Of a DNA stretch of 53,538 nt, positions 1 to 53,538 are shown in pieces. The DNA lies in IMG/VR virus record IMGVR_UViG_3300008952_000066, positions 1-53,538 of that record, one strand, 5' to 3'. Each line of letters begins with the position of its first letter. Position 1 is the first letter of the stretch. The position numbers were made by a program, and so were the translations under genes. The notes beneath the pieces were generated by a model. That model was not told where the DNA came from, made no database searches, and worked only from the letters and a program-made list of their open reading frames with translations. This DNA comes from a virus (Duplodnaviria > Caudoviricetes).

Positions 1-119
1 ACTGTCACAGTAAATCTTGCTATTGATGCCGCTGTTGATGTCGGTTCAGACGGCTCAGGAGTTGACGTATCCTTTTACAGCGACACGGCAGGCGATCTGG
101 TATTGTGGGATGCAAGTGA
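1..119. repeat. Terminal direct repeat, identical to 53420-53538 (circular assembly overlap)
   Basis: Bases 1-119 (actgtcacagtaaat...gatgcaagtga) recur exactly at the window end, and an ORF reads through the junction. Confidence 0.95.
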
Positions 120-222
120 CAAATCCTTAGAGTTTACTGACGCTACGATTAGTCTTAATGGAGCATCAGCAGGTTCTTGGGCTGACGCAAACATAGTTCT
201 TTGCAACACGGTTTTTAATTAA
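1..222 (+). CDS. 3' part of the tail-fibre-like protein that starts at 52952 and wraps the junction
   Basis: Frame 1 is open (TVTVNLAIDAAVDVGSDG...CNTVFN*) and continuous with the ORF from 52952. Confidence 0.8.
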   Translation, partial: TVTVNLAIDAAVDVGSDGSGVDVSFYSDTAGDLVLWDASDKSLEFTDATISLNGASAGSWADANIVLCNTVFN

Positions 223-238
223 ATAAAGGAAAGGCAAT

Positions 239-592
239 ATGGCAACATATTCAAAAGAGTTACTATCAGGTAGCACAAACGGTAAGAATATCAAGGTGGC
301 GGCTACGGCTACTGCTGGTACGACTATTCATACCGCTACGAGTGGTACTTCCAACTTGGATGAAATCTGGCTGTATGCTTGCAACACGGATTCAACGGAC
401 AGGAAACTGACCATCGAATACGGTGGAGCAACATCACCTGATGAATTAACAGAAATCACGATTACTGCTGAAGCTGGTTGGGTGCTTGTATGCCCCGGTC
501 TGCTTTTGCAGAACAGTCTCGTTGTTAAAGCATTTGCGGCGGCGGCGAACGTGGTTAACATTAATGGTTTTGTAAATAGAGTAACTGCTTAA
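239..592 (+). CDS. Putative minor tail / tail-tip protein
   Basis: AAAGGA RBS, beta-rich T/A-rich protein inside the tail-tip operon. Confidence 0.6.
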   Translation: MATYSKELLSGSTNGKNIKVAATATAGTTIHTATSGTSNLDEIWLYACNTDSTDRKLTIEYGGATSPDELTEITITAEAGWVLVCPGLLLQNSLVVKAFAAAANVVNINGFVNRVTA

Positions 593-604
593 AAAGGGTT
601 CTTA

Positions 605-1600
605 ATGTTTCGACAAGACAGGACAGCACCTAGTAAAGCCGTTTCCACTTGGAAAGGTCGTAAGGATTTGCCGAAGGCACATCCCTCTACTGCTGTGTCT
701 GATTGGTTAAATGGTGTCGGTGGTGCTGCTGCTGCTTTGACTGCTTTCGGTGGGATCATTACTCAGTATGAGGATTCTGGTACAACGTATCGTGTTCATG
801 CTTTCAGGGGTTCTGGTTCGTTTACTGTTTCTGCTGGTTCCGCTGACGTTGACTATCTGATCGTTGGCGGTGGAGCAGGCGGTGCAACTGGTGGTAGTTC
901 GCCTTCATACTTCGGTGGCAGTGGCGGTGGAGGTGCTGGTGGTTACATAACCGCTTCAGGCGCAGTCACTGTTGACACTGCTTCTTCTCCTTACACTATT
1001 ACTGTTGGTACAGGTGGCGCTGGTGGAGCATCAGGAAGTGTTGGTCATGGCACTGATGGTGTTAGTTCTTCCGCTTTAGGACTTACTGTTGGGGGAGGCG
1101 GCAAAGGATCTAGTAACGGTGTTACTGGTGGAACAGGTGGTGTCAATGCTAGTGGTGGTGGCGGTAGCGCAGATCCACCTAGCACAATAGGCGGTGGTGG
1201 TGCGCCTAATGATGGTACTGGTAGCGGAAACGGTTATGCAGGTGGCACAGGAGCCATGTTTAGCACCACTCACCCTTCGGGCGGTGGCGGCGGTGGCGCA
1301 GGTGCTGTAGGTACGGCGGCTTCAGGTAAAGATGCTGGTAATGGTGGTAATGGAACATCAGGTAAATATGGTATAACGGCTTCAACTGTGACTTACGCTG
1401 GTGGTGGCGGTGGTTCTGCTACTACTACTGCTGGTACTGGTGGTACTGGTGGTGGTGGTGCTGGTATAGCGGCAAGTTTCAATGCAGGTGTAGGCGGTGT
1501 TCCTAATACTGGTGGCGGTGGTGGAGCAAGCGCATGGACTACTAATGGTGGCGGCGCTGGTGGTGCTGGCATTGTTCTAATCAGATATGCGGTGGCATAA
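605..1600 (+). CDS. Glycine-rich tail protein
   Basis: YRVHAF..SGSFTV...DYLIVGGGAGG, GGGG repeats and C-terminal GIVLIRY, typical of phage Gly-rich tail domains. Confidence 0.8.
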   Translation: MFRQDRTAPSKAVSTWKGRKDLPKAHPSTAVSDWLNGVGGAAAALTAFGGIITQYEDSGTTYRVHAFRGSGSFTVSAGSADVDYLIVGGGAGGATGGSSPSYFGGSGGGGAGGYITASGAVTVDTASSPYTITVGTGGAGGASGSVGHGTDGVSSSALGLTVGGGGKGSSNGVTGGTGGVNASGGGGSADPPSTIGGGGAPNDGTGSGNGYAGGTGAMFSTTHPSGGGGGGAGAVGTAASGKDAGNGGNGTSGKYGITASTVTYAGGGGGSATTTAGTGGTGGGGAGIAASFNAGVGGVPNTGGGGGASAWTTNGGGAGGAGIVLIRYAVA

Positions 1601-2202
1601 TGGCTGAAACAATAAACACTGACACTCCCGACTACATAGTTGACGGCGTTCTCACTGATGGTGAAGCGTGGGTTCCTCTGATAACAAATGTTTTAACTGG
1701 AACAGCAACTACGATAACTTTAACACCTTCAACTGGGGCTAACGACTGGTCACAGTACATGGATTTGAAAATCATTTTTTATGGTAGAGATGATGACACT
1801 GGCACTTACGGCGGGTATTTAGCGCTTCAATTAAATAATATAACAAGCGTTTCTGGTTACGATATTCAAAGATTGTATGGAGATGGGTCAAGTGTTGCCG
1901 CTTTAGGTTTCACTAACCAATACATTCCTGCTGGCATAATCGCTGACGGTAATCAAGACGCAGATGATTTCGGTGTTTCTGTTATTGATCTGTTTGATAT
2001 CAACAGTGGCAAATACACAACGGCACTTACTCAGTGGGCTGGTGATGATGGTGGTTCAGGCACTGTGGGTATGGCAGGTGTAACAGTGTTAACTCAGGCA
2101 CCTGTTACAGAAATTGATCTATATTGGCTTAGTGGTGGAGATTTTGAGATTGGGACAAGGGTTGATTTGTTTGGTGTTCTTCCAAGGATGGTGACAGCAT
2201 AA
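1600..2202 (+). CDS. Tail-tip protein, paralog 1 of 3
   Basis: Shares Y.xL, SG..IDI.xY/N.N.Y and final LFG/LYG motifs with the next two ORFs; TAATG coupling. Confidence 0.6.
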   Translation: MAETINTDTPDYIVDGVLTDGEAWVPLITNVLTGTATTITLTPSTGANDWSQYMDLKIIFYGRDDDTGTYGGYLALQLNNITSVSGYDIQRLYGDGSSVAALGFTNQYIPAGIIADGNQDADDFGVSVIDLFDINSGKYTTALTQWAGDDGGSGTVGMAGVTVLTQAPVTEIDLYWLSGGDFEIGTRVDLFGVLPRMVTA

Positions 2203-2705
2203 TGGCTATTATCGAAGCGATTGAAACAGTATATTTAGAAGCAGATGCCGCATCGGTAACGTTCTCGTCTATTCCTGCGACTTATGAGCATCTGCAACTG
2301 CGATGTTCCCTTCGTGTTGCTGGTATGTCTACACGTTCCTCGACGGATCTTCAGTTCAACAGCGACACTGGAAGCAACTATACTTTACATCGAATACACG
2401 CATACGGCACGAGCAAGGGTGGGGCAGGGTGGGCAAGTCAAACCAAATTGTATGCTCCCAACGCAACTGGTTACGACTCATCAAGTGCCGATTACAGCGG
2501 CGTAGTGGTTGACATTCTGGATTATGCGAACACAAATAAGAACACGTCATGCATGTTTACATCCTATGTGGCGGGTGTACCCGATGTGTTTTTTCAGAGT
2601 GGTCTTTGGGATGACACGTCAGCGGTTTCTAGCATTGTGATGACTGGAACATTAGATATAACTCGTGGTTCACAATATACACTATATGGGATAAAGAGTT
2701 CATAA
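2202..2705 (+). CDS. Tail-tip protein, paralog 2 of 3
   Basis: SSIPATYEHLQL...DTGSNY...DYANTNKN...GLW...YTLYGI. Confidence 0.6.
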   Translation: MAIIEAIETVYLEADAASVTFSSIPATYEHLQLRCSLRVAGMSTRSSTDLQFNSDTGSNYTLHRIHAYGTSKGGAGWASQTKLYAPNATGYDSSSADYSGVVVDILDYANTNKNTSCMFTSYVAGVPDVFFQSGLWDDTSAVSSIVMTGTLDITRGSQYTLYGIKSS

Positions 2706-3256
2706 TGGCTGTTTGGAATGTTATAGATCATCAAGAAATAGGCTCAGGAGGTGCGGCTAATTGGACTAAAAGCAGTATTCCTGCTAGTTACGATCATCTT
2801 CTATTAATGGCAAGTGTTAGGACAGAAGAATCAGCCTACCGTGCCTATTCCGATTTTCGAGTAGGCAATGGTGGAGTTGATACAGGTAACAACTATTCAT
2901 CAACTCGTATGAGAACTGCTAGCAGTGCTGTTGATGCGGGTAGAGAAACTGGTGTAGCCGCCTTCCAATACAATTCGGTAAGCCCCGGCACTGATGTTTT
3001 AGCGGACACTTTTAGTGTCTGTAAAATTTGGATTCCTAATTATGCAAATACTTCTAATTACAAACAACTTCTTTTTCAAGATACTGTTCCTAATAATGCC
3101 ACTGGCGTATTGCAATGGGAAATTATACTTGCCGCAGGATTATGGAGTTCTACATCAGCAATTACTGATGTGGCTTTTTATGGACATTCTCTTGGGAGTA
3201 CCGATTTAGCAGAATACAGCAGTTTTACACTATATGGAATAAATGGAGCAGGATAA
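2705..3256 (+). CDS. Tail-tip protein, paralog 3 of 3
   Basis: SSIPASYDHLLL...DTGNNY...NYANTSNYK...GLW...FTLYGI. Confidence 0.6.
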   Translation: MAVWNVIDHQEIGSGGAANWTKSSIPASYDHLLLMASVRTEESAYRAYSDFRVGNGGVDTGNNYSSTRMRTASSAVDAGRETGVAAFQYNSVSPGTDVLADTFSVCKIWIPNYANTSNYKQLLFQDTVPNNATGVLQWEIILAAGLWSSTSAITDVAFYGHSLGSTDLAEYSSFTLYGINGAG

Positions 3257-3579
3257 TGGCAGAGCCAAGATATAAGGTCGTGAACGGTGAGTACATCGAA
3301 CTCACGGCAGAAGAAATACAAGAGATAGAAGATCGAGTCGCAGAAGCGGACTTAGATTTCAGTATGGTCAGAGCAGACCGTGACGGATTGTTGCGTAACA
3401 CTGACTGGACACAAATAGCAGACGCTAAACTCGGCGATCATACTGCTGAGGAATGGGCGGCGTATCGCAAAAAACTACGTGACCTTCCAGCTACCTCTAA
3501 AGCAGGTAGCGGTGGGAAAGTCTCAGAAGTTGTTTGGCCTGATGATCCACCTACAGCTAAAGCTAAAGCTGAAGAATAA
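3256..3579 (+). CDS. Tail fibre assembly chaperone-like protein
   Basis: R..RD.LL..TDWTQ..DA...W..YR..LRDLP...WP..P motif. Confidence 0.8.
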   Translation: MAEPRYKVVNGEYIELTAEEIQEIEDRVAEADLDFSMVRADRDGLLRNTDWTQIADAKLGDHTAEEWAAYRKKLRDLPATSKAGSGGKVSEVVWPDDPPTAKAKAEE

Positions 3580-3594
3580 TAGTAAGGTAAGAAT

Positions 3595-3885
3595 ATGAGT
3601 AGAGTAAAAGCAAGCGCTGGGGATTATGGAGTTTACAAGGGTGATGAGGCTTTAACAGTTTCAAGCACCGCTGTAGGTTTAGCTTCTGTCCCTTCAGGTG
3701 CAGTAAACGCTTTGGTGACTAATGGCGCTGAAGCTATAAGAGTCAGATGGGGGACTCCGACTGCTTCAGTTGGACATTATTTGAATCCTCATTCTGTTAT
3801 TGACCTTTTCAGCAGTATGGAAACGGTCAAGTTCATTCGAGTGGGCAGTTCTGATAGCACTATTCACGTAACTTATTTCGGGTAG
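3595..3885 (+). CDS. Hypothetical virion protein
   Basis: AAGG RBS, beta-rich, located in the late operon. Confidence 0.5.
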   Translation: MSRVKASAGDYGVYKGDEALTVSSTAVGLASVPSGAVNALVTNGAEAIRVRWGTPTASVGHYLNPHSVIDLFSSMETVKFIRVGSSDSTIHVTYFG

Positions 3886-3894
3886 GAGAGTCTT

Positions 3895-4245
3895 ATGCCA
3901 AGTCGTATTCAGCAAAGAGTTGAACAAGTCCCTACTGGTGACATCACAGGCGTAACTGCTGGTGATGGTTTATCGGGTGGAGGTTCTAGCGGTGCGCTTA
4001 CGTTGGCTCTTGATGTTAATGAATTATCTACTGCTACTGCCGTTTCAACTGATTACATAGCTATTGAAGATGTCACTGACAATTCAACTAAGAAGGCACT
4101 CGTTTCAGACATAGTGGCTTTAGGTGACATAACAGAGGTGACAGCAGGGACAGCACTTTCGGGTGGTGGCAGTTCAGGAGCAGTCACCTTGAATGTTGTG
4201 GTTGCTAACGATGATTTGATACTAGCCTCGCAAGTGTACGGCTAA
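3895..4245 (+). CDS. Short fibre-repeat protein
   Basis: Two GDITxVTAG.xLSGGG.SG repeats plus D.ST/ATKKAL.SD, shared with the 52952 protein. Confidence 0.6.
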   Translation: MPSRIQQRVEQVPTGDITGVTAGDGLSGGGSSGALTLALDVNELSTATAVSTDYIAIEDVTDNSTKKALVSDIVALGDITEVTAGTALSGGGSSGAVTLNVVVANDDLILASQVYG

Positions 4246-4982
4246 TGAATATCCCTACGACTAAAAGCAACATCCAGCTTGACTTGTTGCACCCGAAATT
4301 CGTGACAAGACTTGAAGCGTTCTTTTCGGATAGTCGTATCAAAGGAAAAGTTAAAGTCAACTCAGGTTGCAGATCGTATGCGACACAAATGGGTTACTAC
4401 AAAGCCTATAAAGCAGGTAAGGGTAATCTTGCCGCTAACCCTGATAGACGTTTCGGTGTTAAAGGTTTAGACGGTCAAGGCATCTGGCGAGGCTCTTGGC
4501 ACATGGAACAGCTTGACGGATTTTGCTACGCTGTGGATCTAGCTCAATGGAGCAAAAAGATTTCCAAACCTGCTATAAACGACATCGCTACAGAGTATGG
4601 GATTGTCCCAACCATTAAAGATAAAGAATGGTGGCATCATCAGCCACGTTCAGGTGTTGACTGGTTTCCTGCTCCAGCATTAACAGGCGAACCGTCAGAG
4701 AAAGTAGACGCTCCTGAACCAGTAACCGACTGGGCAGGGATACTCGCCGCTATTGAAATGCAACGCAAAGAAGTAACAGCTTTTCCTTTACGCAAAGGAG
4801 CTAAAGGTGGATCTGTGAAAACTGTTCAATCCTGTCTCGGTAGACTAGGCTTTGAGTGCGGAATAGCTGACGGTCTTTATGGTCGTAAAACAGTTTGGGC
4901 AGTTAAACAATTTCAGAAAAAGCGAGGTTTACGAATAACTGGTACAGTTGACGTTAATACCTTTGACGCATTATTTAAGTAA
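4245..4982 (+). CDS. Endolysin: M15-like zinc peptidase plus peptidoglycan-binding domain
   Basis: SGCRS..Q, SWH..x..AVD and EWWH motifs; C-terminal LRKG.KG..VK.VQ..L...ADG.YG..T..AVKQFQ...GL..TG.VD. Confidence 0.88.
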   Translation: MNIPTTKSNIQLDLLHPKFVTRLEAFFSDSRIKGKVKVNSGCRSYATQMGYYKAYKAGKGNLAANPDRRFGVKGLDGQGIWRGSWHMEQLDGFCYAVDLAQWSKKISKPAINDIATEYGIVPTIKDKEWWHHQPRSGVDWFPAPALTGEPSEKVDAPEPVTDWAGILAAIEMQRKEVTAFPLRKGAKGGSVKTVQSCLGRLGFECGIADGLYGRKTVWAVKQFQKKRGLRITGTVDVNTFDALFK

Positions 4983-4995
4983 GGAGAAATAAAAA

Positions 4996-5364
4996 ATGCT
5001 ACTCACCCACAAAAGGGCTGACCGTGTGTCTACTGTAAGAGTTCAAGAAGCTTTAAGAGATAAAGGTTACGCATCAGGTCACACAGATGGCAGATATGGA
5101 ATAACAACTATGAAAGCTGTGGTTGCTTTCCAGAATGACAACAAACTTGATCCAACAGGTCATGTTGATGACGATTTGTTCGCCATGATTGTGGATGGGG
5201 CAAAAGCTCCAGCTAAAAAAGCTCCAGCTAAAAAAGCTCCTGCTAAAAAAGCTCCTGCAAAGAAAACAGAAGCTAAGAAAGAACCAGTTAAAAAAGCTCC
5301 TGCTAAGAAAACTACTACTGCTAAAAAACCAGCCGCTAAGAAACCTGCGGCTAAGAAAGGCTAA
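4996..5364 (+). CDS. Peptidoglycan-binding domain fused to a histone-like KKAPA repeat tail
   Basis: VQEAL..GY..DG.YG..T..AV.AFQ...TG.VD followed by AKKAP repeats. Confidence 0.75.
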
Positions 5365-5366
5365 TA

Positions 5367-5633
5367 ATGAATTTGAAATTAGATTTAGACCAGCTTAAAG
5401 ATGTTGCTGAAAGAGCAATAATGACATACGTGCAATCCGTAGTCGGTTTGATTGCCGCTTCAGGAATGACAGATTTGTCAATGTCGAGTGCTAAAACCAT
5501 TGCCGTTTCAGCGGCTCCTGCGGCATTATCAATTATTAAAGGCTATTTTGCTTCAGTTCTTCCAATGGGAGACAAGTCGGCTTCAGTTCTTCCTATGGCG
5601 AAACCAGCAGGTAAAGAATATAAAGCTGAGTAA
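5367..5633 (+). CDS. Holin (r1t-like)
   Basis: AERAI.TYVQ motif, two hydrophobic segments, next to the endolysin. Confidence 0.7.
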   Translation: MNLKLDLDQLKDVAERAIMTYVQSVVGLIAASGMTDLSMSSAKTIAVSAAPAALSIIKGYFASVLPMGDKSASVLPMAKPAGKEYKAE

Positions 5634-6032
5634 TTAAGCTCTTTTCAATAACCCTAATTTTGTTGCGGCTTCAGGGTTGTCATGTATCCAAGTGTGGCAA
5701 CTTCTGCAAACAGCCATACTGTTTTCTGTTTCCAAAATTGAACCGCCTCTAGCTCTTGTTAATGGTTCGTGTATATCAACTGCCCTGCCATCACAAACAG
5801 TCTTATTTTTAACTGACCGTTTCTGTGTTTCAGTTAACTGCGCTAACAGGTGGCGAGTGATATGAGAACCAGCTTCACACCATTGTCTATATTCCAATTC
5901 GTTTCTAACAAATTCACGGCGTTGGGCTTGAATACGTTGACGTTTCTTGCTCATAGGGCGCAACGGTGTTTTACGTTTAAGAGGGGTTTTTTGTTTTAAA
6001 GGTGTGTTTCTTTTAAGCGGCGTTCTTTTCAT
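5634..6032 (-). CDS. HNH endonuclease
   Basis: DIHE...R.RGGS...N.MAVCRSCH.WIH; basic KRTPL repeats at the N-terminus. Confidence 0.85.
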   Translation of the reverse strand: MKRTPLKRNTPLKQKTPLKRKTPLRPMSKKRQRIQAQRREFVRNELEYRQWCEAGSHITRHLLAQLTETQKRSVKNKTVCDGRAVDIHEPLTRARGGSILETENSMAVCRSCHTWIHDNPEAATKLGLLKRA

Positions 6033-6173
6033 TTTTCCTACATTCTCTTAATTGTTTAATTGTGTGCTGACTTGTAGCTTCTCCACAGTCGCATAATACA
6101 GCTACCTTTTGTTTGAATTTTGTTCTTTCCCCTACCCATTTACTAGCAAAATTAAAACCGTCATCAAACCCCA

Positions 6174-7091
6174 TTAGTTGTTCCAAACATTATCTAAACC
6201 TTTAAGTTTTCCACCTTCTCTAAGAAATTCAACAGCAGTCGATAATCTGAAATGATATTTGTTAGGAGTATTAGGTGGATAACGTTCTTCTAAAAGTTTT
6301 ACTGTTTCCTCGAAAGGGAAGTTATCCCATTCTGCTTGAAACCATCGTTCAATCCAGTTTTCTTCGATAATCGAAGCCACGCCTTTTGTGGTTGAAGCTG
6401 TACTATTTACAGTATTTGTTACCTGTGAGGGCGATTCTACAGTAAATATTTCACTTTGGGTATATAAACCATTACCCGAAATTACAGGTTCTGTTGCTGT
6501 AACTGTATGGTTTTCAATAACTGTTGTTGTTGGAGGAATGTTGCTAACCCATTCTCCAACTTCGTTTTCTTCAAACAGCGGAATTGAATATCCGAGATTA
6601 GCCATACATAATGTTTGCCAAACAGTAAACGCTGGCGACAACGGATTAGGTTGCCTCCAGTAAGGGTCATTAAATCGTCTTACTTTTTTATTAGCGTCTA
6701 GTTGCCATTCTGCTACGAGTCCTGAATTAAACATAAGTTGTTCAAGTTCAGGATGATGACCACTAGCCCAGTTACCTAAAGAAAGGATCTGTCCTTCTTC
6801 TAAATTCCTAGCCCAAACAAAACGTGGATCTTCATTACCTTTACCACCGTCTCTAGCTTCCACATATCGTGAGATCATTCCAGCAGGTATTGTTCCGTCT
6901 TGCTCCATTATAGAAATACGAGCAACTACTTCTTCATAACTCATGTGTATATGACCTGTTTCTGTGTCACAGGGTGTGTATATTCTGTCATGGTGGGCAT
7001 CAGCTATGTGAGGCTCACAAGCTAACCACATGATAAAACAGATCAAAAAACCTATAATTACTATTGACCAAAGTTGAATATAGTACTTCAT
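6174..7091 (-). CDS. Hypothetical membrane-anchored or secreted protein
   Basis: Hydrophobic N-terminus, Thr-rich linker. Confidence 0.6.
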   Translation of the reverse strand: MKYYIQLWSIVIIGFLICFIMWLACEPHIADAHHDRIYTPCDTETGHIHMSYEEVVARISIMEQDGTIPAGMISRYVEARDGGKGNEDPRFVWARNLEEGQILSLGNWASGHHPELEQLMFNSGLVAEWQLDANKKVRRFNDPYWRQPNPLSPAFTVWQTLCMANLGYSIPLFEENEVGEWVSNIPPTTTVIENHTVTATEPVISGNGLYTQSEIFTVESPSQVTNTVNSTASTTKGVASIIEENWIERWFQAEWDNFPFEETVKLLEERYPPNTPNKYHFRLSTAVEFLREGGKLKGLDNVWNN

Positions 7092-7336
7092 ATCACCGCC
7101 TTAAAACTTTCGCATTTATTACAGCGAAGCCAAAACTCGTAACGCAAAGGTTGTTTACTTTTATGTTTTTTGCTTTTCAATTCTTTTTTAAGCTCTGTTT
7201 CTTCTGAAAGAATTACAGCGTCTTGCCAATCATGTTCACATTTACGAACAGGAAACCGCCAGCCTGTAGGAATACACCACCTGCATAAAGGTGATTGGTT
7301 TTTACAGGTTGTGGCACATTTCATCTGATGGTGCAT
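7088..7336 (-). CDS. Cys-rich putative zinc-binding protein
   Basis: ATG at 7336 coupled to the upstream stop; CxxxC, CxxC, CEH and CxxC. Confidence 0.55.
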   Translation of the reverse strand: MHHQMKCATTCKNQSPLCRWCIPTGWRFPVRKCEHDWQDAVILSEETELKKELKSKKHKSKQPLRYEFWLRCNKCESFKAVI

Positions 7337-7476
7337 TATGTCTTTTCCCAACAGTCGCAACCACAGTTGCTTTCTTTAGTACATTCACAATCAGTTCCGC
7401 AATCACATTTATAAGCAGGCAATTCGGTTAATCTGTCTGCAAAAACAGTAAGAACATTTCCCCATACTGGACTCAT
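7336..7476 (-). CDS. 46-aa metallothionein-like peptide (not in the ORF track)
   Basis: MSPVWGNVLTVFADRLTELPAYKCDCGTDCECTKESNCGCDCWEKT; GGAGGAG RBS; TAATG overlaps at both ends. Confidence 0.65.
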   Translation of the reverse strand: MSPVWGNVLTVFADRLTELPAYKCDCGTDCECTKESNCGCDCWEKT

Positions 7477-8102
7477 TATTTCTCCTCCCAACAGGATCTA
7501 CTCGGATACCAATGGCTACTGCCACCGTCTAAATTGAAATAAATCCAAGCCGCCATACCCACATTGGCAATTGGATCTAAAATATGAAAACCGTCAAACA
7601 TTCCGCTTCGTTCTGTTCTTTCAAGCCAAAATTTCGGCAAGTGCTGAAACCACCCTGAAGCGCCACTAGATTTATTGATTGCTGTTGAATACTTGTCTGT
7701 AGGTTTTGCGCTCGACTCGCAAAATGCTATTCTCAAAAACAGTTGACGGTCACTCCATTTAGGGAAAAACCAATTTATTAATTCTTCTAGCGTGGGTAAC
7801 TGTTCAATGTAAATCTCAGGGTCAATTTCACAAGGTTTATTTATCGGACATTCTTCAAGTTTGCCTTGAGCTTTTAACCATTTACCGTAACTATTAAGCG
7901 TAGGTTCTACTTCAATAACTTTTCTTAGAGGCACTTTCCATGCTGAAACAGTTGTCGTGGTTGTTGTTGTAGGTGCAACAGAAGTTTGAGTTCCGTAAAT
8001 TTGAGTTTCCACTAAATTCAAAGGCTCTTGAATAAGAATCGCATCGCTAACAACTGTGCAACAAGTAATTGCAAAAGCTGTAATTATTTTCTCAAACAAC
8101 AT
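7476..8102 (-). CDS. Exported lytic transglycosylase (SLT/lysozyme-like)
   Basis: Signal-like N-terminus from ATG 8102, Thr linker, IAFCESS...A.N..SGASGWFQ...DP..N...A...HW. Confidence 0.75.
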   Translation of the reverse strand: MLFEKIITAFAITCCTVVSDAILIQEPLNLVETQIYGTQTSVAPTTTTTTTVSAWKVPLRKVIEVEPTLNSYGKWLKAQGKLEECPINKPCEIDPEIYIEQLPTLEELINWFFPKWSDRQLFLRIAFCESSAKPTDKYSTAINKSSGASGWFQHLPKFWLERTERSGMFDGFHILDPIANVGMAAWIYFNLDGGSSHWYPSRSCWEEK

Positions 8103-8922
8103 AATTCCATTTACCTTCTTCGCTGTCATACTTAGCAATCGCACTTCCGTCTTTATCTCGTATTTCCATTCCAACAAGTTCAGGATTACTTACATGAGGT
8201 TTAGGTTTCTCAATTACAAGTGTAGCTTCTCTTTCTAAATCCCTAAATTTTTCGATATGTTCCGCATCTCGTAAAAGTAAATTCAAGGAATTGTAAATAG
8301 CATTTCTGTCATTTTTACCGCAATAAAAAGGTTCTCGTTTCCACCCAATCACAGCGTCACAAACATCTTCAAAGGGGTGAGTTTTAAGTGCTTTTCTTAT
8401 AACGGATCTACGTTTTTCATCTAATTTTGTTCTTGTTGGATGTTTTTCAGTTGCTTCTACCCATTTATCAAATACTTTTTTAATTAAATCAGGTTCTTCT
8501 TTTTTAATAGGTTCATTTATTAGGTTAATAGGGGGTACAGTTTCGTCTCCCACAAGGGGTACTGAATTGTCCTCCTCATCGAGTGCAGTTTCGTCCCCCT
8601 TGTTTACAGGTACTAAAAGTGTGTAAAGGGGAGTTGTTTCCCTGCCATTTCGGGGATCTTTACGAAATTCAACTTCTAAAAGGTTTGCCTTTTCTAATTC
8701 TGCTCTAGCCCTTCGTAGGGAAGTCTTTGCGGTTCCTTCAGGCATTAGTTCCAATAATTTTCTACGAGAAGGAAAACATTGGCGGTTGTCATTAGCAAAT
8801 TGTGCTAAAGCAATCCACAATCGTAAAGCCGTTGGTGATAATTTTTCTGCGAGTATTGAAGTTGGAAAAATAACTATCTCATTATTTGTCCATCTGCGCC
8901 GTAATTTAGTAGAATCTGTCAT
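8092..8922 (-). CDS. Replication initiator protein (N-terminal winged HTH)
   Basis: LSPTALRLWIALAQFAN...CFPSRRKL...ELEKANLL; internal iteron-encoded linker. Confidence 0.75.
   Translation of the reverse strand: MTDSTKLRRRWTNNEIVIFPTSILAEKLSPTALRLWIALAQFANDNRQCFPSRRKLLELMPEGTAKTSLRRARAELEKANLLEVEFRKDPRNGRETTPLYTLLVPVNKGDETALDEEDNSVPLVGDETVPPINLINEPIKKEEPDLIKKVFDKWVEATEKHPTRTKLDEKRRSVIRKALKTHPFEDVCDAVIGWKREPFYCGKNDRNAIYNSLNLLLRDAEHIEKFRDLEREATLVIEKPKPHVSNPELVGMEIRDKDGSAIAKYDSEEGKWNYVV
8532..8603. repeat. Three degenerate 24-bp iterons, putative replication origin
   Basis: ggggtacagtttcgtctcccacaa / ggggtactgaattgtcctcctcat / cgagtgcagtttcgtcccccttgt, beside an AT-rich tract (~8460-8530). Confidence 0.6.
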
Positions 8923-8946
8923 GTATACCGTAACCCTTATATACAG

Positions 8947-8979
8947 TGGTCGGGGGGTTATTCCCTAGCCCCCCGACCA
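8947..8979. promoter_or_regulatory. GC-rich hairpin between the recombinase and initiator genes
   Basis: TGGTCGGGGGGTTA-ttccc-TAGCCCCCCGACCA; no U-tract downstream on the minus strand. Confidence 0.55.
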
Positions 8980-8991
8980 AAACTTTCCATA

Positions 8992-9708
8992 TTATAGAAT
9001 TACCGATTGTAACTCCTCGATAAGCTTTAGTACATCAATTCGGAGGATTTTTTTAGAATCTCCAAATTCTAAGTTCCAAATGTCTTTAGCTTCTTCTGTG
9101 TTACCGCCGACTGCATCTAAAATAAGATGTTTAGCTTCAGAAATAGGAATTACATCTTCAGAAATTTCTTCTTCAGGTTCAATTCCAATTATTTCTCCTG
9201 TGTGTGTTACTTCAGCGCCTAGTTCTTCAGGAACATAACCTGCTCCTAAAACAACGTCAGGAAATAAAACACGGCAAAGTTTAGAAACTGCTCGCCAAGT
9301 CAACATTGCTTCTTGGTATTGTTTCCAATTTCTTTTATCGGCTAAACCAGCCGTTTCAGCATCTTCCATAGTGAAAGTTGCTACGTGTTCATCTCCTGTA
9401 TCAGCACGTTTTCCTGTAGCTTCAGCATAAGTGTCAGTTGTTTCCAAAGTTACAGAATGTCCTGCTTGCCTAACAAGACCTAACATAGACTCAGGTCTTA
9501 AACTTGCAGAACCTTCTATAACATGGAACTGTCTCATGCTTGTCATTACATCCCAACCGTAAGCTCGACCTGCGAGTCCAGCCGCCACAATATCGGGTGC
9601 TTTACGCCGATATGCAGTAGGGATAATAGTTGAACCAGCTAAAATATCTGCTTGTCTCATAATGAGATCAAAGGTTGCTGTTTCACTTATGGGTATCAAT
9701 TCTGACAT
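8992..9708 (-). CDS. RecT/Bet-like single-strand annealing recombinase
   Basis: IIP.AYR....DI.AA...G...G...M..FHVIEG...A..AGL....W.QY..AML..RA....R..FPDV..G.Y.PEE. Confidence 0.75.
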   Translation of the reverse strand: MSELIPISETATFDLIMRQADILAGSTIIPTAYRRKAPDIVAAGLAGRAYGWDVMTSMRQFHVIEGSASLRPESMLGLVRQAGHSVTLETTDTYAEATGKRADTGDEHVATFTMEDAETAGLADKRNWKQYQEAMLTWRAVSKLCRVLFPDVVLGAGYVPEELGAEVTHTGEIIGIEPEEEISEDVIPISEAKHLILDAVGGNTEEAKDIWNLEFGDSKKILRIDVLKLIEELQSVIL

Positions 9709-10214
9709 TACAATACACCTGCACTTATAAGTTTTATTGACGCAACAAACTCACGTTCACAGAAATCAGCATCTTTAATCCCAAGATTCTTAAGTTCAGT
9801 CCATTTAGGTTCCGAACGGAAGCATCTTTTATGCAACTCTAAAGCTGTTGCATCAGGTGATTTAAGTTCACCTGTTTCAGGATCCATGCGTAAATCTTCT
9901 AAGCGAGCGCATTTTGCCACATATTTCTCTAAACCTTCACGGTCTATATTTGTGCGCCGATAAGAACCTGTCTTTTCAGCAATTAGCCCACTTGGAAGAA
10001 CTACTCTCTGTTCTCCGAGTTTATCCATTTTTATATTTGCAAGAGTTTTCGCCGCTGTAAGGGCGAAACGTATATTGCGATTGGCTTTATCAAACTGATC
10101 TATTATTTCAATCAGCGAAGCCAAATCTTCAAAGTCAGAATTGGAATCTGAAAACTCGTCTAAAAGAGCTTCAGACATATCGTTTAGCTCTTCAGCTAAT
10201 TTCAATGTTTCCAA
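9708..10214 (-). CDS. Hypothetical protein in the recombination operon
   Basis: GGAG RBS, TTG start, coupled to the recombinase. Confidence 0.6.
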   Translation of the reverse strand: METLKLAEELNDMSEALLDEFSDSNSDFEDLASLIEIIDQFDKANRNIRFALTAAKTLANIKMDKLGEQRVVLPSGLIAEKTGSYRRTNIDREGLEKYVAKCARLEDLRMDPETGELKSPDATALELHKRCFRSEPKWTELKNLGIKDADFCEREFVASIKLISAGVL

Positions 10215-10311
10215 TTTATTCTCCTAACTTTTAGCCAGTGGAAACCACCGCTGAAACCATTTTATTTCAGGGGTATGACAGGGCTGTATCAGCTATAACA
10301 AAAATATTTTA

Positions 10312-10412
10312 AAAAAAAACCAGCTAAATGTATATATGGGGTTATATGTGCGTTATAGTAGTACTCGATGGGAAATATAAAAAATAAAACGAACCGAAAG
10401 GAAAACCCCATG
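10312..10412 (+). promoter_or_regulatory. Conserved promoter/5'-end cassette, copy P1
   Basis: ATGTATATATGGGGTTATAT..CGTTATAGT-8nt-ATGGGAAATATAAAAAA..AACCGAAAGGA. Confidence 0.85.
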
Positions 10413-10877
10413 GTAGAAAAAATAAAGGTAACAGTTCTTCATAGAAATAATGAAGATGAAGTTGGAAGAATAATTGGAGACTGCTGGGAACTAACTCAGA
10501 AGTTTAATTCCGAAAGAGAAAGCTACACACCTTCATGGAAGGAAGTTTATTCATACGAAGTTGGGCAAGCTTCAATTGGATCTGAGTTTGATGGACCTCA
10601 CGAAGATTGCTTCGAAATTAACAACCGTATAAGTGGAACCGATAACGAAATGCCAGTTAAATTCCAAACACGCAGTCTAAGTGTTGGAGATTTAGTAATA
10701 ATTAGTGATCCAAATTCTCACTACATGATGAGAAATTCTAATTACATACCTGAATTTTATTTCGTAGATAGTTTCGGTTGGGTGAAACTTGACGAAAGAG
10801 ATTTTGTTCATGAAATTTCTTCAAACGAAATTCAGTTAAACCCTGAAAATTATCCAACAGTTGGGCAGGCAAACTAA
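10368..10877 (+). CDS. YodL-like domain protein (start 10368 or 10410)
   Basis: RSLSVGDLVII...YFVDSFGW motif. Confidence 0.7.
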   Translation: MGNIKNKTNRKENPMVEKIKVTVLHRNNEDEVGRIIGDCWELTQKFNSERESYTPSWKEVYSYEVGQASIGSEFDGPHEDCFEINNRISGTDNEMPVKFQTRSLSVGDLVIISDPNSHYMMRNSNYIPEFYFVDSFGWVKLDERDFVHEISSNEIQLNPENYPTVGQAN

Positions 10878-10880
10878 CTA

Positions 10881-11237
10881 ATGACTTACACGGAACTTCT
10901 TAAAAAAGCTGAAAAGCTCTCAGCTACAGAAATCAAAGAAATCTTTAAAAACCGATATTCAATTTTTGGCGGGACACAAGCTTGGATAATCAGAAAACGC
11001 CAACGCCGTGACCGTCACATTTACATCACACGGATAACTGATGACTGGCAAGCAAGCCTTCATTGTCACACCGCTGAAGATGTAAACAATCCAGCTCATG
11101 CGAGGAGACTTGAATGGCACCAAAACATGATCGGCTTGAAGAATTTAATCATCACCATTCCCGAAGAAAATGAAGATGGTTCAGATCGAATAATCGCTTG
11201 GAATGGGGAATTCCAATGCGGAGAGGAGGAAAGATAA
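10881..11237 (+). CDS. Hypothetical protein
   Basis: ORF packed in the operon downstream of P1. Confidence 0.6.
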   Translation: MTYTELLKKAEKLSATEIKEIFKNRYSIFGGTQAWIIRKRQRRDRHIYITRITDDWQASLHCHTAEDVNNPAHARRLEWHQNMIGLKNLIITIPEENEDGSDRIIAWNGEFQCGEEER

Positions 11238-11239
11238 AC

Positions 11240-11497
11240 ATGGATGGATTTTGGGATAGAGAATTTACTCCTGCTCCTTTCATGGAAGATGCAGTTTGCA
11301 AAAATGCAGATCCTACTATTTTCTTCGTGAACAAGGGAGATACAGGAATTGAAGCTAAAAAACTTTGCGAAAAATGTCCTGTAAAACAAGCTTGTTTGGA
11401 TTTCGCTATTGAAACCCACGAACGGTTTGGGATTTGGGGTGGAATGAACTTCAGAGAAAGAAACGCCGAACTGAGAAGAAGAAAAAAGGTTGTTTGA
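11240..11497 (+). CDS. whiB: WhiB-family Fe-S transcription factor
   Basis: AVC...FF...AKKLCEKCPVKQACL..A...GIWGG. Confidence 0.92.
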   Translation: MDGFWDREFTPAPFMEDAVCKNADPTIFFVNKGDTGIEAKKLCEKCPVKQACLDFAIETHERFGIWGGMNFRERNAELRRRKKVV

Positions 11498-11724
11498 TGA
11501 ACGACTGGCTAAAACATGCGGCTTGCAAAGACATGGCTTCAAATATTTTCTTTTCCACTAGAGGAGAATCTACTGAACCTGCAAAACTTATCTGCGAAAA
11601 TTGTCCTGTGAAAGAACCTTGTTTGGATTATGCGCTTGCTAATAATGAAACAATAGGTGTATGGGGTGGAATGTCTCGCAGGCAAAGAAGAAATGAAGCT
11701 CGGAGAAGAAAGCAGGCAGTGTGA
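11497..11724 (+). CDS. whiB: WhiB-family Fe-S transcription factor
   Basis: W..AAC...FF...AKLICENCPVKEPCL.YA...GVWGG. Confidence 0.92.
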   Translation: MNDWLKHAACKDMASNIFFSTRGESTEPAKLICENCPVKEPCLDYALANNETIGVWGGMSRRQRRNEARRRKQAV

Positions 11725-12209
11725 ATTTTGAAGATCATTCGTTGGAAATAACTCCACAAATACTTGAGGAAGCTCAAAAAATGGCAGACGAATTGCCAGT
11801 TTTAAATCATTCAATCAGAAAAGGCGAAGGAACTATTTACGGTTTTTTAGGGGAAATAATTTTTAGAACTTTAGTCGGTGGGGAACAACAAAACACCTAC
11901 GATTATGACATTGTGATGGCGAGTGGAATGAGGGTAGATGTTAAAACTAAAATGGTCAATTCAATTCCCCAACCGCATTATGATTGTTCTATAGCTTCAG
12001 GCCACACGCAACAAGCTTGTGACATTTATTCTTTTGTTCGAGTAATGGAAGATAAATCCAAAGGATGGTATGTCGGGTCTATTTTGAAAGAAGATTTCTT
12101 TCGGAAAGCTAGATTTGTCAAAAAAGGTGATGTTGATAAAAGCAATAACTGGAAAGCAAAAGCTGATTGTTACAATTTGCAAATTAAAGAATTAGGAGTA
12201 AGGCTTTGA
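11721..12209 (+). CDS. Putative PD-(D/E)XK-fold nuclease
   Basis: GFLGE...YDYDI...VDVKTK. Confidence 0.5.
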   Translation: MNFEDHSLEITPQILEEAQKMADELPVLNHSIRKGEGTIYGFLGEIIFRTLVGGEQQNTYDYDIVMASGMRVDVKTKMVNSIPQPHYDCSIASGHTQQACDIYSFVRVMEDKSKGWYVGSILKEDFFRKARFVKKGDVDKSNNWKAKADCYNLQIKELGVRL

Positions 12210-12400
12210 AAGAAAAACCGTGGGAAGCAATGTATCGAGCGCTTTTAAGGCGATTAACTGAAATAGCTTATCCTGATGATTATGATTTCAGCAAAAGAAA
12301 ATACAGTTTGGCTGATCTGAAAGTAATAGTAGATACACATAATGCTTTAATGAACGAATATGACGAAAAGAAAACACTAGAAGGAGGTAGCAACGGTTAA
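12206..12400 (+). CDS. Hypothetical protein
   Basis: AGGAG RBS, TTG start overlapping the previous stop. Confidence 0.5.
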   Translation: MKEKPWEAMYRALLRRLTEIAYPDDYDFSKRKYSLADLKVIVDTHNALMNEYDEKKTLEGGSNG

Positions 12401-12409
12401 ACTTATTTA

Positions 12410-12790
12410 TTGATGGATAATGTTTCTTCATGGGTATTGGAAGATACCGAATTGCCTTGGACAACTAATGCTGAAAGAACTTGGCATTATCATAAAAGAG
12501 CAAAAAAAATTCGGGAAGCAAGGGAACGATGGGCTTGGATAGCGAAGGCTTCTAAAATTCCTAAACTTGAAAAAATATCTGTTGAAGCTACTCCATTAAA
12601 AGCATCTCGCAGATCCATGCCTGATGTTGCCGCTTGCTATCCATCAGTTAAAGCCGCAATAGATGGTTTGGTGGATGCAAACATAATTTTGGATGACAAC
12701 CCTGCTCATGTAGTTAGGATTACATTCAATTCACCTGAAGTCGGTTCTAAAAATGGGTTACGGCTTCAAATAAACAAAGAAAGTGACTAA
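12410..12790 (+). CDS. RusA-like Holliday junction resolvase
   Basis: PWTTN...PDVAA..PSVKAAIDGLV.A..I.DDN. Confidence 0.75.
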   Translation: MMDNVSSWVLEDTELPWTTNAERTWHYHKRAKKIREARERWAWIAKASKIPKLEKISVEATPLKASRRSMPDVAACYPSVKAAIDGLVDANIILDDNPAHVVRITFNSPEVGSKNGLRLQINKESD

Positions 12791-12904
12791 TGAAAAAAGA
12801 AGAATCTAATGTAATTGTATTAGCGGATTATAAAAAATTCCGTCAATATTCTTTCAAGCATCCTTCTGTTTACTACAAAATAAAAAGAATGAGAGATAAA
12901 ACAA

Positions 12905-13300
12905 ATGGCATTTGACAACACAATAACTGTAATAGGGAATTTAACTAGAGAACCCGAATTGAAATACACCGCTTCAGGGACAGCGGTTTGTTCCTTCAGT
13001 GTTGCTTGGAATAGGAAAGACCAAAACCAAGCTGATGTGGCATCATTTTTTGATGTGACTTGTTGGCGAGAACTAGCAGAATATACTGCCGAATCTTTAA
13101 CAAAAGGTCAGCGAGTGATTATTCATGGAAGATTGGAACAAGAATCTTGGGAAAAAGACGGTGAAAAAAGAACCAAAATAAAAATTGTTGCTGAAGATGT
13201 GGGCGCTTCAATGAGATGGTCTGCAATAGGTTCTGTTGAAAGACCTGCCCCAAAACCTTTAATGGAGAAAAAATACGACAAACCTGAAGAACCGTTTTAA
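12905..13300 (+). CDS. ssb: Single-stranded DNA-binding protein
   Basis: GNLTREPELKYT.SG...FFDVTCWRELAE...KGQRV...C-terminal EEPF. Confidence 0.95.
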   Translation: MAFDNTITVIGNLTREPELKYTASGTAVCSFSVAWNRKDQNQADVASFFDVTCWRELAEYTAESLTKGQRVIIHGRLEQESWEKDGEKRTKIKIVAEDVGASMRWSAIGSVERPAPKPLMEKKYDKPEEPF

Positions 13301-13665
13301 TGCGGAACGATTATTTAATCCAAACTGAAGTAGAAGAATTAATGGTCAGGTTGGGAAAACAATTAGAAGAAGGAACAGAAGATTTTGCAAAGCTTTCAGA
13401 AGAAAAAGCCATAGCAGAATCCGAATACAAAGAAAGGTATTGGACTGCTTTAGTTAGGCAATTAGATAGTGAAGGTACTGGGATGCACCGTTTAACTGCC
13501 CCACAAAAAGAAGCAAGAGCTTCTTTAATGGCTAGAGAAGAATTTAGAAGATTCAAACTTATGGAAGCAAGAGAAAAAGCTTCACAACAATTTCTTATCA
13601 CTATCAGAGCAAGGTTGGATTCTTTGCGAACGATAGCGGCAAATGTAAGAGCATCAGGAGGGTAA
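13300..13665 (+). CDS. Hypothetical coiled-coil protein
   Basis: Coupled ORF, helical, ends LRTIAANVR. Confidence 0.6.
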   Translation: MRNDYLIQTEVEELMVRLGKQLEEGTEDFAKLSEEKAIAESEYKERYWTALVRQLDSEGTGMHRLTAPQKEARASLMAREEFRRFKLMEAREKASQQFLITIRARLDSLRTIAANVRASGG

Positions 13666-13667
13666 AA

Positions 13668-13910
13668 ATGGAAGATGCAGTTTTAACAAAATTAAAAGAT
13701 TCTGAAGAATTAACTAAAGAAATGAGAAAATTACAGAATCAAATAGTTGAGTGCAATAATAAACGGCGAGAATTGTGGCATCAAGCTTCTACAAGTGGAG
13801 TATCTTATACCAAAATCGCTGAACAGAGTGGAGTTGTTAAACAAACTGTTTACAACGAATTACGCAAAAGGAAAAATTTGCCTCATGTTGTCGGTAAGAT
13901 TAATGAATGA
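13668..13910 (+). CDS. Small HTH DNA-binding protein
   Basis: GVSYTKIAEQSGVVKQTVYNEL. Confidence 0.7.
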   Translation: MEDAVLTKLKDSEELTKEMRKLQNQIVECNNKRRELWHQASTSGVSYTKIAEQSGVVKQTVYNELRKRKNLPHVVGKINE

Positions 13911-14902
13911 AAGTTCTTATTGCAGGTGGGGCAGGTTTTATAGGTTCTCATCTGACAGAACGCCTTTTAAGCAGAGGCGATGAAGTTACCGTAGTCGATT
14001 CTTTAATTACAGGCAGGGAATCTAATTTAGATTTCGTTAAAGAACATCCAAAATTTGCGTTTCACAAAGTTGACATCAATCACCCTCAAGCTGTTCAATG
14101 GCTTAATTTCAGTCCTTATCAGAAAACAGGCGGATTTGATGCTGTGTTGAATTTAGCGAGTCCTGCATCACCTGATGATTTTAAAACAATCCCTATTCAT
14201 ATTTTGGAAACTGGGAGTGTGGGAAATATGAGGCTTTTAAAATTAGCAAAAAAATCTAATGCTAAATTTCTTTTAGCTTCCACTAGCGAAGTTTATGGCG
14301 ATCCTGAAATTCACCCTCAAAAAGAAACGTATAACGGTTCTGTTAATCCTGTCGGTAGAAGAAGCTGTTATGACGAAGCTAAAAGATTTGCCGAAGCCAC
14401 AACTATGTCATTCCATAATGTTTATGAGACTGATACTCGAATAGCAAGAATCTTTAATACTTACGGAGAGCACATAAATCCGCATGATGGCAGAGTTATA
14501 AATACTTTCATTAAGCAAGCACTTACAAATAAACCTTTGCCTATTTACGGAAAAGGAACTCAAACAAGGTCTTTTTGTCACGTTTGGGATCTTGTAGAAG
14601 GTTTGGTGAAACTTTTGGATTTAGATAATCCTTCAGTTCAGCACCAACCGTTTAATCTTGGTAATCCTACAGAACTTACAGTTTTTTCTTTAGCTGAAGC
14701 GATTATAGAAATGACTAATTCAGATAGCGAAATAGAGTTTCTTCCTATGCCTTTGGAAAGAGAAGGCGATCCACAATTAAGGTGTCCTGATATTACTTTG
14801 GCTAAATTACATCTTAAATGGGAACCTGAAATTAGTTTCCATGAAGGCTTAAGAAGAACCATCAATTATTTTATTGAGAAAGAACGAATTACAGCCATAT
14901 AA
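13907..14902 (+). CDS. UDP-glucuronate decarboxylase (UDP-xylose synthase)-like extended SDR
   Basis: GGAGFIGSH, LASPASP, ASTSEVYGDP..HPQ.E.Y.G.VNP.G.RSCYDEAKR, RIFNTYG, QTRSFC. Confidence 0.88.
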   Translation: MKVLIAGGAGFIGSHLTERLLSRGDEVTVVDSLITGRESNLDFVKEHPKFAFHKVDINHPQAVQWLNFSPYQKTGGFDAVLNLASPASPDDFKTIPIHILETGSVGNMRLLKLAKKSNAKFLLASTSEVYGDPEIHPQKETYNGSVNPVGRRSCYDEAKRFAEATTMSFHNVYETDTRIARIFNTYGEHINPHDGRVINTFIKQALTNKPLPIYGKGTQTRSFCHVWDLVEGLVKLLDLDNPSVQHQPFNLGNPTELTVFSLAEAIIEMTNSDSEIEFLPMPLEREGDPQLRCPDITLAKLHLKWEPEISFHEGLRRTINYFIEKERITAI

Positions 14903-14946
14903 TCCATTAATGAAAGTCATTATTTCCTGTAGAATCGCTCTAACCG
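14900..14946 (+). repeat. 47-bp dispersed repeat, copy 1
   Basis: TAATCCATtaatgAAAGTCATTATTTCCTGTAGAATCGCTCTAACCG; similar to 19934-19980. Confidence 0.75.
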
Positions 14947-15028
14947 ACAACAAATTTTGTCACCTGAAACAGTTTTGTCACACCTGTTGAATATTGTGGT
15001 TCTATAAATTAAATGCTGAGGAGGCAAA

Positions 15029-16189
15029 ATGGAAACACAAATCGAGGCTAGGAATTTGGATTTACCAAACTTAGTCCAAATGTTAAAAGAACAATCCGAT
15101 GTACGTTATGACGTTGTTGTTCCATCATCAGGAATGAAAATGACAAACGGAAATCTGATTATTAAAGGTGGTGGAGTACGGATTGATGAACAAGGCGTTC
15201 ACACCGAAGATGCCACATTAGTTCCTACACAAATTTTTGATGAAGGAATTGCTAACCGTTTAAATATACCTGCAAGGTATGTCCGCACTATGCGAGGACA
15301 AATCACTTCGGATATAGAAAATGATAACGGAACGCTTTATGACAAAAACATCAATTATTGGTTGGAAAATGATTCGTCAAGATTACATCTCGTCAGGGGT
15401 TTCAGAACCGATGACGTTGATGATTTCGGAATTGCAAGAGCATTTCTGTCTGACCGATACAGAACCATAGATAACTATGATGTGTTAATGGCAACTCTTG
15501 AAGGAGTGAAATCTGCTGGAGTTGAAGTAAATATTGACGGTGCTGATGTTTCGGATCACAGAATGGCGTTGAGGCTAACTTGCCCCGAAGTGCAACAATA
15601 CAGCGAAGAAATTTTGCGTGGTTACACCTCGCCTTTTACTGGAGAATCGGGAACGGATAATCCCACTATTTTTGCTGGTTTGGTTATTAAAAATTCTGAA
15701 ACAGGCGGTGGAGCATTTTCTATAGTGCCACGACTTGTAGTCAAAGTTTGTAATAACGGTTTGCAGATGACGAGAGATGCTATGAGGGCAGTTCATCTTG
15801 GAAGCAAATTAGAAGAAGGGGTTATTACTTGGTCAGAAGAAACTCAACAACAAGAATTGAGTTTGATAACTACAAAAACTAGAGATGCTGTTGCAACTTT
15901 CCTAGATGTTGAGTACATGAAAACCAAGATAGATGAATTGCATCAACTGGCAGGAATTGAAGTTAAACAACCTCCGAGAACTATGAAAATGATTTCTAAA
16001 AAATCAGGTTGGTCAGAAACTGAAGAACAAGATATTTTGAAACACTTTTATCAGGGTGGGGATAACTCCGCTTTGGGGGTAGCACAAGCAATTACATCTT
16101 TTGCACAGACTGTGAAAAAGACAGACAGACAAGATGAATTAGAAAGTTCTGCACTACAATCCGCAGAATTGGTTAGTATAAATATTTGA
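15029..16189 (+). CDS. DUF932/DUF945-like phage protein
   Basis: RAFLSDRY..IDN...GLVIKNSETG.G......RLVV.VC.NGL. Confidence 0.7.
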   Translation: METQIEARNLDLPNLVQMLKEQSDVRYDVVVPSSGMKMTNGNLIIKGGGVRIDEQGVHTEDATLVPTQIFDEGIANRLNIPARYVRTMRGQITSDIENDNGTLYDKNINYWLENDSSRLHLVRGFRTDDVDDFGIARAFLSDRYRTIDNYDVLMATLEGVKSAGVEVNIDGADVSDHRMALRLTCPEVQQYSEEILRGYTSPFTGESGTDNPTIFAGLVIKNSETGGGAFSIVPRLVVKVCNNGLQMTRDAMRAVHLGSKLEEGVITWSEETQQQELSLITTKTRDAVATFLDVEYMKTKIDELHQLAGIEVKQPPRTMKMISKKSGWSETEEQDILKHFYQGGDNSALGVAQAITSFAQTVKKTDRQDELESSALQSAELVSINI

Positions 16190-16199
16190 AAACTAAATA

Positions 16200-16480
16200 A
16201 GTAAATAGGTTTGAAGGTTTGTGGATGAACCGAACAATGATCCTAAATTAAATTTGGGGAGTTGGGTAGTTGAAGCAAATTGGCACCGGAAAAAACTGCG
16301 CCAATAGGAACTTACAAAGAAATAAGTTTACCTTCGGGATTCTATATAGATAATTTGTAATACCTGCCTTCAAAACTTTTACAAACACAGGGAGCCTCCT
16401 CGGTTCATTTTTCCCATCAGAAAAACCTGTGTTTGTCGGGGGCAAGGTTTTAGCAGACTAAACCTTGCCCCCCTTTTAAT
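16200..16480 (+). ncRNA. Candidate structured non-coding RNA ending in an antisense-loop hairpin and terminator
   Basis: No credible long ORF; several inverted repeats (16207-17/16367-77, 16279-84/16300-05, 16312-18/16354-60, 16381-91/16426-36). Confidence 0.5.
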
Positions 16481-16483
16481 TTT
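16438..16483 (+). terminator. Intrinsic terminator
   Basis: GGGGGCAAGGTTT..AAACCTTGCCCCC followed by TTTTAATTTT. Confidence 0.75.
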
Positions 16484-16703
16484 CCTCAAGCTTTTTATAA
16501 GCTCTACGTTTCGATTCTGTTAAGCCTCCCCAAATGCCGTGTGCAATATTTTCTTCTATGGCGTATTCGAGGCATTTCTGTTTAATTGGGCAATGGTTAC
16601 AAATAAAAATTGCTAAATCGAATTTTCCACCTTGTTCGGGAAACCACCACTTTGTAGGAAAGCCTTTGCAGACAGCATCATCTTGCCAAGCGAAAAGTCC
16701 CAT
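16476..16703 (-). CDS. whiB: WhiB-family Fe-S transcription factor (third copy, opposite strand)
   Basis: WQDDAVC...WFP...ICNHCPIKQKCLEYA...GIWGG. Confidence 0.92.
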   Translation of the reverse strand: MGLFAWQDDAVCKGFPTKWWFPEQGGKFDLAIFICNHCPIKQKCLEYAIEENIAHGIWGGLTESKRRAYKKLEEN

Positions 16704-16863
16704 TCATCCTGCAAGCTTCATTTTGCTTCTAATTTTTCTTCTGTCGTGCATTGTTGAAAAATCTACAAGCATTTACAGCCCTTTTGAGCGATGTAGAAGA
16801 TTTTTATTTAATGCTATTCATAAAGTGTTGAGAACTCGCATAGAACTGTATATAAGAAATTTC

Positions 16864-16960
16864 AAAAAAAACCAGCTAAATGTATACATGGGGTTATATG
16901 TTTGTTATAGTGGAACTGATGGGAAAAATAAAAAATACAAACCGAAAGGAAAAACCATTG
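16864..16960 (+). promoter_or_regulatory. Conserved promoter/5'-end cassette, copy P2
   Basis: ATGTATACATGGGGTTATAT..TGTTATAGT-7nt-ATGGGAAAAATAAAAAA..AACCGAAAGGA. Confidence 0.85.
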
Positions 16961-17071
16961 GATGCACATACTGAACACTTATTGAAAATGGAGCGAAAGG
17001 AAAACTTCATAAGGGAAATGCTTAAAGACGAAGATATGAAAAAGTATTTTCTCAATAGGGAGGAACGATAA
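16919..17071 (+). CDS. Small hypothetical protein (MGKIKNTNRKE...)
   Basis: Open frame from the cassette ATG. Confidence 0.5.
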   Translation: MGKIKNTNRKEKPLDAHTEHLLKMERKENFIREMLKDEDMKKYFLNREER

Positions 17072-17072
17072 A

Positions 17073-17318
17073 TTGGAAACACAAACAACACGTATTTATT
17101 GGAATAAAACCGAAGCCATTGGCTTAGAAGAAGATTCGATTTTGATTTTGACACGAAATGAAGTCAATAACAAATGCGAAGCCGAAGAATTATTCTACGA
17201 CTTGCTTAATAACATCAAGGTAACTGACTCAAAGAATCTTGTGGAAGTTTTGAACTTCACAAAATTTCACATTGACAAATGGATAGACGAAAACCAACTC
17301 AGAGAGGAGGTGAAGTAA
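17073..17318 (+). CDS. Hypothetical acidic protein
   Basis: GGAGG RBS, TTG start. Confidence 0.6.
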   Translation: METQTTRIYWNKTEAIGLEEDSILILTRNEVNNKCEAEELFYDLLNNIKVTDSKNLVEVLNFTKFHIDKWIDENQLREEVK

Positions 17319-17320
17319 CC

Positions 17321-17617
17321 ATGAACAAACTTTCTAACGAAGCAAGAATCACACTTGCAGAAAACTTTGCGAAAACAAATCAGCAAACATTTGATTTGAA
17401 GCTTGCAACAGATTTGAAAGCTGGAGATGTTATTGCTAAATGGATTGATCAACTTTCAAATATTGATCTAGACGGAATGGAAGTTATTTCTGTAGAAACT
17501 TACGAAATGATTTCTGTGCCTGATGCTGTGAAGCTCACTTTCAAAGATCCGACAACAGGAAATAAAGAAATAAATATTATTAATGGAGATTTCTTATTTG
17601 CAGTAAAAATCGTATAA
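17321..17617 (+). CDS. Hypothetical protein
   Basis: GGAGGTGA RBS before ATG 17321. Confidence 0.6.
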   Translation: MNKLSNEARITLAENFAKTNQQTFDLKLATDLKAGDVIAKWIDQLSNIDLDGMEVISVETYEMISVPDAVKLTFKDPTTGNKEINIINGDFLFAVKIV

Positions 17618-17682
17618 CCCCAATTTGACAGTTGGGCAAATATGAGTTAGAATGGTACTTGATGGGAAAAATAAAAAATATG
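17612..17682 (+). promoter_or_regulatory. Cassette copy P3 (partial), near-consensus sigma-A promoter
   Basis: TTGACA(17625)-17bp-TAGAAT-8nt-ATGGGAAAAATAAAAAA; inverted TATAACCCCA upstream. Confidence 0.8.
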
Positions 17683-18186
17683 AATCAAACAATCGAACAA
17701 CTTATAGAAAATACTCCTCGCGAGGATTTTCAATTTGTTCTACCTTTCAAATTAACTAAAAAACAAATGACAGGTTTGTTTCATCAAGTCGAAATGAAAG
17801 ATGACCGTCAAACTATCCAAGTTAACGAAGATATTTTACTTGAAACAAGAGGACACGAATTAACTGAAGGCAGATCACCTTCATGGATTGCTTTTGAAGA
17901 ATTTGTGGATGAACTTTACTGGAACATTGATAGATGGGCTGATCTTCCAAATGGCACGGATGAACAACAATGTGGAAAAGCTGATTGTGAATGTTATTCA
18001 AATAATGGTGAAGGTTTATACGACATATATTACCGAGAACAAAAAGAAGCAGGTGTTAATATCCGAACAGGACACAGCTACACTCCTCGTGAAACCAAAC
18101 ACACAATCGGTTATCAAACCAAACTCCTCATAAATTCTTGGAAGGGCTTACTCACTAAGGTCTACAAATTAGGGGAAGTAATATGA
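17662..18186 (+). CDS. Hypothetical protein (MGKIKNM...)
   Basis: Open frame from the cassette ATG; CxxxxCxC motif. Confidence 0.6.
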   Translation: MGKIKNMNQTIEQLIENTPREDFQFVLPFKLTKKQMTGLFHQVEMKDDRQTIQVNEDILLETRGHELTEGRSPSWIAFEEFVDELYWNIDRWADLPNGTDEQQCGKADCECYSNNGEGLYDIYYREQKEAGVNIRTGHSYTPRETKHTIGYQTKLLINSWKGLLTKVYKLGEVI

Positions 18187-18512
18187 ATCTTCCTTTCAAC
18201 CACAATCACGCTTATGACGTTGCGGAAGTTATAAACAGACAAACTGTAGAAGCTTTAATCAGAACTTACGGTGAACATATAGCAATTTATATGCCACGCA
18301 AACAGATTCTTCATGTGAAGTTTGACCGTTTAGAAAATGATTTAATGTTTTACTTACGAATAGATGATTTAAATAAAACTAAATATGAAGCTGAATACCC
18401 AACTGATTTTATTGACATAACAAACAGTAATATTATTCTCGCTTTTCCTCATGCTGATAATGAAAATGGTAGACTGGTCAGATCCATCAGCGGAGGATGG
18501 GGGCGTTATTAA
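18183..18512 (+). CDS. Hypothetical protein
   Basis: ATGA-coupled ORF. Confidence 0.6.
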   Translation: MNLPFNHNHAYDVAEVINRQTVEALIRTYGEHIAIYMPRKQILHVKFDRLENDLMFYLRIDDLNKTKYEAEYPTDFIDITNSNIILAFPHADNENGRLVRSISGGWGRY

Positions 18513-18599
18513 TCATGTCGGTTAGATACAGTTTACAGAATAAATGTTCTTTCGTTAATGGTTTATGTGACCGAAGTTCTATGAACATGAGGACTGTAA

Positions 18600-18992
18600 A
18601 TGATTTCTAAAGAAGCTCAAAAAGGTGCAGAGTTTTGTGTCGATTTGATTATCGAAGATTGGGAAAGACTATATAAAGAAAATCCTGACTCTACTTTCAA
18701 TTTGGATGCTGAATCTTGGAAAGAAGCAAAAAGTAATTTCACCAGTTTAGGGCATGTTAAAGCAATCAGGAAAAGTGATTACACAGATTGGGATGTTGTA
18801 ATTGAATGTGCTATGTCACAAACACACAATTTGACTGAAGAAATAAAATATTGGGAAGATGATTATGACGAAACTTGGCTAATAAAACAGTTAAAAGTTA
18901 TTAAACAATTAAAAGCTTTATTAGAAGAATCAGGTTGGGATAGCATTTTCACAAGCGAAGTTAAACAGTTTTTGAAAGAATACAAAACATGA
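18600..18992 (+). CDS. Hypothetical acidic protein
   Basis: GAGGA RBS, 130 aa. Confidence 0.6.
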   Translation: MISKEAQKGAEFCVDLIIEDWERLYKENPDSTFNLDAESWKEAKSNFTSLGHVKAIRKSDYTDWDVVIECAMSQTHNLTEEIKYWEDDYDETWLIKQLKVIKQLKALLEESGWDSIFTSEVKQFLKEYKT

Positions 18993-19153
18993 AGTGCCAA
19001 AATTGCACAGCATTGATTGTTTATGCAGGAGAAGGAATTTGGATTGACGGATACCAAAGTTCCGAATGTCCAAGCTTTGAACTTTTTCATAAGCCAGTCA
19101 CCCCCTGCGAGTCAGAAGAAGCTATGCTGATGGGAGAAATTAACAAGCCATAA
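18989..19153 (+). CDS. Small putative zinc-finger protein (not in the ORF track)
   Basis: MKCQNC...W...C..H.P; ATGA coupling. Confidence 0.5.
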   Translation: MKCQNCTALIVYAGEGIWIDGYQSSECPSFELFHKPVTPCESEEAMLMGEINKP

Positions 19154-19168
19154 TACGGAGGCATAGCT

Positions 19169-19936
19169 GTGGGAATATTTGACAATTTAAATCAGTCACC
19201 CAAATCCGAATCTGAAGATCCATCACACGATTACCAAAGATCCTCTGAACAATGTTCAGTAATGGAATTGAAACCTCATCCACGAAACTACAGGCAACAT
19301 TCTGAAGATCAAATAGAACACATCAAACAATCAATTAAAGATCATGGGTTTTATAGAAATGTTGTTGTCGCAAACGATAACACCATCCTTGCAGGACACG
19401 GAGTAGTTAAAGCCGCCAAAGAACTAAATATGACTACTATCCCTGTTGTTAGATTAAAAGTTTCCCCCGAAGATGCACAAGCCTTAAAGCTTTTAGCGGC
19501 TGACAATTACATACAGCACTTATCTTTTGACGATGACAGGATGCTTACTGATCTTTTAAAAGAAGTATCAAGTGAAGAAGGTTTACTTGGCACAGGATTT
19601 GATGACGTTTCTTTAGCTGCTTATGCGATGATTACTCGTTCAGCGGATGAAATTGAAGATTTCGATGCGGCTTTAGAATGGGCAGAAGCTGGTATGCCCG
19701 AATTTGAAAACCCGAAAGAAATGGATGAATTTAGTAAAGAAGCTTATGCAAATATAAAGTTTCCCACAGCAGAACATAGAGAAGAATGGGTAGAAAAAGC
19801 TACAAAAGCTGATCCTGAACTTGTAGAAACAATTCGCAGACAAAACAACTGGTCTTTAAGATGGCCTGCAAGCGAAAGCGTAGACCAGCGAGAAGATCTA
19901 CAATCAGTTGAGTTTACTGTTGGCATTGATGAATAA
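19169..19936 (+). CDS. ParB/Srx-like N-terminal domain protein
   Basis: LKPHPRNYR.H..QI..I..SI..HGF...VVV..D..ILAGHG...AA...L.ADN. Confidence 0.85.
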   Translation: MGIFDNLNQSPKSESEDPSHDYQRSSEQCSVMELKPHPRNYRQHSEDQIEHIKQSIKDHGFYRNVVVANDNTILAGHGVVKAAKELNMTTIPVVRLKVSPEDAQALKLLAADNYIQHLSFDDDRMLTDLLKEVSSEEGLLGTGFDDVSLAAYAMITRSADEIEDFDAALEWAEAGMPEFENPKEMDEFSKEAYANIKFPTAEHREEWVEKATKADPELVETIRRQNNWSLRWPASESVDQREDLQSVEFTVGIDE

Positions 19937-19980
19937 TCCATGCACTAAAGTCCTTATTTCCTTTAGAATCGCCCTAACCG
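19934..19980 (+). repeat. 47-bp dispersed repeat, copy 2
   Basis: TAATCCATgcactAAAGTCCTTATTTCCTTTAGAATCGCCCTAACCG. Confidence 0.75.
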
Positions 19981-19990
19981 TGAACAAATA

Positions 19991-20878
19991 ATGCCTAAAC
20001 TACCCAAATATCCTATTTACATTCCAACTAAAGGCAGATGGAATACTCCATTCACTATAAAAGCCTTCCAAAAAGACGAAGTTCCTATATATGTAGTTGT
20101 TCAACCGCAAGAACTGGAAGAATACGAAAAGCATTGTTCATCTCCTACCACAACCTTCCTTACCCTGCCTTTCAGTAATCCTGTAGACGAAGAAGGAAAC
20201 CCATGCGGTCTTTTAGCAACTCGTAATTGGATAATGGATCACTCCATAGAATTAGGCGCAACTCGCCATTGGCAATTTGACGACAATCAAGATAAATTCA
20301 TGCGGTATTACAAAGGGAGAAGCATCCCAATACAATCCCATCTTGCTTTAAGAATCGTTGAAGATTTCACCGACAGGTACAAAAACATAGCAATATCAGG
20401 TTTCGATTACGAAATGTTTGTCGTAAGAGGAAAACAAACACAACCATTCACACGCAACTGTAGAGTTTATTCAGCTTCACTCATAAACAACGAAGCAAAC
20501 ATACGTTGGAGACTCCGATACAACGATGACGTAGACATCTGCCTCCAAGCCTTATCAACAGGATACTGGTCAACCATTCTGTTCAGAGCAGTTCACATCC
20601 GCAAAAGAAAAACCATGACAGTAAAAGGCGGCAACACAGACGACCTTTACCAAGATGACGGAAGAAACATAATGGCACGCTCATTAGAAAGAGTATGGCC
20701 GGGAGTTGTCAAAACCAAAAGAAGATTCAACAGACCACAACACGTTGTCTCACACTCATGGGGACATTTCGACAACCCATTAATACCAATAGAAAACCCC
20801 GAACCCACACCCGATTACCCAATGCAGATAGAAGGAAACCCAAAATCCAAATCATTGCGTAACGCACTTGACCTCTGA
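19991..20878 (+). CDS. GT-A fold glycosyltransferase, GREB1/TET-associated (TAGT)-like
   Basis: YPIYIPTKGR, RNWI..H, HWQFDDN, YNDDVDICLQ, KGGNT motifs. Confidence 0.75.
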   Translation: MPKLPKYPIYIPTKGRWNTPFTIKAFQKDEVPIYVVVQPQELEEYEKHCSSPTTTFLTLPFSNPVDEEGNPCGLLATRNWIMDHSIELGATRHWQFDDNQDKFMRYYKGRSIPIQSHLALRIVEDFTDRYKNIAISGFDYEMFVVRGKQTQPFTRNCRVYSASLINNEANIRWRLRYNDDVDICLQALSTGYWSTILFRAVHIRKRKTMTVKGGNTDDLYQDDGRNIMARSLERVWPGVVKTKRRFNRPQHVVSHSWGHFDNPLIPIENPEPTPDYPMQIEGNPKSKSLRNALDL

Positions 20879-20894
20879 ACACTAAGGTCTGAAC

Positions 20895-21845
20895 ATGGAA
20901 AATAGAAAAAACAAAACGATTGTGACAGGTGGAGCAGGTTTTATAGGCTCACATCTCGCTGAAAAACTGGTTAAACGAGGAGATGAAGTCCTTGTAATAG
21001 ATAATTTCTCTACTGGTTCATTAAAGAATCTTGTTCAAATAGAAAAAGAAATAGAAATTATCAATATGGATATCGCTAATCCTTTAATAAATGATTTGGT
21101 GAGAAGATTTAAACCTGATGTTGTTTTTCATTTAGCCGCTCAAATGGATGTACGCCACTCTGTGGGAAATCCACTCGATGATGCTTATACAAATATCATA
21201 GGTTTGCTTAATGTTTTAGAAGGAGCTTGTAGCGAAACATTAAAGAAAATAGTTATCGCTTCTTCAGGGGGAACAATTTATGGGGAATTGGATAAAACAC
21301 TTATTCCAGTTAAAGAAACGGCTGTTCGTAAGCCTTTATCGCCTTATGGCGTAGCAAAAGTAGCAGGCGATCTTTATTTAGACGCTTATCGCTTTCTTCA
21401 TGGATTATCAGGAACGAGTCTCGCTTTGGGGAATGTATATGGTCCTCGACAAGATCCTTTAGGGGAAGCAGGAGTAATTTCTATTTTTGCAGGAACTTTA
21501 TTGGAAGGTAAACAGGCAGTTATTTATGGAGATGGGAAACAAACAAGAGATTTTATTTACATTGATGATGTGGTGGAAGCTTTTTTAAGTGCCGAAGAAT
21601 ATGAAGGTGAAGAACTTTTCAATATTGGAAGCGGTGAAGAAACTTCAATAAACGAATTACATGAGATGTTGGCTTCAATAATAGATCCTACTGCTGAACC
21701 GAAATGGGAAAATAACCGCAAAGGGGAATTACAATACTCGGCTTTAGATTCTTCATTGGCACAATCGAAACTTGACTGGAAACCTGTTATTGACTTACAG
21801 GAAGGTTTAAACCGTACTGTTAATTGGTTTAAAACAAAGGAATAA
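20895..21845 (+). CDS. NAD-dependent nucleotide-sugar 4-epimerase (GalE-like)
   Basis: TGGAGFIGSH, HLAAQ.DVR.SV..P, ASSGG.IYG, SPYGVAK, NVYGPRQDP.GEAGV. Confidence 0.88.
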   Translation: MENRKNKTIVTGGAGFIGSHLAEKLVKRGDEVLVIDNFSTGSLKNLVQIEKEIEIINMDIANPLINDLVRRFKPDVVFHLAAQMDVRHSVGNPLDDAYTNIIGLLNVLEGACSETLKKIVIASSGGTIYGELDKTLIPVKETAVRKPLSPYGVAKVAGDLYLDAYRFLHGLSGTSLALGNVYGPRQDPLGEAGVISIFAGTLLEGKQAVIYGDGKQTRDFIYIDDVVEAFLSAEEYEGEELFNIGSGEETSINELHEMLASIIDPTAEPKWENNRKGELQYSALDSSLAQSKLDWKPVIDLQEGLNRTVNWFKTKE

Positions 21846-21849
21846 TGCT

Positions 21850-22626
21850 ATGCAGAAATTTCCTATATATATCCCCAGCAAAGGAAGGGCAGAACGTAGC
21901 AGAACTGTAGAAGAATTAGAAAAAGGTAACTGCACAGATTATTTCATAGTTGTTGAACCGCAAGATTATGAAGCGTATTCGGAAGCCCATCATGAAAAAA
22001 ACCTTCTTTGCTTAGATAAAAATGATGAAGGAATTTATTACGTGCGTAACTTCATTCTTCAACATGCGTTAAATAACGGTTATGAATACGTTTGGCAGGT
22101 TGATGACGATTTGCAATTCGCAAGACACTCAAAAAACAGTAAACCTATCCTTAAACCTATTCACCCAACAGAAGCTTTTATAGAAATAGAACAGGTTGTA
22201 GAAAAATTTTCCAATATTGGAGTGGCAGGTGTAAGAGACAGCACTTACGCTTGGAGCCAACCTGAACGAATCAGTATAAACAAACAAGCATCGGGCTGTT
22301 GGTTAATAAAAACAGATACAGGATGCAAATTCCGAAAAGACATCATCGAAGATACTGATTTCAATATGCAAATACTTGTAGCAGGATACTGCACGCTCAA
22401 TTTCAATCGTTTAGTTTACGTTAATCCACCTACAGGAACTGTTGAGGGAGGAAACAGTAACGTCAATTTTCTTTTACAGCAAAAGAATTTGGTAAAAGCG
22501 TGGCATGGATGTTTCACTTTGAAATACAACAGAATAGGAACTGTTCATACAGAAAACCTCAGTTCACGAATAGCTCCAAGTCGGATATGGAGCAAATTTC
22601 CTCAACGCCCTAAACGAAAGGTTTAA
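21850..22626 (+). CDS. Second GREB1/TAGT-like glycosyltransferase
   Basis: FPIYIPSKGR, VVEPQD..Y, RNFI..H, WQVDDD, EDTDF..Q, EGGN. Confidence 0.75.
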   Translation: MQKFPIYIPSKGRAERSRTVEELEKGNCTDYFIVVEPQDYEAYSEAHHEKNLLCLDKNDEGIYYVRNFILQHALNNGYEYVWQVDDDLQFARHSKNSKPILKPIHPTEAFIEIEQVVEKFSNIGVAGVRDSTYAWSQPERISINKQASGCWLIKTDTGCKFRKDIIEDTDFNMQILVAGYCTLNFNRLVYVNPPTGTVEGGNSNVNFLLQQKNLVKAWHGCFTLKYNRIGTVHTENLSSRIAPSRIWSKFPQRPKRKV

Positions 22627-22628
22627 TT

Positions 22629-23168
22629 ATGGCTAGAGGACAATCACCAGCATTATCTCCTGAAACGGCTGAAAGATATAGACAAGTCGTACAAATGAGA
22701 GCCGCAGGTTTAACATTTGACCGTATCGCTCAAGAATTAGGTTACGCAAGCCGTTCAGGTGCTAAAGAAGCTTATGATTCTGCCTTGCAATCTTGGGGAA
22801 GGGAAGCCGTTGACAATTTAAGAGTTCTAGAAGGCGAACGTGTTGATGAATTGTGGCGCAGAACTTTCGCTCGTTTATTAGAAGCTGACCGTAATCAAGC
22901 AGAAATAAACGAATTTCTGAACATTGTTATGACTGCCGTGAGAATTTCTAAAAGAAGATCAGAATTATTTGGTTTGGATGCTCCTCGCCAACTTGAAGTT
23001 ACTGGTGCAGGAGGAGGAGCTATCAGGACTGACATAGGAGACTTACTTATTTCTCGTTTAGAAGAATTAAGAGAAAAACAAGGTCCTTTAGCAGAAAATC
23101 TTGATCAAAAGCCCCTGTTGGATGCAATACCCTCTGAGAGCGCCACAGAGGAGTCCTATGATGAGTAA
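22629..23168 (+). CDS. terS: Terminase small subunit
   Basis: N-terminal HTH (GLTFDRIAQELGY), R..LFGLDAP..LEVTG..GG; directly upstream of TerL. Confidence 0.75.
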   Translation: MARGQSPALSPETAERYRQVVQMRAAGLTFDRIAQELGYASRSGAKEAYDSALQSWGREAVDNLRVLEGERVDELWRRTFARLLEADRNQAEINEFLNIVMTAVRISKRRSELFGLDAPRQLEVTGAGGGAIRTDIGDLLISRLEELREKQGPLAENLDQKPLLDAIPSESATEESYDE

Positions 23169-23226
23169 ACCATATAGTAATGTGTTCACTCAAAAAGAAC
23201 TTAAAAACGCTTTAGAAGGGCTGTAA

Positions 23227-24555
23227 ATGGCAGAATTATCAGTAGTTGAAGAAATTTCTCGCCGAACAGACCCAAATCTGCTGTTTGAAGGGTTAGATCC
23301 TGAACAAATAGAAGCTGTGATGCACGACTGGAGACTTTGGCGCAGACCGAAACAAATAACCCCTGAAGGAAACTGGAGAGTTTGGCTTATTCTTGCAGGT
23401 CGTGGTTTCGGTAAAACACGCACAGGATCAGAATGGGTAAGGGAGCAAGTTGAAGCTGGTAACGCAAAACACATAGCACTTGTCGGTGCAACAGCCGCAG
23501 ATGTCAGAGACACTATGATAGAAGGCGAATCAGGTATTCTGTCTATTTTCCCTGATGGGAAACGACCACGCTATGAACCTTCCAAAAGGCGAATAACTTT
23601 CCATAACGGTGCAATGGCTACTTCTTATACAGCGGATGAACCTGACCGCCTTCGTGGTCCCAACCATGATTTGGCTTGGTGTGATGAGTTAGCCGCTTGG
23701 AGGTATCCACAAGCGTGGGACATGCTTATTTTCGGTTTGCGTATCGGGAAACACCCTCAAGCATTAGTCACCACCACTCCTCGACCAACAAAAATAATCA
23801 GGGATTTGGTTAAAAGAAAAGGTAATGACGTTGTTGTCACACATGGCAGTACTTTTGAAAATAAAACTAATCTTGCGGCTTCATTCTTTCAGGAAATAAT
23901 TGAACGATACGAAGGCACAAGATTAGGCAGACAAGAATTACATGCAGAAATTCTCGATGATGTGGATGGCGCTTTATGGAATCGAGACATGCTTGACGAT
24001 GCAAGAGTAACTGAAATGCCTGACTTGAAAAGAATCGTAGTTGCTATTGATCCTGCTGTTTCTTCCCATGAAGGTTCTGCTGAAACAGGAATAGTAGCCG
24101 CTGGAGTAGATGAAGCAGGGCATGGATACATCCTTGAAGATGTTTCAAAAAGAGGCACACCATTGGAATGGGCTAACGAAGCTGTTGCGGCTTATAACAG
24201 ATTGAAAGCAGATCGAATAGTCGCAGAAGCAAATCAAGGTGGGGACATGATACGCCACACCTTGAACACGGTGGATAAAAATATTCCTTTACGTCTCGTT
24301 CATGCAAGTAGAGGAAAAAGAGTTCGTGCAGAACCTATAGCGGCTTTATATGAACAGCATAAAGTTCATCACGTTGGTTCTTTCCCCGATTTGGAAGATC
24401 AACTTTGTTCTTGGGTTCCTGATGTATCTGCTTCACCTGATAGGTTGGATGCTCTAGTATGGGCATTAACAGAATTAATGATTGATGGAGCAAGACATCA
24501 TCCTGCTGTTGCACCTATTAATATTGAGCAAGTAAATCCATGGATACCGCAATGA
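23227..24555 (+). CDS. terL: Terminase large subunit
   Basis: AGRGFGKT Walker A, WCDE Walker B, TTTP, AIDPA, PDRLDA nuclease motifs. Confidence 0.95.
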   Translation: MAELSVVEEISRRTDPNLLFEGLDPEQIEAVMHDWRLWRRPKQITPEGNWRVWLILAGRGFGKTRTGSEWVREQVEAGNAKHIALVGATAADVRDTMIEGESGILSIFPDGKRPRYEPSKRRITFHNGAMATSYTADEPDRLRGPNHDLAWCDELAAWRYPQAWDMLIFGLRIGKHPQALVTTTPRPTKIIRDLVKRKGNDVVVTHGSTFENKTNLAASFFQEIIERYEGTRLGRQELHAEILDDVDGALWNRDMLDDARVTEMPDLKRIVVAIDPAVSSHEGSAETGIVAAGVDEAGHGYILEDVSKRGTPLEWANEAVAAYNRLKADRIVAEANQGGDMIRHTLNTVDKNIPLRLVHASRGKRVRAEPIAALYEQHKVHHVGSFPDLEDQLCSWVPDVSASPDRLDALVWALTELMIDGARHHPAVAPINIEQVNPWIPQ

Positions 24556-24704
24556 GTGAAAAAGTAATTTTAACGGATGAAGATACACCGTTTGGTCGTT
24601 TACAATTCGATCCGAAAAAAGGAACAACTAAAATGGTTTTCCCGAATGGTGTAGATACACGCCGAACTATTCCGTTACGTAAGAAGTACAGGAAACAGTC
24701 TTGA
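24552..24704 (+). CDS. Small hypothetical protein (50 aa)
   Basis: ATGA-coupled to terL, basic C-terminus. Confidence 0.45.
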   Translation: MSEKVILTDEDTPFGRLQFDPKKGTTKMVFPNGVDTRRTIPLRKKYRKQS

Positions 24705-24743
24705 ATAGAAGCATTAAATATGGTATTGATGTAAGATCAAATT

Positions 24744-26063
24744 ATGTCTTTAACTGACGACTTCCAAAAAGCCGCACCTGCTTCAACAGACATGGGTGAA
24801 GTAGGCTCCACAGGGCTTGTCCAATACGGCGGTGAGGTGCAAGAAGATTTCCTTCGACAGCTTCAGGGCAAACGAGGTTATGCCACATATCGGGAAATGT
24901 CAGACAACCATCCTGTTATCGGCTCAATTCTTTATTCAATAGAAATGCTTGTAAGAGGAGTTAATTGGACTGTCACGCCTTCAGATCCTAATGACCAACG
25001 GTCAGTTGATGAAGCACAATTCGTTTCAGAGTGTATGAGTGATATGTCACATTCTTGGGCAGATACTCTTTCATCTATTCTTTCAATGTTGCAGTTCGGT
25101 TACTGTTACAACGAAATTGTTTACAAGAGAAGAAACGGAGTGGACAGGGAAGATTCAAGTGAACGGTCACAATATAATGATGGGCGCATCGGTTGGCGTA
25201 AATGGCCTATAAGAGATCAGTCAACAATCATCCGTTGGGACTTTGACAATAATGGTGGAATAAACGGCGCTTACCAAATGAACCCACTTGCAGGCACAGG
25301 TGAGGTTTTCTTACCGATAGAGAAATGTTTATTGTTTAGAACAACCACTAAACGAAATAACCCTCAAGGCAGGTCAATTCTTCGTAACGCTTTCGTGCCG
25401 TGGTATTTCCAAAAACGAATAGCAGAGATTGAAGCTATCGGTATTGAACGTGACCTTGCTGGTATGCCAGTTGCTTTAGTTCCACCACATCTACTTTCTG
25501 ATAATGCAACCGCTCAGGAAACACAAGCTTTAACTGCTATTAAACAAATGGTGAGAAACATACGCCGTGACGAACAAGAAGGAATTGTTTTCCCTCTTGC
25601 ATACGACCCTGACACTAAACAACTTGCTTACGATCTGAAACTTTTAACTTCAGGTGGGCGAAGGCAATTCGACACTAACGCTATTATCGCTCGTTATGAT
25701 GCTCGCATAGCGATGTCAGTTTTAGCTGATTTCATCCTTTTGGGACATGACCAAGTAGGAACTCAAGCTCTTTCAGTTTCAAAGATTCAATTATTCTCGG
25801 ATGCTTTAGACACTTGGGTAACAGGAATAGCTGATGTTATTAACACACACGCAATTCCACGCTTGATGAAATTAAACGGTGTTGATGCACAGTATTGGCC
25901 TAAAGTCGATTATGACTCACCACGACAGGTTGACCTCTTGGCTATAGCAGATTATGTACAGAAACTTGCAGGAGTCGGAGCTATCCTGCCTGACGAAGCG
26001 TTAGGTGAGCATTTAAGAGATATTGCAGGGCTACCGCAGGAGGAAGCGGAAAGCATAGACTAA
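24744..26063 (+). CDS. Portal protein (Mu gp29/DUF935-like)
   Basis: Follows TerL; NPQGRSILR.A...GIERDLAG.P. Confidence 0.88.
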   Translation: MSLTDDFQKAAPASTDMGEVGSTGLVQYGGEVQEDFLRQLQGKRGYATYREMSDNHPVIGSILYSIEMLVRGVNWTVTPSDPNDQRSVDEAQFVSECMSDMSHSWADTLSSILSMLQFGYCYNEIVYKRRNGVDREDSSERSQYNDGRIGWRKWPIRDQSTIIRWDFDNNGGINGAYQMNPLAGTGEVFLPIEKCLLFRTTTKRNNPQGRSILRNAFVPWYFQKRIAEIEAIGIERDLAGMPVALVPPHLLSDNATAQETQALTAIKQMVRNIRRDEQEGIVFPLAYDPDTKQLAYDLKLLTSGGRRQFDTNAIIARYDARIAMSVLADFILLGHDQVGTQALSVSKIQLFSDALDTWVTGIADVINTHAIPRLMKLNGVDAQYWPKVDYDSPRQVDLLAIADYVQKLAGVGAILPDEALGEHLRDIAGLPQEEAESID

Positions 26064-29000
26064 ATGGCTGGCGAAATAAAGGTTGGTCTGTCTAAAAAGA
26101 TTCACCACATCCCACTTTCTTGGGATGTTAATAAAGCTAAATCTAATCATCAGCCTAAATTCCGACCTGTTGGTGACGCAATACTTCGAGGCAGAGAAAA
26201 ATCTGTAGGTAAAATAATGGAACAGATGTTTCTAGCTATGCCACCTGTTGAACTTTGGATAGATGGCAAATTAACTCCCGAACAGTATTTGGAAAGAGCT
26301 GAAAAAATATCAGAACCTTACATGCAACAAATTGCGGCTTTATTGCAAGTTTCTTTTAACGAAGGTGCGATTATGCAACAGGACAGAATACGTGCTGATG
26401 CTAATGAGCAATTAAAACGGTTACGAAGCCCTTTGCGTTTAACAGATGAAAAAGGGAAAGTAACGAAAGCAACTGTTGGGGGAATTGATGTAGGTGAAGA
26501 TCCAAAAATCATTTGGTCACCTGTGGGCATAGAAGCCTTCGACGAAGTAAGTTCTGCTTCAGTTCAATACGCACAATTCCGTTCAGCGACTCTTGTTACC
26601 GCAATGCTGGAAGAACAACAGCGAGTTATTCAAGAACTTATAGGAGAATCTTTCACAGCGTCACAGACTTTCTCTACAGGAAGAACAGTTACAGGTTTAA
26701 CAACAGGACAAACTTCAAGAGCTTTATTTGAAGTGTTAGAAGAAATGAACCCGAATACTCCTTTAGGCAGGCAACTCGCTCAAATGCGAGGAATAAACTC
26801 GGCAGGTTTAACTCACCCATGGGAAAAAGCAGTTTTTAGACGTTCAGAAAAAATAGCTCAACAATTAGCTGATAAGGGAATTGGAGGAGCAAGAGCTTAC
26901 AACAAGATAAGAGACGATTCCAATAAATACGCTAAGAAACTTCGCCGTTCAAGAGCAAGGGTGATTTCTCGTACTGAGATTAAACGAGCGCAAGTAGCAG
27001 GACAACTTGACTCTATGCAGGAAGCTGTAAATTCAGGTTTAGCTGATCCTAGAACAGCAGGTAAAAAATGGATTACAGGTTCTACTGACGTTTGCCCTAT
27101 ATGCACAAGTCTTGGTTTCGGTAGAGCTATTCATATACGGCAATCTTTCCCGAATGTGGGGGATGGACCTCCTGCTCATCCTAATTGTCGTTGCGATTTG
27201 GATTTCGCTCATCGGATAAAAGATGCACCACAAGCTGTCGGTGCAGGTAACCCTAACTTTCCTGCTGGTAGTCCTGAGAACCCGATTGTTTGGCAATTCA
27301 ATTCAGGTTTCCAATCTTCACCTAATGTGACTACTGCTTTCAGACCGCCTTCGGTTCCTAGAACTCCTAGAAAACCTGTTAAGGCTCCTTCTCCATCTGC
27401 TCAATACAGTGAAATTCCTGATGTTGATGATGAAATAACAGAAAAAATTGTTGAAGTTTATGAAACCACAGAAGGCACACATCAACAAAAAGCTGATGCC
27501 GTATACCAATATCTTGGTTATAAGGGTAAACCAAAAGTTGTTGAATGGGAAGATTTAGGTAAGCATGTAGATGAAAGCCCTGCTGGAGAAATGCGCCGTG
27601 TGGTGCGAGAAACTAAAGATAAAACAAACCCAATAACAGGTGTTGAAGAAACTTTTTCAAAAGAAGAAATAGCAGAACAATTTAGAACAGGACAAGCTTT
27701 CACAGGCGAAGGTTTAAGTGGTACAGGTACTTACACTTATGAAGGAACAGCAGGAGCATTTGATGAATATGCAATGAGCCGAAAAGGGAAGTGGGAAACT
27801 GTCGAAATGACATTAGCGCCTGACGCTAAAATTATGACTTTAACTGATGAAACTGAAAGGGCACTTAAAAAGAAATATAAAGATTTATACCCTGATGGAC
27901 CTACAGATATAGGGTTAATTCTCGCTTCTAAAGGATTTGACGCTATAAGATTAGTGGATTTAGACGATGAATTTGGAAATGTTATGATGATCATTTTAAA
28001 TCGTTCTAAAGTTATTGTCAGTAAGGTGCATGGGGCAGAAATAGGAAAACTTAAACCTTTTAAACGACCTCCTCCTCCAACAGCTAGTGTCCCACCTACA
28101 CCTACTCCTGCCACAGTTGATGAAGTCATAGAAGAAATAGATGCGGTTCCTTTGCAAAGTAAACCCACTCCTACTGAAACAGGTAAAACGTGGGAAGATG
28201 ACGCTTTCCACGAAATAAACGCAACTGTTACTTACACCGCAGGGCGAATGGGTACTGTTATAGAGGAAGCTATAGATGAAGTATCACAAGTTTTAGGTAA
28301 CCCAATTCCATCTAATGCACTTAAAACTCATATTAAAACTGCACCAATTAAAAGAACAAGTAAAACAGGAGACAATGTAAGAGTTTTAGGTGATTTTTCT
28401 CCTAGTCGAAAAATTCAGTTACCTAGACAACCTAAAAGACCAAAAAAAATGGATTTGTCTACATTTGAAACCCGAGGGGGATATGGCACTTCCCAAGCCA
28501 TTGACCATAGACGTTGGGCTAAAGCTAGAGAACTTGATCGTGAACTTGGAGATGATGTAACTACTTTCACGGATGAGCTTTTAGAAGAAATGGCTGAAGA
28601 AGGCGAGTTTCCTTTCGCTAATTGGAAAGAAGCAGGTTACAAATCTGAACAAGATTTCAAAAACGCTGTTGAAGATTTTTACACAAAAGAAGAAAAATAT
28701 TGGAAAGATATTGAAGACATTTTCAATGGTATAGATCCTGCAACTGGTGAAGCGTTTGAAACTTTTGCGACTGGAGAATTAAAAGATCCACGTTATGAAG
28801 CAGGTTATGGGGCTTTGGATGATGTACCTGCTCGTAGAGATATACGAATCGGGGAAGAAAATAGTTACAAAAAAGGAACACCTGAATACAATTCCAGTTT
28901 GAAATCAACCTTCCATCATGAGAACGGTCACAACATTGATTTCATGCACTTAAGTACTAATGCTCCGAGTGGGGATGACATCGCAGCCATTGAACGTTTC

Positions 29001-29495
29001 TTGAATAACTTGCCTAGAAATGGAACTTTACCTGCTGACGTTAACGGTTTACAGCCTCGTTCTTCAACATTACTTAGAGTGCTTGATTTAAAAATGCAAA
29101 AATTTGGAATGACTAGGGCAGAAGCTATTACAAGTTTACAAGACGAAGCTGATATGGCTTTAATGAGATTATTTCAGTTAATAGAAGATTCTGAAGCAAC
29201 AAAACGCATAGACACTTATGTTCAAGGTTTAATAGCAAAAGCTAAAACTCCCCAAGCTAGAGAACAAGCAGTAAATAAAGGAAATTATTTAACAGATCCT
29301 ACTGAAAGAATAGCAAGAATATTTCAACAATATATTCCTACTAGAGTAGGCTCAGTAACAGACCGAAAACTTCTCGCAGAAGCGATAGCAGGTGATGATG
29401 GGATTACAGGTGAATTGTTTTCTGTGGGAGAGTTTGAAGGAGTTATTGTGCCTGCTTTTGAAAAATGGCTTCGAGCAGTTGGGATGATTGAATAA
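26064..29495 (+). CDS. MuF/gp7-type head morphogenesis protein with a long polyvalent C-terminal extension
   Basis: RARVISRTE, CPIC, PPAHPNCRC; later GFDAI..IILN segment and HENGH...PTERIARIFQQYI. Confidence 0.8.
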   Translation: MAGEIKVGLSKKIHHIPLSWDVNKAKSNHQPKFRPVGDAILRGREKSVGKIMEQMFLAMPPVELWIDGKLTPEQYLERAEKISEPYMQQIAALLQVSFNEGAIMQQDRIRADANEQLKRLRSPLRLTDEKGKVTKATVGGIDVGEDPKIIWSPVGIEAFDEVSSASVQYAQFRSATLVTAMLEEQQRVIQELIGESFTASQTFSTGRTVTGLTTGQTSRALFEVLEEMNPNTPLGRQLAQMRGINSAGLTHPWEKAVFRRSEKIAQQLADKGIGGARAYNKIRDDSNKYAKKLRRSRARVISRTEIKRAQVAGQLDSMQEAVNSGLADPRTAGKKWITGSTDVCPICTSLGFGRAIHIRQSFPNVGDGPPAHPNCRCDLDFAHRIKDAPQAVGAGNPNFPAGSPENPIVWQFNSGFQSSPNVTTAFRPPSVPRTPRKPVKAPSPSAQYSEIPDVDDEITEKIVEVYETTEGTHQQKADAVYQYLGYKGKPKVVEWEDLGKHVDESPAGEMRRVVRETKDKTNPITGVEETFSKEEIAEQFRTGQAFTGEGLSGTGTYTYEGTAGAFDEYAMSRKGKWETVEMTLAPDAKIMTLTDETERALKKKYKDLYPDGPTDIGLILASKGFDAIRLVDLDDEFGNVMMIILNRSKVIVSKVHGAEIGKLKPFKRPPPPTASVPPTPTPATVDEVIEEIDAVPLQSKPTPTETGKTWEDDAFHEINATVTYTAGRMGTVIEEAIDEVSQVLGNPIPSNALKTHIKTAPIKRTSKTGDNVRVLGDFSPSRKIQLPRQPKRPKKMDLSTFETRGGYGTSQAIDHRRWAKARELDRELGDDVTTFTDELLEEMAEEGEFPFANWKEAGYKSEQDFKNAVEDFYTKEEKYWKDIEDIFNGIDPATGEAFETFATGELKDPRYEAGYGALDDVPARRDIRIGEENSYKKGTPEYNSSLKSTFHHENGHNIDFMHLSTNAPSGDDIAAIERFLNNLPRNGTLPADVNGLQPRSSTLLRVLDLKMQKFGMTRAEAITSLQDEADMALMRLFQLIEDSEATKRIDTYVQGLIAKAKTPQAREQAVNKGNYLTDPTERIARIFQQYIPTRVGSVTDRKLLAEAIAGDDGITGELFSVGEFEGVIVPAFEKWLRAVGMIE

Positions 29496-29653
29496 TGGCA
29501 GAAGAAGAAACAATAAATCCAGTTGTTTATGGTCCCAATAACGAGATGATAAATTTTTCTGCTCATCGTTGGATATTTAAAATACCTGAAGGTAAAACAA
29601 TAAATGATTTAACAACTAAGGAACTCATGGACATAGGCTATTTTGATGAGTAA
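29495..29653 (+). CDS. 52-aa protein coupled to MuF (not in the ORF track)
   Basis: TAATG overlap; MAEEETINPVV...IGYFDE. Confidence 0.5.
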   Translation: MAEEETINPVVYGPNNEMINFSAHRWIFKIPEGKTINDLTTKELMDIGYFDE

Positions 29654-30683
29654 AGTATTAAAGATGTCAGAAGAAACCCTCAACGAATTTGTTGAAGAAA
29701 CCCCTGATATTCTTAAAGGATACGGATGGGGTGACGAAGAAAAAGGTCACGAATACGGACAAACCGCTGAAGGTATTGATGCTATGACTCATCTCCTGAT
29801 GGCATACCGTTTATTAATGGATCATCAGGAGTGTTGGGATTTACTTAAACCGTTGATGCGTTTAATACATAAACTTGAAGAAAAAATGACTTCAGCAGAA
29901 CCAACTGCTGATGAATACGCTGAAGATTTTTCTTATAATTATTATTCCGAATCCGATAAAGAAATAAAACAGGAAAATGGTCAATTCTGTGTTTATTCAA
30001 CTACAGGCAGATCATTCGGTTGTTACGCTAACGCTGATGAAGCTAAAGAACGATTAGCTCAAATTGAAAGATTCAAAACAAATAAATTGCAAGCATCAAG
30101 CACAGAACAACTTATTATTTTCCATAATCGTTTACACGCTTTAAAAGAAATTGGAACAGAGCATATTATTGTTCATAACCTCATTGAAGATGAATTAGAG
30201 AACAGAGGAATAGCACCACCTTATGAATTGGGAGACATTGAAAAGAAATTGGAAATGCTTTCCGAACCCATGACAGGAATAACACCTGTTATTAAACAAG
30301 AGGAGCAAAGGTACACATTGGGACCTGTATATGTTCCCGACAGAGAAGATGCTCACGGTGAATTTACTGATGCTTCTACTTTGCAAAAAGCTTTATGGAA
30401 TTGGGTACGCAAAGGTGACCGCAGAATCTTTATACAACACTCAGATAAAGTAGCTGGTGAAATGGTTGAGACACTTACGTGGCCTTTCCCTATTGAAGTT
30501 GATTTAGAAGTTCCTAATCAGGGTGTAACCAAACAGACGTTCCCTCCTGACACTCCTTTTCTTGGAGTTGTTTGGGAAGAATGGGCTTGGGAGCTTGTTA
30601 AAGCAGGTGAGTTGAGAGGCTATTCGATTGGTGGTAAAGCTAAAAGAATTGAAGCCGATTTACCTGAACCAGCATTGATTTAA
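29643..30683 (+). CDS. Prohead protease, XkdF-like
   Basis: YVPD.EDAHGE...QH...VE...W..VK.GELRGYSIGG. Confidence 0.82.
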   Translation: MMSKVLKMSEETLNEFVEETPDILKGYGWGDEEKGHEYGQTAEGIDAMTHLLMAYRLLMDHQECWDLLKPLMRLIHKLEEKMTSAEPTADEYAEDFSYNYYSESDKEIKQENGQFCVYSTTGRSFGCYANADEAKERLAQIERFKTNKLQASSTEQLIIFHNRLHALKEIGTEHIIVHNLIEDELENRGIAPPYELGDIEKKLEMLSEPMTGITPVIKQEEQRYTLGPVYVPDREDAHGEFTDASTLQKALWNWVRKGDRRIFIQHSDKVAGEMVETLTWPFPIEVDLEVPNQGVTKQTFPPDTPFLGVVWEEWAWELVKAGELRGYSIGGKAKRIEADLPEPALI

Positions 30684-30909
30684 AAAGTTATAACACCGAC
30701 CAATTTCTTCGTTTCCTACCATCTCACGTTAAGTTCTAGGTAGTTCCCTACTCTTTTCTCAGTCCATCGCCATTTAACTTTTCAGATTTTGTTTCCTCTA
30801 TCTTATTATTAAATGGTTTGTGCTATAACTCAATTACTAATCTACATTAAACCAAATCACATCTTGTATTAGCTTTAACAAAAAATACTGATCTGCTAAG
30901 ATAACAATT

Positions 30910-30925
30910 AGTGACCAAAGTGTCC
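30910..30925 (+). promoter_or_regulatory. AGTGACC-N3-GTGTCC site 1
   Basis: AGTGACCAAAGTGTCC just upstream of the AGGAGG RBS of 30946. Confidence 0.55.
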
Positions 30926-30945
30926 TCAGAAATCAGGAGGGCATC

Positions 30946-31374
30946 TTGGATGACCAACAGCTAACCGAAGCGTTAGAACATATACAGGAACGTCTGCAAT
31001 TAAGTGTTGATGCAACGATAACTAAAACTCAAGGTGTAAAAGCTAGAGTTGAGAAAACACAAAGCTTAATTGAAACGATTAAAGACAATATTGCTTATAT
31101 AGTTGGTTTACCTGCCACACTTGGCGGTGCTTTCGGGTTTCTGTGGGACTCATCGGGGGATGAAGCGGCATTAACTCATAAAGTAACAATGCTTGAAGAA
31201 GCGGTAGCAGGATTAAAAGCAGAGAATGATCTGCTAGGTGGCGGTACTAAAAACTTCGCCATCGACATGAGCGCAGTTCCTAGCGGTTCCGTAACCGTCA
31301 TAATTGTTGCATCAATAATAGTTGTAAGTGTTGGGTTACTTGCCATGTATCAAAGACGGCGTAAGAAGCGTTGA
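30946..31374 (+). CDS. Membrane protein with coiled coil and two hydrophobic segments
   Basis: AGGAGG RBS, TTG start, C-terminal TM followed by RRRKKR. Confidence 0.7.
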   Translation: MDDQQLTEALEHIQERLQLSVDATITKTQGVKARVEKTQSLIETIKDNIAYIVGLPATLGGAFGFLWDSSGDEAALTHKVTMLEEAVAGLKAENDLLGGGTKNFAIDMSAVPSGSVTVIIVASIIVVSVGLLAMYQRRRKKR

Positions 31375-34300
31375 TTAAAAGAGTAGTGGCTGTTCTTTCG
31401 ACAGCATTACTCTTTGCCTCTTGCGCTCAAGGCGATACAACTGAATCAACACCAACAACAACCGAGCCTGTTGTCACAACTGTCCCTGTTGAAGTTCTCG
31501 AACCTGTAACGACCACACCTGTAGAAAAAGACGCATCAGCTTCTTTGGAGTACACACCTGTTCAAGATGGTTTTTCTTTTGAAAACTTTGGAGGAGGGGA
31601 AGCTCCAGCGGAATTAACAGTCAATATGACTCGCAGGTTTTATGGTGACAATCAAGTCTGTTCAGATGTAACAGATAACGAATGCACTCCATATCCTGTA
31701 ATCCTTCAACTCATATCTCAAGCTAATCGTTCAATGAAAGGTGGTTTATGTGAAGGTTTAACTGTTTTATCTTTAAGGTTAGCCAATGATCCACTTGCAT
31801 TAGCAGGCTTTCAAAATGCTGAAGAAGTAGCAACACTTATCAAACAAGATCCTGCTTTGCTTTCAGAAATTGCTTACTGGTATGTAACACAGTTCGCTAT
31901 AGAGGTACAACAACAAGCCGCACAGTTTTTAGAACTGTCCCCTTTAGCTTTAGCACGAATACTTTATGAAGATTTCGCTAAAGCAGAAACAGGTCAACCA
32001 TCAGTCGGGTACACGATAGGTATTTACTCTGAGCAAGGCGGTCACGCCGTAACACCTTACAAAGTGACCACAGACGGTGACACATGGAGAATCTATATAT
32101 ATGACTCTAATTGGCCTTCAACAGAACGATGGATTGATGTGAATGAAGAAGGTTGGAATTACGCATTAGCCGCAACTAACCCAACTGAACAAACTGAAGC
32201 GTGGGGTGGCGGAACTGGAACAATGGAATTAACTCCAATGACTTCACGTTCGGGACCTTTTACTTGCAGTTTTTGCCCACAAGAAGAAAATGAAGAATCG
32301 GGAACACTTCTTACCGTTGCGGCTTCAGGCAGTAAACAAATGGCTATTCAAATACAAACAGAAACAGGTGAACGGCTCGGCTATTACGATGGCAAATTTG
32401 TTAATGAAATAGAAGGCGCAACTTACAGGTATTTAATATCAGGAACTTCAACGGCTGATCCTGTAATGGTTTTCTTACCTGCTGGTATAGAAGATTTTAG
32501 TGCAGATGTTGATGTTATAGACATTCCCACCCCAGCGGTTACATCGCCAACAGCGCCTACGGAGGGGGAAGTTGAAGATTCACCGCCAGAGCAGGAACAA
32601 GAACAAGATACCACACAACAATTTTCGCTTCTCATATTGGATGATGAGAAATCAGTTCAAATAGAAGCTGATATATCTGTAGAAGAACCTATTGCAGATG
32701 AACAAATAATAGAAACAGAATCCTTAATAAATTTTTCTGAAGAATCTGTAGAGATAGCTGACATTGAAGAAGCAACAGTCGCTATAGCGGTTGATGCTTT
32801 GGAAGTTGAAATAGACGTACAGCAAGGACAGCAGATAGCAGTACAGTTTGTTCCTGATCCTCCACCTGTGATTGAAGCAGGTCAACCTGAACCAGTTGAA
32901 ATAGCTCCAGCAATGTTAGATATTTCTATAGCAGACAACACAGGCGAACTGTTAGCTGAAGTCGAAGTTGATTTAACACCCTTCCGAGTTGAGGACAGAC
33001 AAGAAGAAACAGAGTTAGAAGAAGAACCTGAACAGGCTCCCATAGTGCTTGCTATTTCGTTTGATGAGGAGATCGGTGAAGTAGAACAAGTAGAGGAGTC
33101 TATCGAAGCTTGGGTGGCTTCAGACGCTGAATATTTCCAAGCAATTATCGAAGATCGAGTAGAGGAAGTGTTAGGTGAAACATGGGTAGAGGAATTACAA
33201 GAAACAGATGATTGGGAAACAGAAGAAGAATTTGAAGAATTTGATTTAACAGAAATCCTTTTAGCAGTAGAGGAAGAATACTGGGAAGATGAAATTTGGG
33301 AAGAAATTGATTACACAGAAGAATGGTTTGAAGAAGAAGCTGAATTAGAACTTTTTATTATCTATGAAGAAGAAGATTGGTGGGATGAAGAACCTGAAGA
33401 ATGGTTAGAGGAGGAATGGTTTGAAGAATTATTATTGGAAGAAGAATGGCTCGAAGAAGAATGGATTGATCCTGAGCCTTTATTTGAAGAATTTGAGGAG
33501 GAAGAAATTGAAGAAATTATTGAAGAAATTATTGAAGAAATTTGGTTTGAAGAAGAAATCACAGACGAGGAATGGGAGCAGTTGGAAGAATCCGAATGGC
33601 TACCCGAACCCTTTGAGGAATTTGAACAGGAAATAGAATTAGAGGAATTATTTGAGGATGATTTAGTTCCTACAACCACATGGATGGAAGAATGGGACTT
33701 TGATGAGTTCGGTGAAATACCTGAAGATATGCTCGAATGGTCAGATGATGAATTTGATTTATTTGAAGAATTTTTAGGTAACACAACCGAAGAAGAAGAA
33801 GAAGAAGTCTGGGAAGAAGATCCTTTTCTTAACACAGAAGAAGAATGGGAGGAATGGGAAGATGAGTTTTGGTTTGAGGATTCTGAACTAGAAGATGATT
33901 GGATAGAGGATTGGATACCAGAGGAAGAAGAAATTGAAGAAGAAGAAGAAACCCCACCACTTGAAGAAGAAGAATGGGAGAGTAACACCGAAGAAGAAGT
34001 CAATGACTTCGAGGACATTTTAGAACAAGAATGGGATAATCCTTATGCAGATTGCATTGGCACTTCAGCTTGTGCTGATGCTCCTGCTGGTTTCGATACT
34101 TGGGCGCAATGGGAGTCAGCTAATAATCCTAATTATGTAGCCCCTGAAGTTGGCGATCCTGATTATGTGCCACCTCCACCACCGCCACCAGTTTATGTTC
34201 CTGTCTATTGGGCTTATTCTAATAATTTAGTTGCCAGTAGGATTAGTAGTGCCAGCGAGTCAACTGTTACAACGGTGTTGGCTAGAGGCGAAGATGGACA

Positions 34301-35042
34301 TTGGTACGAGACACACACAACAGAAATGACAACGACTACCACGACTTACACTACGAATGGAACAGAGCAGTTCGGTTGTGTAGATAATGCTTGCGCTTTA
34401 TCAGGTACTACATGGGATGATGAAACAAGTGAACAAACTGTAGCAGTAACTACTTCATCAACAGTAGTTCCAGCTTCTTGCTCTCAAGGCGGGTTTACTG
34501 GTCTAGGAGACTGGTGCATAGTTGATTCGAGTAGTCGAAACGATTATGACCATGTTGCTTTCTCGGTTCCTACTGCGGCTGAAGAAAATGAAGCCTGCGA
34601 CTGCACAGATGGCGATGGGCTTATGGATATTCGTATAGACGCTGAAAGCAATTTAACTGGGGTGCAGTTCAACTCTAATAACGAACACGCTGATCCTTAC
34701 ATATACCTGAACCATGACACAGACTCAGATGATGGTGACCATTCAGGAGACATGGATGCGATAACAGTTGGTAATCAAATCACATATAACGATGACGGTG
34801 GTAGAGATTGCGGTAACACTTGCAACAATCCTCCTAGCACAGCAACAGACCCTGACGAGACACCGAACGTAACACTCTCCAACGGTGAACCAGTTATCAA
34901 CAATGTTGCCGACTCTTGGGATTCTCGGATAACAAGAGAACTGTCAGCAGGTGATTATGTTGTAAGGGCTTCGGTTTACAATAACGCTAATAGCGGATGG
35001 TATCGCTTAACAATAAGAGATGCAGATGTTACATACCCATAA
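31371..35042 (+). CDS. Large lipoprotein: papain-like Cys-His-Asp domain, Glu/Trp-rich tract, C-terminal beta-sandwich
   Basis: Lipobox LFASC; GGLCEG, GGHAVTPY, IYDSNWP; roughly 300 aa of E/W low complexity; LSAGDYVVRAS...GWYRLTI. Confidence 0.7.
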   Translation: MIKRVVAVLSTALLFASCAQGDTTESTPTTTEPVVTTVPVEVLEPVTTTPVEKDASASLEYTPVQDGFSFENFGGGEAPAELTVNMTRRFYGDNQVCSDVTDNECTPYPVILQLISQANRSMKGGLCEGLTVLSLRLANDPLALAGFQNAEEVATLIKQDPALLSEIAYWYVTQFAIEVQQQAAQFLELSPLALARILYEDFAKAETGQPSVGYTIGIYSEQGGHAVTPYKVTTDGDTWRIYIYDSNWPSTERWIDVNEEGWNYALAATNPTEQTEAWGGGTGTMELTPMTSRSGPFTCSFCPQEENEESGTLLTVAASGSKQMAIQIQTETGERLGYYDGKFVNEIEGATYRYLISGTSTADPVMVFLPAGIEDFSADVDVIDIPTPAVTSPTAPTEGEVEDSPPEQEQEQDTTQQFSLLILDDEKSVQIEADISVEEPIADEQIIETESLINFSEESVEIADIEEATVAIAVDALEVEIDVQQGQQIAVQFVPDPPPVIEAGQPEPVEIAPAMLDISIADNTGELLAEVEVDLTPFRVEDRQEETELEEEPEQAPIVLAISFDEEIGEVEQVEESIEAWVASDAEYFQAIIEDRVEEVLGETWVEELQETDDWETEEEFEEFDLTEILLAVEEEYWEDEIWEEIDYTEEWFEEEAELELFIIYEEEDWWDEEPEEWLEEEWFEELLLEEEWLEEEWIDPEPLFEEFEEEEIEEIIEEIIEEIWFEEEITDEEWEQLEESEWLPEPFEEFEQEIELEELFEDDLVPTTTWMEEWDFDEFGEIPEDMLEWSDDEFDLFEEFLGNTTEEEEEEVWEEDPFLNTEEEWEEWEDEFWFEDSELEDDWIEDWIPEEEEIEEEEETPPLEEEEWESNTEEEVNDFEDILEQEWDNPYADCIGTSACADAPAGFDTWAQWESANNPNYVAPEVGDPDYVPPPPPPPVYVPVYWAYSNNLVASRISSASESTVTTVLARGEDGHWYETHTTEMTTTTTTYTTNGTEQFGCVDNACALSGTTWDDETSEQTVAVTTSSTVVPASCSQGGFTGLGDWCIVDSSSRNDYDHVAFSVPTAAEENEACDCTDGDGLMDIRIDAESNLTGVQFNSNNEHADPYIYLNHDTDSDDGDHSGDMDAITVGNQITYNDDGGRDCGNTCNNPPSTATDPDETPNVTLSNGEPVINNVADSWDSRITRELSAGDYVVRASVYNNANSGWYRLTIRDADVTYP

Positions 35043-35050
35043 GGAGGATA

Positions 35051-35290
35051 ATGAAAGTTTGGATTGACCAAGATTTATGTACTGGAGATGGTTTATGCGA
35101 AGAACTATGTGGTGACATATTTTACGGTCACGATGACGGATTGTTTTACGTTAAAGAAGCAGGTACGCCCACTCCTAAAGAACCTACTCACAAGATGAGT
35201 GAAACAGTTAATGTCCCTGACGAATTAGCCGAAGCTGTTATTGAATCTGCCGAAGAATGTCCCGGCGAATGTATTTTTGTGGAACCATAG
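35051..35290 (+). CDS. Ferredoxin (single-cluster, actinobacterial type)
   Basis: MKVWIDQDLCTGDGLCEELC...AEECPGECI; AAGGAGG RBS. Confidence 0.9.
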   Translation: MKVWIDQDLCTGDGLCEELCGDIFYGHDDGLFYVKEAGTPTPKEPTHKMSETVNVPDELAEAVIESAEECPGECIFVEP

Positions 35291-35450
35291 AAATATCTTT
35301 TATCCTCACTACATAGATGCAAGGATCTTCTCCAGAGTTAAATTCTTTAATTTCATCTTCTGTGTAGTAGTCAGCTTCGTGAGTTTCACAAGCAATATCT
35401 GAACAGTAGCCTTTATCAAAACCTTCTTGTAGCCATTTTTGAACAGTCAT
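35238..35450 (-). CDS. Hypothetical Cys/His protein
   Basis: W...G..KGYC...C.TH...DPC..VVR. Confidence 0.55.
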   Translation of the reverse strand: MTVQKWLQEGFDKGYCSDIACETHEADYYTEDEIKEFNSGEDPCIYVVRIKDISMVPQKYIRRDILRQIQ

Positions 35451-36539
35451 TTAATCCTCAAAAGTTATTGCTGTCTGCCATAAAACATTCTTATCAGGCG
35501 TATCAATCCAAATAGCTTGCTGTGGAGCTTCATAAGGATAATTACTAATAGAAGCATATTCATCATAACCTTTAAGGCTACCGTTTAATAGGAATCCTGA
35601 TGATGGTGCCATGATTAACTGATGAAAATGACCTAACACCATGTAATCAAAGTTCATATTCTGTCGTTTACGAGCCACCATTCGCATCAAAGGAGGCCAA
35701 ATACCACCGATACCTCCACCGCCTCTAGCTTGATCACCATGTGTGAGAAGATAAGTGGTGTCTTGAACTTTCACTATCAGGTCAGCACCAGTAGCCACAT
35801 CGAATGTAACTTTGTCGTTGCCTTCAAATTGTTTCTCCAACGTCTTAGCTAACATCCAATCGAAGTTATCTTTAGCACGAAGTTTCGCTCTGCTTTTACG
35901 AGTCCGCCTGCCATGATTGCCTACTACAGAAGGAATATGGACATATTCAAAGTGTTCAGCTAACAGGTTGATTCCTGCGGCTAACTGTTCAGTCCAAAAG
36001 ATAACTGAGCCGAGCATAGTGTCCTCGTTGGTTTCTGTTAGTTCTTCGTGAATGTCTCCTGAGAAGATGTCGCCTGCTAAGAAAAGAACACAACCCTGAT
36101 AGTCGATGCCTGTTACATATTCGTTAGTCAAAAGAATTATCTTCTGGAAATAAGTTTTAAGTCTTTGAACAGCAATCTTACGATTGTATTCGTTGCGATA
36201 TTGTATTTCTTCAGGTTTAACCACTTCATCAAAATGTGTATCGGAAAGAATTGTGCAAACAACACCTGTCCCTTGCTTGCCTGTTTTAACCAACCATTTA
36301 GGTGGTTTGTATCTACGCTTATCAAGTTTGCTTATTAAGTCGCTACGTCTTTCAGATTCTTCTAAGTCAGCCTCAAGTTCTTTAATCTGTGCTTTAGAAA
36401 TAGATAGCTCTTGTCGTAGCTTAGAAGCTTGACGAGATAGCTTCGCCATCTCTTGTATCGCCGCATCATCCTTAGCGAACTCTGATAAAGAGTTTTTATT
36501 TTCTGCGTTCACGAATAAACATTGCATCCAGTCTGCCAC
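35451..36539 (-). CDS. Calcineurin-like metallophosphoesterase with N-terminal coiled coil (start uncertain)
   Basis: SDTH, GDIFSGDIH, GNHGR, HGD, GHFH motifs. Confidence 0.88.
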   Translation of the reverse strand: MADWMQCLFVNAENKNSLSEFAKDDAAIQEMAKLSRQASKLRQELSISKAQIKELEADLEESERRSDLISKLDKRRYKPPKWLVKTGKQGTGVVCTILSDTHFDEVVKPEEIQYRNEYNRKIAVQRLKTYFQKIILLTNEYVTGIDYQGCVLFLAGDIFSGDIHEELTETNEDTMLGSVIFWTEQLAAGINLLAEHFEYVHIPSVVGNHGRRTRKSRAKLRAKDNFDWMLAKTLEKQFEGNDKVTFDVATGADLIVKVQDTTYLLTHGDQARGGGGIGGIWPPLMRMVARKRQNMNFDYMVLGHFHQLIMAPSSGFLLNGSLKGYDEYASISNYPYEAPQQAIWIDTPDKNVLWQTAITFED

Positions 36540-36729
36540 CAGTGGCTTCTTTGTAACCTATTGAATGTAACCATTTGGCGGCAGTTACTTTACCGACAGG
36601 AACGTCAGAGTCGTGGAAAGCATCCCATAATTGATTGAAAATATCATCAGGCAAAGTTTCAACCCACGCTGTTGTCGTAGTGCGAGTTTGCTTTTGCAAA
36701 AAGTCCTGCAAGGACAATTCTTTTGACAT
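36496..36729 (-). CDS. Hypothetical small protein upstream of the phosphoesterase
   Basis: Overlapping ORF, helical. Confidence 0.55.
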   Translation of the reverse strand: MSKELSLQDFLQKQTRTTTTAWVETLPDDIFNQLWDAFHDSDVPVGKVTAAKWLHSIGYKEATGGRLDAMFIRERRK

Positions 36730-36948
36730 GCTGATTAACCTTAGCGGATATTTAGATCATGCGGTATCTTTTACACAATTTGCAAAGATGGTAAGGTTGT
36801 TAAAGAACTCAGAGGAGTGTATATCGGTATAAGATCATCGTGGCGTGAATTACGTCAACACAGCCGAAGAAGCAAAGCTGGCTTAGAAAAAATAATACAA
36901 GCAGAGCCACCGAGCTACACTTCTCGCAAGACCAACGGAGGTCAACTC

Positions 36949-37317
36949 TTGAGCAAACAAAAACTATTCCACTATAAAGCAACAGTAGGTCGTGTAGTGG
37001 ATGGAGACACAATAGACGTAACTCTTAATTTGGGTTTCGATATTTATTACAAAGGCAGAATCAGGTTCATGGGCATTAACGCTCCTGAGTCGAGAACGAA
37101 AGACGCTGTTGAGAAAGAAGCAGGACTCGCCGCTAAACGCTATGTCGAGGATTGGATAAGCGCTTTGGAACACAAAGTTATTATCGAAACTTCTTTAGAC
37201 GAGAAAGGTAAGTTCGGTAGGATTCTTGGCAGGATATTAAACGAAGAAGGCGAGTGTTTGAATGAGGAGATGGTGAGCTTAGGTCACGCCACTCCTTATC
37301 ATGGCGGTAAGCGATAA
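36949..37317 (+). CDS. Thermonuclease (SNase-like)
   Basis: RVVDGDTID...RIRFMGINAPE...KGKFGRILG; GGAGG RBS before TTG 36949 (frame open from 36817). Confidence 0.9.
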   Translation: MSKQKLFHYKATVGRVVDGDTIDVTLNLGFDIYYKGRIRFMGINAPESRTKDAVEKEAGLAAKRYVEDWISALEHKVIIETSLDEKGKFGRILGRILNEEGECLNEEMVSLGHATPYHGGKR

Positions 37318-37347
37318 AAAAAGAAAGGGAGCCGAAGCCCCCTTTCT
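37316..37347 (-). terminator. Intrinsic terminator (cUUCGg loop)
   Basis: AGAAAGGGGGC-TTCG-GCTCCCTTTCT-TTTTT on the minus strand. Confidence 0.8.
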
Positions 37348-37368
37348 GCAAATTTTAATAGTTTTCAT

Positions 37369-37587
37369 TTATATTATTTGTCCTTTCATGATTAAGTTTT
37401 TTACCATTACGATGGTTGTTGAAAGACCAAGTGTGAGAATCATCAATACCATTTCCGTTGTGCGGATCAGGTTTTTCCTAAACTCTTGTTTCCTTTGAAG
37501 TTCAGCCGCAAATTCAAAAGCGGTAACTCTAGTAACTCCCATTGAATTTTTCATTGTTCCCTCTCGGTTGATTTTTTTATTTCCCAT
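37369..37587 (-). CDS. Small membrane protein (start 37587 or 37554)
   Basis: In frame with the cassette P4 ATG; C-terminal hydrophobic segment; has its own terminator. Confidence 0.55.
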   Translation of the reverse strand: MGNKKINREGTMKNSMGVTRVTAFEFAAELQRKQEFRKNLIRTTEMVLMILTLGLSTTIVMVKNLIMKGQII

Positions 37588-37630
37588 CAAGTACCACTAT
37601 AACGAACCATATAACCCCATGTATACATTA
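37552..37630 (-). promoter_or_regulatory. Conserved promoter/5'-end cassette, copy P4
   Basis: ATGTATACATGGGGTTATAT..CGTTATAGT-8nt-ATGGGAAATAAAAAAA..AACCGAGAGGGA on the minus strand. Confidence 0.85.
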
Positions 37631-37841
37631 GGCGAACAATTTTTATACTTTTTTTTGTTCCCTCACATCACTTCTAAAGCGTTATTAATTGACGAAATGA
37701 ATAAAACAACATCCACTAGCTGAAAGATGATTAGAACTGTTCTAAATGCTTCTGAAGGGCTGTTAGAAGAAATACAGCTTCAGATACGAGACAAACGGAT
37801 TACATTGCTGTAATCTAGGCAATGTCTCCTGTGGAGGATAA

Positions 37842-38603
37842 ATGCCAAAAACTAAAAAGCTCGTAGAGCTTCAAATAGATGAAACTTCAGGAGTAGATCA
37901 TCCTGCTCATCTTTATGAAGGTTGGTTGGTTCGCAAGGACTCAGCCGCTGTTTTAGACGAGGTGATATCCGCCATTGAACTGGAGGCACAAGACAATAAC
38001 ACCAACGAAGGAAAAACAATGAGTGAACTAGAAAGCACCATTGACACTTCGGCTGAAGAAGAAACCGAAACTGTTGAAACAGTTGCAGAAGAAGAAGTAG
38101 TAGCAGAACCTGAAATGGAACCTGTTGCCGCATCTGCATTTGTTGAAAAGAGTGACGGTTCAGACTCGGAATTGGTAGCTAAAGAACTGGCTGATCTTCG
38201 CAAACAGCTTGACGATGCAACGGCAGAAGCCGCTTCGCTTCGTGAAGAACGTGAGATGGAGAAAGCCACAGAGCGAGTCGCTCAATGGCGCATCCTTCCC
38301 GGTGTCGTTGTTGAAGATTTCGCACCTGTTCTACGCTCCCTCCGAGCCGCTAATTTAGAAGCAACGACAATAGTTGAGGACATTCTTGACAGTTGCGCTT
38401 CTGCATTAGCCGAGGCTGGCGTGTTAAAAGAATTGGGTTCCGATTTGGATGAAACATCAACTGATGCTTATGAACAAATTGAAGCCCTTGCTAAATCTGC
38501 TGTTGAAGCAGGTAGAGCAACTAACCTGCCAGAAGCAATCGGGCTTGTGGCTGTAGAGAACCCTGACCTTTATTCAAGGTACAGGACAGAACAGGGGGTA
38601 TAA
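37842..38603 (+). CDS. Capsid scaffold protein
   Basis: Acidic coiled coil before the decoration and capsid genes; N-terminal ETSGVDHPA. Confidence 0.7.
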   Translation: MPKTKKLVELQIDETSGVDHPAHLYEGWLVRKDSAAVLDEVISAIELEAQDNNTNEGKTMSELESTIDTSAEEETETVETVAEEEVVAEPEMEPVAASAFVEKSDGSDSELVAKELADLRKQLDDATAEAASLREEREMEKATERVAQWRILPGVVVEDFAPVLRSLRAANLEATTIVEDILDSCASALAEAGVLKELGSDLDETSTDAYEQIEALAKSAVEAGRATNLPEAIGLVAVENPDLYSRYRTEQGV

Positions 38604-38606
38604 GTT

Positions 38607-38996
38607 ATGGCTGCTTATGAAAGCCCACAACTCGCATTTGGCACCCTGACTGCGGCGGCTGATCTGTCGAGCAAGCAATATCACTTTGTCAAGTTAGCTT
38701 CGGCTACGACGGTGAATGTATGCTCTGCAATCACCGATTTACCTATTGGCATTTTGCAGAATGACCCCGAATCGGGTGAAGTTGCTGAAATAGCCATCTT
38801 TGGTATTTCCAAAGCAGTTGCTGACGGCACTATTGCCGCCGCTAGGTGGATCGGCACAAGCGCCGACTCGCAGGCGGCTGGGATAACTCCCGGTTCAGAC
38901 ACAACCGTCTATGTCATGGGACAAGCAATCGGAGCCGCTTCGGCTGGCGAAACATTCACAATGTTCCTTAATCCATCCAACTGTCGAGCACAATAA
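38607..38996 (+). CDS. Capsid decoration/cement protein (DUF2190-like)
   Basis: AAADLS.KQY.FVKL...GILQNDP..GE.A...G.SK..A. Confidence 0.75.
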   Translation: MAAYESPQLAFGTLTAAADLSSKQYHFVKLASATTVNVCSAITDLPIGILQNDPESGEVAEIAIFGISKAVADGTIAAARWIGTSADSQAAGITPGSDTTVYVMGQAIGAASAGETFTMFLNPSNCRAQ

Positions 38997-39009
38997 GGAG
39001 GATTGACAA

Positions 39010-39960
39010 ATGCCACAACCAACATCAAATAGCGTTCACGTAGATGCGATACTTACAAATATGTCTGTTGCTTATATGCAAGAGGCTTATGCGTTTGTTG
39101 CTAATCGTGCGTTTCCACAGGTTTCGGTAGCGAAACAGACTGATAAGTATTTCACATACTCTCAGGCTGATTTCTTCCGTGACCAAGTACAACGTAGAGC
39201 AGATGGTACAGAGTCCGCTGGAACTGGGTACTCACTCAGCACAGCGACTTATGCTTGCGAAGTTTTCGCTTTGCATAAGGACATTGGTGATCAAACGAGA
39301 GCCAACTCTGATGCACCTCTTAACCCTGATATGGATGCAACTCGTTTCTTGACTCAACAAATGTTGATTCGTCAAGAAGTAGAGTGGGCATCAGCCGCCT
39401 TCACAACAGGCGTATGGGGAACAGATGCTACTCCCGGCACCCTTTGGAGTGCCGCAAGCTCTACTCCTATAGCTGACGTTGAAACAGGTAAGAATGTAGT
39501 ATTGACAAACACAGGGTATGTACCAAATACCATGATTATGTCATACAAAGTATTCTCAGCACTTGTTGACAATGCAGACATAGTAGACAGAATCAAATAC
39601 ACGACACAGGACTCTGTGACTGAGGATCTCCTCGCTCGCTTGTTCAATGTTGATCGTGTTCTAGTCATGGCAGGCACATACAACACCGCCGCTGAAGGAG
39701 CAACCGCTTCTTACTCACAGATCGGTGATAGAGATGCTCTGCTTTGCTACGTTCCAGCCAATCCGGGCTTGATGGTTCCATCAGCAGGATACACAATGAC
39801 ATGGAATGGAGTAAGTCAGGGACTTGGTGCTTCAAATGCCATAAGTCGCTTCAGAATGGAAGAGCGCAAAGCTGACAGAATCGAAATTGAATCCGCTTGG
39901 GATACCAAGATCGTTTCTTCTGCTTTGGGATACTTCTTCTCTAATCCTGTAGCCGCTTAA
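39010..39960 (+). CDS. Major capsid protein
   Basis: HVD..LTN.SVAY.Q..F.A...FP.V.V.KQ.D.Y; position; strong RBS; followed by a terminator. Confidence 0.88.
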   Translation: MPQPTSNSVHVDAILTNMSVAYMQEAYAFVANRAFPQVSVAKQTDKYFTYSQADFFRDQVQRRADGTESAGTGYSLSTATYACEVFALHKDIGDQTRANSDAPLNPDMDATRFLTQQMLIRQEVEWASAAFTTGVWGTDATPGTLWSAASSTPIADVETGKNVVLTNTGYVPNTMIMSYKVFSALVDNADIVDRIKYTTQDSVTEDLLARLFNVDRVLVMAGTYNTAAEGATASYSQIGDRDALLCYVPANPGLMVPSAGYTMTWNGVSQGLGASNAISRFRMEERKADRIEIESAWDTKIVSSALGYFFSNPVAA

Positions 39961-39973
39961 TAAAGAAACACAC

Positions 39974-40022
39974 CGCATAAGCTGGAGTCGGTTGATATTC
40001 CGGCTCCAGCTTAAGCGTTTTT
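39974..40022 (+). terminator. Intrinsic terminator after the capsid gene
   Basis: TAAGCTGGAGTCGG..CCGGCTCCAGCTTA followed by GCGTTTTT. Confidence 0.75.
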
Positions 40023-40032
40023 AAGGAGAGAT

Positions 40033-40512
40033 ATGGCTTGGACTTATAGTGGAGATCCCGACTCTAGTGCTTTAGATGCTATTCGTTTCCTTTGTGGAGA
40101 CACAGACACTAACGATCAACTTCTCGCTAATGAAGAAATAAGTTGGATTAATAAAGAAATAACAGGTAGCTCCACAGCTACTACTGGTTTATATAGTGCC
40201 GCTTATCGTTCCTGTATAACTATTGCATCTAAATTCTCACGTTTAGCAGATCAATCTGTGGGTGATCTGAAAGTAAACATGAGTCAAAAAGCCAAAGCCT
40301 ATCAAAGTCAAGCCGCTTACCTTATGGAAATGGCAGGCAGAGAAGGGCTTACACCTACACCTTATGCAGGTGGTATAAAAGTTTCAGACAAAGACATCGA
40401 CTGGGATAATTCTAATCTTGTTAGACCGGGATTTTTCAAAGGGCAGTTTGATGATGACCGTTTCGGCAACACGGAAACTGATCTTAAACCTCTTTGGACT
40501 GGGGCAGATTAA
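40033..40512 (+). CDS. Head-tail adaptor
   Basis: MAWTYSGDP...D.IRFL.GDTD..D.LL..EEI. Confidence 0.75.
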   Translation: MAWTYSGDPDSSALDAIRFLCGDTDTNDQLLANEEISWINKEITGSSTATTGLYSAAYRSCITIASKFSRLADQSVGDLKVNMSQKAKAYQSQAAYLMEMAGREGLTPTPYAGGIKVSDKDIDWDNSNLVRPGFFKGQFDDDRFGNTETDLKPLWTGAD

Positions 40513-40865
40513 TGGCACAGCCTTCTGCACAGTTTATGACTGATCTGAAGGTCAACATGACTCCAGACACGATTGAATTTCGCACTTCTTCCACCATGAA
40601 TAACTATGGAGAACGCACTTTCTCAGGGAGTGCTGTATCCTATGACGCTTATATTCGTAGAGCTAATGAAGCTGAACGAGATATGGATGAAAAGAAAAAA
40701 ATTGCGTGGGTTATTTACGTTCCTGATTCTTCTTTGACGTTAAACGTAGAAGATCAAGTAACTTTAGGCGCACCAATAAGCGCTACAAGACCTTTGGTGA
40801 AAGTTGAAACTAGAAAAGATCCTTTAGGGCAAGTCGGAGTCGTTGCTTACGTTGGGAATAAATAA
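40512..40865 (+). CDS. Head-tail stopper/closure protein
   Basis: Position; NYGE...motif; TAATG coupling. Confidence 0.6.
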   Translation: MAQPSAQFMTDLKVNMTPDTIEFRTSSTMNNYGERTFSGSAVSYDAYIRRANEAERDMDEKKKIAWVIYVPDSSLTLNVEDQVTLGAPISATRPLVKVETRKDPLGQVGVVAYVGNK

Positions 40866-41299
40866 TGTCATCTTCTAATCTTAAACTTGAAGGCATGAAA
40901 GACATTAAAAGGATTCTTAAAACAGCTTCACCTAAAATTGTTACGGCAGTTAATCAAGAACTGCATAAAATCGCTAACGACATCAAAAGCGAATCTATGG
41001 CATTGGTGCCTTTCGATACAGGAGCTTTACGAGGATCAGCAACTCTTAAAATAGAAAGTGCTGGTGGAGGGACTTTATTAAAAAAATTTACTGTTGGCTA
41101 TGGAGGACCTGCGGCTCCTTATGCTTTGGAACAGCATGAGAATTTAAGATACTTTCACCCTTCTAAAGCTAAAGGTGGGGTAAGCGCAGGGATACCGGGA
41201 GAAACGAGAGCCGCTAAGTATCTTGAATGGCCTGCTAAAAGAAAACGTATGACTTTAGTTCCTAGATTAATTTCAGCTATTAAAAAGGAAATGAGATAA
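40865..41299 (+). CDS. HK97 gp10-like neck protein
   Basis: VPFDTGALRGS...APYA..QHE...AKYLE.P. Confidence 0.75.
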   Translation: MSSSNLKLEGMKDIKRILKTASPKIVTAVNQELHKIANDIKSESMALVPFDTGALRGSATLKIESAGGGTLLKKFTVGYGGPAAPYALEQHENLRYFHPSKAKGGVSAGIPGETRAAKYLEWPAKRKRMTLVPRLISAIKKEMR

Positions 41300-41703
41300 T
41301 GGCTTTGCTAGGTGATGTGGGAACGTTTTTAGCGGCGAATGTTACTGATACGACTTTGACTTTAGGAACCAACCTGTTTTTAGGGCGTATGCCTGACTCT
41401 CCTAACACTTGTGTTGCCTTATATGAAACAGGAGGGGAAGCTCCTACAGATGTTTTCGGAGCGAACAGCGCACCGCCTATTGAAAATGCTGGTTTGATGT
41501 GTCACACAAGAGCTTCTAGTTATTCTGATTGTCAATCTTTAGCGGTTGACATTATGAAAACTTTAAGCAAAGTAATCAACGAAACTTTAACCAGTACTAC
41601 TTACTATAAGATAGAAGCCGAACAGTCGCCTTTCGGTTTGGAAAGAGATGAACAAGAACGAATGGTTTTCTCATGCAACTTTACGGCGGTTAAGGCTCTG
41701 TGA
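41299..41703 (+). CDS. Tail terminator / minor capsid-like protein
   Basis: LFLGRMPDSP..CVALYETGG...QSPF.L.RDE..R..FSCNF. Confidence 0.75.
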   Translation: MALLGDVGTFLAANVTDTTLTLGTNLFLGRMPDSPNTCVALYETGGEAPTDVFGANSAPPIENAGLMCHTRASSYSDCQSLAVDIMKTLSKVINETLTSTTYYKIEAEQSPFGLERDEQERMVFSCNFTAVKAL

Positions 41704-41704
41704 A

Positions 41705-41866
41705 ATGGATGACGCTTACGGAGAAGATAGAGCCGTAGTAGTACGGCAAACTCTTTTCCATGTGAGGTGTACTAGCTGTCAGAAACTTTTAGCTGAGATG
41801 GTTTCAACTCCTTACAAACTTAAATGCCCTCGTTGTAAAGTAGTTAATTCTGTAGAACAGAAATAA
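41705..41866 (+). CDS. Mu Com-like zinc-ribbon translational regulator
   Basis: VRCTSCQKLLAE.....LKCPRCKVVN. Confidence 0.75.
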   Translation: MDDAYGEDRAVVVRQTLFHVRCTSCQKLLAEMVSTPYKLKCPRCKVVNSVEQK

Positions 41867-41989
41867 GCATCCCTATACAAATTACATCTGACATATCAAC
41901 GCTCCTATCATCACTCCTAGTAGTGCTACGAAAGCACTAATAGTTCCAACTAGAATGAATAGAACCATCGCTTCTTTTTGTTCACTCAT

Positions 41990-42148
41990 TTACTCACCTA
42001 TTTGAGCTTTTTCTTTTATTAGATTCCCACGTATTTGTTCCAACAAATGGATATGCGCTGAGTAAGCACCATTTTCAGCATGGTTAACATCTACCAATAC
42101 TTCAAGGAGCAATTCCTCTAAAAGCTCAATCTGTTTTTCAAGCCTCAT
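41990..42148 (-). CDS. Hypothetical protein (island 2)
   Basis: Packed leftward ORF. Confidence 0.5.
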   Translation of the reverse strand: MRLEKQIELLEELLLEVLVDVNHAENGAYSAHIHLLEQIRGNLIKEKAQIGE

Positions 42149-42281
42149 GAGAATCCACCACACAAGAATGTTTGAAGAAAGCATCTATTTCTTTTCCAAG
42201 CTCCCAAAACATTTGACAATCCCAACAAGTTAATGTTCCCCCTTCTGCTTCATCAAGTTCTGCTATCGGTCTAGGCATTTG

Positions 42282-42512
42282 TTATTCAACATCTTTTATT
42301 TCGTCTAGGAACTGGGCTATCATTTCCATTCCTTGATCGGCATGTTCAGCTATGAGTTTCTCTATATCTTCTTTACTAGGGGCTGGTGAGCTTAATGAGC
42401 CGTGACAAATGTTTGTTATGTCCTGCATTACTTGAGCCGCACTTTCTAAAAGATGACAAAGTACACCAAGCTTGACTACTACTTGTTCTTTTTGTTCTTC
42501 ATCTATTTCCAT
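42282..42512 (-). CDS. Hypothetical acidic protein (island 2)
   Basis: GGAGG RBS before MEIDEE. Confidence 0.55.
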   Translation of the reverse strand: MEIDEEQKEQVVVKLGVLCHLLESAAQVMQDITNICHGSLSSPAPSKEDIEKLIAEHADQGMEMIAQFLDEIKDVE

Positions 42513-42765
42513 CTTCTTCCTCCGTTTCTGATCCGAATGTTGCAGGGAACTCAAATACATCAGCGTTAACTACTAAAGGAATGTCAGGCATTTCTTCAAA
42601 CACCATTGGTTTCTCATCCATTCCAATAATCATTATTCCACTACCACCGATGTAAGGAGTTTCGACTGCTCCCATTGTTGTTAATACTGCTGGCAGTAGT
42701 TCTTCGTATTCGCCGTGACAGGCAACATCAAAGATGAGTCGCCTGTAAGTCATTTCGTTACTCAT
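42499..42765 (-). CDS. Hypothetical acidic protein (island 2)
   Basis: GGAGG RBS, overlapping neighbours. Confidence 0.55.
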   Translation of the reverse strand: MSNEMTYRRLIFDVACHGEYEELLPAVLTTMGAVETPYIGGSGIMIIGMDEKPMVFEEMPDIPLVVNADVFEFPATFGSETEEEDGNR

Positions 42766-43075
42766 CAGTTACCTCCTCAGGTGTTAGATAATCACCATTT
42801 AACATCAAATCATCTCCTTCTTCCCAGAAAAGTTCACTTTCTGACTCATAGTTATTCGAGTCGATACGGTAAATAGAACTTTCACAGGATGAAGTTGGAG
42901 AGTCCAGTTCTTCTTCAAGAACTTTATCTTCTGCCTTCACACGTTCTTTTATGTAGTCCAGCAGGTCTTTAGGTTCAACGGTGTTAGGTACAAGGTACTC
43001 AACATCTAAATCCCTGCTGTACGTGTAATGAGTATGCCCTTTCACTCTTACTGTGTAGTGTTGTTCAGATGTCAT
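42758..43075 (-). CDS. Hypothetical highly acidic protein (island 2)
   Basis: E/D-rich C-terminal half. Confidence 0.55.
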   Translation of the reverse strand: MTSEQHYTVRVKGHTHYTYSRDLDVEYLVPNTVEPKDLLDYIKERVKAEDKVLEEELDSPTSSCESSIYRIDSNNYESESELFWEEGDDLMLNGDYLTPEEVTDE

Positions 43076-43388
43076 AGTCCTGCTCCCCTACAACGATTTT
43101 GCCTGTTGTGCGGACTGCACACGAAGGTTCTCCACCTAGTTCCTCACAGGTCGTAGGCATTTCATCCTTGTGCCAATGGTATTGACGTTCCCACGCCCCA
43201 CACCCTTGTATGTCGTCTAGCCAACCGCCCTTGCCGTCAGGTATGTCTTCCGAGCATTCAAATGTTTTTTCATTCTCAGGCAGATAGTCCAAGACTTCAT
43301 TCTCAGGCACTTGTTGTCCAAACTGATTTTCAAAGATTTCGTGTGTGAACTCTTTAGTCGAATGGTTGTAAGTCAATACTTTACCCAT
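43065..43388 (-). CDS. Hypothetical Cys-containing protein (island 2)
   Basis: Packed leftward ORF. Confidence 0.55.
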   Translation of the reverse strand: MGKVLTYNHSTKEFTHEIFENQFGQQVPENEVLDYLPENEKTFECSEDIPDGKGGWLDDIQGCGAWERQYHWHKDEMPTTCEELGGEPSCAVRTTGKIVVGEQDYDI

Positions 43389-43569
43389 TAGCCACCAACC
43401 CTTCTTCGCCTGCTTCGTGACACCAGCCGTTATACAACGAGCCGTCTATATCGCAAAGTTCGCATATCATTATGTCCTTATGCTCCTCATGGTCGCATCC
43501 TGAGAAACCAACAGAGTTATTCTTGTCTCCGCACATTTCACAGAATTTGCCGTCTATTACTTCAGGCAT
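43381..43569 (-). CDS. Small zinc-finger-like protein (island 2)
   Basis: MPEVIDGKFCEMC...CDH...CELC...CH. Confidence 0.5.
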   Translation of the reverse strand: MPEVIDGKFCEMCGDKNNSVGFSGCDHEEHKDIMICELCDIDGSLYNGWCHEAGEEGLVANG

Positions 43570-43753
43570 TAGCCTTCGCCTTACTATTTTTTTCAACTCT
43601 TTCAATGCACACATCATCATGTCCATAATCAATTAACTTGTCATATTGATACAAAGCTCTGCCTAAATCCACACTTTTAATATCAGGCACCCCACCTGCC
43701 CATACTGTGTAAACTTCTTCGTCTACTTCAATAATGTCAGTCATTATCGCCAT
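43562..43753 (-). CDS. Hypothetical protein (island 2)
   Basis: YTVWAGGV...GHDDVCIE. Confidence 0.5.
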   Translation of the reverse strand: MAIMTDIIEVDEEVYTVWAGGVPDIKSVDLGRALYQYDKLIDYGHDDVCIERVEKNSKAKANA

Positions 43754-44085
43754 CCTTCATCGTCTAGCGGTGGTCTGCCTAAAGTGTCCCTGATAGCGTC
43801 AGCTACCATTTTCAACATTGCGAGATCACCTGCGTTGGACATATCGAAGCCAGCACCAAACTTTTCAGCTACATATCTTGTAGTCAAGACTCCTTCTTTA
43901 GCCATAACATAAGTTCGACCTATCTGCGACAGGGGAAGCCAAACAGTAACCACTACATAAGCATTAGGATCTCCCCCACCCATGAAACCTTCATAGGGAA
44001 GTTCTGAAACGAGGACTGTGTATCGCCAACCGTCATCAGGTTCATAATTGTTCACATGAGGCATTTGTCCGTTTAATTGGCTCAT
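43744..44085 (-). CDS. Hypothetical protein (island 2)
   Basis: ATGA-coupled ORF. Confidence 0.55.
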   Translation of the reverse strand: MSQLNGQMPHVNNYEPDDGWRYTVLVSELPYEGFMGGGDPNAYVVVTVWLPLSQIGRTYVMAKEGVLTTRYVAEKFGAGFDMSNAGDLAMLKMVADAIRDTLGRPPLDDEGWR

Positions 44086-44270
44086 TTCATCACATTACTT
44101 ATTGTTTCTAAACCTGAGTTTAAATGTTCCATTAATTTGGCTGATAATTCTTCGTCAGTTAAAGGTTTATGTGTTTTTTGCGCCAATCCGCAAACACATT
44201 CCAAAGAGCCTTCCTCGTCATAACAGATTTGTTTATGATTTTCTTTACCATAATAATTTTTGTATCCCAT
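44082..44270 (-). CDS. Hypothetical protein (island 2)
   Basis: AGGA RBS; CxC motif. Confidence 0.5.
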   Translation of the reverse strand: MGYKNYYGKENHKQICYDEEGSLECVCGLAQKTHKPLTDEELSAKLMEHLNSGLETISNVMK

Positions 44271-44391
44271 ATAAGTATCCTATTTCACTCTTGTGACAAA
44301 TCTGTATTTTCTTCTTCTGCCCACATTTTAACTCCACACCATTCGAGGATTAATCCTGTGAGTATGAAACCAAATAGAAATAATCCAAGTT

Positions 44392-44817
44392 CTAACATGA
44401 GTAGCCTTCCAAGTCACTATCAGAAGCTAACATCACACCAATTCTTTCGTTTATTTCTCCACTCCAACGGACTTTTAAACCGTGTTTACGTAAAACTGCT
44501 ACGGCTTCCCAAGCTCTAGCTCGATGCGCCAATCCACCCATTCCACCCATTTTTGAGTCATAGAAGACCGCTTCACCTGAATGCCACAAGAAAACTTCAC
44601 CAAGATTTTCTATATTCTTTTCATTTTGTTTGGTGAAAGCTAAACAAGGTTTATCGTCAGGGCTTACATGCATTGAACAAGTCTGACAACACTCATGGTT
44701 CATTCTTGTCCACCAGCCGTTACGAGTTAATTCGCTAAATGCTTTCCGTAATAATTTACGATTGTTACTTATTTCAGTATTTCGTAAATCATTTTGTGTA
44801 GGAGCCAATTTAGGCAT
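44392..44817 (-). CDS. DUF6891-like protein
   Basis: L..AF..L...G..TRMN..CCQTC...L..HGL.V.W.G....I.V. Confidence 0.55.
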   Translation of the reverse strand: MPKLAPTQNDLRNTEISNNRKLLRKAFSELTRNGWWTRMNHECCQTCSMHVSPDDKPCLAFTKQNEKNIENLGEVFLWHSGEAVFYDSKMGGMGGLAHRARAWEAVAVLRKHGLKVRWSGEINERIGVMLASDSDLEGYSC

Positions 44818-45220
44818 TTGTTTCTCCTTTCATAAAATGAGTTACTGATTTAGTGAATACATCGTGTGCCATTTCCTTGACATATTCGTCATGTCCTGAG
44901 ATTCTGTATTCATCTGCGAAGAATCTTTTAACAACTTGCCATTCGCCTGAAGTTTTAGAAATCACGTAAGCACCATTGTCACCGTTGTCGTAGTCAAGTC
45001 TGCTGATTACATCAACGTAAAGGCTTTGATTGCCTCCGAACCAGTTGCCTAGCATTTGGATAAACCTTGCAGGTTCGCTGATATTTAAGTCGGTTGCCGC
45101 TTTGCAGAAACCTTCGATTGATTCTAAGCCACCGTTCCAATGAAGGTATATACCAACCTCTGATAGTTTCAAAGTAGTCACAGATGGATCTTGGAAACTT
45201 ATTACTGCTCTGTTACCCAT
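44810..45220 (-). CDS. Conserved hypothetical phage protein
   Basis: MGNRAVI...IYLHWNGG...DNG.Y. Confidence 0.6.
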   Translation of the reverse strand: MGNRAVISFQDPSVTTLKLSEVGIYLHWNGGLESIEGFCKAATDLNISEPARFIQMLGNWFGGNQSLYVDVISRLDYDNGDNGAYVISKTSGEWQVVKRFFADEYRISGHDEYVKEMAHDVFTKSVTHFMKGETNA

Positions 45221-45459
45221 TACTTCACTTCCAAACTGCAAGTCTCATTTGGATGGATTCCTATTACCAACCCATCTTTTTGATCGGTTTTAAAATGTAG
45301 GAATCCACGAATGGATTGTCCGTTATCGGCTTTAATCCATTGGCTGATGTTGATTACTTCGTGAACTTCATTTCTATAAAAAGTATTATCTTCAATAAAG
45401 TCACCTAATTTGATTTCAGAAACAGGTATGTTTCCTTCACCAAGTTTGTATATTTTCAT
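45220..45459 (-). CDS. Hypothetical protein, first gene of island 2
   Basis: AAAGGAG RBS within cassette P5. Confidence 0.6.
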   Translation of the reverse strand: MKIYKLGEGNIPVSEIKLGDFIEDNTFYRNEVHEVINISQWIKADNGQSIRGFLHFKTDQKDGLVIGIHPNETCSLEVK

Positions 45460-45540
45460 TGATGGTTCTCCTTTCGGTTTGTTTTTATATTTCCCATCAC
45501 AGACCACTATAACGAATATATAACCCCGTGTATACATCAG
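45456..45540 (-). promoter_or_regulatory. Conserved promoter/5'-end cassette, copy P5 (with a 13-aa uORF)
   Basis: ATGTATACACGGGGTTATAT..CGTTATAGT-8nt-ATGGGAAATATAAAAA..AACCGAAAGGAG on the minus strand. Confidence 0.85.
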
Positions 45541-45565
45541 AAGGGATATTTTTTAGATTATTTCA

Positions 45566-45740
45566 TAGTCAATTTCAACTCACTTTGACTCCTGCAAGTT
45601 GTACAGATCTAACCAACTTTTTAAGTAGTCAATTTCAACTCACTTTGACTCCTGCGAGTTGTACAGATCTAACGAACTTTTTAAGTAGTCAATTTCAACT
45701 CACTTCGACTATTTTAAGTTGTACAGTTCTAACCATTTTT
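45566..45740. repeat. ~3 tandem copies of a 60-bp unit with two internal palindromes
   Basis: tagtcaatttcaactcactttgactcctgcaagttgtacagatctaaccaactttttaag at 45566, 45626 and 45686 (third copy degenerate). Confidence 0.9.
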
Positions 45741-45867
45741 GCAACAGTTCTAAAGCGTTAATAAGTTACTGATGAATAACTCATCATAAGAAAAATAAAG
45801 ATCCTTTAGAACTGTCCAGTCAGGTACGAGACATAAACAAATACAGGTGCTACCATGTAATTACCAA

Positions 45868-45890
45868 AGTGACCTATGTGTCCTGTGTCC
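45868..45890 (+). promoter_or_regulatory. AGTGACC-N3-GTGTCC site 2 (with an extra GTGTCC)
   Basis: AGTGACCTATGTGTCCTGTGTCC downstream of the TGCTACCAT extended -10-like box. Confidence 0.55.
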
Positions 45891-45941
45891 AGCGTGAACG
45901 GTGACAACGGTTTTCGCTGTGCCATAAAAGAAGGGTGAGTG

Positions 45942-46220
45942 ATGCCGAAATATATTGTCACTGGAGGCGAGACTGGAACTTCAGGAATTAATTACAACGG
46001 CGAACGCTATGAAGCTGGTGAAGTTGTAGAGGTCGCAAAGCCTAAAGGCTTGTGGCTTATTGATGAAGGCTACTTGGCTTTAGAATCTGATGTAGTTAAA
46101 GAACGTGCAAGGAATGATAAAGGACATTTCATACCTGACGATCCTTCGACTCCTGATGTTAATGAAGCATTTGTTCAAGAAGAAGAACCACCTGCTAAGA
46201 AAACAGGAGGTAAGAAGTAA
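45942..46220 (+). CDS. Small hypothetical protein preceding the tail tube genes
   Basis: RYEAGEVV...WLIDEGYL; RARNDKGHFIPDDPSTPDVNEA. Confidence 0.65.
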   Translation: MPKYIVTGGETGTSGINYNGERYEAGEVVEVAKPKGLWLIDEGYLALESDVVKERARNDKGHFIPDDPSTPDVNEAFVQEEEPPAKKTGGKK

Positions 46221-46978
46221 TGCCAACATTCGTTCACGGTAAAGCGACTAAAATTTATATGGATGAGTTTGATATGAGTCCGTGGTTAAATTCAGCAGAA
46301 ATGACGATGACCACAGACACAGCAGAAGTAACTTCTTTCAACTCAACTACAAGGTCTTACATTAAAGGAATATCTGACGGAACAGTAAGTCTTTCAGGTA
46401 TGTGGTCTGCTGATACAGATGGTTCAGACGAGGAATTACATGCTTTGCTTGGCAATGCCACAACTCCTGTAATAACTGTTGCTGAAAGTGGAGATGGGAT
46501 AGGCAATTCAGCTATCATGGCTCAAGCTCATGAAGTTACTTATTCAATCTCAAATCCTGTTTCAGATGTTTCCACCATAACCGCAGATTTTAATTCTTCA
46601 GCGGCTAACAGACCTGACTTTTATGGAATAAGAAGCGGTGTCCAATTAACCGCAGGTGCAAGTATTGATTACAACGCTTTAGGAAATTTAACTGGACACA
46701 ATCACGGTTCACAAACAACAGGCGGTGGAATGGCAATACTTCACGTTCCCACCAACTCAATCGGTGGTGGTGCAACCACTATTAAAGTTCAACACGATGC
46801 TTCCTCTGGCTTTGGTTCAGCGGCTGACCTCGTATCATTCACAAATGTTGCGGCTTCGACCAAGACAAGTGAGCTAGTTGCAATATCAGGAACAATTAAA
46901 CAATACGTTCGTGTTACTGCTTCAACTGCCGGATCTTCCGGTTCAATCACCTTTATGGTGTCATTAGCAAGGTTCTAG
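46220..46978 (+). CDS. Major-tail-like protein, long paralog with an extra C-terminal beta domain
   Basis: MPTFVHGK...DTAEVTSF...RSYI.G..D.TVSLSG.W; YSISNPV.DV. Confidence 0.7.
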   Translation: MPTFVHGKATKIYMDEFDMSPWLNSAEMTMTTDTAEVTSFNSTTRSYIKGISDGTVSLSGMWSADTDGSDEELHALLGNATTPVITVAESGDGIGNSAIMAQAHEVTYSISNPVSDVSTITADFNSSAANRPDFYGIRSGVQLTAGASIDYNALGNLTGHNHGSQTTGGGMAILHVPTNSIGGGATTIKVQHDASSGFGSAADLVSFTNVAASTKTSELVAISGTIKQYVRVTASTAGSSGSITFMVSLARF

Positions 46979-46990
46979 GAGGACTAATTT

Positions 46991-47401
46991 ATGCCAACCT
47001 TTGTTCACGGTAAATCCACTGACTTTGAGCTTGATGATACAAGCGGAACTTCACGTTCCCTTGCTAACACGCTCACTTCGGTAGATTTTCCAGAAGTAAT
47101 AGATACAGCAGAAACAACTGCTTTCGGTGCTACAAGCCGTTCATACATTGTCGGTCTTAAAGACGCTACTATTTCAGTAAGTGGTCTTTGGGACTCAACA
47201 GTTGATGGATACATCATGGGCGGTACTGAGCCATCTACTCGCACGTTCATTTTTGGACCTGCTGGTAGCACAGGCGGTAACGTAAAATACACAGGCGAGT
47301 GCATACTCACCAATTACTCTGTTTCTAACCCTGTCGGAGATGTCGTAACTTACAGTATCGACCTTCAATGCACAGGTGGAGTAACTAGAGGCACATACTA
47401 A
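46991..47401 (+). CDS. Major tail tube protein
   Basis: MPTFVHGK...DTAETTAFG...YIVGLKD.TISVSG.WD...FGPAG...KYTGEC; immediately before the chaperone. Confidence 0.8.
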   Translation: MPTFVHGKSTDFELDDTSGTSRSLANTLTSVDFPEVIDTAETTAFGATSRSYIVGLKDATISVSGLWDSTVDGYIMGGTEPSTRTFIFGPAGSTGGNVKYTGECILTNYSVSNPVGDVVTYSIDLQCTGGVTRGTY

Positions 47402-47421
47402 ATCTAACCAACTAAATAAGG

Positions 47422-47437
47422 AGTGACCATCGTGTCC
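47422..47437 (+). promoter_or_regulatory. AGTGACC-N3-GTGTCC site 3, overlapping the chaperone RBS and start
   Basis: AAGGAGTGACCATCGTGTCC. Confidence 0.55.
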
Positions 47438-47860
47438 ATTAGAGAAAAAATAAAAACTGCTGACGATAGCAGTACCGAATTATATGAGATCCCTGAATGG
47501 GGAGTAACAGTAGAAATACGTTCCATGACTGCACGTTCGAGGGCAATTTTCGTAGCTGAAATGGCTAGCGAAGATGGCACCGTAAGCGGTGTCAATGATC
47601 CTGCCCGAATTGAGGGCATGTGGTGGAATGTGATTTCACAAACCTGTTATGATCCAAAAACAGGGGAATTAGCTTTCGAGGAAGGTGACCAAGACTGGCT
47701 GTTTGAGAAGAACGCCAAAGTTGTCAACGATTTAGCTAATGAATGTATGGCTTCATCGGGGCTAACGGAAGAAGCGCAGAGTGAGGCGGGAAAAGATTTC
47801 TCGGCTTCGCTGACAAGCGTGGCAGACGAAACCCTGAGCGAAGATTCTATTTCCGATTAG
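47432..47860 (+). CDS. Tail assembly chaperone (gpG-like)
   Basis: IPEWGVTVEIRSMT...R; between the tube and tape measure genes. Confidence 0.85.
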   Translation: MSIREKIKTADDSSTELYEIPEWGVTVEIRSMTARSRAIFVAEMASEDGTVSGVNDPARIEGMWWNVISQTCYDPKTGELAFEEGDQDWLFEKNAKVVNDLANECMASSGLTEEAQSEAGKDFSASLTSVADETLSEDSISD

Positions 47861-48012
47861 CAAGGGATCTCGGCATGACCGTAGGCGAACTCCTAGAACG
47901 TATGAGTAGTGCCGAGCTAACTGAATGGGCGGCGTTAATAAAAATAGAGAATGAAGAAATGGCGCATCAAAGTAAGGTGGCGTCTAACAGAACTACACGA
48001 AGGTCACGATAG
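47788..48012 (+). CDS. -1 frameshift extension of the chaperone (gpT-like), slippery site G GGA AAA at 47788-47794
   Basis: The -1 frame reads RFLGF...FRLARDLGMTVGELLERMSSAELTEWAA...RSR* and ends just before the tape measure gene. Confidence 0.85.
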   Translation, partial: GKRFLGFADKRGRRNPERRFYFRLARDLGMTVGELLERMSSAELTEWAALIKIENEEMAHQSKVASNRTTRRSR

Positions 48013-48015
48013 CTT

Positions 48016-51000
48016 ATGGCAACCGTTGGCGTAGTCAAGGCGATTATAACTGCTGATGTAACAGAGCTTAAAAAAGGAATGAACGAGGCTCAAAGAAGCC
48101 TCGATAATTTCAGTCAGAACGCTACAAAAATAGGTAAGAGCATGACTATGAAAGTCACGGCTCCACTTGTTGGTTTAGGAGTGGCTTCTGGAAAGATGGC
48201 TTCTGATTTTGAGTTCTCAATGACTCAAATAGAAACTTTGGTAGGAAGATCCGCTGAAGAAGTTGAATCTTTAAAAGGTCATGTTCTTGCTTTATCAGGT
48301 GAAACAGGTCGTGCGCCTAAAGAATTAGCTGACGCTATGTTCTTCATTACATCAGCAGGTCTTGATGCAGAAGCGGCTACCAAAGCTTTAGAGGCTTCAG
48401 CTAAAGCCGCCGCTATCGGTATGGGAGATACCGTAGTGGTAGCTGACGCTGTTACTAACGCTATGAACGGTTACGGAATGTCAGCGGATGGAGCCGCTTA
48501 CGCTACTGATGTTTTAGTTAAAACTGTTGAACAAGGTAAAGCCGCCGCCGCAGAATTGGCTCCCCAATTCGGTAATCTTGTACCATTCGCCGCTGAACTT
48601 GGTATTTCATTTGACCAGTTAGGTGCTGGTATGGCGTTTTTAACTAGAGCAACAGGTAATGCCTCAAGAGCCGCAACAGGCTTGAAAGGTATTATGTCTA
48701 AACTTATTAAGCCTAGTGAACAGGGTAAAAAAGAACTTGAAGCATTAGGAATGTCTGCTGAAGGTTTACGAATGGCAGTTCGTGAAAAAGGCTTACTTGT
48801 AGCTCTTAATGATCTGAAAGCTGGCATTGAAGCTAATGGCGGTTCGATGTCTAAAGTCTTTGAAGATGTTGAAGGCCTTTCAGCAGTATTGCAGTTGACA
48901 GGTCCTGCGGCTGAACAAGCACAACAAGTATTTGACGAATTAGCTAATTCAACTGGAAAATTGGAAACAGCTTTTGAGGGTGTTCAAAAAACAGCTAAAC
49001 ATAAAATGTCAGTAGCGATGGCTGGTATGCAAGCTTCAATGATTACTTTAGGTCAACAAGTTTTGCCTGTTGTAATTCCTATGATACAAAAATTAGCTGA
49101 AACGATAGGTAAACTCGCTGAATGGTTCGGTGATTTAAGCCCAACGGTTCAACGAGTAATCGTCATTTTTGGCGGTGTTGTAGCCGCTGTAGGACCTCTC
49201 CTGCTTGTTGTCGGCACTTTAACCAATTCGTTTAATGTCTTATCAGCGGCGGCTTTAAAAGCAGGAACAACTATCGGTGCGGTGATTGCTCCTCTTGGGA
49301 TACTCATGGGAGTTGTTGCAGGCGGTTTCCTGATATGGAGCAAATGGAAAGACGCTGAGAAAAAAGCTAGAGAAGAAATGACACTTCTTAAAGATGAGAT
49401 GATAGCCGCAGGAGAGGCTTCAATCATTTTAAGTACGGATGTTGAAGGTTTAACTGACAGATTGAAAAAACTTGCAGAAACAAGTAAAGAAGCTGTCGAA
49501 GAACAGGATGAGTTCAATCAAAGCATGGTTCTCCTTCAACAGTTAATAGACCGTGATGTGCGTGAATCTTTCCAAACTTACTTTAAAGACATGGAACATC
49601 ACAATACTTTAGTTTCTCAAGGTTCAGATGTTTATGATTATTTGAACGAAACCTTAAATGAAAACAGTATGAGTTTGGATTCAAACATTGCCATATTAGA
49701 AGAACACAAATCTGCATTAGGCAAAGACGCTGACATGATTCTCGAACACGTTGCAAACGGCAAATTGGAGATTGACACTTTAAGAGAAATGCTTGACGCA
49801 TTGGATGAAACAGCAGATGCACATGACAATGTAGCTGAAGAAACAAAGAAAACTGCTGAAGAATTCTTTGAAAGTGCAGAAAATATAAAAGCTTATGAAG
49901 ATGCTTTGGATGCTGGAACAGTAGCTTCTATAAATCAGATGGTGGCGCAGGGTGATCTTCAAGGGGCGATGGAAAAGGTCATTCGGGAAACTGGTTATCT
50001 TGAAACTAAAACACAGCAGATGGCTGATGCCGCTAAAGCAGGCACGGAAGATGTTAATGGTTTAGAAACAGCAATGGAAGATATAGCAGAAGCTACTGCA
50101 CAAGCTACTGTAGAATTAACCGATTATCAAAAAGAAATGGCTCTTTTGATGGCGACATCTGCTGACAGGGCGATGTTGAGTGGAGCTAGTGGTCGCCAAT
50201 TCGGAGAAGATTTAACTGATGCGGCACATTGGATTGAAGTTGTACGTGTTCAAAGAGAAGCAACAGCGGCAGCAGAGCAAGCGATTGTAGATGAGGAATT
50301 AAGACAAGAAAAAATACAACAACGTGCCTTAAAGTTAGCTAATGACATACAGAAAGCAAAACAAGAAATCAACAGTTTAGAAGCTGAACAAACAGCCATT
50401 CAAGATGAACGCCAACGCACTCTTGAAGAAATAGCGTCTATCAATGATGAGATAGCTGGGCTGATGGAAGATCAAGCTTTGTTCAGCGCTACGAACGTAG
50501 AGTTTGCGGCAGAGATAGCTCAGGAGTTCCGTAAAGCTGAATTAGCGATAATGAATCTTGAAGAAAAGATTGCTGATTTGCAAGAAGAAGTAGATGCAGT
50601 TCCTCCTGATGATACAACTCAACGTGAGTTCGTTAACAAACTAAAAAGTCAAAGAGCGCAAGTTAATGCTGTAGAGGAAGCTTTGATAGACATGAACGTC
50701 ATCAAAGAAGAAGATGCAGGGTTCATGGACTTGACAGCGGCTGAAGCTCAAACGCTTGTCAGGTTACAAGAACAGTTACAGCAAACACAGTTAGACATGG
50801 AGGCAGGCGAAGCTACCACTCTTGATTTGATGGCGGCTGAAGAAGCATGGGTTAAAGGCATGCAAAACGCTATGGAGGCTTCAAGAGAATTACAAAAAGC
50901 TGAAGCTGATCTTGCTGACATGGAAACTAAAGCTATTCAAATAGAAAAGGATCGCAAGAAGGCGATGCTTGAACTTGAGATAGCTCAATACGATTTAGCT

Positions 51001-51696
51001 GAAGCTAAAAAGGTAGGCACAGAAGAAACTTATCTTGCTATGAGGGCTGAGGAAGAACAAGCTAAAGTCGAAGAAGTTATTAATGGCTTGTTAGAAACTC
51101 GCACAGGGCTTCAAGAAAAGCAAACAGATTTAGCTCTTAAAGAAATACAGGTGGTTGACGAACTCAAATACGCTAACGAGCGTCTGAAATCTGTAATGGA
51201 AGAATTAAACAATCTTGGCGAAGATGGTAATGACATTTGGCGTGAGTTAATGGAGTTAATTCATGCTACGACAGGCGAGTTCCGTGACCTTATTGGTTTA
51301 TTGAAAACCAAAGGTGCTGGTGGAAGTGCTGGCGCAGGAGCAGGAGCAGGAGCAGGAGCAGTTATTCCTACAACAGCAGTTGCTTCAACGGCAAGTGCTG
51401 TAACCGATTCGGGTGTGGTAGTTAATGAATGGACAACAATGCTGGCAGGTTTAACTGATGCCCAACGTGGTTTAGTCGGGCAACTTTATGAAGATGTTGA
51501 AAGAGAACGTGGGAGAGGGATGCTTGCTGGACACAGTTGGGGTGGTTCAGGCGTAACAGTTAATGTTCAAGGTTCTGTAATTAGTGAAGCAGATTTAACG
51601 AACGCAATAAACTTAGCGCTTCAAGACATAACACGGTCAGGTGGCACAGGACCTTCGTATGCTGGTCTTGATACCTATGTGGACTTCGAAGGTTAA
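48016..51696 (+). CDS. Tape measure protein
   Basis: TP901-type core (IGKSMTMKVTAPL...ELA.AM..I.SAG), hydrophobic segments, long coiled coil. Confidence 0.92.
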   Translation: MATVGVVKAIITADVTELKKGMNEAQRSLDNFSQNATKIGKSMTMKVTAPLVGLGVASGKMASDFEFSMTQIETLVGRSAEEVESLKGHVLALSGETGRAPKELADAMFFITSAGLDAEAATKALEASAKAAAIGMGDTVVVADAVTNAMNGYGMSADGAAYATDVLVKTVEQGKAAAAELAPQFGNLVPFAAELGISFDQLGAGMAFLTRATGNASRAATGLKGIMSKLIKPSEQGKKELEALGMSAEGLRMAVREKGLLVALNDLKAGIEANGGSMSKVFEDVEGLSAVLQLTGPAAEQAQQVFDELANSTGKLETAFEGVQKTAKHKMSVAMAGMQASMITLGQQVLPVVIPMIQKLAETIGKLAEWFGDLSPTVQRVIVIFGGVVAAVGPLLLVVGTLTNSFNVLSAAALKAGTTIGAVIAPLGILMGVVAGGFLIWSKWKDAEKKAREEMTLLKDEMIAAGEASIILSTDVEGLTDRLKKLAETSKEAVEEQDEFNQSMVLLQQLIDRDVRESFQTYFKDMEHHNTLVSQGSDVYDYLNETLNENSMSLDSNIAILEEHKSALGKDADMILEHVANGKLEIDTLREMLDALDETADAHDNVAEETKKTAEEFFESAENIKAYEDALDAGTVASINQMVAQGDLQGAMEKVIRETGYLETKTQQMADAAKAGTEDVNGLETAMEDIAEATAQATVELTDYQKEMALLMATSADRAMLSGASGRQFGEDLTDAAHWIEVVRVQREATAAAEQAIVDEELRQEKIQQRALKLANDIQKAKQEINSLEAEQTAIQDERQRTLEEIASINDEIAGLMEDQALFSATNVEFAAEIAQEFRKAELAIMNLEEKIADLQEEVDAVPPDDTTQREFVNKLKSQRAQVNAVEEALIDMNVIKEEDAGFMDLTAAEAQTLVRLQEQLQQTQLDMEAGEATTLDLMAAEEAWVKGMQNAMEASRELQKAEADLADMETKAIQIEKDRKKAMLELEIAQYDLAEAKKVGTEETYLAMRAEEEQAKVEEVINGLLETRTGLQEKQTDLALKEIQVVDELKYANERLKSVMEELNNLGEDGNDIWRELMELIHATTGEFRDLIGLLKTKGAGGSAGAGAGAGAGAVIPTTAVASTASAVTDSGVVVNEWTTMLAGLTDAQRGLVGQLYEDVERERGRGMLAGHSWGGSGVTVNVQGSVISEADLTNAINLALQDITRSGGTGPSYAGLDTYVDFEG

Positions 51697-51698
51697 TA

Positions 51699-52940
51699 AT
51701 GCCATCAGCCGCTACGCTTGAAGTAACTGTTCGTTTTCAGACGAGTCCTTCTTTTGGACCTAACCTTGTTTTAGGTGACGCAAGTTCCCCTTTAGGAACT
51801 GGTGTTCTATCGGATGCTGATTCCAGTCCTGTGGACATTACAAACACAGTCAATTCGGTTGCTATCAGGCGAGGGCGTAACCGTTTGTTGGACAAATTCG
51901 CCGCTGGTACTTGCACGATTGAGCTTACAGACACGACTGGTTTATTTGATCCTGATAACGGAACTTACGCTGATGAGATTTTACCGATGAGACAGTTGCA
52001 AGTTAAAGCCACTTACAGCGGTACGACTTACACACTTTACTCAGGGTTCATAGACGAATGGGACTACACATACAATCCCGGTGAGAACGCCGCTTTTATG
52101 ACTGTTAAAGCAGTTGACTCTTTCCGTATATTGAACCTGTCAAGAATCACAACTGTTTCAGGTGCTACTGCTGGGCAAACAACTTCTGCGAGAATGGGAA
52201 AAATTCTTGATGCGGTTAGTTGGCCTTCCAGTATGAGAGATTTTTCTACTGGAACAGGGCAAACGACTTGTAAAGTTGATGGTGGTTCCGACAGGGATGC
52301 TCTTACAGCTTGTCAAGTAGTTAATCAAACTGAGCTTGGTGCTTTTTACACTAAAACTAATGGTGTGTTGAAATTCATGGATCGTAACGACATTGTTAAG
52401 AAACATGCTGAAAGCCCAACGGTGTTTGATGATACTGGGGCGAATATTCAGTATCAGTCTGTTGATTTTGATATTGACGACACTATTCTCGCTAACGATG
52501 TTTCTGTTCAACGGTCAGGTGGCACAGCGCAAAATGTTACTGATTCCACTTCTATAAGTGATTTTTTTCAAAGAAATTACACTCGTGCTGGTTTATTAAT
52601 GGACACGGATGCTGATGCTTTGCTTCAAGCTAAAGCGATTCTGAATAATCGTAAAGATCCGAAACTGAGAATTGGTAGTATAAGCCTTGACGCTTACGGT
52701 GATGTTTCTAACAGGGTGACAGCGGCTTTGAACACGGAGATTATGGATCCGATTAAAGTAACAAGAACCCAACCGGGTGGGGGTACTGTTTCTCGTACTC
52801 TTTCTGTGCAAGGTATTGAACACACGATAAGACCGAATAGTTGGGTAACAACTTTTCAAACAGCGGAAAAGATATTAGATGGCTTCATACTTAATTCCAC
52901 GACAAGTGGTATCTTAGGTACGAGTGCCTTGAGTTATTAA
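51699..52940 (+). CDS. Minor tail / baseplate hub protein
   Basis: IRRGRNR..D.F.AG.....L.D..G.FDP.N; follows the tape measure gene. Confidence 0.75.
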   Translation: MPSAATLEVTVRFQTSPSFGPNLVLGDASSPLGTGVLSDADSSPVDITNTVNSVAIRRGRNRLLDKFAAGTCTIELTDTTGLFDPDNGTYADEILPMRQLQVKATYSGTTYTLYSGFIDEWDYTYNPGENAAFMTVKAVDSFRILNLSRITTVSGATAGQTTSARMGKILDAVSWPSSMRDFSTGTGQTTCKVDGGSDRDALTACQVVNQTELGAFYTKTNGVLKFMDRNDIVKKHAESPTVFDDTGANIQYQSVDFDIDDTILANDVSVQRSGGTAQNVTDSTSISDFFQRNYTRAGLLMDTDADALLQAKAILNNRKDPKLRIGSISLDAYGDVSNRVTAALNTEIMDPIKVTRTQPGGGTVSRTLSVQGIEHTIRPNSWVTTFQTAEKILDGFILNSTTSGILGTSALSY

Positions 52941-52951
52941 GGAGTAATAAA

Positions 52952-53538
52952 ATGGCAGGAGCAGGCTATAAGAGTTTCACCACAGGTGATGTGCTGACGG
53001 CTAGTGATCTTAACACATACGGAATTGAGCAGACCATAATGGTTTTTGCGTCAAGTACGGCAAGAGACACAGCGTTGTCAAGTGCAAAGTCTGAGGGAAT
53101 GTTTGCGTTCCTGAAAGACTCTGATTCTTTGACTTACTATGACGGTTCGTCTTGGACAGCAGTTGATCTAGCTGGTGACATAACTGGTGTCACGGCTGGT
53201 ACAGCGATGTCGGGTGGAGGAACTTCGGGGACGGTCACGGTGAATGTGGATGTCAACTCGGCTTCTTCTGTAACTGCGACAACTTCTGACTACATGCTCA
53301 TTTCGGATGTTGATGATTCTAACGCCACGAAAAAAGCGTTGATTTCTGATGTTGTAACCGCAGGCGATATAACTGGCGTGACTGCTGGAACGAACATTTC
53401 AGGTGGAGGCACTAGCGGTACTGTCACAGTAAATCTTGCTATTGATGCCGCTGTTGATGTCGGTTCAGACGGCTCAGGAGTTGACGTATCCTTTTACAGC
53501 GACACGGCAGGCGATCTGGTATTGTGGGATGCAAGTGA
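52952..53538 (+). CDS. Tail-fibre-like protein, 5' part (continues to 222 across the junction)
   Basis: MAGAGYKSFTTGDVLTASDLN...VFAS..ARD.A...EGM..YYDGSSW; GDITGVTAG repeats. Confidence 0.75.
   Translation, partial: MAGAGYKSFTTGDVLTASDLNTYGIEQTIMVFASSTARDTALSSAKSEGMFAFLKDSDSLTYYDGSSWTAVDLAGDITGVTAGTAMSGGGTSGTVTVNVDVNSASSVTATTSDYMLISDVDDSNATKKALISDVVTAGDITGVTAGTNISGGGTSGTVTVNLAIDAAVDVGSDGSGVDVSFYSDTAGDLVLWDAS
53420..53538. repeat. Terminal direct repeat, identical to 1-119
   Basis: Exact match to the window start. Confidence 0.95.

What the first reader, a model, noticed from the sequence alone, without database searches (positions are those of the whole stretch)
16381..16480. Hairpin loop antisense to the shared 5' end of five early transcription units: candidate one-to-many sRNA switch
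Seen: an 11-bp perfect stem (ACAAACACAGG 16381-91 / CCTGTGTTTGT 16426-36) encloses a 34-nt loop, GAGCCTCCTCGGTTCATTTTTCCCATCAGAAAAA, followed at once by a plus-strand terminator. Loop bases 16407-16420 are the exact reverse complement of CTGATGGGAAAAAT in cassette P2, and the core TTTCCCATC pairs with GATGGGAAA in all five cassettes. The adjacent TCGGTT pairs with the AACCGA beside the RBS in P1, P2, P4 and P5. This copy lacks the promoter half of the cassette. Inference: a plus-strand RNA ending here would expose a loop that covers the start and RBS regions of all cassette-driven mRNAs and could silence dispersed accessory operons together. Alternative: on the minus strand it is a decoy or sixth leader (MGKMNRGGSLCL*, or a GGAGG RBS with a stem-sequestered GTG for a 46-aa ORF at 16248-16388).
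Basis: partly seen in the sequence, partly recalled or inferred. Interest (0 to 1): 0.82.

Follow-up and report, generated by a model that had tools for sequence, protein, structure and literature searches.

The report
Phage anti-leader RNA beside whiB
An uncultured marine phage, probably of actinobacteria, and its relatives keep a folded non-coding RNA whose exposed loops mirror the start and ribosome-binding site shared by several of the phage's own early messages, so one RNA may control them together, although no transcript or effect has been measured.

Summary
The 11-bp stem, the 34-nt interior, the plus-strand terminator and the exact 14-nt antisense match to cassette P2 are all at the stated coordinates.

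The interior is not an open loop. It folds into a three-way junction that exposes UCCUC (anti-Shine-Dalgarno) and CCAUCA (antisense to the 5'-terminal GAUGGG of the leaders).

The module is conserved in 7 distinct sequences from four low-GC clades, and in one 64%-GC relative. In every case it sits between a phrog_1362 gene and a convergent whiB.

Evidence for a structured plus-strand RNA:
- 13 of 19 junction pairs show compensatory changes.
- All 10 wobble pairs are G.U on the plus strand and would be A.C on the minus strand.

The antisense boxes change together with the leaders in three lineages: GGGAAAAA, GGGAUACAAA and GGGUAC.

In the low-GC clades the hairpin is the 3' end of a larger conserved RNA of about 280 nt. 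Its 5' domain is unexplained.

Best reading: a phage antisense RNA acting on a regulon of leader-tagged early operons. It works like P1/P7 c4 RNA but is not a member of that family.

No expression or regulation data exist. This scan has noted similar "anti-leader RNA" candidates in other phage genomes; those notes are unchecked.

The parts
16175..16183 (+). AGTATAAAT, a -10-like element at the end of the upstream ORF; a possible own promoter of the RNA (inferred)
   Evidence: AGTATAA(A/T) is kept in all clades although it sits in different reading frames of the upstream gene (read directly). No transcription start site data.
16208..16217 (+). P1 helix, 5' arm (GGUUUGAAGG); closes the 5' domain
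   Evidence: Pairs with 16367-16376. The helix is found in 8 of 8 sequences tested and is 15-16 bp long in clade 3, with G-C to A-U and U.G to C-G changes.
16220..16278 (+). Unit A: an irregular hairpin, GGAUGAAC (16223-16230), a variable stem-loop, then GUAGUUGAAGC (16266-16276)
   Evidence: RNAalifold helix at columns 31-89 of A2 with double-sided changes. The two conserved strings are invariant in 9 sequences. Function unknown.
16337..16351 (+). Invariant GGATTCTATATAGAT holding the 10-bp palindrome TCTATATAGA; predicted unpaired inside the multiloop
   Evidence: Invariant in all low-GC relatives and unique in the window. It overlaps a sigma-70-like TTTACC-16-GATAAT site that is not conserved in clade 3. 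Function unknown.
16367..16376 (+). P1 helix, 3' arm (CCUUCAAAAC)
16381..16436 (+). Anti-leader three-way junction. Outer stem 16381-91/16426-36. H1 is 16392-96/16402-06 with loop UCCUC (16397-16401, anti-SD). H2 is 16408-13/16420-25 with loop CCAUCA (16414-16419, antisense to the leader's UGAUGG)
   Evidence: Predicted on the plus strand in 7 of 7 distinct sequences. 13 of 19 pairs show compensatory change and 128 of 128 cells are standard pairs. A model built from clade 3 alone recovers it.
16438..16483 (+). Intrinsic terminator: 13-bp stem (16438-50/16460-72) plus a T-run
   Evidence: The stem sequence is replaced but the hairpin and the plus-strand T-run are kept in every clade.
16476..16703 (-). 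Convergent whiB gene (75 aa); its synteny with the RNA is conserved
   Evidence: Pfam Whib, E 6.6e-18. A whiB C-terminus is seen downstream in all relatives, including L189.
15029..16189 (+). Upstream 386-aa gene (phrog_1362, function unknown), last gene of the P1-driven operon
   Evidence: Its homologues served as anchors to find relatives.
10367..10412 (+). Leader P1 (5' box GAUGGGAAA, AACCGA-SD box, ATG at 10410); predicted target
16918..16960 (+). Leader P2 (14-nt exact complement to 16407-16420, plus AACCGA); predicted target
17661..17682 (+). Leader P3 (5' box only, 13-nt complement; no SD box)
37552..37588 (-). Leader P4; predicted target
45457..45498 (-). Leader P5; predicted target. 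The 5' AUG opens a 13-codon uORF whose stop codon overlaps the start codon
19127..19171 (+). Possible sixth target inside the P3 operon: CTGATGGGAGAAAT (13 of 14) plus GGAGGC, just before the GTG of the ParB-like gene
   Evidence: It has the second-best duplex energy in the genome scan, -32.9 kcal/mol. ParB_N domain.

Best explanation
The gap between the phrog_1362 gene and the convergent whiB encodes a structured non-coding RNA on the plus strand, about 16190-16480. It is made either from its own promoter or as the 3' end of the P1 operon transcript.

Its 3' module is a three-way junction followed by an intrinsic terminator. The junction displays two short loops:
- CCAUCA, antisense to the extreme 5' end (GAUGGG, which contains a terminal AUG) of the leader shared by at least five phage operons.
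- UCCUC, antisense to their Shine-Dalgarno sequence.

The stem arms next to each loop extend the complementarity to 9-14 nt for the 5' box. For the SD-side box the exact blocks are 5-7 nt in the window and up to 10 nt in clade 3.

Inferred mechanism: loop-to-single-strand contact, then helix extension. This masks both the terminal AUG and the SD of every leader-tagged mRNA. Translation would be blocked, and decay of the duplexes probably triggered. The non-structural operons (recombination and replication genes plus many small unknown genes) would then be turned down together as the RNA accumulates.

Shown: the structure, the strand, the conservation, the complementarity and its co-variation. 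Inferred: transcription, action in trans, and the sign of the effect (repression).
For: Sequence facts.

Structure:
- The module folds with z = -8.1.
- The three-way junction is predicted in 7 of 7 distinct sequences.
- RNAalifold on 9 sequences gives 35 pairs, 17 with both sides changed.
- On a model-based alignment of the 7 true junctions, 13 of 19 pairs have double-sided changes and 128 of 128 cells are standard pairs.
- A covariance model built from two clade-3 sequences alone finds the window's junction (16384-16433, plus strand, 15.4 bits, E 0.15), clade 2 (E 0.17) and clade 4 (E 0.025) when filters are off.

Strand:
- 10 G.U and 0 A.C pairs.
- The plus strand is more stable in 9 of 10 full regions and in L189, -85.1 against -62.8 kcal/mol.
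- The terminator T-run is on the plus strand in all clades.

Co-variation of RNA and leaders:
- Window and clade 2: leaders UGAUGGGAAA(AA) with AACCGA before the SD. The reverse complement of the RNA carries the same boxes.
- Clades 3 and 4: leaders UGGGAUACAAA with AGGAGAACCA. The reverse complement of the RNA carries UGGGAUACAAA and GAGGAGAACCA.
- L189 (64% GC): leader GCUGAUGGGUAC ... CGAAGGGAGCG. The reverse complement of the RNA reads GCUGAUGGGUAC ... CGAAAGGAGCG, a 12 of 12 and a 10 of 11 match.
- The longest exact complementary run is about 11 nt within a lineage and 6-7 nt across lineages.

Other points:
- Synteny (gene, then RNA, then convergent whiB, then a leader) is kept from 41% to 64% GC.
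- Leaders head non-structural operons carrying RusA, SSB, an exonuclease and small unknown genes. The terminase, portal, head and tail genes were identified and none of the five cassettes sits directly at their starts.
- There is no conserved ORF on either strand.
Against: - No transcript has been seen. The only contigs from RNA libraries lie at 15521-15743 and 16560-16712, outside the element, and such contigs cannot show strand or level.
- Predicted duplex energy alone is not specific. P4, P2 and P5 score -29.3, -27.7 and -26.2 kcal/mol against a genome mean of -11.3 (sd 4.3), but unrelated purine-rich coding sites score -33.6 and -31.9.
- Most of each antisense box is buried in stems H1 and H2. 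Only 5-6 nt are exposed.
- The co-variation rests on three lineages, so few independent events. Repeated copying between a leader and an inverted copy could mimic it.
- P3 lacks the SD box.
- L189 lacks H2 and the whole 5' domain.
- The conserved 5' domain and the invariant palindrome have no role in this model.
- The sign of regulation is a guess. In many leaders the 5' GAUGG can also pair with CCAUC just before the start codon, so the RNA could open that hairpin instead of blocking translation.
Confidence: 0.6

Rival explanations
1. It is a cis-only 3'-UTR element. The module never acts as a free RNA. As the 3' end of the P1 operon mRNA it pairs with that same mRNA's own leader (5'-3' closure), or it simply stabilises the 3' end, affecting only that operon.
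For: The module lies directly downstream of the last gene of the leader-headed P1 operon. In L189 it starts a few bases after the stop codon, with no room for a promoter. No conserved sigma-70-type promoter lies directly before the junction (clade 3 read).
Against: The boxes match all the leaders in each genome, not preferentially the operon's own. In the window the best match is P2, not P1. A -10-like AGTATAA(A/T) is kept in different reading frames at the end of the upstream ORF. 3'-UTR-derived RNAs that act in trans are an established class (recalled).
Confidence: 0.13
2. Same RNA and same pairing, but the effect is positive. Binding the 5'-terminal box protects leader mRNAs from 5'-end-dependent decay, or opens the weak GAUGG/CCAUC leader hairpin.
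For: In 7 of the 15 leaders folded, the predicted minimum-energy structure pairs the 5' GAUGG with CCAUC just upstream of the start codon (-5.5 to -5.8 kcal/mol; P5, both L137 leaders, L136, L088:8222 and L167:1509). Two more use shifted versions (AUGGG/CCCAU in P1, AUGG/CCAU in L088:2230).
Against: The RNA also carries a conserved anti-SD loop whose flanks follow the SD flanks of the leaders. That arrangement is the signature of occlusion rather than activation. The leader hairpins are weak, with loops of 22 nt or more (22-34 nt).
Confidence: 0.1
3. The minus strand is the functional one: a sixth, promoter-less leader or decoy downstream of whiB. That would mean a small ORF, or a mimic that titrates a leader-binding factor.
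For: The minus strand reads as a shortened leader with a GGAGG RBS. In the window and in clade 2 an open frame follows it.
Against: All 10 wobble pairs become A.C mismatches on the minus strand. In clade 3 the minus reading is ATG directly followed by TAA, and the longest open frames differ in strand and frame between clades. On the minus strand the RBS and start codon are locked inside the stems in every clade.
Confidence: 0.04
4. It is a DNA-level site. GATGGGAAA would be an asymmetric operator or stoperator for a phage DNA-binding regulator, as in mycobacteriophage L5, and the hairpin copy would be one more site.
For: The motif is asymmetric, over-represented (8 against 0.56 expected) and sits at promoters in the window. 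The comparison with L5 stoperators is made in the passages of PMC3203893 that I read.
Against: In clade 3, one clade-2 operon and one clade-4 operon, the same leader follows a T-arm-like RNA minihelix and not a promoter. The hairpin copy is embedded in three helices that evolve by compensatory change. The SD-side box co-varies as well.
Confidence: 0.04
5. It is only a terminator or insulator between convergent genes. The antisense likeness to the leaders would be a by-product of recombination among repeated leader copies and would have no regulatory role.
For: The module sits where a bidirectional terminator is expected. Leaders are repeated sequences that can recombine.
Against: The copy is not a plain inverted leader. 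In every lineage it keeps only the two boxes, drops the A-rich spacer, and adds complementary arms that present them in loops. It persists from 41% to 64% GC. A separate, stronger terminator hairpin follows it in all clades.
Confidence: 0.06

Closest known systems
c4 antisense RNA of phages P1 and P7, and CI RNA of satellite phage P4 (Rfam family C4)
   Same: It is a phage-encoded structured RNA. Two exposed segments pair with two boxes in the phage's own mRNA, one over a ribosome-binding site, and so control a block of phage genes. These mechanistic details of c4 and CI are recalled. From the library I saw only the title of Citron and Schuster 1990 in the reference list of review PMC12197685.
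   Different: There is no match to the Rfam model. Here the target boxes are repeated at the 5' ends of at least five dispersed operons rather than upstream of one gene on the same transcript. The RNA lies beside whiB in a probable actinobacterial phage. The low-GC forms carry an extra 5' domain of about 170 nt. No immunity function is implied.
Start-Associated Sequences (SAS/ESAS) of Cluster K mycobacteriophages (Pope et al. 2011, PMC3203893; passages read)
   Same: A short asymmetric motif that includes the SD is repeated just before the start codons of non-structural genes of an actinobacterial phage. Nearly all copies share one orientation, and four genomes have a single reverse copy not tied to a gene start. 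The authors leave open whether an RNA or a protein reads the motif.
   Different: The SAS consensus is absent from this window: 4 matches at 3 mismatches against 4.6 expected. Here the motif spans the 5' end plus the SD, and it marks operon heads or processed 5' ends rather than most genes. The reverse copy is shown to lie in a conserved, co-varying RNA structure. The paper's supplementary figures could not be opened.
P22 sar and lambda OOP antisense RNAs (review PMC12197685, passages read)
   Same: Small phage RNAs that pair with a phage mRNA and lower synthesis of a regulator.
   Different: Those are cis-encoded, fully complementary and have a single target. Here the RNA is encoded away from its predicted targets, pairs through two short boxes, and has several targets.
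T4 RegA translational repressor and RegB endoribonuclease (recalled, no call)
   Same: Functionally, they shut off many early phage messages together by acting at their translation initiation regions or SD sequences.
   Different: Those are proteins. Here the proposed effector is an RNA, and specificity comes from a private leader tag.

Membership tests
Rfam C4 antisense RNA (P1/P7 c4, P4 CI) | Match to the family covariance model | tested here: not met
   No Rfam family reaches its gathering score in the window. C4 is not among the hits with E up to 5 in 16100-16997, nor among the hits with E up to 2 in relatives L141, L139 and L135.
Rfam C4 antisense RNA (P1/P7 c4, P4 CI) | Two exposed segments complementary to two boxes of a phage mRNA, one covering the RBS | tested here: met
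   The loops UCCUC and CCAUCA, with their flanks, match the SD box and the 5' box of the leaders.
Rfam C4 antisense RNA (P1/P7 c4, P4 CI) | Processed out of the same transcript that carries its target (RNase P); part of an immunity region (features recalled) | not testable with these tools
   No RNA ends are available. I did not search for lysogeny genes.
Trans-encoded base-pairing sRNA (general kind) | Discrete transcript with an intrinsic terminator | tested here: inconclusive
   A terminator is present and conserved. A transcript has not been observed.
Trans-encoded base-pairing sRNA (general kind) | Own promoter | tested here: inconclusive
   A -10-like AGTATAA(A/T) is conserved in different reading frames. 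TTTACC-16-GATAAT at 16327-16354 is not conserved in clade 3. L189 has no room for a promoter.
Trans-encoded base-pairing sRNA (general kind) | Conserved seed complementary to several mRNAs at their initiation regions, co-varying with them | tested here: met
   Five leaders in the window and co-variation in three lineages.
SAS/ESAS of Cluster K mycobacteriophages | 13-bp consensus given in PMC3203893 | tested here: not met
   4 matches at 3 mismatches against 4.58 expected, and none at a gene start.
SAS/ESAS of Cluster K mycobacteriophages | Asymmetric start-associated tag on non-structural genes, in one orientation, plus a lone reverse copy | tested here: met
   All five leaders lie in the sense orientation of their operons, and there is one reverse copy at 16407-16420. 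Operon content.
Intrinsic (Rho-independent) terminator | GC-rich hairpin followed by a U-run on the transcribed strand | tested here: met
   A 13-bp perfect stem at 16438-16472, then TTTTAATTTT on the plus strand. There is no U-run after it on the minus strand.

The most novel reading that the evidence does not exclude
These phages run an RNA-only control circuit for their non-structural genes.

Each early operon, or each processed message, begins with a private tag made of a 5'-terminal AUG and an SD box. That 5' end is produced either by a promoter or by cleavage next to a tRNA-like T-arm minihelix. A single co-evolving anti-tag RNA, fixed beside the phage whiB gene by convergent transcription, reads all the tags and times the early shut-off.

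The large conserved 5' domain with its invariant palindrome would make the RNA responsive to a signal or a partner.

Together with the Cluster K SAS motifs and the many unchecked look-alikes this scan noted in other phages, this would point to a widespread, undescribed class of phage 'anti-leader' riboregulators.
Probability: 0.3. Interest if true: 0.82.

Novelty: new variant of a known kind. Interest (0 to 1): 0.66.

Why it matters
Phage antisense RNAs described so far mostly control one gene, or act on host messages.

Here comparative evidence (structure, strand and three-lineage co-variation across 41-64% GC) points to one phage RNA matched to a tag shared by a whole set of the phage's own operons.

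If confirmed, it would:
- give a mechanism for coordinated early-gene control in phages of actinobacteria, which lack Hfq (recalled);
- offer an RNA reader for the long-unexplained start-associated tags of Cluster K mycobacteriophages;
- provide a compact, portable tag-and-anti-tag pair for synthetic regulation.

It can be tested with plain reporter assays and compensatory mutations even though the phage is uncultured.

Tried and rejected
Expression. The look-up of sequencing runs listed 20 runs. I laid four RNA-library runs on 14000-19000; by their identical contigs they look like two data sets each filed twice. Each gave one contig, at 15521-15743 or 16560-16712, and none lay on 16190-16480. 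These are contigs, so they show no strand and no level. This is neither for nor against transcription of the element.

Known RNA families. Rfam gave no hit at gathering level in the whole window. Around the element and in three relatives there were only weak chance-level hits.

More relatives.
- The phages collection gave no match by blastn.
- The exact-loop pattern found only 3 viral contigs.
Of 122 matches examined, only 10 had the flanking motifs, and all lay in five contigs already known.
- The unit-A pattern gave 22 stretches. 20 were chance hits, mostly in coding DNA, and 2 were known relatives.
- The L189-type pattern found only L189 itself.
- The promoter pattern gave 0.
- The pattern scan of genome contigs gave 0.
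- Protein-anchored relatives at 27-42% identity were found in Streptomyces, an Acidimicrobiales MAG, Dactylosporangium and others, and in L191-L194. The three closest genome relatives (L200-L202) and viral loci L191-L194 were read downstream: none shows the module, and no WhiB motif was found beside the gene in L200-L202. L203-L209 were not read.

Duplex-energy scan of the genome. The cassettes rank high, but so do unrelated purine-rich sites. I rejected it as a specificity test.

Alignments. MAFFT alignments A3 and A4 of the junction were structurally wrong at the stem ends. I used a covariance model instead. That alignment is fitted to the model's structure and so leans towards it.

In one search the clade-4 leader set wrongly included the RNA's own minus-strand copy. 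The clade-4 column means are inflated and are not used.

My notebook says 13 of 16 leaders are in frame. The recount is 13 of 15.

Ideas dropped.
- tRNA genes next to the leaders: ARAGORN found 0 in 9 loci and 0 in the window.
- The T-arm motif in the window: no exact match, and the count at 1 mismatch is at the chance level.
- Pairing of the 5'-domain GGAUGAACCGA with the junction: not conserved in clade 3 (read).
- A riboswitch reading of the 5' domain: no Rfam support.

Literature. Searches found no paper describing this RNA or a phage anti-leader RNA regulon. That covers the held library only.
Full report
WHAT THE WINDOW IS. The window is a complete virus record with a 119-nt terminal repeat and 40.7% GC. 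It is a tailed phage: it has a large terminase, portal, major head protein, major tail protein and tape measure. It also has non-structural genes: SSB, RusA, RecT, an exonuclease, a ParB-like protein and an epimerase. It encodes WhiB (Pfam E 6.6e-18). A paper on marine actinobacteria treats WhiB as an actinobacterium-specific factor when assigning phages to hosts (PMC7771536, passages read). The nearest cellular relatives of the gene next to the finding are in Actinomycetota, at 40-42% identity. An actinobacterial host is therefore likely but not shown.

THE OBSERVATION. The exact 14-mer occurs only in the hairpin (minus strand) and in cassette P2. The 9-mer core occurs 8 times against 0.56 expected. 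One correction is needed: the 34-nt 'loop' folds. Together with the 11-bp stem it forms a three-way junction. Hairpin H1 is GAGCC-UCCUC-GGUUC and hairpin H2 is UUUUUC-CCAUCA-GAAAAA. The module with its terminator has z = -8.1 against shuffles.

RELATIVES. I anchored on the upstream 386-aa gene (phrog_1362) and on conserved DNA strings. This gave four low-GC groups:
- the window;
- clade 2 (L009, L011 and identical copies; neighbour protein 88-90% identical);
- clade 4 (L012, 66% identical);
- clade 3 (L013, L132, L139, L134, L136, L141; about 61% identical).
Of the 13 metagenome hits, 11 are true relatives and 2 (L133, L138) are unrelated. A later profile search added L189, a 64%-GC fragment whose neighbour protein is 58% identical. 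All of them share the order: phrog_1362 gene, then hairpin plus terminator, then a convergent whiB, then a leader-headed gene. More distant homologues of the gene, at 27-42% identity, lack the module. These include L191-L194 and prophage-like loci in Streptomyces, an Acidimicrobiales MAG and Dactylosporangium.

IT IS A STRUCTURED RNA ON THE PLUS STRAND. The junction is predicted on the plus strand in 7 of 7 distinct low-GC sequences, although the stems differ almost completely between the window and clade 3. RNAalifold on 9 sequences gives 35 pairs, 17 with both sides changed. A covariance model built from two clade-3 junctions alone recovers the junctions of the window, clade 2 and clade 4 on the plus strand, with marginal E-values of 0.15, 0.17 and 0.025. 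On that alignment, which leans towards the model, the 7 true rows give 19 pairs. Of these, 13 have double-sided changes, 128 of 128 cells are standard pairs, 10 are G.U and none is A.C.

On the minus strand those ten wobble pairs would be mismatches. They arise in different helices and clades:
- the outer stem in clade 2 and in L136;
- H2 in L134;
- H1 in all sequences.
The full intergenic region folds better as plus strand in 9 of 10 sequences; L132 is the exception, by 1.9 kcal/mol. L189 gives -85.1 against -62.8 kcal/mol. In every clade the terminator stem has a different sequence but keeps the T-run on the plus strand. No ORF is conserved on either strand. In clade 3 the minus-strand 'leader' runs into ATG followed directly by TAA.

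THE ELEMENT IS BIGGER THAN THE FINDING. In the low-GC clades the junction is the 3' module of an RNA of about 240-290 nt that fills the whole gap. A long-range helix P1 (16208-16217 with 16367-16376) is present in 8 of 8 sequences and shows compensatory changes. P1 encloses two features:
- an irregular hairpin with the invariant strings GGAUGAAC and GUAGUUGAAGC;
- an invariant 15-mer holding the 10-bp palindrome TCTATATAGA.
Clade 4 carries two copies of the hairpin unit. L189 has no 5' domain at all. So the anti-leader hairpin plus terminator is the conserved core, and the 5' domain is an unexplained lineage-specific addition. Rfam has nothing like either part.

THE LEADERS. In the window, five cassettes join a promoter to a leader that begins GAUGGGAAA and carries AACCGA next to the SD in four of the five. 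Relatives use the same kind of leader:
- The complete clade-2 genome has five.
- Clade 3 has leaders of the form GAUGGGAUACAAA...AAGGAGA(A)CCAUCAAAUG.
- L189 has UGAUGGGUACCAACCCCGAAGGGAGCG before a GTG, after a TAGGCT -10.
In clade 3, in one clade-2 operon and in one clade-4 operon, the leader is not preceded by a promoter. It follows a T-arm-like minihelix instead. So the GAUGGG end seems to be an RNA 5' end made in two different ways. This argues that the tag is read as RNA.

The tag contains an AUG at the predicted 5' end. In 13 of 15 leaders examined this AUG is in frame with the SD-led start, with no stop between them (12 ATG starts and one TTG). The exceptions are P5, which has a 13-codon uORF, and L137:89.

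CO-VARIATION. The reverse complement of the junction interior reads as a shortened leader, that is, the 5' box plus the SD box without the A-rich spacer. It follows the leaders of its own genome:
- Window and clade 2: UGAUGGGAAAAA and GAACCGAGGAGG.
- Clades 3 and 4: UGGGAUACAAA and GAGGAGAACC(A).
- L189: GCUGAUGGGUAC (12 of 12 against its leader) and CGAAAGGAGCG (10 of 11).
The longest exact complementary run averages about 11 nt within a lineage and 6-7 nt across lineages. Duplex energies are -26 to -31 kcal/mol within a lineage and -17 to -22 across (the clade-4 leader column is flawed, see Tried and rejected).

The string GGUUC sits in the 3' arm of H1 where the leaders have GAACC before the SD (the window). 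It sits in the 5' arm where they have GAACC after the SD (clade 3). In H2, one arm follows the leader and the other arm follows the first arm. That is three-way co-variation, which a DNA operator would not need.

MECHANISM, AND WHAT IS NOT SHOWN. The best-supported reading is an antisense RNA. It contacts the 5'-terminal GAUGGG through loop CCAUCA and the SD through loop UCCUC, and then extends both helices. This would mask both possible start signals of all tagged messages. Because the RNA lies at the end of a tagged operon, it would build up as early transcription proceeds and give a delayed shut-off.

All of this is inference. No transcript was seen. Duplex energy alone does not single out the leaders. 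There are only three independent co-variation events. The direction of the effect could be the reverse. The 5' domain and the constant neighbourhood with whiB are unexplained. A further candidate target lies before the ParB-like gene (19127-19171).

COMPARISON WITH WHAT IS KNOWN. It works like c4 RNA of P1/P7 and CI RNA of P4: two exposed segments pair with two boxes, one at an RBS (these details are recalled). It is not a member of that family by model search, and it differs in having many dispersed targets. The leaders resemble the Start-Associated Sequences of Cluster K mycobacteriophages in logic, including a lone reverse copy, but not in sequence. That paper leaves the reader of the tag open. 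My searches of the held library found no description of such an RNA.

This scan's own notes list 63 findings in at least 61 genomes (this window's own notes possibly among them) that hold the search words; the 8 shown describe similar anti-leader candidates. They are unchecked, and I did not use them as evidence.

VERDICT. The element is a new variant of a known kind, phage antisense regulators. Confidence that it is a conserved structured plus-strand RNA is about 0.9. Confidence that it regulates the tagged messages by pairing is about 0.6.

Noticed in passing
L137:25-88 and 8020-8082; L132 (two copies, minus strand, ending about 140 and 395); L136:~6430-6488; L139:~2050-2108; L141:~2155-2212; L172:~1445-1506; L167 (minus strand, ending about 1509): In relatives, the shared leader is often preceded not by a promoter but by a tRNA-like minihelix. 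This is a 5-bp outer stem, a 10-nt bulge (AAYGGUUNAA) and a T-arm with the canonical GUUCGAUUC loop, ending 2 nt before GAUGGG. The stems co-vary between two variants. ARAGORN calls no tRNA. It may be an RNA-processing 'punctuation' that creates the leader's 5' end.
   Followed up: partly
window 16337-16351: GGATTCTATATAGAT, containing the 10-bp palindrome TCTATATAGA, is invariant in all low-GC relatives while its surroundings drift. It is predicted to be unpaired inside the RNA's multiloop. It could be an RNA dimerisation or protein-binding site, or a DNA operator.
   Followed up: partly
window 10368, 16919, 17662, 37587(-), 45497(-), and leaders in L137, L136, L088, L167, L173, L179: The AUG inside GAUGGG is in frame with the SD-led start, with no stop between them, in 13 of 15 leaders. 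P5 instead has a 13-codon uORF whose stop overlaps the start codon. This suggests leaderless initiation or a short shared N-terminal extension.
   Followed up: partly
window 19127-19171: CTGATGGGAGAAAT (13 of 14 identical to the 5' box) plus GGAGGC lies just before the GTG start of the ParB-like gene, inside the P3 operon. It gives the second-best predicted duplex with the junction interior in the genome scan.
   Followed up: partly
window 10330-10360, 16882-16912, 37595-37625(-), 45505-45535(-), and 17615-17650: Four cassettes carry GTATA-N8-TATAT and GGGGTTATAT between the -35 and -10 regions. P3 has the reverse complement (TATAACCCC) upstream of a TTGACA-17-TAGAAT promoter. In clade 2 the inverted repeat is GTATAA-N6-TTATAC. 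This is a likely operator for a transcription factor.
   Followed up: no
L012:5165-5390: Clade 4 has two tandem copies of the GGAUGAAC...GUAGUUGAAGC unit. The second is nearly identical to the clade-2 version, which suggests mosaic exchange of RNA sub-domains between phages.
   Followed up: no
window 16698-16708 (-): The whiB gene itself starts GGAUGAAUGGGAC. It therefore carries AUGGGA at its start codon, like the leaders (read).
   Followed up: no
window 45566-45745: There are three 60-bp tandem repeats (97% and 82% identical to the first) between the divergent P5 promoter and the tail genes.
   Followed up: no
L200, L201, L202: The closest cellular homologues of the phrog_1362 gene (40-42% identity) lie in Streptomyces sp., an Acidimicrobiales MAG and Dactylosporangium. 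This fits an actinobacterial host range for the gene family. None has the RNA module beside it.
   Followed up: partly
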